Below, piece after piece: positions 1 to 30,336 of a stretch of 30,336 nt of DNA (its first letter is position 1; each line of letters starts with the position of its first letter). Source of the stretch: a virus. Its lineage: Duplodnaviria; Caudoviricetes. The notes under the pieces were generated by a model. The model was given only the letters and a program-made list of their open reading frames with translations, did no database searches and was not told the origin of the DNA. The stretch lies in the IMG/VR virus record IMGVR_UViG_3300002092_000138, positions 1-30,336 of that record. One strand, given 5' to 3'. The translations under genes were made by a program, and so were the position numbers.

Positions 1-88
1 GACAACCTGTCTTTTTATGTTGCATTGCCTGGGTGTTTATGAGACAACATGTCCTGTAATTACCGAAACTCCGAAACTGAAGGACACC
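1..88. promoter_or_regulatory. Putative res-like recombinase binding region upstream of the serine resolvase (probably truncated by the window edge)
   Basis: GACAACCTGTC (1-11) and GACAACATGTC (43-53); inverted half-sites TGTCTTTTTA (8-17) and TTATGAGACA (37-46), plus TGTCCTGTAA (50-59), resemble the TGTCYNNTA half-site of Tn3/gamma-delta res; tandem CCGAAACT x2 (63-78); directly upstream of the resolvase gene. Confidence 0.5.
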
Positions 89-93
89 TTGTC

Positions 94-642
94 ATGAAAT
101 ACGGTTACGCCCGCGTCTCCTCAAAGGAGCAAGACCTCACAATCCAGATGGATGCACTCAAAGCGTTTGGCTGCGACATGATCCGTTCCGAAAAGATTTC
201 AGCAAAGACGTTGGACAACAGAGATGAACTCAAAACGCTCCTCGATTTCATGCGCACTGGCGATACGCTTGTGGTCACAAAAATCGACCGGTTGGCACGG
301 TCGGTGCGTGACCTTGCCAACATCGTCCACGATCTTAATGCCCGTGGAATCGCCCTTGTGGTCACACAACAGAACATTGATACTTCGAACCCAACTGGTC
401 GCGCCTTCCTATCCATGCTTGGTGTCTTTGCGGAATTTGAAAATGAGATCAGACGTGATCGGCAGGCTGCCGGCATCGCCAAAGCCAAAGCGGAAGGCAA
501 GTATGTCGGCAAAGGCCGCCCCCAAGTTGCGGAAGTAACAACGATCCGCCAACTCGCCGGAAAGAAACTGGGGGCCACGGCCATTGCGAAGCAACTGGGT
601 ATTTCACGCGCAACGGTTTACCGCGCATTGAACGCCGCATAA
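94..642 (+). CDS. Small serine recombinase (resolvase/invertase family) with C-terminal HTH
   Basis: MKYGYARVSSKEQD catalytic Ser motif, GDTLVVTKIDRLARS, FAEFENEIRRDRQAAGIAKAK, GR arm, HTH IAKQLGISRATVYRAL; start placed at ATG 94 after GAAGGA. Confidence 0.95.
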   Translation: MKYGYARVSSKEQDLTIQMDALKAFGCDMIRSEKISAKTLDNRDELKTLLDFMRTGDTLVVTKIDRLARSVRDLANIVHDLNARGIALVVTQQNIDTSNPTGRAFLSMLGVFAEFENEIRRDRQAAGIAKAKAEGKYVGKGRPQVAEVTTIRQLAGKKLGATAIAKQLGISRATVYRALNAA

Positions 643-653
643 GGAAAACAAAA

Positions 654-881
654 ATGGAAGTTTATGTGGCAGCGACTTACACCACGAAAACGGGGTATCG
701 GATTGTCGGTGTTTTTTCGTCGCGGGAACAAGCGGTAAAAATCGCCGGATATAAAACAGCAAAAGCCGGCGTAGGGTGTATTTTTTATAAAGTGGTGGTT
801 GATGAGAATTACGAAGTTCCGTTTTTGGATGCGATGTTTTGGTTTGGTGCGCCGGGGCCAACCGGCCCGGACTACCAATGA
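654..881 (+). CDS. Hypothetical protein (75 aa)
   Basis: TAAGGA RBS upstream of the ATG; fills the gap after the resolvase. Confidence 0.6.
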   Translation: MEVYVAATYTTKTGYRIVGVFSSREQAVKIAGYKTAKAGVGCIFYKVVVDENYEVPFLDAMFWFGAPGPTGPDYQ

Positions 882-975
882 AGGGAGAATGGCAGTGATG
901 GAATGTGCGACACTTAAAGACTTCGGCTCGATGTCAACCAAAGAAATATTGGAAGCTAATGCAAAGGGGCAAACA

Positions 976-1317
976 ATGACAATATCAATGGACAAACAAT
1001 ACCGCACCAGATGCGGATTTGAAGTTCGGATTTATGCAGTGGATAGTGGTGGACTGTACCCAATTCACGGAGCGTATCTGTTTGATGGTGTGTGGGTTGC
1101 ATGCACATGGGAAAAAGAGGGTGGCTGTTTAGGTTCTAGCCCTTTAGACCTCATAGAAGTCAAACCCCGCATCCAGCGTGAATATTGGGTGAATGTTTTT
1201 AAAAATCATCTTGAAGGTTGGAAAGAAAAAGAAACGGCAGACCGCCGTCGGCATAACCGCATCGCCTGCGTCAAAATCACAGTAGATTGCGAAGAAGGAG
1301 AAGGAGAGGAATTATGA
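976..1317 (+). CDS. Hypothetical phage protein, paralogue 1 (alternative start 889)
   Basis: MTISMDKQYRTRCGFEVRIYAVD...LDLIEVKPRIQREYWVNV...RIACVKITVDCEEGEG aligns end to end with the next ORF. Confidence 0.8.
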   Translation: MTISMDKQYRTRCGFEVRIYAVDSGGLYPIHGAYLFDGVWVACTWEKEGGCLGSSPLDLIEVKPRIQREYWVNVFKNHLEGWKEKETADRRRHNRIACVKITVDCEEGEGEEL

Positions 1318-1778
1318 CAATATCATTAGATAAACAATACCACACCATAGATGGGCGGGAAGTGCGGATTTATGCAGTGGATGGAAAACCCTCCCAACCA
1401 ATTCACGGGGCTATTTGTCACAACGGCAAGTGGGAGGCTATTCAATGGTACGATAGCGGTGCTTATTATAGCCACGGCAACTCTCATTTAGACCTCGTTG
1501 AAGTCAAACCCCGCATCCAGCGGGAGGAATGGGTTAATGTATATCCAACTTTTACGAGCAGGGGCCACCAAACAAGAGAAATAGCAGAGCGTTTCGCTGA
1601 AGATGGCCGCATCGCCTGTGTCAAACCCCGCATCCAGCTGGATGAATGGGTCAATGTATATCCAACTTTTACGGGCAGGGGCCACCCAACGAAAGAAATA
1701 GCAGAACAGCGAGCTGAAGAGGGTCGTGTCGCCTGCATCAAACGTACAATAGATTGCGAGGAAGGGGAGGGACTGTGA
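1314..1778 (+). CDS. Hypothetical phage protein, paralogue 2 with duplicated C-terminal module
   Basis: ATGA overlap with paralogue 1 and GGAGAGGA RBS; MTISLDKQYHTIDGREVRIYAVD; KPRIQ..WVNVYPTFT.RGH occurs twice. Confidence 0.85.
   Translation: MTISLDKQYHTIDGREVRIYAVDGKPSQPIHGAICHNGKWEAIQWYDSGAYYSHGNSHLDLVEVKPRIQREEWVNVYPTFTSRGHQTREIAERFAEDGRIACVKPRIQLDEWVNVYPTFTGRGHPTKEIAEQRAEEGRVACIKRTIDCEEGEGL
1503..1736 (+). repeat. Imperfect 117-bp tandem duplication (39 aa), with a third diverged copy starting at 1159
   Basis: GTCAAACCCCGCATCCAGC begins at 1159, 1503 and 1620. Confidence 0.9.
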
Positions 1779-1854
1779 AGCACACCATGCGGGCAACTTG
1801 CCGCAACTAAAACCATCTGATAAGATGGTGTCACCTCAACAGGAGAGTTTTGAT

Positions 1855-2076
1855 ATGTCTTATGGTGAAAAGGCTGTAGGGTTGTCTTTCAATCCGGGCG
1901 GCGACCCAATGGTCGAGGAAATCAAATCCGGCTACGCCAAACTGATTGACCGGATGGATGCAATCCGAAACGATCCCGACAACAGCTCCGAAAAGAAGCG
2001 GCTGGCGTCGATTGCAATTACCGAAGCGCAGACCGCCCAGATGTGGGCCGTCAAAGCGTTGACATGGAAAGATTGA
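1855..2076 (+). CDS. Acb2/Tad1-like helical hairpin protein (putative cyclic-nucleotide sponge, anti-defence)
   Basis: MSYGEKAVGLSFNPGGD..V.EIK...A.LID.....KRLASIAITEAQTAQMWAVKALTW; the R..SIAIT..QTAQMWAVKA helix resembles the Acb2/Tad1 hairpin; AGGAGA RBS at 1840. Confidence 0.65.
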   Translation: MSYGEKAVGLSFNPGGDPMVEEIKSGYAKLIDRMDAIRNDPDNSSEKKRLASIAITEAQTAQMWAVKALTWKD

Positions 2077-2077
2077 C

Positions 2078-2440
2078 ATGAACAAAGAACTTGAAAATTT
2101 TATGCTTGAACTGGCTGCGGCCTTGCAGGCGGCGGCGAATGTGCGTGTGTGGGAAATCCCGATTGACCACCGGACGAAAGATTCCGTTTCTGCGTACAGA
2201 GCCGCCGTCGGCGCGATCAGCGGGGTGTTGATGCAGGTGTTGAACAAACACCGCAACCCCGAACCGCAAACACCCCTTGCACCCGCGCCTGAAATCAAGC
2301 TGAATGAACCCGTGCTGTCCGAACCGGAAATGGTCCCCGAGCCGGAACCGGAAGTCGCAGCACCCAACAGTCTGTTTGACGAAGCGCCGGCAGAACCCCG
2401 CCGTCGCCGTCGCAACCAAGGAGAGAACGATGCCGCTTAA
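2078..2440 (+). CDS. Hypothetical protein with Pro/Glu-rich linker and Arg-rich tail
   Basis: Starts 1 nt after the previous stop and overlaps the next start. Confidence 0.7.
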   Translation: MNKELENFMLELAAALQAAANVRVWEIPIDHRTKDSVSAYRAAVGAISGVLMQVLNKHRNPEPQTPLAPAPEIKLNEPVLSEPEMVPEPEPEVAAPNSLFDEAPAEPRRRRRNQGENDAA

Positions 2441-2567
2441 AAAATCCTCGAAAGAAAAAGATGTTTCAAAGAACATCAAAAAAGAAATGAAGGCTGGAAA
2501 ACCGCAAAAGCAAGCGGTGGCGATTGCGAAAGAAACGCAACGTCAGGCCAAGAAGAAAGGCAAGTGA
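2430..2567 (+). CDS. Small Lys-rich phage protein (MPLKK...NIKKEMKAGKPQKQAVAIA type)
   Basis: AAGGAGAG RBS, ATG 2430; this 45-aa motif is common near phage terminase/head genes. Confidence 0.85.
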   Translation: MPLKKSSKEKDVSKNIKKEMKAGKPQKQAVAIAKETQRQAKKKGK

Positions 2568-2568
2568 T

Positions 2569-2721
2569 ATGGCGAAAGCTCCTGTAACCACTGTGGGCAA
2601 ACCGGCGGTCACTCCCACAGTCAAACCGATGGCAGCAAAGACCGTGAAGCCCGCTTATAGCCCGATTGGAAACTTGGGGGCTTTTGCCCATCCGGCAAAG
2701 AAAAAGACGAAGACGAAATGA
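2569..2721 (+). CDS. Small Lys/Pro-rich protein (NLGAFAHPAKKK motif)
   Basis: ATG 1 nt after the previous stop; stop overlaps the next ATG (ATGA). Confidence 0.7.
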   Translation: MAKAPVTTVGKPAVTPTVKPMAAKTVKPAYSPIGNLGAFAHPAKKKTKTK

Positions 2722-3470
2722 TCGAGAACCTTGTTCATTTCATCTATCCCGCATGGGACAACACGCGCCCGCTGTCACTGGTGAATTATGTGGCGGTGGC
2801 GCGTGCCAAGGCTATCCAGAAGCCGGATAAGATTTTATTCTGGATCGACAAAGAGCCAATACAAAACGAGTGGTGGGAACGGATCAAATCTCTTGTGGAA
2901 GTCCGGCATATTGAAATGTCGGGTGAATACGAAGGGGTAAAGATTGAATGGCCGCAACTGCAATCGGATGTGACGCGGCTGGAAATTCTGATTAAACATG
3001 GTGGTATTTATCTTGATACGGATATGCTGCTGTTGAAGCCGCTGGACGAGTGGTTTCACTTCAATCGTTTTGGTTTGTGTTTCGAACCCGGCAATGCCTC
3101 GATCTGCAATGCGTTGATGATGGGACCGCCGGACTCGGCGTATGCGAAAGCCTTGCTGCGTGAAATGCCGGAAGCGTTGAAGTCTGAAACATGGGCGGAT
3201 AGCGGGGTGTTGCTGCCGTTCCGTGTGGCGCAAGAAAACCCTTACGACAGCATGGTCTTGCCCTATTACACGTTCTGTCCGTTTGATCTTAAAACAGCTT
3301 ATATGTTTGAACCCGATCAAAAAGCGTTTTGTGAATTTCAGACAACGCACTCCAACGCGGCGCATGTTTATGAAACTTATTGGAGAGACGTGGTGAAAAA
3401 TGTCACGCGGGATTTTGTGAAGAACACGGATTGTTTCTTCTCTGATCTCGCTCGGGGTACCCTTGATTGA
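2718..3470 (+). CDS. DXD-motif glycosyltransferase (GT32 / Gly_transf_sug-like)
   Basis: IENLVHFIY N-terminus, QSDVTRLEILIKHGGIYLDTD signature, ICNALMMG and AAHVY motifs. Confidence 0.9.
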   Translation: MIENLVHFIYPAWDNTRPLSLVNYVAVARAKAIQKPDKILFWIDKEPIQNEWWERIKSLVEVRHIEMSGEYEGVKIEWPQLQSDVTRLEILIKHGGIYLDTDMLLLKPLDEWFHFNRFGLCFEPGNASICNALMMGPPDSAYAKALLREMPEALKSETWADSGVLLPFRVAQENPYDSMVLPYYTFCPFDLKTAYMFEPDQKAFCEFQTTHSNAAHVYETYWRDVVKNVTRDFVKNTDCFFSDLARGTLD

Positions 3471-3479
3471 GGTGGTGCA

Positions 3480-3725
3480 ATGCCAAGAATATATACACGC
3501 AAGCCGGACGCGAAACGGGAGAAGGTAACGGTTCCCGTATCTTCTGAATTTCTCGACCGGCTCAAGACCTATGCGACCACCATCAAAGTGTCCTATACGG
3601 AAGTCGCACGGGGGTTTATCGAACAAGGATTGGAAAGGGAGACATCCAATGACGAACATTCAACAGATCATCAATCGTTGCCACGATGTGCTAATCAAAT
3701 GGCAGGACTGCCAGCCGTCGATTGA
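3480..3725 (+). CDS. Ribbon-helix-helix (CopG/Arc-like) DNA-binding protein
   Basis: KVTVPVSSEFLDRLKTYATTIKVSYTEVARGFIEQGL strand-helix-helix pattern; GAGGTGG RBS. Confidence 0.7.
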   Translation: MPRIYTRKPDAKREKVTVPVSSEFLDRLKTYATTIKVSYTEVARGFIEQGLERETSNDEHSTDHQSLPRCANQMAGLPAVD

Positions 3726-3981
3726 AATGGCGCAAGACTTTGCCGCCGTGTTTGATCTGGAAATGAACTTCCAGCTTTTGCCGAAGCAAATGGGCGAAGA
3801 CGTTGAAAAGGGTTTTGAACCCGCGCCTGATTACCACCGGCAGCAGATGGAAAACGAAATGCGCGCCAAGATGTTTGACGAAACAATGGGTGTCGAACCA
3901 CGCTTTTCGGATGACTTCGATCTGGCTCCGAAGCGAACCAAAATTACGATGGAAGAAATACTAAAACAAAACGGTTTCTGA
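3649..3981 (+). CDS. Hypothetical protein
   Basis: AAGGGAGA RBS before ATG 3649 (MTNIQQ...); ends 1 nt before the J-domain gene. Confidence 0.7.
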   Translation: MTNIQQIINRCHDVLIKWQDCQPSIEMAQDFAAVFDLEMNFQLLPKQMGEDVEKGFEPAPDYHRQQMENEMRAKMFDETMGVEPRFSDDFDLAPKRTKITMEEILKQNGF

Positions 3982-3982
3982 C

Positions 3983-4624
3983 ATGGATGATTTATATGAC
4001 ATTCTTGGTGTCAAACGGGATGCAGAGTCCGATGAAATCAAGAAGGCTTATCGACGCAAAGCGAAGAAGGCGCACCCCGATGCCGGTGGATCGGCAGAGG
4101 CATTCGGTGCGCTGACACGCGCCTATGACTGCTTGTCGGACGACGAGAAGCGGGAGCGGTATGACCGCACGGGCGATGTCGATGACAAATCCGCCGATCA
4201 TGAAATGCAAGAAGCATTGGCGGTCGCAGTCGGCGCGGTCAATGCGGTGATCGGGATGATCGAACAGCGCCACTTGCGCATCGAAACATTCGATGTGGTT
4301 GGCGACAGCATCAAAACACTGAACGCGCAAATCGGTGACGCGGATAACAAGATCAAAGAATTTACCCACAAAGGTGAAAAGTTTGAAAAACTGGCAGAGC
4401 GGTTCAAAGTTAAAAAGGGAAAACCGAACCGTTTGAAAAACATTCTCATAGCGCAAGCAAAAGACCTTTTCCGTCAGGCCGAACAAACCAAACGGACAAA
4501 GAGAATTTTTGAAACGGCGCTTGAGATTTTGAAAGATCACAGTTTCGATTTCGAAGCGGGCGGGGCGCAAGAGGACGGGGTTCCGGCGTTTATGTTTAAT
4601 GTGGGTCCGGCGCAATGGCGGTAA
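3983..4624 (+). CDS. J-domain (DnaJ-like) protein with coiled-coil C-terminus
   Basis: DLYDILGVKRDAESDEIKKAYRRKAKKAHPDAGG..F..LTRAYDCLSDDEKRERYDRTG, with an intact HPD motif. Confidence 0.93.
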   Translation: MDDLYDILGVKRDAESDEIKKAYRRKAKKAHPDAGGSAEAFGALTRAYDCLSDDEKRERYDRTGDVDDKSADHEMQEALAVAVGAVNAVIGMIEQRHLRIETFDVVGDSIKTLNAQIGDADNKIKEFTHKGEKFEKLAERFKVKKGKPNRLKNILIAQAKDLFRQAEQTKRTKRIFETALEILKDHSFDFEAGGAQEDGVPAFMFNVGPAQWR

Positions 4625-6501
4625 AATCAACCAAGTGGGTGAAGCTGTTTAACAACTTCATCGGCGACATTCGCATCTCGTCCAAGGAAGTGTCGTCACA
4701 AGACGAACGGGGCACGAAGCTGGAACTGTGGCAATCGCAGCGGCGCTTCATTCATGAAGTCGGGTCCGGCTTGGATCGCGGCGTGCATAAGTTCAACTGT
4801 TTGAAATCGCGCCAGCTTGGCGTGACCACGGTGTCACTTGCCATTGATGTGTTCTGGTTGGCACTTCATGCGAACCTGATCGGATGCCTTGTGACGGACA
4901 CCGAAAAGAACCGCGAAGCAAACCGCATGTTGTTGCAAAAATATGTGGAGTCGTTTCCCGACGGTTATTTCGGCGACACGTTCAAGATCATCAAGAACAA
5001 CCGCTCCATGCTGCAATTCTCGAACGGGGCACGATTGGATTTGCTGGTCGCAGGGGTCAAAGACAAAGGCACGTCATGGGGTGAAGGTGTCGGCTATGGT
5101 TTTGCGCATCTGACCGAAGTCGCGGCCTATGGATCAGCCGAAGGTTTGAAATCTCTGGAAGAAGGGTTTGCCCAGTCCAACCCCGACCGCCTTTACATTT
5201 ACGAGTCCACCGCCAAAGGCTTCAACCATTGGCGGTCGCGCTATATCGACGGGTTGAATGACCCGCTGACGGCGCGGTCGTTCTTCATCGGCTGGTGGGC
5301 GGGTGATACCAACATCATCGCCCGCAAAGACCCGCGCTTCCTGCAACATGGTCTGCACCCACCCGAATTCGAGGAACAGGAGTTGATTGATTTTGTGGCC
5401 CGTGAATATGGCCACAAGATCACCGCCGAGCAGCTTGCATGGATCAGATGGAAAACAGAGACCGCAGGGGCCGAACAAACGCTTCTGGATCAGAACCAGC
5501 CGTGGACCGCAGATCAAGCCTTTGTGCAGACCGGCTATTCGTTCTTCCAGACGCGTGTCATCACCCAAGACATCAAGCGCATCGAGGAGGAGGGGCTTCC
5601 CTACCGCGCTTACCGCTACATCGTGGATGGTGACTTCTTCAACTTCCGTATGGTGGAACTGCATCCGGGCGAGGACGACCCCCGCGACATCGAGTTGAAG
5701 ATTTGGGAAGAACCCGAGGACGAGGGTAAGTATGTCATCGGCATGGACCCTGCCTATGGGCGTAACGATCATAAGGACCACCACGTGATCTCCGTATGGC
5801 GGTGCTATGCCGACAGGATGGTGCAGGTCGCCGAGTATTGCACCGCCGATGTGGAAGCCAAGCACGCCGCATGGGTGCTGTTCCATCTGGGGTCGGCCTA
5901 TAAGGACTGCCTCATCAACCCCGAAGTGGGTGGACCGGGGGCGCTGGTCTTGGGCGAATTTGACCACCTGCGGCAATTGCTGACGATGGAGTCCAATGTT
6001 TCGCGCATACAGGCGCGTGGGTGGGAGGATGCGGCGGCGCACGCCCGCATGTATCTGTATAAGCGGCCGGACTCGATGGGCGCGGGTTATGTGATCGGCT
6101 TTGCAACCACATGGTCAACCCAGTCGGTCCTGATGCACCAGTTGCGCGGCTCGTATGTTTCGAACGAATTGGTGATCCGGTCAAAAGCCCTCTTGCAAGA
6201 GATGGCCCTTGTGATCCAAGATGACGGGCATATTGGTGCGCCGGAATCGCGCGACGAAAATTGCAAAGACGACCGTGTGTTTGCAATGGCCTTCGCCGTC
6301 CGTGCGTGGCGCGACTGGACACGCAAGGAAATGATGGCTCTGGGGCAGACCTACGATTTCGTGCAAGAGCAACTCAAGAACAAAGACAAACCTTTGGTCA
6401 CAACTGTCAATCGCATTGTTTTTAACTATCTAAGGACGATGGAAGACGCGGCAGGTGAAGAACCCGACCCCGAACCGTGGAGAACAGAATATGGATTATG
6501 A
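4615..6501 (+). CDS. terL: Terminase large subunit
   Basis: Walker A-like LKSRQLGVTT, Walker B AHLTEVAAY, coupling motif YESTAKG, RNase H-like nuclease motifs YVIGMDPAYG and KDDRVFAMA. Confidence 0.93.
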   Translation: MAVKSTKWVKLFNNFIGDIRISSKEVSSQDERGTKLELWQSQRRFIHEVGSGLDRGVHKFNCLKSRQLGVTTVSLAIDVFWLALHANLIGCLVTDTEKNREANRMLLQKYVESFPDGYFGDTFKIIKNNRSMLQFSNGARLDLLVAGVKDKGTSWGEGVGYGFAHLTEVAAYGSAEGLKSLEEGFAQSNPDRLYIYESTAKGFNHWRSRYIDGLNDPLTARSFFIGWWAGDTNIIARKDPRFLQHGLHPPEFEEQELIDFVAREYGHKITAEQLAWIRWKTETAGAEQTLLDQNQPWTADQAFVQTGYSFFQTRVITQDIKRIEEEGLPYRAYRYIVDGDFFNFRMVELHPGEDDPRDIELKIWEEPEDEGKYVIGMDPAYGRNDHKDHHVISVWRCYADRMVQVAEYCTADVEAKHAAWVLFHLGSAYKDCLINPEVGGPGALVLGEFDHLRQLLTMESNVSRIQARGWEDAAAHARMYLYKRPDSMGAGYVIGFATTWSTQSVLMHQLRGSYVSNELVIRSKALLQEMALVIQDDGHIGAPESRDENCKDDRVFAMAFAVRAWRDWTRKEMMALGQTYDFVQEQLKNKDKPLVTTVNRIVFNYLRTMEDAAGEEPDPEPWRTEYGL

Positions 6502-6739
6502 AATAGAAACCGGAAAATGGTATGAAATACCAGAGAACGATGGTGTATATCCCTTCGATGGTCGTACAGTGTATCTGACGGACAACGGATCGGACGTGCA
6601 TATCGGCTATTGGCGCAAGACACGAACCTACGACGCAGAAAACGTGAAGTGGGTTGAAGAAGGTTTCTGGGCGCAACGCAATGCAGGCGGGCAACGTTTG
6701 GGTATCGCGCCCAATGCCTTCATGTTTTTCGAGGAATAA
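6491..6739 (+). CDS. Hypothetical protein (Trp-rich)
   Basis: ATG 6491 overlaps the end of terL; tight packing with the next gene. Confidence 0.7.
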   Translation: MDYEIETGKWYEIPENDGVYPFDGRTVYLTDNGSDVHIGYWRKTRTYDAENVKWVEEGFWAQRNAGGQRLGIAPNAFMFFEE

Positions 6740-6742
6740 ACA

Positions 6743-7327
6743 ATGGTGTATTTAGGGTATGAAAACGTGGAAGACGACGGTTATCTTGCACCTAAAAAAT
6801 TTAGGATCAGCTATCGCTGCGATTTGTGTGGGCATGAGTACAAACGCACCTATAAGGCGATTCCCAAAAACGACCCGCCTTGCCCAAGCAAAGCGTGCTC
6901 GACCAAACAGGAAATGGAGTCGCTCAAAAAGCAAATCGAAAACCTGACGCGCATGGTTGCAGAGGGCGCGGCCCCCGCACAGACGGGCAAGAATGTTCGG
7001 GTGAAAGCGGTTGACCAGACCGCGCAGATTGTCATGGAAGATTACAACATGACCGATCTGAAAGATAACATCCGGCCCGGCGAAAATGTCGCACCGAAAT
7101 TACCCGGCGTTCAACAGCAGATGGCCGATAATTATTTTGGTGGGGGCTCGATGAAGGCCGCAGGCATGAGCAAGAAGCAAACCGAACTTCTCGGTCGGCG
7201 CGCGATTGCAGGGGCCTATCGGAACATGGCTGTCGCACCTAATGCGATCTTGCCGTCGGAAGTGCGCAGCGGCCAAGCACCGCTGCGCCAGATTGGAACC
7301 GAAGTCATCAACGAACGTAAACGTTGA
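6743..7327 (+). CDS. Zinc-ribbon-containing phage protein
   Basis: YRCDLCGHEY...PPCPSKAC Cys pairs followed by a coiled coil; GAGGA RBS. Confidence 0.75.
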   Translation: MVYLGYENVEDDGYLAPKKFRISYRCDLCGHEYKRTYKAIPKNDPPCPSKACSTKQEMESLKKQIENLTRMVAEGAAPAQTGKNVRVKAVDQTAQIVMEDYNMTDLKDNIRPGENVAPKLPGVQQQMADNYFGGGSMKAAGMSKKQTELLGRRAIAGAYRNMAVAPNAILPSEVRSGQAPLRQIGTEVINERKR

Positions 7328-9112
7328 TTACTTCTTTTTGCCCGAGTGGGTTTGCTGCTTGAGGGCCATTTCTTGCGCTGCGGCTTCGGCTCTTGCCACG
7401 TCGCGGCGCATAATGCTTGCGCGTAATTCTTCTGGCTCTGGTGCGTCCACGTGATCCACCAATTGCGATGGGGTCATTGCGCCGATCTTCACCAAGTTGA
7501 ACGCAAGTTCTTTCGACTCCATCGAGAAGGCCGGCGACGACGAATGGGAGTCCACGGTCAGCGTTACATCTTCCGGCAGATCAGCAAAAGTAAACGTGAC
7601 AGGCACCGTGCCTTTCGCGGGTGGCATCAACATGCTGTTCTCGCCCGCAATAGCGTCCGACTCCACACCCGCTTGTTCTTCGGGCACCCACGCAATCAAC
7701 TTGCGGTCGATGTGTGCGCGCGCCAGATCAAGCATTGTTGCGCCAATCGCTTCCACATCACGCTCGACCAACAACGCGCGATCTTTAAAGCGGGGTGAGA
7801 ACATACGCACCAATGTTTCCGCGTGCGAAGCAGAACGAACACCCGCTTCACCTTGACCTTTGGCAATCGGAGGCAGGCCCATCATTTCATCGAACATGCG
7901 CTCGTATTCATGCAACGAGTGCCACAATGTTTCGGGGATTTGAACGGTGTCGCGCTCGATTTTCGCGTTGGGGTTTTGGTCTGTCCAATACCCACCCGGC
8001 TTGTTGAAGCGCGAAAGTGCGGTCTGGTTCACACCGGTCGAACCAACGAATTTTGTCGGCGGGTCTTCCTGTTTACGCAAGAGACGATTGATGCCTGTCA
8101 GGCGCGAGTTAATTGCTTCTTGCAACAGAACCAAGCGCGATACTTCGGACAAGCCCCAGAAGTAATCTTCAACAGGATTGACGCAGATGGTGTTGAACGG
8201 GTGATCCCCGCGCAAGCATGGCTCTGTCTGGCGTGTGTCCGTGTTGTAAGAGAAGATGTTTTGCGTCATGTATTTTCCGGCAATCAGAATGTCATTGCCG
8301 ATCAGTTGGAATGTGGCCCAGTCGCCGCGACGATCATCCCACACCCAGACTTCATCCATTTCCAGCATCGAGGCTTCGACAGCCGGATCAATCGACGGGC
8401 GAGGTTGTGACATCCAATCCACAAGACCGCGGCTCGGGTTTGGTGGGGCGCTACCAGCAGGTTGAAACGGATATAAACCCCCCGTCACGATGTTCATTGC
8501 AGAGGCCGACGCATCCTTCATCCCGCCCGTTGTCGAGCGCATGTAAGCCTTGGCCCTGTCAAGCAAGTCACGCTCGTCAGGGCGATCTTTGACAAGGTTT
8601 CGGAACTGCGAAGGGTTGATAAGAAAACGATGCGTAAACGCTTCCATATCAGGGTCAAGTTTTGTGTGGTTTTCATGCAGCACGCCGAAGTTTTCCGGCT
8701 TCACAATCTGGCTCTTGTATTCCTTGTTCACCATCGTTGTTTTGATGATGCCGATACCGCGCCGGAGACTGCCTGCGACACCTTGCGAGATCAGATTATC
8801 AATCCCCGCTTGGCGCGCCATTTTCCGGATGTGTCCAGCCGCCGCACGACCTTTCGATTGGTTGACCACATTGGGGATGTCAGGGTCGGTGACTGCAAAT
8901 CGCAATGACAGTGGGGAAAAGAGCAGGGATTCGAGGTCGTCGAGCGACGAGAAGATTTTGTTGTACATCGCCGGAGCAGAAGGGTCGGCGGAACCTGCTG
9001 TTGCGTAGGACTCATAGAACGCACCTCGGTTTTGTCGGGCTTGCCTCGATGACATGCAAACATCTGCAATGTTACGGGCAAATTGTTCAATGTCGCGTGT
9101 AGGTATTAGCAT
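7328..9112 (-). CDS. Portal protein (P22-like), inverted relative to the other structural genes
   Basis: 594 aa; YNKIFSSLDDLESLLF, GIGIIK, HPFNTICVNPVEDYFWGLSEVSRLVLLQEAINSRL, FDEMMGLPPIAKGQGEAGVRSA follow the P22-like portal pattern; lies between terL and scaffold/capsid. Confidence 0.85.
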   Translation of the reverse strand: MLIPTRDIEQFARNIADVCMSSRQARQNRGAFYESYATAGSADPSAPAMYNKIFSSLDDLESLLFSPLSLRFAVTDPDIPNVVNQSKGRAAAGHIRKMARQAGIDNLISQGVAGSLRRGIGIIKTTMVNKEYKSQIVKPENFGVLHENHTKLDPDMEAFTHRFLINPSQFRNLVKDRPDERDLLDRAKAYMRSTTGGMKDASASAMNIVTGGLYPFQPAGSAPPNPSRGLVDWMSQPRPSIDPAVEASMLEMDEVWVWDDRRGDWATFQLIGNDILIAGKYMTQNIFSYNTDTRQTEPCLRGDHPFNTICVNPVEDYFWGLSEVSRLVLLQEAINSRLTGINRLLRKQEDPPTKFVGSTGVNQTALSRFNKPGGYWTDQNPNAKIERDTVQIPETLWHSLHEYERMFDEMMGLPPIAKGQGEAGVRSASHAETLVRMFSPRFKDRALLVERDVEAIGATMLDLARAHIDRKLIAWVPEEQAGVESDAIAGENSMLMPPAKGTVPVTFTFADLPEDVTLTVDSHSSSPAFSMESKELAFNLVKIGAMTPSQLVDHVDAPEPEELRASIMRRDVARAEAAAQEMALKQQTHSGKKK

Positions 9113-9126
9113 GTCATCCCATCCTA

Positions 9127-9145
9127 TCGTTTTGATATAAAACGA
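9127..9145. promoter_or_regulatory. Palindromic operator-like site in the divergent portal/head intergenic region
   Basis: Perfect TCGTTTT-gatat-AAAACGA. Confidence 0.5.
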
Positions 9146-9162
9146 CTTTTTTCAATTCTATA

Positions 9163-9191
9163 TTGACAAGGCCGTTCATATCAACTTAATC
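9163..9191 (+). promoter_or_regulatory. Putative sigma70-type promoter of the head operon
   Basis: TTGACA (9163-9168), then 16-17 nt, then CTTAAT/TTAATC, in an AT-rich intergenic stretch. Confidence 0.55.
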
Positions 9192-9203
9192 TTTGTGTGC
9201 ACC

Positions 9204-9227
9204 GTCGGGATGGTAAGCTCTCCCGAC
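9204..9227 (+). other. 5' leader hairpin
   Basis: GTCGGGA-10 nt-TCCCGAC. Confidence 0.55.
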
Positions 9228-9252
9228 ATCCCTAGCAACAAGGAGTTTTACC

Positions 9253-9318
9253 ATGTTTAACGTTGACACTCTCATCGAAAAGCGTGGCCGCAAGGCAAAG
9301 CGTAAAGGTCGTAAGTAA
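9253..9318 (+). CDS. 21-aa basic micropeptide MFNVDTLIEKRGRKAKRKGRK (absent from the ORF track)
   Basis: Strong AAGGAG RBS at 9240-9245, 7 nt before the ATG; TAA at 9316-9318. Confidence 0.75.
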   Translation: MFNVDTLIEKRGRKAKRKGRK

Positions 9319-9329
9319 TTTACGCTTAG

Positions 9330-9359
9330 GGGAGTGGGGGTGTAACAACCCCCGCTCCC
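9330..9359 (+). other. GC-rich 12-bp hairpin without U-tract
   Basis: GGGAGTGGGGGT-gtaaca-ACCCCCGCTCCC (one G-U pair). Confidence 0.65.
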
Positions 9360-9381
9360 TCACAATCAAAGGGTTTAGATC

Positions 9382-9801
9382 GTGGTATTACCATTACCAA
9401 CTCCCGGTGCTGGCGCACCTCCCGGAATGGGGCCTCCTCCCGCCGCTACTGGCGCGGGACCGGCAGCTATGCCTGGTGGAATGGGCGGCTCTGTCCAACA
9501 CGGTATGGCGGCTTTGAAAGTCGGCCTAGAGGCTTTGCAAAAGGCCCTCCCTCAATTACCCCTCGGTTCCACACTCCACCAAGCTGTTCTCAAAGCCTTG
9601 ACCGACATCGGCAAGCAAATGGAAAAACAAGGCGGCAGTGGAAACGATCAAGCTGGTGCAATTCAACAGCTTGTAGATATGGCCCGCACGGCCAAAACGC
9701 AACCCGCAATGGCAGGTATGATGCCGGGCGGGGCACCTCCGGCCGGAGGCGCGCCCGGTGGAGCACCTCCACCACCCCCAATGCCACCCGCAGGAGCATA
9801 A
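9382..9801 (+). CDS. Pro/Gly-rich hypothetical head-module protein
   Basis: Helical core (ALKVGLEALQKALPQLPLGSTLHQAVLKALTDIGK) between low-complexity ends; GTG start uncertain. Confidence 0.75.
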   Translation: MVLPLPTPGAGAPPGMGPPPAATGAGPAAMPGGMGGSVQHGMAALKVGLEALQKALPQLPLGSTLHQAVLKALTDIGKQMEKQGGSGNDQAGAIQQLVDMARTAKTQPAMAGMMPGGAPPAGGAPGGAPPPPPMPPAGA

Positions 9802-9811
9802 GGAGTTTCAA

Positions 9812-10024
9812 ATGTCTCAGGGTAAAATTCCAACACCATACGTCAATGACGTTAAAGAAGATAATTCAACGATGCAGTATGTCGCGTTCGATACGATGGG
9901 TATCGGCGCACGCAAATCCGGCATCCCGTCTGGTAATACCAATGGTATCAAAGGCTTGGATCATGTGGGCATGGATGCCTCGCATGGCGCAGGCAAGACT
10001 CCTTCCACAGGCGGTAGGAAGTAA
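9812..10024 (+). CDS. Hypothetical head-module protein (70 aa)
   Basis: TAAGGAG RBS before ATG 9812 (MSQGKIP...). Confidence 0.75.
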   Translation: MSQGKIPTPYVNDVKEDNSTMQYVAFDTMGIGARKSGIPSGNTNGIKGLDHVGMDASHGAGKTPSTGGRK

Positions 10025-10027
10025 GCC

Positions 10028-10615
10028 ATGACAGCCACCCCCGAACAAATTGCTTTGATGCGTTCCAAAGAGCTTATCGACGCTCTGTGGAATGACGGCG
10101 AAGTAGGTCAAAAAATTCAAGCCACGGCAAAAGCCAAGTGGAATGACATTAAAACGACCGAGGACATACTCAATCCAATTGTGCAGCCGCATGTTGCGAA
10201 GATGCAGCAGTTGGAAAAAAAGTATGAGGAACTTCTAAAGGAGCGCGAAGAAGAAAAACGCGCGACTGACGATGAAAAGGCAAGGCGTAAGCTGGAAGAA
10301 CAGCTTGATGACGCTCGTCGCAAATACAATCTGACTGAAGAAGGCTTCAATCAGATGGTCGAGCGCATGAAGTCAACAGGCAACTATTCCGACGCGGAAG
10401 CTGCGGCAGCTTATGTCGCCAGCAAGGCACCGCCTGCCAAAGTTGCGGGACCGACTTGGGGCCCACAAGACCTCGATTTGTTCGGATCGAAGTCACATAA
10501 CGACGATCTTGTGCAGCTTCATCGTGATCCGATGGGCTACATGGATTCTCAACTGACCGAATTCGTTAGAGACCCTGATAAATACGTCCGGGACACTCTC
10601 GGTAATGCGGCTTAA
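10028..10615 (+). CDS. Putative capsid scaffolding protein
   Basis: Charged coiled coil (LEKKYEELLKEREEEKR...), directly upstream of the capsid gene. Confidence 0.7.
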   Translation: MTATPEQIALMRSKELIDALWNDGEVGQKIQATAKAKWNDIKTTEDILNPIVQPHVAKMQQLEKKYEELLKEREEEKRATDDEKARRKLEEQLDDARRKYNLTEEGFNQMVERMKSTGNYSDAEAAAAYVASKAPPAKVAGPTWGPQDLDLFGSKSHNDDLVQLHRDPMGYMDSQLTEFVRDPDKYVRDTLGNAA

Positions 10616-10632
10616 TAAGAGGATTTAGCTAA

Positions 10633-11703
10633 ATGGCCTATCCAACATCACCAGTATCAACACTGACGGGGAGTGGTATCACGCCCTCCGGTGCGTTAGG
10701 CGCCCAGCTTGCCGCACTGACCCGGCGTGCCTTCATCCCGTCAGTTTACGTCCAAATCTACCAATCACATCCTCTGCTTTCTTTGTTCATGTCGAACGCT
10801 AAGGCAGCACGAGGCGGTGTCAGCCAGATTACGGTTCCAGTGCAGGGTTCATCTTTCGTGAACTTCAACTGGGGTTCGTTTGCTGGTGACTTCCCGATGC
10901 CAACCGATGCGGCAGCGATCCAGAACGCACAGTTCTCGCTGAAACTCGGTATGGTGCCGATTGGGTTCTTCGGAATGGAGTCCATCATCCAGTCGTCCGA
11001 AGTCGTTATTCCGAAGCTGCGCGCGGTTATGTCCGACGCGGCTGTCGTGATTAAGCAGGCTTACGCACAGGCGTTGTATTCCAACAACTATGCTAACTCG
11101 CAGGTGTGGGACTCTCTCACCCAAGCCTTTGACGATGGCACGAACGTTCCTTCCTATGGGGGTATCTCCCGCACACCCGGTTCGTTCTGGTCAGGTCAAT
11201 TGATTACCAACACTGGCGCAGCTGCAACAACCCGTGTCGGTATGGCACAGTTGTTGACCCGCGTACAGGCTGGTGCAGGCGGCGAAGCCCCTGATTACGC
11301 TGTCATGAACCCCGCAAACTGGGCTGAACTGATGAGCGACTTCATGTCTCTCGAAATGTTCACCACGCGGCCTCGGTCGATTTACGACAAGGATGACATG
11401 GTAAACGCAGGCTTCCGCGCTATCCGAGTGCTTGATACACCGATCTTCCCAGATCCGTTCTGCCCACTCGGAACCTGCTTGATGGTCAACTCGCGCTATA
11501 CGGGCCTGTATATGTCCGAATACGCTCCGATGACCTTCTCCGGCTTCGAGAGCCAAATCCCCGTCGGTCAGATTTCCGACATCGGGGTTCTGATCTCTTG
11601 CGCCGATCTCGTTTGCGCCAAGCCGTCCTCCGGTGCTCAAGTAACGGGCATCACTGGGGCAGCATGGCCGAATGTTCCCGGCACATATCCAGCAGTAATC
11701 TAA
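10633..11703 (+). CDS. Major capsid protein (HK97-fold type)
   Basis: 356 aa; LAALTRRAFIPSVYVQIYQSHPLL, DDGTNVPSYGGISR, PDYAVMNP, GFRAIRVLDTPIFPDPFCP, LMVNSRY; position after the scaffold. Confidence 0.88.
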   Translation: MAYPTSPVSTLTGSGITPSGALGAQLAALTRRAFIPSVYVQIYQSHPLLSLFMSNAKAARGGVSQITVPVQGSSFVNFNWGSFAGDFPMPTDAAAIQNAQFSLKLGMVPIGFFGMESIIQSSEVVIPKLRAVMSDAAVVIKQAYAQALYSNNYANSQVWDSLTQAFDDGTNVPSYGGISRTPGSFWSGQLITNTGAAATTRVGMAQLLTRVQAGAGGEAPDYAVMNPANWAELMSDFMSLEMFTTRPRSIYDKDDMVNAGFRAIRVLDTPIFPDPFCPLGTCLMVNSRYTGLYMSEYAPMTFSGFESQIPVGQISDIGVLISCADLVCAKPSSGAQVTGITGAAWPNVPGTYPAVI

Positions 11704-11716
11704 GGAGTGAGAGCAA

Positions 11717-12802
11717 ATGGGTCTCTTTTCTGGTTCCGGCGTATTACCTTCACTGAAAGGTGTCGCCACTAACGTAGTCACCCTGCAATCGGGTCAGGTT
11801 CAACTGATTACCCCCGCAGGTTGGTATATGGTCCACACGGGTCTCTATACCGTTGTTCAGCAGTTTGATCCCATCACGGGCATCTGGCGCGACATTGGTA
11901 GCGGCGACCACAACGGCGGTGTCAAGTACATCTATTCAGATGGCGTGAACTACCGTCTTGCTAACCAGACCGGTTGCGCAGTCGGCGCTCTGCTGACCAA
12001 TGCCGGTTCGGGCTATACCTCGGCACCGGTCGTTACGGCCTCTGCCGGTAGCTCGATCTGGAAGGCAATTGTCGGCGGCGCAGTCTCCACCACGGTCACT
12101 GTGACCAACGGTGGCGTTAACTATGCCTACCCCCCGATTGTCCAGTTTGCTGCCCCGCCCGCAGGTGGTGTGCAGGCAACCGGTTACTGCACCATCTCCG
12201 GCGGTGTTGTGACATCGGTAACTGTGACCAATCAGGGCGCAGGCTACGCTTCTGCACCGACGGTTGTGTTCATCAACGATCCGCGCGAAGGTGTGAACGG
12301 TGTTTCCACCGGCTACAACGCCGCTGCAACCTGCACCCTCACGGGCGCTGGTACGGTTACAGCCATCCTCTGCCTCGATCACGGCCAAGGTGGTTTGACC
12401 TCTCTGCCAACACTCAACATCGCCGGTGGCGGTGGTTCGAGCGCAGCAGCTACCGCGATCATGAACTGGTCGATCACTGGCTACACCGCTGGCACCGCCG
12501 GCGCTGGTTTGGCTGGTTCGGTCGCCCGCATCACCGCAGAAGATGCCTTCCCCACGTCGGCTTCGGCTTACACCAACCCGAACACCCAGTCCGGTCTGGT
12601 GCGCACCCGTAGCGCCGACATCAAAGCGCCGATCTCCGGTGCGGGGATCACGGCAACCGGCGCAGTGGTTTATGATGGTGGTGTTTACACCTCCTCGCCG
12701 ACCCCTCTCGTCGTCCCCACCGCTTCGGTAGTCACCACAGCCCCCGTTGTGACTTTCTCGATGGGTGGTCAAACTGATACAACCTACCTGACGCAAGTCT
12801 AA
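11717..12802 (+). CDS. Virion structural protein (capsid decoration/spike-like) with GSGYTSAP beta-repeats
   Basis: TAAGGAG RBS; Gly/Thr/Ala-rich; NAGSGYTSAPVV, NGGVNYAYPPIV, NQGAGYASAPTV; lies between the capsid gene and a terminator. Confidence 0.7.
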   Translation: MGLFSGSGVLPSLKGVATNVVTLQSGQVQLITPAGWYMVHTGLYTVVQQFDPITGIWRDIGSGDHNGGVKYIYSDGVNYRLANQTGCAVGALLTNAGSGYTSAPVVTASAGSSIWKAIVGGAVSTTVTVTNGGVNYAYPPIVQFAAPPAGGVQATGYCTISGGVVTSVTVTNQGAGYASAPTVVFINDPREGVNGVSTGYNAAATCTLTGAGTVTAILCLDHGQGGLTSLPTLNIAGGGGSSAAATAIMNWSITGYTAGTAGAGLAGSVARITAEDAFPTSASAYTNPNTQSGLVRTRSADIKAPISGAGITATGAVVYDGGVYTSSPTPLVVPTASVVTTAPVVTFSMGGQTDTTYLTQV

Positions 12803-12823
12803 TCGGCATAGGGTATCGGAAAC

Positions 12824-12862
12824 AAAAGCCCGTGCTTGCAGAAATGCGGGCGCGGGCTTTTT
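12824..12862 (+). terminator. Rho-independent terminator, potentially bidirectional
   Basis: AAAAGCCCGTGCTTGCA-GAAA-TGCGGGCGCGGGCTTTTT: long stem, GNRA loop, U-tract. Confidence 0.88.
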
Positions 12863-12878
12863 AATTTGGAAGATTGCG

Positions 12879-13763
12879 ATGTCACTCAGCCAACTTTTGA
12901 ATGATACCTCGGTGTTGTTGAACGACATGAACTATTCTTTCATGTCCGAGGCACAACTGACACGGTGGATCAACACTGCGCGGCGAAACGCTGCAAAACG
13001 CACAGGTTGCGTGCGGCGTTTGATTACCGGCCAATCAGCTTTCGGTGCATCTGCGCGCGCGGGCCAAGCAATTCCGACCGCGGCACAGCCCGGCGCATTG
13101 CCGTGGGGGTTTCCGGCCAATCAAAAAACCAATACCGGCGACTTCAACGTGGACTTCAACAACGACTACAACGTGAATGGGGCCTTCACCTACTACCCCA
13201 ACCCTCCGGTGTCGGCTGTGGGTGCGATCAACAATACCTGTCAGACAATTCCCGGTGTGGAGCGCTATCCTTACATTGGGTTTTTCAACAAGTTTTTGCA
13301 GGCTCAATACGAGGGTGTGGATAGTGTGATTGATACCATCGCGTGCTCGGTTAATTGGGGTGGTACCACACGCCCGACACTTGATTGGATGCCTTGGGAT
13401 GAATTCCAAGCCTATTGTCGCGCATACTCCGTATTGAATATGTCCTATCCGGCCATCTGGGCCGTCTATAACGATGGCCCGCAAGGCGAAATCTGGATGT
13501 TCCCTGTTCCCTCTCAATACAACGAGATTGAATTGGATGTGACTTGCTTGCCCAAAAACCTGATTGACGATACCACCTACGATGTCATCCCCGATGGTTT
13601 TCAAGAAGCCTTAAAATATGGGGCGGCAGCAATCGCGTTCGAGTCCACACAACGCTATGCGCAAGCACAAGCAATGGAAGACCGGTTTGCCGATAATCTG
13701 GGCGTTGCGCGTGTTTCTGTTGATCGTGGTAAAACCCGCACCTATTATGTTCAAAACCCGTAA
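12879..13763 (+). CDS. Putative head-tail adaptor protein
   Basis: SEAQLTRWINTARRNAA N-terminal helix, IWMFPVP, IPDGFQEALKYGAAAIAF pattern; first gene after the head operon. Confidence 0.7.
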   Translation: MSLSQLLNDTSVLLNDMNYSFMSEAQLTRWINTARRNAAKRTGCVRRLITGQSAFGASARAGQAIPTAAQPGALPWGFPANQKTNTGDFNVDFNNDYNVNGAFTYYPNPPVSAVGAINNTCQTIPGVERYPYIGFFNKFLQAQYEGVDSVIDTIACSVNWGGTTRPTLDWMPWDEFQAYCRAYSVLNMSYPAIWAVYNDGPQGEIWMFPVPSQYNEIELDVTCLPKNLIDDTTYDVIPDGFQEALKYGAAAIAFESTQRYAQAQAMEDRFADNLGVARVSVDRGKTRTYYVQNP

Positions 13764-13772
13764 GGTGATTTT

Positions 13773-14009
13773 ATGGCAGGCGTTCACGACCACACGGCAT
13801 CTGTTTTATCGTTGGCACGGGTAATGCTGGCAGGCATTGATCCACGTCAGGAAAACACAATGGTAAAAAGTGCCGCGCTTATACTCATTATCAACACATT
13901 GCTTGAAATTGGCGCACCCGGACAGACCGCGCGGGTTTCAGAAGTGAACAATAACGTGCGCTCCATAATGGAGTCGTTCAACGCAATGCAGGGGCGAAAC
14001 CTTGGATAA
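13773..14009 (+). CDS. Hypothetical protein
   Basis: TAAGGTG RBS; tight packing. Confidence 0.65.
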   Translation: MAGVHDHTASVLSLARVMLAGIDPRQENTMVKSAALILIINTLLEIGAPGQTARVSEVNNNVRSIMESFNAMQGRNLG

Positions 14010-14502
14010 TACCGAGCAGATAAACAACCTATATGAGGCATCCAAAGAGGCACCTAAGGTAGCGCCACAAATGCCTGTTACGGCTGCGCCCGAAACACCC
14101 GTTGTGACGGTTGATCCAGTTTTTGAAAAGAACAAATCCTATGTTTTGCCCGGAGATCACAACTACAATACGGAATTGTCTCCCACACAAGAACTTATTT
14201 TTAGAGAGTGGGTTAAACGAAATGAAGTTCCGTTTGATGTGAACGCGCAAATCACAGATTATGACATGCGTGGCTTTTGGAAAGCCTACACAGAGGGAGA
14301 CCCAAAAGCAAAATCGGAAACAAACCCTAACGACGAAACACTACACTATAGCGACTATTGGAAAACACCCTACCACAAAAGCTTTTCTTCGGAGAGCCAA
14401 TGGGCAGACCCAGAAAAAGCCCCCCGCTGGAACGATAAAGATCAACTTGTTCTTCCTGATGGCACTGTAATTTTTGACGAGCGAGCGGTAAATGGCAACT
14501 AA
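14002..14502 (+). CDS. Hypothetical phage protein (DYDMRGFWK...H.SDYWKTPYHKSFS.ESQWA motif)
   Basis: Overlaps both neighbours; aromatic motif-rich globular core; TTG start uncertain. Confidence 0.7.
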   Translation: MDNTEQINNLYEASKEAPKVAPQMPVTAAPETPVVTVDPVFEKNKSYVLPGDHNYNTELSPTQELIFREWVKRNEVPFDVNAQITDYDMRGFWKAYTEGDPKAKSETNPNDETLHYSDYWKTPYHKSFSSESQWADPEKAPRWNDKDQLVLPDGTVIFDERAVNGN

Positions 14503-17272
14503 TCCAGAGATTTCAGCCAAAGCAGGTCAAGCCCTTGGACTGCCGCCGGGCTTCAAAGTTTACAGCCCGTTTCCGTTTAAGGGAATGAACTGGCAGGACG
14601 CACCCCATGCGATTGAAGACCATGAGTTTGTGTGGTTGGAAAATTTTGTGCGTCTGGGTAACGGCAGTCTGCGCACGCTCTATGACCACGGCGATGCGTA
14701 TTACACAGCCCCCGCAGGGCGAACCATTGTGTATTTTTCATTCTACACACTGGCAACGACACAATATGCCGCCATTTTTCTTGATGATGGTTCGGCTGTT
14801 CAACTTAATATCGCTACCTTATCTACAACAACTATCGGTCCCGCGGGAACCTTCTATAATGCGAGCACTGGTTACAAACCCTTTTGCAAACAATGGGGGT
14901 CCATCTATCTGTTGATTTGCAACCGCAACACGACCAATGATTATTGGGCGTGGGACGGCACCCTTTTGTATGGCGCGGGAACTGCCGCACCCCAAGGTGT
15001 GAACCTTCTTTCCGCAGGTTTTTCATATTCAAGCACACCGACTGTAACTGCCTTTGGCGGCACAGGATCGGGTATGACGTTCAACACCGTCGTCAACAAC
15101 GGTGGTGTAGCCGAAATCAACATCACAAATCCCGGCACAGGTTATAATCCCGGCGATGTGGTGCAGTTGATGTTTTCCGGTGGTGGGTCCGACACCTCTG
15201 CCGAATTGCAAGCAGTATTAACCGCAGGTTCGGTCGGCGGCGCGGCGATCACCGCAGCCGGTTCGGGGTATGTAACGGCAACCGTTACATTTAGCGCACC
15301 ACCAAGCGGAACCACGGCGACAGGCACCGCGATTATCAGTACGGGCGAAGTAACAGGTTACACAGGGTTGATCGGAGGCTCTGGTTATACCAGTGCGCCT
15401 TCTGTATCATTTACAGGCGGTGTCGGCAGCGGCGCGGCCGCTACCGCAGTCGTCTCCGGTGGCGCTATTACGTCTTTGATTATCACGAACTCCGGCAGCG
15501 GCTATACCTCACCACCTACCATTGCCTTTACCGGCGGCGGAGGCGCGGGGGCCAACGCAACGATGGTTATCAGTGGTGCGGGAACAATCATAGGTATCAC
15601 CATCACAAATCCCGGTTCGGGATATGTGACCGCCCCCACCATCAACATCACTTCGGGAACAGGTACGAGCGCGACGGCCAAAGCCGTGTTGAAACCAACG
15701 GGCGTCGCATCAATTACCGTGCTTAATAATGGCACTGGTTTTACATCTGTTCCGACACTGACAGTCACAGGCGGCGGAGGATCAGGGGCAACAGCCCTCG
15801 CCGTACTCACAGGAACGTCGGTCTCTGCCATTAACGTTACGGCATCTGGTTCGGGTTATTCTTCGGCACCTAGCGTTCAGTTTAAAGGTGGGGGTAGTGG
15901 GGCGACCTTACCTACCGTAACCGTCAACATGAACGGCGACAAAGTAGGCTCCATAACCATCACAGATGCAGGCGCAAACATCACCGATAATCTAGAAATA
16001 ATCCTTTCGGGCGGCGGCGGTTCCGGTGCAGGGGGTGTTGTGGTTCTCAACCCGACTTCTATTGCGTCGGTTGTTGTGTCATCGACAGGTAAATATTATA
16101 CCACTGCCCCTGCGGTTGAAATCTCTCCCGGGGCCAACAGTTCGGCTTATGCCACGGTGTCCTTGATGCCTTATGGTATTTCCGGTTCGGCTATGGAAAC
16201 CTTTTTGTCGCGCGTATGGATCATCAACCCCGCGGTGCAAGCGTTCTCGACCATTCCGCCCGGAAACTTATGGAATTTCAGCGCGCCCGGCTCGGTGTAT
16301 GATTTTGCAACATCAAGTGGTGGGGGTGCGGCGGTTAACACCGACGCGTTCCTTCAAACACAATACACGAACGTCCGGCAATCATCCGGCTATTTGTATT
16401 TTTGGGGTAATGGTTCGGTGTCTGTCGTTTCCAACGTCAACACTTCGGGCTCGCCGGCGACCACAAACTATAACTACCAGAACGTGGACCCGCAATCAGG
16501 GCTCGATTTCCGCGACACCGTGCAAGATTTTGGTAAATCCATCATCGCTGCCAACAATCTCGGTATTTTCGGTCTCTATGGGGGTTCACTGGCAAACATC
16601 TCGCTTAAATTGGCGCAACTGTTTGCCAATGCGGTCTATCCAGATCAAGGGGGCATTGAACCTTCTTCTGCGGTCGCCACACTTTACAACATCAAACACT
16701 ATCTTAATTTTTTAACGTTGCGAGATCCCGACACAGGGGTCGCACGCAACTTGATGGTAGTGTGGAATGAAAAAGATTGGTCGATTGCCTCACAGACAAT
16801 TGATATGACATTTATCAACACACAAAAAGTCGCCAGTAAATACCACGCATGGGGAACAGACGGCAGCAGTCTTTACCCCTTGTTTGTGCAACCTTCGGCA
16901 CAGCTGGAAAAGCGCATAGATACGAAAAACTATGGTGCTAACCACATGTTTATCCAGAAGCAAGCCTTGGCCGCTTATGTACAGGCGACTGACCATTCAA
17001 CATCAAATGCGGGCATCTCGGGAACTTTGGAACTCTCCATTTCAGGGCTTGCCACACAGAACAGTTTTGATCCCTCACTGCAAAGCGGCATTTACAATGC
17101 TGCATTGCGGCAACCTAACTTCAAATCACCGGAACCTTTCTATGGAATGTGGGGAACATCTCTTGAAGGGATAGGGTTTGTCATGACCGGCATCCGGTTC
17201 ACAACAACAAGTCCAGATTTCACATTGGGCAACCTCGTGCTAGGATATGCCGATGTTGTCGCCGCTTACTAA
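14492..17272 (+). CDS. Putative tail nozzle/stabilisation protein (P22 gp10-like) with large beta-repeat insertion
   Basis: PFKGMNWQDAPHAIEDHEFVWLENFV N-terminus, beta-propeller-like segments, central GSGYTSAP repeats; position after the adaptor. Confidence 0.7.
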   Translation: MATNPEISAKAGQALGLPPGFKVYSPFPFKGMNWQDAPHAIEDHEFVWLENFVRLGNGSLRTLYDHGDAYYTAPAGRTIVYFSFYTLATTQYAAIFLDDGSAVQLNIATLSTTTIGPAGTFYNASTGYKPFCKQWGSIYLLICNRNTTNDYWAWDGTLLYGAGTAAPQGVNLLSAGFSYSSTPTVTAFGGTGSGMTFNTVVNNGGVAEINITNPGTGYNPGDVVQLMFSGGGSDTSAELQAVLTAGSVGGAAITAAGSGYVTATVTFSAPPSGTTATGTAIISTGEVTGYTGLIGGSGYTSAPSVSFTGGVGSGAAATAVVSGGAITSLIITNSGSGYTSPPTIAFTGGGGAGANATMVISGAGTIIGITITNPGSGYVTAPTINITSGTGTSATAKAVLKPTGVASITVLNNGTGFTSVPTLTVTGGGGSGATALAVLTGTSVSAINVTASGSGYSSAPSVQFKGGGSGATLPTVTVNMNGDKVGSITITDAGANITDNLEIILSGGGGSGAGGVVVLNPTSIASVVVSSTGKYYTTAPAVEISPGANSSAYATVSLMPYGISGSAMETFLSRVWIINPAVQAFSTIPPGNLWNFSAPGSVYDFATSSGGGAAVNTDAFLQTQYTNVRQSSGYLYFWGNGSVSVVSNVNTSGSPATTNYNYQNVDPQSGLDFRDTVQDFGKSIIAANNLGIFGLYGGSLANISLKLAQLFANAVYPDQGGIEPSSAVATLYNIKHYLNFLTLRDPDTGVARNLMVVWNEKDWSIASQTIDMTFINTQKVASKYHAWGTDGSSLYPLFVQPSAQLEKRIDTKNYGANHMFIQKQALAAYVQATDHSTSNAGISGTLELSISGLATQNSFDPSLQSGIYNAALRQPNFKSPEPFYGMWGTSLEGIGFVMTGIRFTTTSPDFTLGNLVLGYADVVAAY
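14990..16170 (+). repeat. Protein-level tandem repeats (ITNPGSGYTSAPTVTFTGGGGSGATATAV-type) in the nozzle gene
   Basis: About 9-10 GxG(Y/F)xxxP motifs over ~390 aa; boundaries approximate. Confidence 0.8.
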
Positions 17273-17284
17273 CAGGAGTTGACT

Positions 17285-17497
17285 ATGGTGAAGCACCAAA
17301 AACAGCGTAAAATGGACTTCGAAAGCATCATTCAGAACGGCGAAAACCCCAATGGGTTCACCGCCCAGACGGCCAATGGCACCGCACATTGGAATGGAAC
17401 CGGTTGGAACAAAGAATACAGCTCGGATTTCAAGATGACGCAGGTTCAGCCGGACCCGACACGGCCAGAAGGCCGGAGCAATCGCACGGGTGAATAA
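17285..17497 (+). CDS. Hypothetical protein
   Basis: CAGGAG RBS; TAATG overlap with the next gene. Confidence 0.65.
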   Translation: MVKHQKQRKMDFESIIQNGENPNGFTAQTANGTAHWNGTGWNKEYSSDFKMTQVQPDPTRPEGRSNRTGE

Positions 17498-17835
17498 TGC
17501 TTGCCAACCTGCTCAATACCCCAAAGACAGAGCAGGAATGGTTGTGGTTTGTCCGCGATCACAGGGACAGCCATGACCGTATTCGCGCGGCAATTAAAAC
17601 CCAATATGGTGTAGATTTAACAGACTACACCATAGAACCTGTAAATTTTCAGGATACAAGGCAATTTCTGCAATATAACTCAAGTCTGCATAGTGATATG
17701 AACGCAATCGTTAAATCACAATCGTCAGATTTACTTGATGTGGACTTCAAAAACCCCGAACAGGTGCAAGCGTGGTTTAATCTGCATTATCAAGAACACG
17801 AAAATGCAGAACAATTACTTAAAATAGGAGGCTAG
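17497..17835 (+). CDS. Hypothetical tail-module protein (His-patterned)
   Basis: DHRDSHDRI, LHSDMN, WFNLHYQEH; coupled to both neighbours. Confidence 0.75.
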   Translation: MLANLLNTPKTEQEWLWFVRDHRDSHDRIRAAIKTQYGVDLTDYTIEPVNFQDTRQFLQYNSSLHSDMNAIVKSQSSDLLDVDFKNPEQVQAWFNLHYQEHENAEQLLKIGG

Positions 17836-17836
17836 G

Positions 17837-18298
17837 GTGTTAAATTTAGGTATTGAGACTATCGACGACGTGAGAAGCGAAATCCAACACTTGCTTGAAA
17901 TGCACTGGGAGGAAATCGCAGTTTGGCAGGACATTCCGTTGGCTCCCAACTGGGAAGCGTACTATGCCCTTGAAAAATCAGGAAGTATGGCTGTTTATAC
18001 GGTCAGAGACGACCAAAATGACAACAAATTGGTCGGATATGCTGTCTTTTTCATGCGTCACCACATCCACTATAAGAACCATATTTGGGCGCTAAACGAT
18101 ATTGTTTGGGTCCATCCCGAATACCGAGACGGCAAAATTGGCAGAAATCTCGTGAATTTCTGGGAAAAAGATTTACAATCGCGCGGCGTGCATGTTGTGC
18201 ATGTCAATGTTAAGGTAGCCCATCCGGCCTTGGGTTTGATCCTGAAGTGGTCAAAATACAAGACAGTCGAAAGTGGGCATGAAAAGAGGCTGAACTGA
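17837..18298 (+). CDS. GNAT-family acetyltransferase
   Basis: LVGYAVFF, DIVWVHPEYRDGKIGRNLV acetyl-CoA binding motif A; located before the ejection genes as in many podoviruses. Confidence 0.85.
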   Translation: MLNLGIETIDDVRSEIQHLLEMHWEEIAVWQDIPLAPNWEAYYALEKSGSMAVYTVRDDQNDNKLVGYAVFFMRHHIHYKNHIWALNDIVWVHPEYRDGKIGRNLVNFWEKDLQSRGVHVVHVNVKVAHPALGLILKWSKYKTVESGHEKRLN

Positions 18299-19935
18299 TG
18301 GGCGTTACAGCAGGTATTGTTTTTGGTGCAGGAGAAGTCGCGGCTGATACAGCCGCCGCAGTAGCAGCGACAGATATTGCCGCCACCGCCGCCGCTGATT
18401 TTACCGCGATGGGGGCTTTGGGTGATTTCTCGGCCATGACCTTAGCTGATGTCGCCCTGCCCTCGGCGGTCAGTGAGGCTGCCGCCGGAACATTGGCCTA
18501 TGCTGCTCCTGAAGTGGCGGGTGCTATCGGGTCAACTCTGGAAGGGGCAGCCGCACCTTTCGTTGAGGGTATCGGTGCCGAAGGCGGGCCTCTGGCCACA
18601 GGGGTTCCCTCCACCGTGGAAGCCACAACCTCTGCCATTCCCGGCGTACAGACAACAACTGCCGCACAGCAAGCCTTGGCAAGCGCCCCCGCAGGCGTGA
18701 CTTCTGGAACAGGCGGGGCAGCCGGTTTTGCTGCCCCTGCCGGCACACTACCTGAAGAATATCTGGGCACCACACCGTTCCAAGTTGGCGCGCCTGCCGA
18801 AGTTACCTCTCTGACACCGAGCGGCGCACCTATTGTTGACACCGCTGCAAGTCCGTTGACCCCTACCACTGCCGGTATGACCACTACGACCGCCGCTGCG
18901 CAAACCCCTGTGATCGGGGGTGAGGCAGTCAGTTCGGGTTTGACCGCAGCCCCCGCCGCAACATCTTCTCTCGAAGTTGCGGTGCCGCAGGAAGTGGCAC
19001 AAACAACCGCGCCCAGCGTGTTCTCAAGTCCCGGTGCGGGCAGCCAGTTGTCATCCTCTCTGGCAAATGCAGGCTATTCACCTTCGCAAGCCTTGGCAGG
19101 GGATCAATTCGCACTTGGCCCCTCTACAGGCACCGCTACAGATGCGACTGTGGGTGGGCAGGCCGTCACACAAGCACCTGCGGCATACAATCCGCAAGGG
19201 GCCTTGCCTTCAATGGCACAACAGGGCGTGCCTACAGTCGCACCACAAACAATCGCAGAAACGGCTCCTGCGGCAACCACTGCGCCAGCAACGACCGCGC
19301 CCGCTACAAGCGCAGGCACAAGCATCGGTGAAGGTTCATCCGGTCTGACCTCGCAAGAAATCGGCGCAGGTAAAGCGGCAACAGGCGCATCGCAAGCCGC
19401 AAGTGCGGCAGGTGGAGAAGGTTTTGGGTCAAGCATTGTTGATTATTTGAAGAAGAACCCATCACTACTTTTGAGCGGTGCGGGGCTCGCCTACAATATG
19501 ATGAACGCACAGCAACCACCAAAATTCCAACCACAAATGAGCGCGGCCGCACAGAACATGCAGGCACAAGGAACACAACTTGCCAGCTATCTCTCAACCG
19601 GCACTTTGCCTCCCGGCGTGCAGGCAAATCTGAACGCCGCGCGGGATGCAGCCGTCGCCACGGTTCAGTCGAACCATGCGGCAAGAGGCACATCCGGCTC
19701 GTCGATGGAAGCGCAGGACATCCAACGCATCAACGAAACAATCGTTTCTCAAGGTGCGACGATTGCGACACAGTTGTTGCAAGCAGGTATCAGCGAGCAG
19801 CAAATGGCAGCAGGTATTTATCAAAACCTTATGCAAGCCTCGCTGCAACAAGACGCTCAAATGTCCAGTGCGATTTCCAATTTCACAAACGCCTTGGCGT
19901 ATGGGGCTGCACGGAACTTAACACCAGTGGGTTAA
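18298..19935 (+). CDS. Putative ejection / internal virion protein 1
   Basis: Ala/Thr/Gly-rich low complexity, hydrophobic LLLSGAGLAY, AARGTSGSS motif, Gln-rich helical C-terminus; follows the GNAT. Confidence 0.65.
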   Translation: MGVTAGIVFGAGEVAADTAAAVAATDIAATAAADFTAMGALGDFSAMTLADVALPSAVSEAAAGTLAYAAPEVAGAIGSTLEGAAAPFVEGIGAEGGPLATGVPSTVEATTSAIPGVQTTTAAQQALASAPAGVTSGTGGAAGFAAPAGTLPEEYLGTTPFQVGAPAEVTSLTPSGAPIVDTAASPLTPTTAGMTTTTAAAQTPVIGGEAVSSGLTAAPAATSSLEVAVPQEVAQTTAPSVFSSPGAGSQLSSSLANAGYSPSQALAGDQFALGPSTGTATDATVGGQAVTQAPAAYNPQGALPSMAQQGVPTVAPQTIAETAPAATTAPATTAPATSAGTSIGEGSSGLTSQEIGAGKAATGASQAASAAGGEGFGSSIVDYLKKNPSLLLSGAGLAYNMMNAQQPPKFQPQMSAAAQNMQAQGTQLASYLSTGTLPPGVQANLNAARDAAVATVQSNHAARGTSGSSMEAQDIQRINETIVSQGATIATQLLQAGISEQQMAAGIYQNLMQASLQQDAQMSSAISNFTNALAYGAARNLTPVG

Positions 19936-19941
19936 TGTATC

Positions 19942-21966
19942 ATGGCCGACGAAAATACGAAAAAACCGGACGACGACATCACTTCTATTCTTGCAGGGCC
20001 GCCCATTAGCATTGGGCCTATGCCTGCAAGTTCGGTGTTGGCCCCTCCAAAAGCAACAGCGCCCGCCACTGCGCCCGCAGGTGCGTCGCTTGCGGCCGCT
20101 CCACCGCCTGCCACCGCCGCTCCGCAAATGACCGCTGAACAACTTTATGCGGAAGCGCAAGCGCGTAAACAAGCGCGTGAAGATGAGGCGCTTAAAACAC
20201 AACAAAAATACGAAGCCACAGAGTTAAAAATTGCAGAAGAAGAAGCCCAAGACGCTAAAAAGCGACTTGAAAAAGCTACTGAAATTCAAGGTAAGCGAGG
20301 GGAAGTCGCATACCCCAAATTTAATCAAGTTCCTTACAAGCCTGAAAAACCCACGCCTCTCGTGGAGCAGTGGGGATCTATGGCTATGCTTTTCGCAATG
20401 CTCGGTTCAGCCTTCACCCGTAATAGGGCCGTCACAGCGTTGAACGCTGCGGCTTCCGCCATGAAAGGGTATCAGGAAGGCGATAAGGCGCGTGCGGAAC
20501 AAGCCTATAAAGAATGGAAAACCGCGAACGAGAATTTGCAAAAAGCTGCCGATTTTGAAGCCGATCACTATAAGCAAATTATGAAAGGTCTCGATAGCGA
20601 AGAAAAGCTGATCGAAATGCAAGGCACGGCTAAAGAAAAAGAATTTATTGCAAAACGCAAAGCAAATGACGCGATGTTTAACAACACACAACGCATTGCC
20701 ATTGCAAAAGAACACGGCGAAGAAGCGGCCAACCTTGATGTGTTACGCTCAATGAAAAACGCAGAAGAATTTAATAGGCTTACCAACTATACAAATTTGG
20801 TGGCAAGTGAAGACTATCAAAACAAGACACTTGCGGAGAAAAAAGCCGCAATTGAAAAAACAGGCTATATCAAGGGTATTGAGAATTTTCAAAAACACAT
20901 GGATTCTCCTGCCGGACAACGCGAAAAGATTGCAGAATACAAAAAGACCGATCCCGAATATCGCAAAGCGGTTGAAGAAAAAAATACGTTGAAACAATTG
21001 GAACTGCTTGAAGAACAAGGCGATCAAGAGTCCGTAAAGGTCATCGCTAAACTTCGCGCGGAAGAAGCCAAACAAAGCCGTTTGGAAGGTAAAGGTGGTG
21101 AAGCACAGCGTGCTGTCGAGCAAGGCATTGCAAACTATGCTATTCCTTTGGGTATCCGCCCTCGCACAGAAAACGCAGGTAAGTTATGGGATGACCGCTA
21201 TCTGCGTGTGAAGCAGTTAAACCCGACTTTTGTAGAAGGTGATTATGGAAATAGAAACCTTGCTTATCGCCATTGGGTTGATCCGAATGGTGTCGGTAAC
21301 AAGCAGGTTTTAAGCTATACAACCCTTGCGCAGCATTTGGGTGAGTTGGATATGCTTGTCGGAGAGCTGGAAAAATCCAGAGCCACAGGAAATTCACAAC
21401 TTACAAACGAATTGAAAGCAAGAATTTCGGCAGGGGTCGGTAAACCTATCACAGCGATCACAGATATACAGGCCGCACGAGGTTTGGTGGCCGACGAAAT
21501 CATCAAATCTGCAACAGGTTCCGCAGGTGCATTGCTTGATCGTGAGCAGCAAGCCGCTGTTCTTGATGGAAAACTACCTATCTCTGTTCTTCGGTCAAAC
21601 ATTAACATCATGAAAGATTTGGTGGGTGGGCGTATCAATTCGGCGATGTCGGATTTCGTTGCCGGCACAGGACGGACCAAAGAAGATTTCTACCCCTTAC
21701 TCACACCGGAAGCACGCGTCATGTTTGCAAGGCCGCTTGAGATCGGTGAAGAACAATACAAAAAAGACTTGGCGACACTGGTTAAAAAGAAAGGCACTGC
21801 GGCTCCCGGCACTACTACGCCTGCTGCGACTACCCCTGCTGCGACTACCCCTGCTGCGACTGCGCCTACCGCACCTGCGGCAAAAACATATTTCAAAGGT
21901 GATCGAGAAATTATCGTAAGCGACGGAAAGTGGGTCTATAAAGACACTGGCGAGGAAGCAAAATAA
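19942..21966 (+). CDS. Putative ejection / internal virion protein 2
   Basis: Long coiled coils, hydrophobic WGSMAMLFAMLGSAF segment, TTPAA linker, small C-terminal GKWVY module. Confidence 0.65.
   Translation: MADENTKKPDDDITSILAGPPISIGPMPASSVLAPPKATAPATAPAGASLAAAPPPATAAPQMTAEQLYAEAQARKQAREDEALKTQQKYEATELKIAEEEAQDAKKRLEKATEIQGKRGEVAYPKFNQVPYKPEKPTPLVEQWGSMAMLFAMLGSAFTRNRAVTALNAAASAMKGYQEGDKARAEQAYKEWKTANENLQKAADFEADHYKQIMKGLDSEEKLIEMQGTAKEKEFIAKRKANDAMFNNTQRIAIAKEHGEEAANLDVLRSMKNAEEFNRLTNYTNLVASEDYQNKTLAEKKAAIEKTGYIKGIENFQKHMDSPAGQREKIAEYKKTDPEYRKAVEEKNTLKQLELLEEQGDQESVKVIAKLRAEEAKQSRLEGKGGEAQRAVEQGIANYAIPLGIRPRTENAGKLWDDRYLRVKQLNPTFVEGDYGNRNLAYRHWVDPNGVGNKQVLSYTTLAQHLGELDMLVGELEKSRATGNSQLTNELKARISAGVGKPITAITDIQAARGLVADEIIKSATGSAGALLDREQQAAVLDGKLPISVLRSNINIMKDLVGGRINSAMSDFVAGTGRTKEDFYPLLTPEARVMFARPLEIGEEQYKKDLATLVKKKGTAAPGTTTPAATTPAATTPAATAPTAPAAKTYFKGDREIIVSDGKWVYKDTGEEAK
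21811..21861 (+). repeat. 15-bp tandem repeat (TTPAA x3)
   Basis: ACTACGCCTGCTGCG ACTACCCCTGCTGCG ACTACCCCTGCTGCG. Confidence 0.85.
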
Positions 21967-24173
21967 TGGTCGATGAAAACAAAATGCCTCCCCTCCCCGA
22001 AGGCGCTGTAGAAAAAGAAATGCCGCCTCTCCCCGAAGGCGCGGTAGAAAAAGAAATGCCGCCCCTTCCGCCCGGAGCCACGGAAGTAGAAGCCCCCAAA
22101 GAACCCACCGCTACCGAGAAAAGGGCATTGTTGCGCAGGCAGCAAATGCAGGAAGCGCGTGAAGATATGAAAGGTTTTGCATCCGGTGTGGCACAACGCC
22201 CTGTTGGTATCGCGCAGTTGGCGGTAACACCTGCTGAAAACACCGAATACGGGTCAAAAATTTCCAAATATCTGCAAGACACGGCAAAGACACTCAAAGA
22301 ATACGGGACTGAACGTGGTCAAACCGCAGGTAAAATAGGCTTTGACATTGCGGCTACCGGAGGCATTTTAGGAGCGGCAAGAAATCTTGCCCCAGTTGCG
22401 GCTGCGCGACTTATTCCTGAAACAATCGCACCTCTCGTAGGCGGGGCATCAAAAGTTGCTCCCGAAGTTGCGGAAGCGGCAACGGCTGCGACAGAAGGCA
22501 CGGAGCTTGCGACCAAAGTAACAAACCTCGACCGCACACTTAAAGGTCTTTGGCAATTAACTACGGAAGCCGCAAAAGGTACTGCAATCGGCGCACCTGT
22601 TGGCGCGGCTACGGGGGCTATCGAGACACGGACAGAAGACACTGCAAAAGAACGTATGGATGCCCGCTGGCAAGAAATTGAAAATCAATTCGTGCAGACC
22701 GGTCTGTTTGGGGGTGCGGTCGGCGCGTTAAAACCACTTTTTCTCGGCGCAGGTAAACTGTTCAGCAATTTAAGCGGTGCGGAACAGCGTAAAGCTCTCA
22801 AAGAAGCGGAAGACTGGTTGGCATCTATCAAAGAAAAAACAGGTGTTAAAGTTTCCGAATTGAAAGGCGAGCAAGAAGCCACCGCGACCAAAGCACAAAG
22901 CATGGCGGCTTCGGCTGAAAGCGAAGCACAAAAAATTGTTGAAGATTTTAAAAATCTTCCCGCCGAAGACAAGACAAGTTTTGGCACGTATCTGAAAGAT
23001 CGTTTGGCTAAGAACAAAACATTCCTTGAAGCGGAGCGCGAGCGGCTGTCTGGTTTTAAAGAGGCAGTACAATCGGCCCCCAAGGGGGATGTTGTCAAAA
23101 CCGATGCCATCGCAGACTACATCAAAGAAAACCAAGCGAAATATAATCCAGAGACCCCTACCTACAAAATGTTTGAGCATATCAAAAAGGCATTGGGACT
23201 TCCTTCCGAGGAAGCCGTCACAACTGCCAAACAGGGTGCCAAAAAATTGATGGAAGCGCGGGAAGGGATAAGCGTCAATGATGCTGACTCTTTGCGTAAA
23301 TATTGGAACACAATTGAAGCCGAAAATAATTATAAGGCTCTTACCAATGTGGATGCAGCGGCAGGAGACGAAGCGCACGAGTTGGGCAAAATCAAAGAGC
23401 TTTTGATGGAAGCTGTCGGCGACGCACACAAGCCTTACCAAGAAGCCGTGACAAAGTGGGCGCAAGAGTCGCGCCCGCTCGATCCTTATCGCACAGGTGG
23501 GTTCAAAGGGCTTGGCCCCAAAGATCGTTTCACAGGCGAATACGCGGTGTTGGAAAGCAAACTCACAGGAGCCGTTCTGAAAGCCGCCCGTGAGGGCGAT
23601 CCGGCTTTTGTGAACATGGTTAAAAACGACCCCGAGTTCAAAGAGTATGCAAAGAAGTATTTTACAGGCGAATTGTTTGGTATAAGCGAAGCGCAGAAAA
23701 CACCGACGGCTACAAATTTCAGAACTTTCTGGCGAAACAACGAAAAGATGTTGGATGAACTTGGTTTGAAATCACACTTCAAAGACCTTCAAGCGAAGTT
23801 TGAAAAAGGTGAAATTTACAAACAGACCGCCAAAGAAAAAATAACCGAGATGACCGAAGCGAAAAAGCTCCAAGACAGCTTGGCGCAAATGCAAACAAAA
23901 ATAGAAAACACCCCTGTCGAAAAAATCATAAAATCCGAAAAGATGCAAAGTTGGGTTGATTCTTTAAGGTCTGATAAATTGATTTCGGATGCTGAACATG
24001 ATGCCATGTTGAAGGAAATCAACGCGGCACAACGTCGGTATGCCGAAACCAAAAATGACAAAGAATATAGTGATTGGGTCCGTCAATGGATAACATATAC
24101 TGCCCCTGTAGCACTTGGTCTGGGGGCCGGAGCAAACTATGTGTCCGGTAGAATTATGAGAGGAAGTCAATAA
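21966..24173 (+). CDS. Putative ejection / internal virion protein 3
   Basis: TAATG coupling; N-terminal MPPLPEGAVEKE repeats, GxxxG-rich hydrophobic segments, helical body. Confidence 0.65.
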   Translation: MVDENKMPPLPEGAVEKEMPPLPEGAVEKEMPPLPPGATEVEAPKEPTATEKRALLRRQQMQEAREDMKGFASGVAQRPVGIAQLAVTPAENTEYGSKISKYLQDTAKTLKEYGTERGQTAGKIGFDIAATGGILGAARNLAPVAAARLIPETIAPLVGGASKVAPEVAEAATAATEGTELATKVTNLDRTLKGLWQLTTEAAKGTAIGAPVGAATGAIETRTEDTAKERMDARWQEIENQFVQTGLFGGAVGALKPLFLGAGKLFSNLSGAEQRKALKEAEDWLASIKEKTGVKVSELKGEQEATATKAQSMAASAESEAQKIVEDFKNLPAEDKTSFGTYLKDRLAKNKTFLEAERERLSGFKEAVQSAPKGDVVKTDAIADYIKENQAKYNPETPTYKMFEHIKKALGLPSEEAVTTAKQGAKKLMEAREGISVNDADSLRKYWNTIEAENNYKALTNVDAAAGDEAHELGKIKELLMEAVGDAHKPYQEAVTKWAQESRPLDPYRTGGFKGLGPKDRFTGEYAVLESKLTGAVLKAAREGDPAFVNMVKNDPEFKEYAKKYFTGELFGISEAQKTPTATNFRTFWRNNEKMLDELGLKSHFKDLQAKFEKGEIYKQTAKEKITEMTEAKKLQDSLAQMQTKIENTPVEKIIKSEKMQSWVDSLRSDKLISDAEHDAMLKEINAAQRRYAETKNDKEYSDWVRQWITYTAPVALGLGAGANYVSGRIMRGSQ
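21984..22085 (+). repeat. 36-bp tandem repeat (MPPLPEGAVEKE, ~3 copies)
   Basis: Unit ATG codons at 21984, 22020 and 22056. Confidence 0.9.
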
Positions 24174-24174
24174 A

Positions 24175-25131
24175 ATGGTTGAGCCTGCATCTTCTCCGTT
24201 GGCACCTGCCGGTTCACAACTGGCCCCACAAGACGGACAGCAAACCCCCGCGTCGCCTTATTCACCTGCGTTCCGGTATGCCGACGCTTTCACGGCGGTT
24301 AAGGAAGGCGGCAGAACCAAGAATGACGGCACGGGGCGCGCAGCGGCTTTTGGTATTGACCAAAGGGCACACCCCGAACTTGATATTTCGAAGCTGACAC
24401 CGCAAGAGGCACAAGGCATCCGATATCAATACTGGAAGGCCATCAATGGGGATGAACTTGCCAAGATCAGCCCCAAAGCCGCCATGATTGCGTATGATAC
24501 CGCCATCATGGCCGGACCCAAAGTTGCGGTGGAATTGATACGGCGCTCCAACGGCGATCCTGCGGCCATGTATTCGGCACGCGTCAATTTTATGAATGAT
24601 CTTATCAAAAAAGATCCTGCCAAATTCGGTCCTGTGGCGGCTAACTGGGCTTCCCGTAACGACGACTTGGGTAAGGTCGCCGGCGTGATCGAGGGAAAAG
24701 CCAACATGCCCGATCTTGAGCAAATTGCTAAGAACGGTCTCTATATTCCCGGCAGTTACATGCAGGAAAAACAGACACAGCTTGCCTCGAACACCCGGGA
24801 GGAAGCGGCACGACCTCAAGGTGTTATGGACAAAATCGGTCAGGACTTTAAACAGGGTTCGGAAGACCAGAATGTCAAAAAAGCCGAACAGACGGCACCG
24901 CAAACACCAAAAATGGACCCCTTGCACCCCACAGTGGCGATGCCGCAGCAGATTGCCGAGGACAAGAACGCAAGCTATGCTCGTGCTTTAGAAAAAATCG
25001 CACAACGTCAAGCACATAACGTCCCACAGCCGACACCTGCGGTCACGCCGCCCGTTTCGACACCCCCCAAAGAATTCATGCAAGCGCCAAAAGAGGCCGA
25101 AAATGAACGACAGCCCGAACAAACTTCTTGA
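24175..25131 (+). CDS. GH108-like lysozyme with PG_binding_3-like region and low-complexity extensions
   Basis: KEGG...AFGIDQRAHPELDISKLTPQEAQGIRYQYWKAINGDEL...AYDTAIMAG; ARVNFMNDLIKKDPAKFG...NWASR. Confidence 0.8.
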   Translation: MVEPASSPLAPAGSQLAPQDGQQTPASPYSPAFRYADAFTAVKEGGRTKNDGTGRAAAFGIDQRAHPELDISKLTPQEAQGIRYQYWKAINGDELAKISPKAAMIAYDTAIMAGPKVAVELIRRSNGDPAAMYSARVNFMNDLIKKDPAKFGPVAANWASRNDDLGKVAGVIEGKANMPDLEQIAKNGLYIPGSYMQEKQTQLASNTREEAARPQGVMDKIGQDFKQGSEDQNVKKAEQTAPQTPKMDPLHPTVAMPQQIAEDKNASYARALEKIAQRQAHNVPQPTPAVTPPVSTPPKEFMQAPKEAENERQPEQTS

Positions 25132-25456
25132 TGCCCTCGATCTTGCCGCCGCTCTCCTCTTGGAAAAAGCAGGGGTCGGTGCTAGGATGGACGAGGAGAA
25201 ATCAGGAACCGCCGTCACCGTAACCGAGCAGGTTAAGGCTTTTGAGGCCGTTGTTGATTGGGCCAAAACACGAAAAGACCTGCGTCCCCCGCAGAAAGAG
25301 GAGTCACGGTTCGATGGAATCAAACGAGAGTTCAGTTCGGCGGCTGCACGTCGAGGAAATAAGTCAAAGGCCAAAAAAGCCAGCAGCGGAAGCCTTACAT
25401 CCACAGATTTCGACCCCGGAGACGACCCTGACGACAACCCAACCTACAACGCTTAA
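25103..25456 (+). CDS. Hypothetical protein
   Basis: GAGG RBS; overlaps the lysozyme end; helical N-terminal half, basic then acidic tail. Confidence 0.65.
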   Translation: MNDSPNKLLDALDLAAALLLEKAGVGARMDEEKSGTAVTVTEQVKAFEAVVDWAKTRKDLRPPQKEESRFDGIKREFSSAAARRGNKSKAKKASSGSLTSTDFDPGDDPDDNPTYNA

Positions 25457-25658
25457 TGTCGTTGTGGCGGCTTTCGCGGGTCTCGGTTACGCTCTTTCGG
25501 CCCGTGGGTTGCTGCTTTTGGCCCTGATCGGGGCTTTTGTTTTGTCTGTAATGGCGACGCTTTCCCAGACGCTTCCCTCGCTTTATGTGCTGGTCGCTTA
25601 TTGCATTTTTACAGTCATTCCCGTAGCTTATCTTGAGGTTCGTCGGAGGCAACAGTGA
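25314..25658 (+). CDS. Membrane protein with 2 TM helices (holin-like candidate); start uncertain
   Basis: GLLLLALIGAFVLSVMATL and LYVLVAYCIFTVIPVAYL, basic RRRQQ tail; GAGGAG upstream of ATG 25314. Confidence 0.6.
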   Translation: MESNESSVRRLHVEEISQRPKKPAAEALHPQISTPETTLTTTQPTTLNVVVAAFAGLGYALSARGLLLLALIGAFVLSVMATLSQTLPSLYVLVAYCIFTVIPVAYLEVRRRQQ

Positions 25659-26365
25659 GCGTCGTCCCAACAGTATCAGTTGACGGCATTGGTATTATTG
25701 GCGCAGGTCAGTTAAATGCCTATGTCATCGGCGCGTTAAACACCGCCGTCATGCGCACCGTCGTCGGTCAACCTGGTATGACGGTGTATTTACAGGGAAC
25801 CAACGTCCCCAACGATGGTGGTCAGGGTTGGTATTATTGGAATTATGCTTCTATTGCTCCTGATGACAACAGTTCAGTCATTGTTCCGAACGGCGTTGTT
25901 TTAGGTGCGTGGATCAGGCAGGCGCTAGTTATTACAAACAGTGGACCTGCCTTTAGTGCTTATTCCAACTCATCCCAATCGGTCTCAACCGGAGTTGTGG
26001 CTAAAATCAACATCAATACCAAAGAGTTTGATACCAATGCGTGCTTTGATCCCACGCAATACAGGTTTACTCCGACAACTGCCGGTTATTATCAAGTCGA
26101 TGGCAATATGCAAGCCACAGTAACTACCGGAACGCAAGTCGGGGTTTTTCTTTATAAAAACGGATCGGTGTATAAAAACGGCAGCGGTTACACGTTTGGT
26201 TCCGGTAATTTTTCAACTGCAAATGCGGTCGTGAATGCGTTGATCTACATGAACGGCACAACAGATTACATTGAGTTGTGGGGTTCCGTAACAGGAACAA
26301 CCCCTATCATTGTGTCGGGTGCTGCATTGACAAATTTTAGTGCGTTTTTGGCGCGTAATCAATAA
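25655..26365 (+). CDS. Tail fibre/spike-type protein with C1q-like C-terminal domain
   Basis: N-terminal NDGGQGWYYW...DDNSSVIVP..GAWIR tailspike head motif; PAFSAY...EFDTNACFD..YRFTPTTAGYYQV...MNGTTDYIELW C1q/TNF-like fold pattern. Confidence 0.75.
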   Translation: MSVVPTVSVDGIGIIGAGQLNAYVIGALNTAVMRTVVGQPGMTVYLQGTNVPNDGGQGWYYWNYASIAPDDNSSVIVPNGVVLGAWIRQALVITNSGPAFSAYSNSSQSVSTGVVAKININTKEFDTNACFDPTQYRFTPTTAGYYQVDGNMQATVTTGTQVGVFLYKNGSVYKNGSGYTFGSGNFSTANAVVNALIYMNGTTDYIELWGSVTGTTPIIVSGAALTNFSAFLARNQ

Positions 26366-26376
26366 GAGGCTAAACG

Positions 26377-26991
26377 ATGGCAAGAGTTGTAGGTTTTTGT
26401 GAACAGCAAGTACTCACTCCGGTATATCGAGCAGACGGAGTGGTTGCAGCCGGAGGCACGCCGCAACTCATTCTGCCGCGTGCTGCGCCTCGGTCATCGC
26501 TTTTGATCCAGAACACATCGGCGTCGGACACAATCGAGATTGAATTTGGTTGTGCCCGTGCCACCGCCACGATCTCCGGCGGTAAAGTCGTAAGTGTGAG
26601 CGTCACCAATGGCGGCTTTGGTTTTACTTACGCTCCCACTGTTGTTTTCTTGGGTGGTGGAAACATGTTGAACGGACGTGATCTTGGTTTGGGCTACCCC
26701 AACCAAGGCGCACCTTCAAATGTTGCAACCGCACATTGTATTTTGACCGCCGGAGCCGTTTCTTCCATTGTCATTGACAATCCCGGCTCTGGTTACGATT
26801 GCGCCCCTTATGTTCAACTGCTGAACGATCCGAACGATAATTACGGGTGTGCGGCACCATCGGCAGTAAGTGGGTTCAAATTGGCTCCGGGAGCGTCGCT
26901 ATATCAAGCCTATAACGTCGTAACCACCGATGCAGTTGCAGTTTATGGTCCGACAACTGGTAACTCTTGGTTCTGCCAATACACGACCTAA
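26377..26991 (+). CDS. Virion structural protein with GSGY-type beta-repeat insertion
   Basis: RSSLLIQNTS...GFKLAPGASL outer domain interrupted by VTNGGFGFTYAPTV and IDNPGSGY repeats. Confidence 0.7.
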   Translation: MARVVGFCEQQVLTPVYRADGVVAAGGTPQLILPRAAPRSSLLIQNTSASDTIEIEFGCARATATISGGKVVSVSVTNGGFGFTYAPTVVFLGGGNMLNGRDLGLGYPNQGAPSNVATAHCILTAGAVSSIVIDNPGSGYDCAPYVQLLNDPNDNYGCAAPSAVSGFKLAPGASLYQAYNVVTTDAVAVYGPTTGNSWFCQYTT

Positions 26992-27006
26992 TTTGAAAGT
27001 TGCCGC

Positions 27007-29835
27007 ATGACCGTTGATACTCGCGCCCAGCTCATAGCTCTTATCAATTCGCAGATTGTTGCGAACGGTGTTGGTGCGATCACCGGTCCCGTTTTGAACA
27101 ATGTGTTAGATACGACGGTATTTTCGTCACTGTTCAATGCGGGCACTTGGAACGCAACGGCAAGCTACTATCAATTGGATATAGTGCAATATAACGGGTC
27201 TTCGTATTTTGCACTGCAAAACAACACCAACATCCCCCCGACAAACGCTTTATATTGGACGGTGTTTGCACAAGGCGGCACAACTGGTCCAACAGGACCA
27301 ACCGGACCCACAGGTGCTCCCGGCACACCCGGCGGCCCTACTGGCCCGACAGGTGCTATGGGTCCGACCGGCCCCGGTGTCGGCGCGACTGGTCCGACCG
27401 GACCAACAGGGCCAGCGGCGCTCACAACCTATACCCGTACCAATGATACGGCGACCGCCGGTCAAACGGTATTTCCAATCACTTATTCGGTTGGCTACCT
27501 CCAAGTCTATTTGAATGGTGTGCTGCTTGACCCTGCCGATTATACGGCGTCAAACGGCACCTCGGTCACGCTGGGCGCGGCTTGTGTCGCAGGCGATCTC
27601 GTCACCTTCATCGCCATGAATTATGTCGGCGTGGGTTCGACAGGCCCGACAGGTCCAGCGGGTACCGGCGCAACAGGTCCGACCGGCAGCAATGGTCCGA
27701 CCGGACCAACGGGTTTTGGTCCGACCGGCCCGACAGGCACCGGTGGTCCCACAGGTCCGACCGGCACAGGGCCGACAGGACCAACAGGCGCGGCATCCAC
27801 AGTCCCCGGACCAACCGGCCCGACGGGCACTGGCCCAACCGGCCCGACGGGCACTGGTGGCCCCACAGGGCCAACCGGACCGACCGGCCCAACCGGATCT
27901 ATCGGCAACACCGGCACAACCGGCGCAACAGGCCCGACAGGGCCAACCGGCACCGGCCCAACCGGCCCTACCGGAGCGCAAGGTGCTGGTGGCGCGCAAG
28001 GTTATTATCTGTCGGCGTTCGATACGACCACACAGACGGTCGCAAGCATCACAACGGCACACCCTATCACCTACAATACAGTGTCCATCGGCAGTGGGGT
28101 CACAATCGCTTCCGGCAGCCGCATCACGTTTAACAATGCCGGCACATTCAATATTCAATTCAGTGCCCAGTTGGTGAACACCGACACACTCGTCCACAAC
28201 GCCGAGTTTTGGTTGCGCAAGAACGGCGTGGATGTTGCCGACACCAACCGCATCCTCAATGTTCCAAGCACGAACGCCGGCATCAACGGTGAAATTGTCG
28301 CAAGCTGGAATTTCATGCTGACGCTCGCGGCAAGTGATTATGTGGAACTCTATTGGAACGCAGCAAGCACATTGGTTTCTGTTGCAGCTTTGCCGTCGGG
28401 TTCCTCTCCGACAGCACCCGTAACGCCAAGTGTGTTGTTGACGGTTCAGCAGAATATGTACACGCAAGCCGGACCGACAGGTCCGACAGGTGCACCATCT
28501 TCTGTTGCCGGCCCCACAGGTCCAACCGGTTCAACAGGCGCAGGTATTCAGTACAAAGGTGCGGTGGCAACCGCTACCGCTTTGCCGGGCTACCCGAGTT
28601 CCTATGTAGGTGCAATCGGGGATGCTTATGTCACCACAGACAACGAGCACCTATGGATTTGGAGCGGCACAACTTGGGTGGACAATGGGGCGCTCGTCAC
28701 CATTGCTGGCCCCACCGGGCCGACCGGCCCGACTGGGCCGACCGGCAATGTTGGTTTAACCGGCTCTACCGGCCCTACTGGCCCTACTGGTCCGACCGGT
28801 GCGGCATCGAGTGTTGCCGGTCCGACAGGCCCGACAGGCCCGACGGGTCCGACAGGCTCTACAGGTGCAGCTTCGACCGTAGCAGGTCCAACCGGCCCGA
28901 CGGGCATTGGTGGCCCCACAGGGCCGACCGGAACAATCGGACCGACCGGTCCAGTCGGCGCTGGTGGGACTGTGGGTTATTGGGCAAGTATTTGGGACAC
29001 AACAACTCAAACAGCCGCAAGCACAACGACAGCTTATGTTGTTGGTTTGAATAGCATTGACGTAAACAGCTCCGGTGTCAGCGTTGTTTCCGGAAGCCAA
29101 GTCACATTTGCGAACGCCGGTGTGTATTGTGTTGAGGCATCTGTTCTGTTTGAAAACTCTGACGCGCAAGTTCAATACGGCGATTTCTGGCTTAGAATGA
29201 ACGGCACTGATGTTGCCGACTCAAACAGTCAGGCCGCAATTGTCAGCAAAAACGGGTCTGTCAACGGCGCTTATGTTCTGACGGTTCCTTTCGTTGTGAA
29301 GGTCAATGCCGGAGATTATATTCAGTTTGCTTGGAGTGTATCTGCGACAACTGTGAGGATTGCAACCCTTGCGGCAGGGACAGGTCCAACGCGTCCCGAA
29401 GCCCCCGGTGTCATCGTTACGGTTCAACAAACAACCTATACGCAGCTTGGTCCTACCGGCCCGACAGGTCCGACAGGCACTACTGGTACAACTGGTTCTG
29501 CCGGCCCGACGGGCCCTACCGGCCCGACGGGAACAACTGGCACAACGGGCTCTGCTGGCCCTACTGGTCCAACCGGCCCAACTGGAACGACCGGAACAGG
29601 GGGGCCAACTGGTCCTACTGGTACAACAGGTTCGTCTGCGAGCTTCACCCGCACTCCGATCACCGCAACAGCCGGTCAAACCTCATTCCCGGTGACTTAC
29701 ACTGTCGGCAAAATTTTGGTGTTCTTGAATGGTGTGCTTCTTGAAACTTCCGACTATACGGCCACAAGCGGAACAGCGGTTGTGCTTGGTGTGGCAGCAT
29801 CGGCTGGCGATCTGTTTGACGCCCTGACCTATTAA
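27007..29835 (+). CDS. Collagen-like (GPT)n fibre protein with multiple globular domains
   Basis: Five Gly-X-Thr tracts separated by duplicated domains; N-terminal [22 protein letters not shown] and a CBM-like [20 protein letters not shown] module. Confidence 0.88.
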
Positions 29836-29847
29836 CGGAGAATAAGC

Positions 29848-30252
29848 ATGTCCATTTCACGCTATCTGAGCCAATTTGCAGAACTTCTTGCTGCAAACGG
29901 GGTTATTTCTGGGTCGCTTCAATCCACAGGTAACGCTTTTATGGAAATTGACGCATTGGTTGACGGCGCAACGATCACTCCAAATTTTAGCGTTGGCAAC
30001 AATTTCTCTGTGACATTGGGCGGCAACCGCACATTGGCAAATCCGACCAATCTTAATGTAGGACAATCTGGCGTCATTTATATTACGCAAGATGCAACTG
30101 GTAGTCGCACACTTGCTTATGGAACATATTGGAAATTTCCGGGTGGTGCGGCTCCGACATTAACAACGACCGCCAACGCTGTTGATGCCCTTACTTACAC
30201 TGTGCGCACGACCACAAGCATTACTGTTACCTCCATTTTGAACATTGGGTGA
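29848..30252 (+). CDS. Tail fibre-associated structural protein
   Basis: NNFSVTLGGNRTLANPTNLNVGQSGVIYITQDATGSRTLAYGTYWKFPGGAAPTLTTTANAVD, a motif common in phage fibre regions; GGAG RBS. Confidence 0.75.
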   Translation: MSISRYLSQFAELLAANGVISGSLQSTGNAFMEIDALVDGATITPNFSVGNNFSVTLGGNRTLANPTNLNVGQSGVIYITQDATGSRTLAYGTYWKFPGGAAPTLTTTANAVDALTYTVRTTTSITVTSILNIG

Positions 30253-30255
30253 TCC

Positions 30256-30336
30256 ATGGCACTTCCTGTTGAGATCAATCCTTTAGAAATGGGTTCTATT
30301 ACAAGTGGCTATCAGATAAGCCGCAGCGTTCGCTTG
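30256..30336 (+). CDS. 5' fragment of the next tail gene (possibly LamG/ConA-like)
   Basis: MALPVEINPLEMGSITSGYQISRSVRL runs off the window; YQISRS.R is a frequent N-terminal motif of phage lectin-like tail proteins. Confidence 0.5.
   Translation, partial: MALPVEINPLEMGSITSGYQISRSVRL

Follow-up and report, generated by a model that had tools for sequence, protein, structure and literature searches.

The portal gene of a short-tailed phage, represented here by a 30,336-nucleotide stretch of DNA (IMG/VR record IMGVR_UViG_3300002092_000138, positions 1 to 30,336; hereafter the window), is encoded alone on the strand opposite to the terminase and head genes, and this arrangement is a fixed trait of a clade whose deeper relatives have the canonical order. 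Few features of tailed-phage genomes are as conserved as the terL-portal-scaffold-capsid order, which serves for positional annotation, and across a whole phage family one essential gene has here departed from it more than once. The explanation that we favor, with modest confidence, is that the portal gene flipped in the ancestor of the clade, became fixed, and probably forms a separate transcription unit whose reverse promoter is interleaved with the capsid promoter, which would link portal supply to head assembly and not to the terminase operon.

The window is a 30-kb piece of the genome (52% complete) and is tiled by plus-strand genes, with a sole gap of more than 76 nt at 7328-9252. This gap contains a minus-strand ORF of 594 codons (7328-9112) whose stop directly adjoins that of the facing gene (plus-strand TGA at 7325-7327, reverse-strand TTA at 7328-7330), confirming the zero-gap TGA/TTA junction at 7327/7328 in the original prediction. 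The ORF is open in 86 of 88 relatives and has stops in the other two. Eleven other long minus-strand ORFs in the window lack a PHROG match, and when eight of these were compared with relatives, the six with matches there proved to be interrupted by stops in roughly half of those relatives or more (from 7 of 15 to 3 of 3). The portal is the sole conserved minus-strand gene of the window, and its description as the only credible one stands. Five plus-strand ORFs lying within the portal gene have no family match and are broken in most relatives, and there is therefore no conserved antisense gene at this position.

The window protein has no match in Pfam, PHROG, NCBIfam or PDB-chain sequence searches, and its identity came only from its fold and from distant homologues. 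An AlphaFold model built with 95 homologues (pLDDT 80.6) has as its best PDB match the SU10 portal (7z44; E 2.5e-17, TM 0.55, 14% identity), and all of the PDB fold matches listed are portals or portal-tail complexes, placing the model in the portal fold with its wing, stem, clip, crown and barrel helix. In a viral structure library the best match is an annotated portal (TM 0.74), and the Pfam family SU10_portal (PF23899) is matched by 11 of 26 homologues at E<=0.01, three of the 26 scoring above the cut-off. The ORF is a podovirus portal of the SU10/N4/P22 type; the earlier label of P22-like is broadly right, but the SU10/N4 type is closer. Exactly one copy is present in each of ten complete related genomes (57-67 kb), as counted by a search that detects this portal family only. 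The case is a warning that a single ORF running against the strand of a virion gene cluster may be a core gene overlooked by Pfam and PHROG.

The surrounding genes are all encoded on the plus strand. At the left end are a small serine recombinase recognized by family searches (49-642), two tandem paralogous small genes without a family match, the second with an internal repeat (799-1778), and an Acb2/Tad1-type hairpin protein (1798-2076; PF24729, E 2.8e-10) that is likely an anti-defense sponge. A DXD glycosyltransferase gene upstream of terL (2718-3470) and a DnaJ-domain gene overlapping the terL start (3983-4624) are both patchy among relatives. The terminase large subunit gene terL (4615-6501; phrog_2, E 2.4e-16), which converges on the portal, is followed by g94 (6455-6739), a small conserved gene, and by g194 (6743-7327), a conserved gene with a putative Cys-rich product of 194 aa for which the searches found no protein family. 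To the right of the portal are the conserved Pro/Gly-rich g139 (9382-9801), a putative scaffold gene assigned by position and size with no fitting family match (10028-10615), and the major capsid protein gene MCP (10633-11703; phrog_9953, with NF033394 above cut-off). No tRNA genes were found, and an Rfam scan of 6500-10700 gave one chance match only. Very deep tiny contigs collect at ~10319-10374, within the putative scaffold gene, in all four DNA runs described below, and probably reflect a low-complexity word common to other organisms. Nine genome-bin records that could indicate a host carry conflicting labels (Rhizobiales, Methylocapsa, Xanthobacteraceae, Acidobacteriaceae, Victivallales, Opitutales and others), and none was accepted.

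Comparison with related genomes, proposed at the outset as a check, identifies the inversion as a clade trait. Among 81 loci with portals more than 45% identical, the portal is opposite to terL in 53 of 53, to MCP in 61 of 61 and to g194 in 64 of 64, and among 26 distant loci it is co-oriented with terL in 22 of 22 and with MCP in 14 of 14. At a portal identity of at least 46.5%, a threshold chosen after inspection of the tree, there are 115 loci, some of them contigs fetched twice, and none of the 113 that are informative has a co-oriented neighbor. The main inverted clade comprises 47 lineages including the window (support 100; portals 47-100% identical), all of them inverted, and trees of terL and MCP recover the same clade. 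Outgroups and many lineages at intermediate distance have the canonical order terL-g194-portal-head operon, with g194 preceding the portal and overlapping its start in 10 of 23, and 26 of 78 scored representatives are canonical, a proportion biased toward the query as sampling began from the window protein. On this phylogeny the canonical terL-portal-capsid order is established as ancestral, and of the two histories that had been offered for the orientation, a past inversion is the correct one.

The inversion has also arisen elsewhere in the family. Two inverted contigs, L143 and L144, nest within the canonical lineages L145, L150, L151, L156, L177 and L216 (59-75% identical), and their DNA is collinear with that of L150, L216 and L220 save for the portal. 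A tree constrained to place them in the main clade is rejected (p-AU 4.6e-7; LG+G4 on 38 rows chosen from 89, with the group named after the tree was seen). The phylogeny in this way demonstrates a second, independent flip of the portal alone, represented by two near-identical contigs (99% identity). In L114 and L120, g194 is flipped along with the portal, and in L121 and L128 terL is turned too, such that g194, portal and terL lie on one strand; in L128 this unit is divergent from the capsid gene, a P2-like layout that was reached independently in a podovirus (L121/L128). The portals of L122/L179, L214 and L158 are also inverted. With the backbone of the tree unresolved, L122/L179 and L158/L214, and likewise the block inversions, could share a single origin with the main clade, which the tests do not reject (p-AU 0.30 and 0.15). 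The minimum number of changes in portal versus head direction is four on the 89-row tree and five on the 38-row tree, and the trees argue firmly for two portal-alone origins plus at least one further rearrangement. In every flip for which the head operon is visible, the portal unit lies head-to-head with it.

The start of the head operon has the same components in both layouts: a promoter-like site, a hairpin, a strong Shine-Dalgarno sequence (SD) and a short K/R-rich ORF. In the window the predicted sigma-70-type promoter is on the plus strand at 9163-9192 (TTGACA at 9163-9168, 18 nt, TAATCT at 9187-9192), and the -10 is correctly spaced from the TTGAC anchor in 36 of 41 main-clade lineages. 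The capsid operon is predicted to have its own promoter in both layouts and would therefore be independent of transcription through the portal gene, making the flip survivable. The leader hairpin of the head transcript (9204-9227, plus strand) does not reach significance by itself in the window (z -0.9) and has no Rfam match, but similar hairpins recur in relatives, where the 3' arm frequently complements the SD, pointing to alternative folds or to an operator. The first gene of the operon is a 21-codon K/R-rich micro-ORF with a strong SD (9253-9318, plus strand), retained in 44 of 44 main-clade, 22 of 23 canonical and 7 of 8 other inverted lineages. It is present in 73 of 75 lineages scored, sometimes twice, at ~9-21 codons and below normal gene-calling limits, as counted with a filter that selects for basic tails and an SD. 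Its peptide is protamine-like, and is perhaps a DNA-condensing core peptide or a regulatory leader. A strong GC hairpin without a T run follows (9329-9360, plus strand; z -4.4, none of 200 shuffles as good), and hairpins recur at this position in relatives. In the canonical lineage L139, the interval from the portal to the head leader holds, on visual inspection, an HNH-like ORF and also a tRNA-like sequence. The conserved promoter, leader hairpin and basic micro-ORF of the head operon, together with the recurring clade-wide layout, go beyond the original prediction.

A candidate portal promoter is predicted within this same region on the minus strand (9155-9184; -35 TTGATA at 9184-9179, -10 TAGAAT at 9160-9155), interleaved with the head promoter. 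It is the best match in an independent promoter scan of the window (10 of 12), in which the total number of sites is no higher than in shuffles. In the main clade the reverse -10 lies just behind the head -35, and a conserved A that opens the reverse -35 lies inside the head spacer. This combination occurs in 26 of 41 main-clade lineages versus 0 of 15 canonical ones, and the reverse -10 in 19 of 30 versus a shuffle mean of 4.8 and maximum of 13; the comparison sets one clade against scattered lineages, and the counts are not independent. The reverse promoter is absent from the remaining 15 of the 41 main-clade lineages and is seen in neither of two other inverted lineages with a TTGAC anchor; in that count the TTGAC taken as anchor in L143 and L090 was not the right one. 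L143 likewise lacks the signal. A scan of 52 ORFs from the non-structural region of one complete relative revealed no phage RNA polymerase, in keeping with promoters of the host type. The separate transcription that had been envisaged for the portal is in this way supported by its opposite strand and by a candidate promoter specific to the inverted clade, the promoter itself being a prediction.

At the other end of the gene, a terminator-like hairpin on the plus strand (7301-7339; arms 7301-7313 and 7322-7334, then five T) straddles both stops, with a folding energy of -16.5 kcal/mol that is equaled in 7 of 200 shuffles. It would stop transcripts of the terL operon, and its T run is the reverse strand of the terminal Lys codons of the portal. 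The window junction has no strict terminator in the portal direction. By a strict test, terL-direction terminators occur in 17 of 50 inverted lineages, compared with 4 of 31 canonical ones and 7 of 150 control windows; this test superseded a looser one that admitted too much (33 of 44, with 55 of 132 among controls). Perfect two-way hairpins lie between the stops in most members of a group with 72-77% identity. In 11 of 44 inverted lineages the two stops are 0-3 nt apart, but the portal-g194 junction is an insertion site and the distance ranges from 0 to 8.2 kb with varied cargo. In L037 (11807-14795), L043, L088 (5286-7403) and L124, extra genes follow the inverted portal on its own strand, among them a conserved 157-aa ORF and a Cys-rich 91-aa ORF, neither with an NCBIfam match, and long Gly/Ala-rich proteins. 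In L122 (5447-13670) and L179 (1578-7730) the inverted portal is separated from g194 by a block of 6-8 kb that apparently consists of sugar-nucleotide and radical-SAM-like genes, as judged by eye from their translations.

These observations suggest how the favored arrangement may have come about and might work. In the ancestral order the portal would have come at the end of the terL unit, often in overlap with the preceding gene, and, located upstream of the head promoter, would have been out of its reach. A single inversion would then have placed the 5' end of the portal ~50 nt from the head -35, as a unit of its own. The two host-polymerase promoters would share ~40 bp and be mutually exclusive, such that the portal would receive a minor, co-timed share of initiation from one control region, with the hairpin at the facing stops in the window insulating it from terL read-through. 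A portal comprises 12 copies, compared with hundreds of capsid subunits, and an excess of P22 portal disturbs assembly. The portal joins scaffold and coat at the start of procapsid assembly, as described in PMC5529062, and a co-timed minor share of initiation would suit a protein that does so. A weak portal SD was also considered as a means of keeping the dose low, but this fails in the window, where the ribosome-site energy is -6.9 kcal/mol for the portal versus -5.8 for MCP, even though the clade medians are weaker for the portal (-4.8 versus -6.75); a low portal dose is therefore unsupported by the SD. That the arrangement is advantageous is the least certain step.

The explanation that competes most closely, and to which we give a somewhat less than even chance, has the same transcription mechanism and differs on selection alone: the flip would be a tolerated, neutral rearrangement. 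With a promoter of its own at the head operon, and with strong promoters prone to backward leakage, a flip would be cheap; the flanks would be hot spots for recombination and insertion, and the promoter and terminator would have been tuned later to restore the old output. The many lineages that are still canonical (in a query-biased sample), the variable cargo between portal and g194, and the other block flips (L114/L120 and L121/L128) are all consistent with this, as is the account in bioRxiv 10.1101/2020.01.31.928960 that divergent transcription from ordinary promoters is common. It accounts less readily for the lack of any reversion to canonical order within 47 lineages spanning 47-100% identity, for the head-to-head outcome of each flip with a visible head operon, and for the retention of a clade-specific motif before the start codon. 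A selected and a tolerated flip are not separable from sequence, but the close canonical sisters of the inverted lineages provide natural controls (L143 versus L145, L150 and L216, with portals 72-75% identical), and make it testable why the terL-portal-capsid order is conserved and how the portal is dosed against the capsid.

A stronger form of the selective explanation is doubtful. In this form, repeated selection would have moved the portal under the capsid promoter region, where mutually exclusive interleaved promoters and an operator with 5-nt periodicity would fix both the portal:capsid ratio and the timing at initiation, a stoichiometry device that is perhaps under feedback from an assembly protein or from the basic leader peptide.

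The periodic element consists of three AT dinucleotides, spaced 5 nt apart, immediately upstream of the portal ATG (9113-9127, minus strand), containing both an SD-like AGGA and a -10-like TAGGAT, and it is present in 29 of 45 main-clade lineages but in 0 of 24 canonical and 0 of 7 other lineages. In L105 and L106 the motif is duplicated ~42 nt apart upstream of the portal. It lends itself to two readings, an SD and the -10 element of a leaderless message, and we consider it unlikely, if worth entertaining, that the portal mRNA is leaderless or nearly so, with the TAGGAT 8-9 nt before the ATG as the true -10 and the AT motif as an operator for a phage regulator acting in both directions. In 37 of 50 sequences a TAnnnT is located 7-10 nt upstream of the ATG (shuffle mean 3.8), the variants TACTAT and TACAAT retain -10 quality and lose the SD, and the spacing between ATG and TTGAC falls into clusters of 30-33, 47-52, 60-68 and 93-94 nt that are approximately in phase with the helix. 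Against this, the best-conserved base is a G (92%), the forms TGGGAT or TAGGAA in some lineages fit an SD better, the window has no -35 at 17 nt, and no regulator was identified.

It is improbable that convergent read-through from terL represses the portal by antisense RNA or polymerase collision, as had been suggested. The short stop-to-stop gaps of some lineages would allow it, as would the lack of a strict terminator in most inverted lineages (33 of 50), but terminator-like hairpins lie exactly at the junction in the window and in the 72-77% identity group, and many relatives have 0.3-8 kb of other genes there. The hairpin and T5 in the window weaken the suggestion even with strict terminators in a minority of inverted lineages, and the junction hairpins, the two-way hairpins and the 0-8.2 kb insertions together make antisense control from terL unlikely as a shared purpose of the arrangement.

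We regard it as very improbable that separate control serves to delay or limit a protein detected by host immune sensors. An Avs4-portal complex (8dgf) is among the fold matches and the window encodes the Acb2/Tad1-type sponge, but nothing ties orientation to host defense, and terminase and capsid are also sensed by host immunity.

That the inversion is an assembly error or a recombinase-driven switch, both raised in the original prediction, is largely refuted. In four freshwater DNA runs, three of which may be the source samples, single unitigs span 6000/6036-10144 and cross both junctions at a depth of 105-271 without joints, assembled contigs of this kind being prone to drop rare variants. 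The 208 loci with a portal of at least 400 aa (the set grew to 223 after wider searches, some of them repeat fetches of one contig) form 89 clusters at 90%, none with mixed orientation. The original prediction had found no matching recombination sites at the two ends, and this holds more widely, as inverted repeats across the two junctions of 46 loci are not above shuffles (mean best match 9.46 versus 9.43 of 14). A 16-nt inverted pair (7318-7333/9313-9328) was rejected as a recombination site, as recombination there would also turn the head promoter around, and one of the arms is simply a Lys-stop codon pair. No link was found between the serine recombinase at 49-642 and the portal flip, and recombinase genes adjoin both layouts (8 inverted and 7 canonical loci). 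Invertases of the Gin/Cin/Hin type are small serine recombinases that act on inverted sites at the ends of a nearby segment and give both orientations in close relatives or in one population, and of these features only the nearby small recombinase was found here. With a serine recombinase 6.7 kb from the portal and the possible loss of rare variants from contigs as the points on its side, and the joint-free unitigs in all four runs, uniform clusters, absent junction repeats and indifferent recombinases on the other, a switch or error is scarcely credible.

Among known phages, the portal most resembles that of SU10 in fold, length and a long C-terminal helix, and the window also encodes an SU10-type adaptor downstream. 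In SU10 and N4/P22-type podoviruses the gene order is co-directional, in contrast to the inverted portal of the window. No cultured close relative was found in a set of 50,697 phage records, and the nearest GenBank records are the Manatee Spring phages MW202825 and MW202753 (28% identity in the portal, 37-39% in MCP and 34-35% in terL). MW202825 has the canonical terL-portal-capsid order and MW202753 has all three matches on one strand, and these genomes are 34-36 kb in length, versus 57-67 kb for the complete relatives of the window. Morons of the HK97 type are likewise opposite-strand units with their own promoter and terminator inside a late cluster, but are accessory and patchily distributed, unlike the portal gene here, an essential core virion gene that is the only one of its kind and is present once in all ten complete genomes.

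The bidirectional promoters of Warman et al. (bioRxiv 10.1101/2020.01.31.928960) have overlapping -10 elements and starts 7-29 bp apart, and share with the window the production of divergent starts from overlapping promoter DNA. In the window the predicted -10 elements (9187-9192 on the plus strand and 9155-9160 on the minus strand) do not overlap, the predicted starts are ~50 bp apart, and the reverse -35 lies in the forward spacer, unlike the Warman type.

The closest parallel in layout is with the P2-like phages (P2 and the Burkholderia phages KS5, KS14 and KL3), in which, according to PMC3091744, the portal gene Q is on the strand opposite to the scaffold and capsid genes O and N, in a unit that is head-to-head with the head operon. 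The portal of the window similarly points away from scaffold and capsid, and its transcription probably does so too. In the P2-like phages terL (P) and the portal (Q) are together with P first, whereas in the window the portal is flipped alone and collides with terL, which is opposite in all 53 close loci. A shared divergent terL-portal unit is seen only in L128, where both are opposite the capsid gene, and probably in L121, which has the same portal-terL order, the reverse of that in P2. P2 belongs to the myoviruses and its late promoters depend on the Ogr activator, whereas the family of the window are podoviruses with consensus -35 elements, and, unlike in the P2-like phages, the layout varies and recurs within the family. 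A literature search with narrow terms, covering titles and the starts of abstracts, found no description of a lone inverted portal. A portal set against the capsid operon together with terL is already known from the P2-like phages (PMC3091744); what appears to be new is a portal that has flipped alone.
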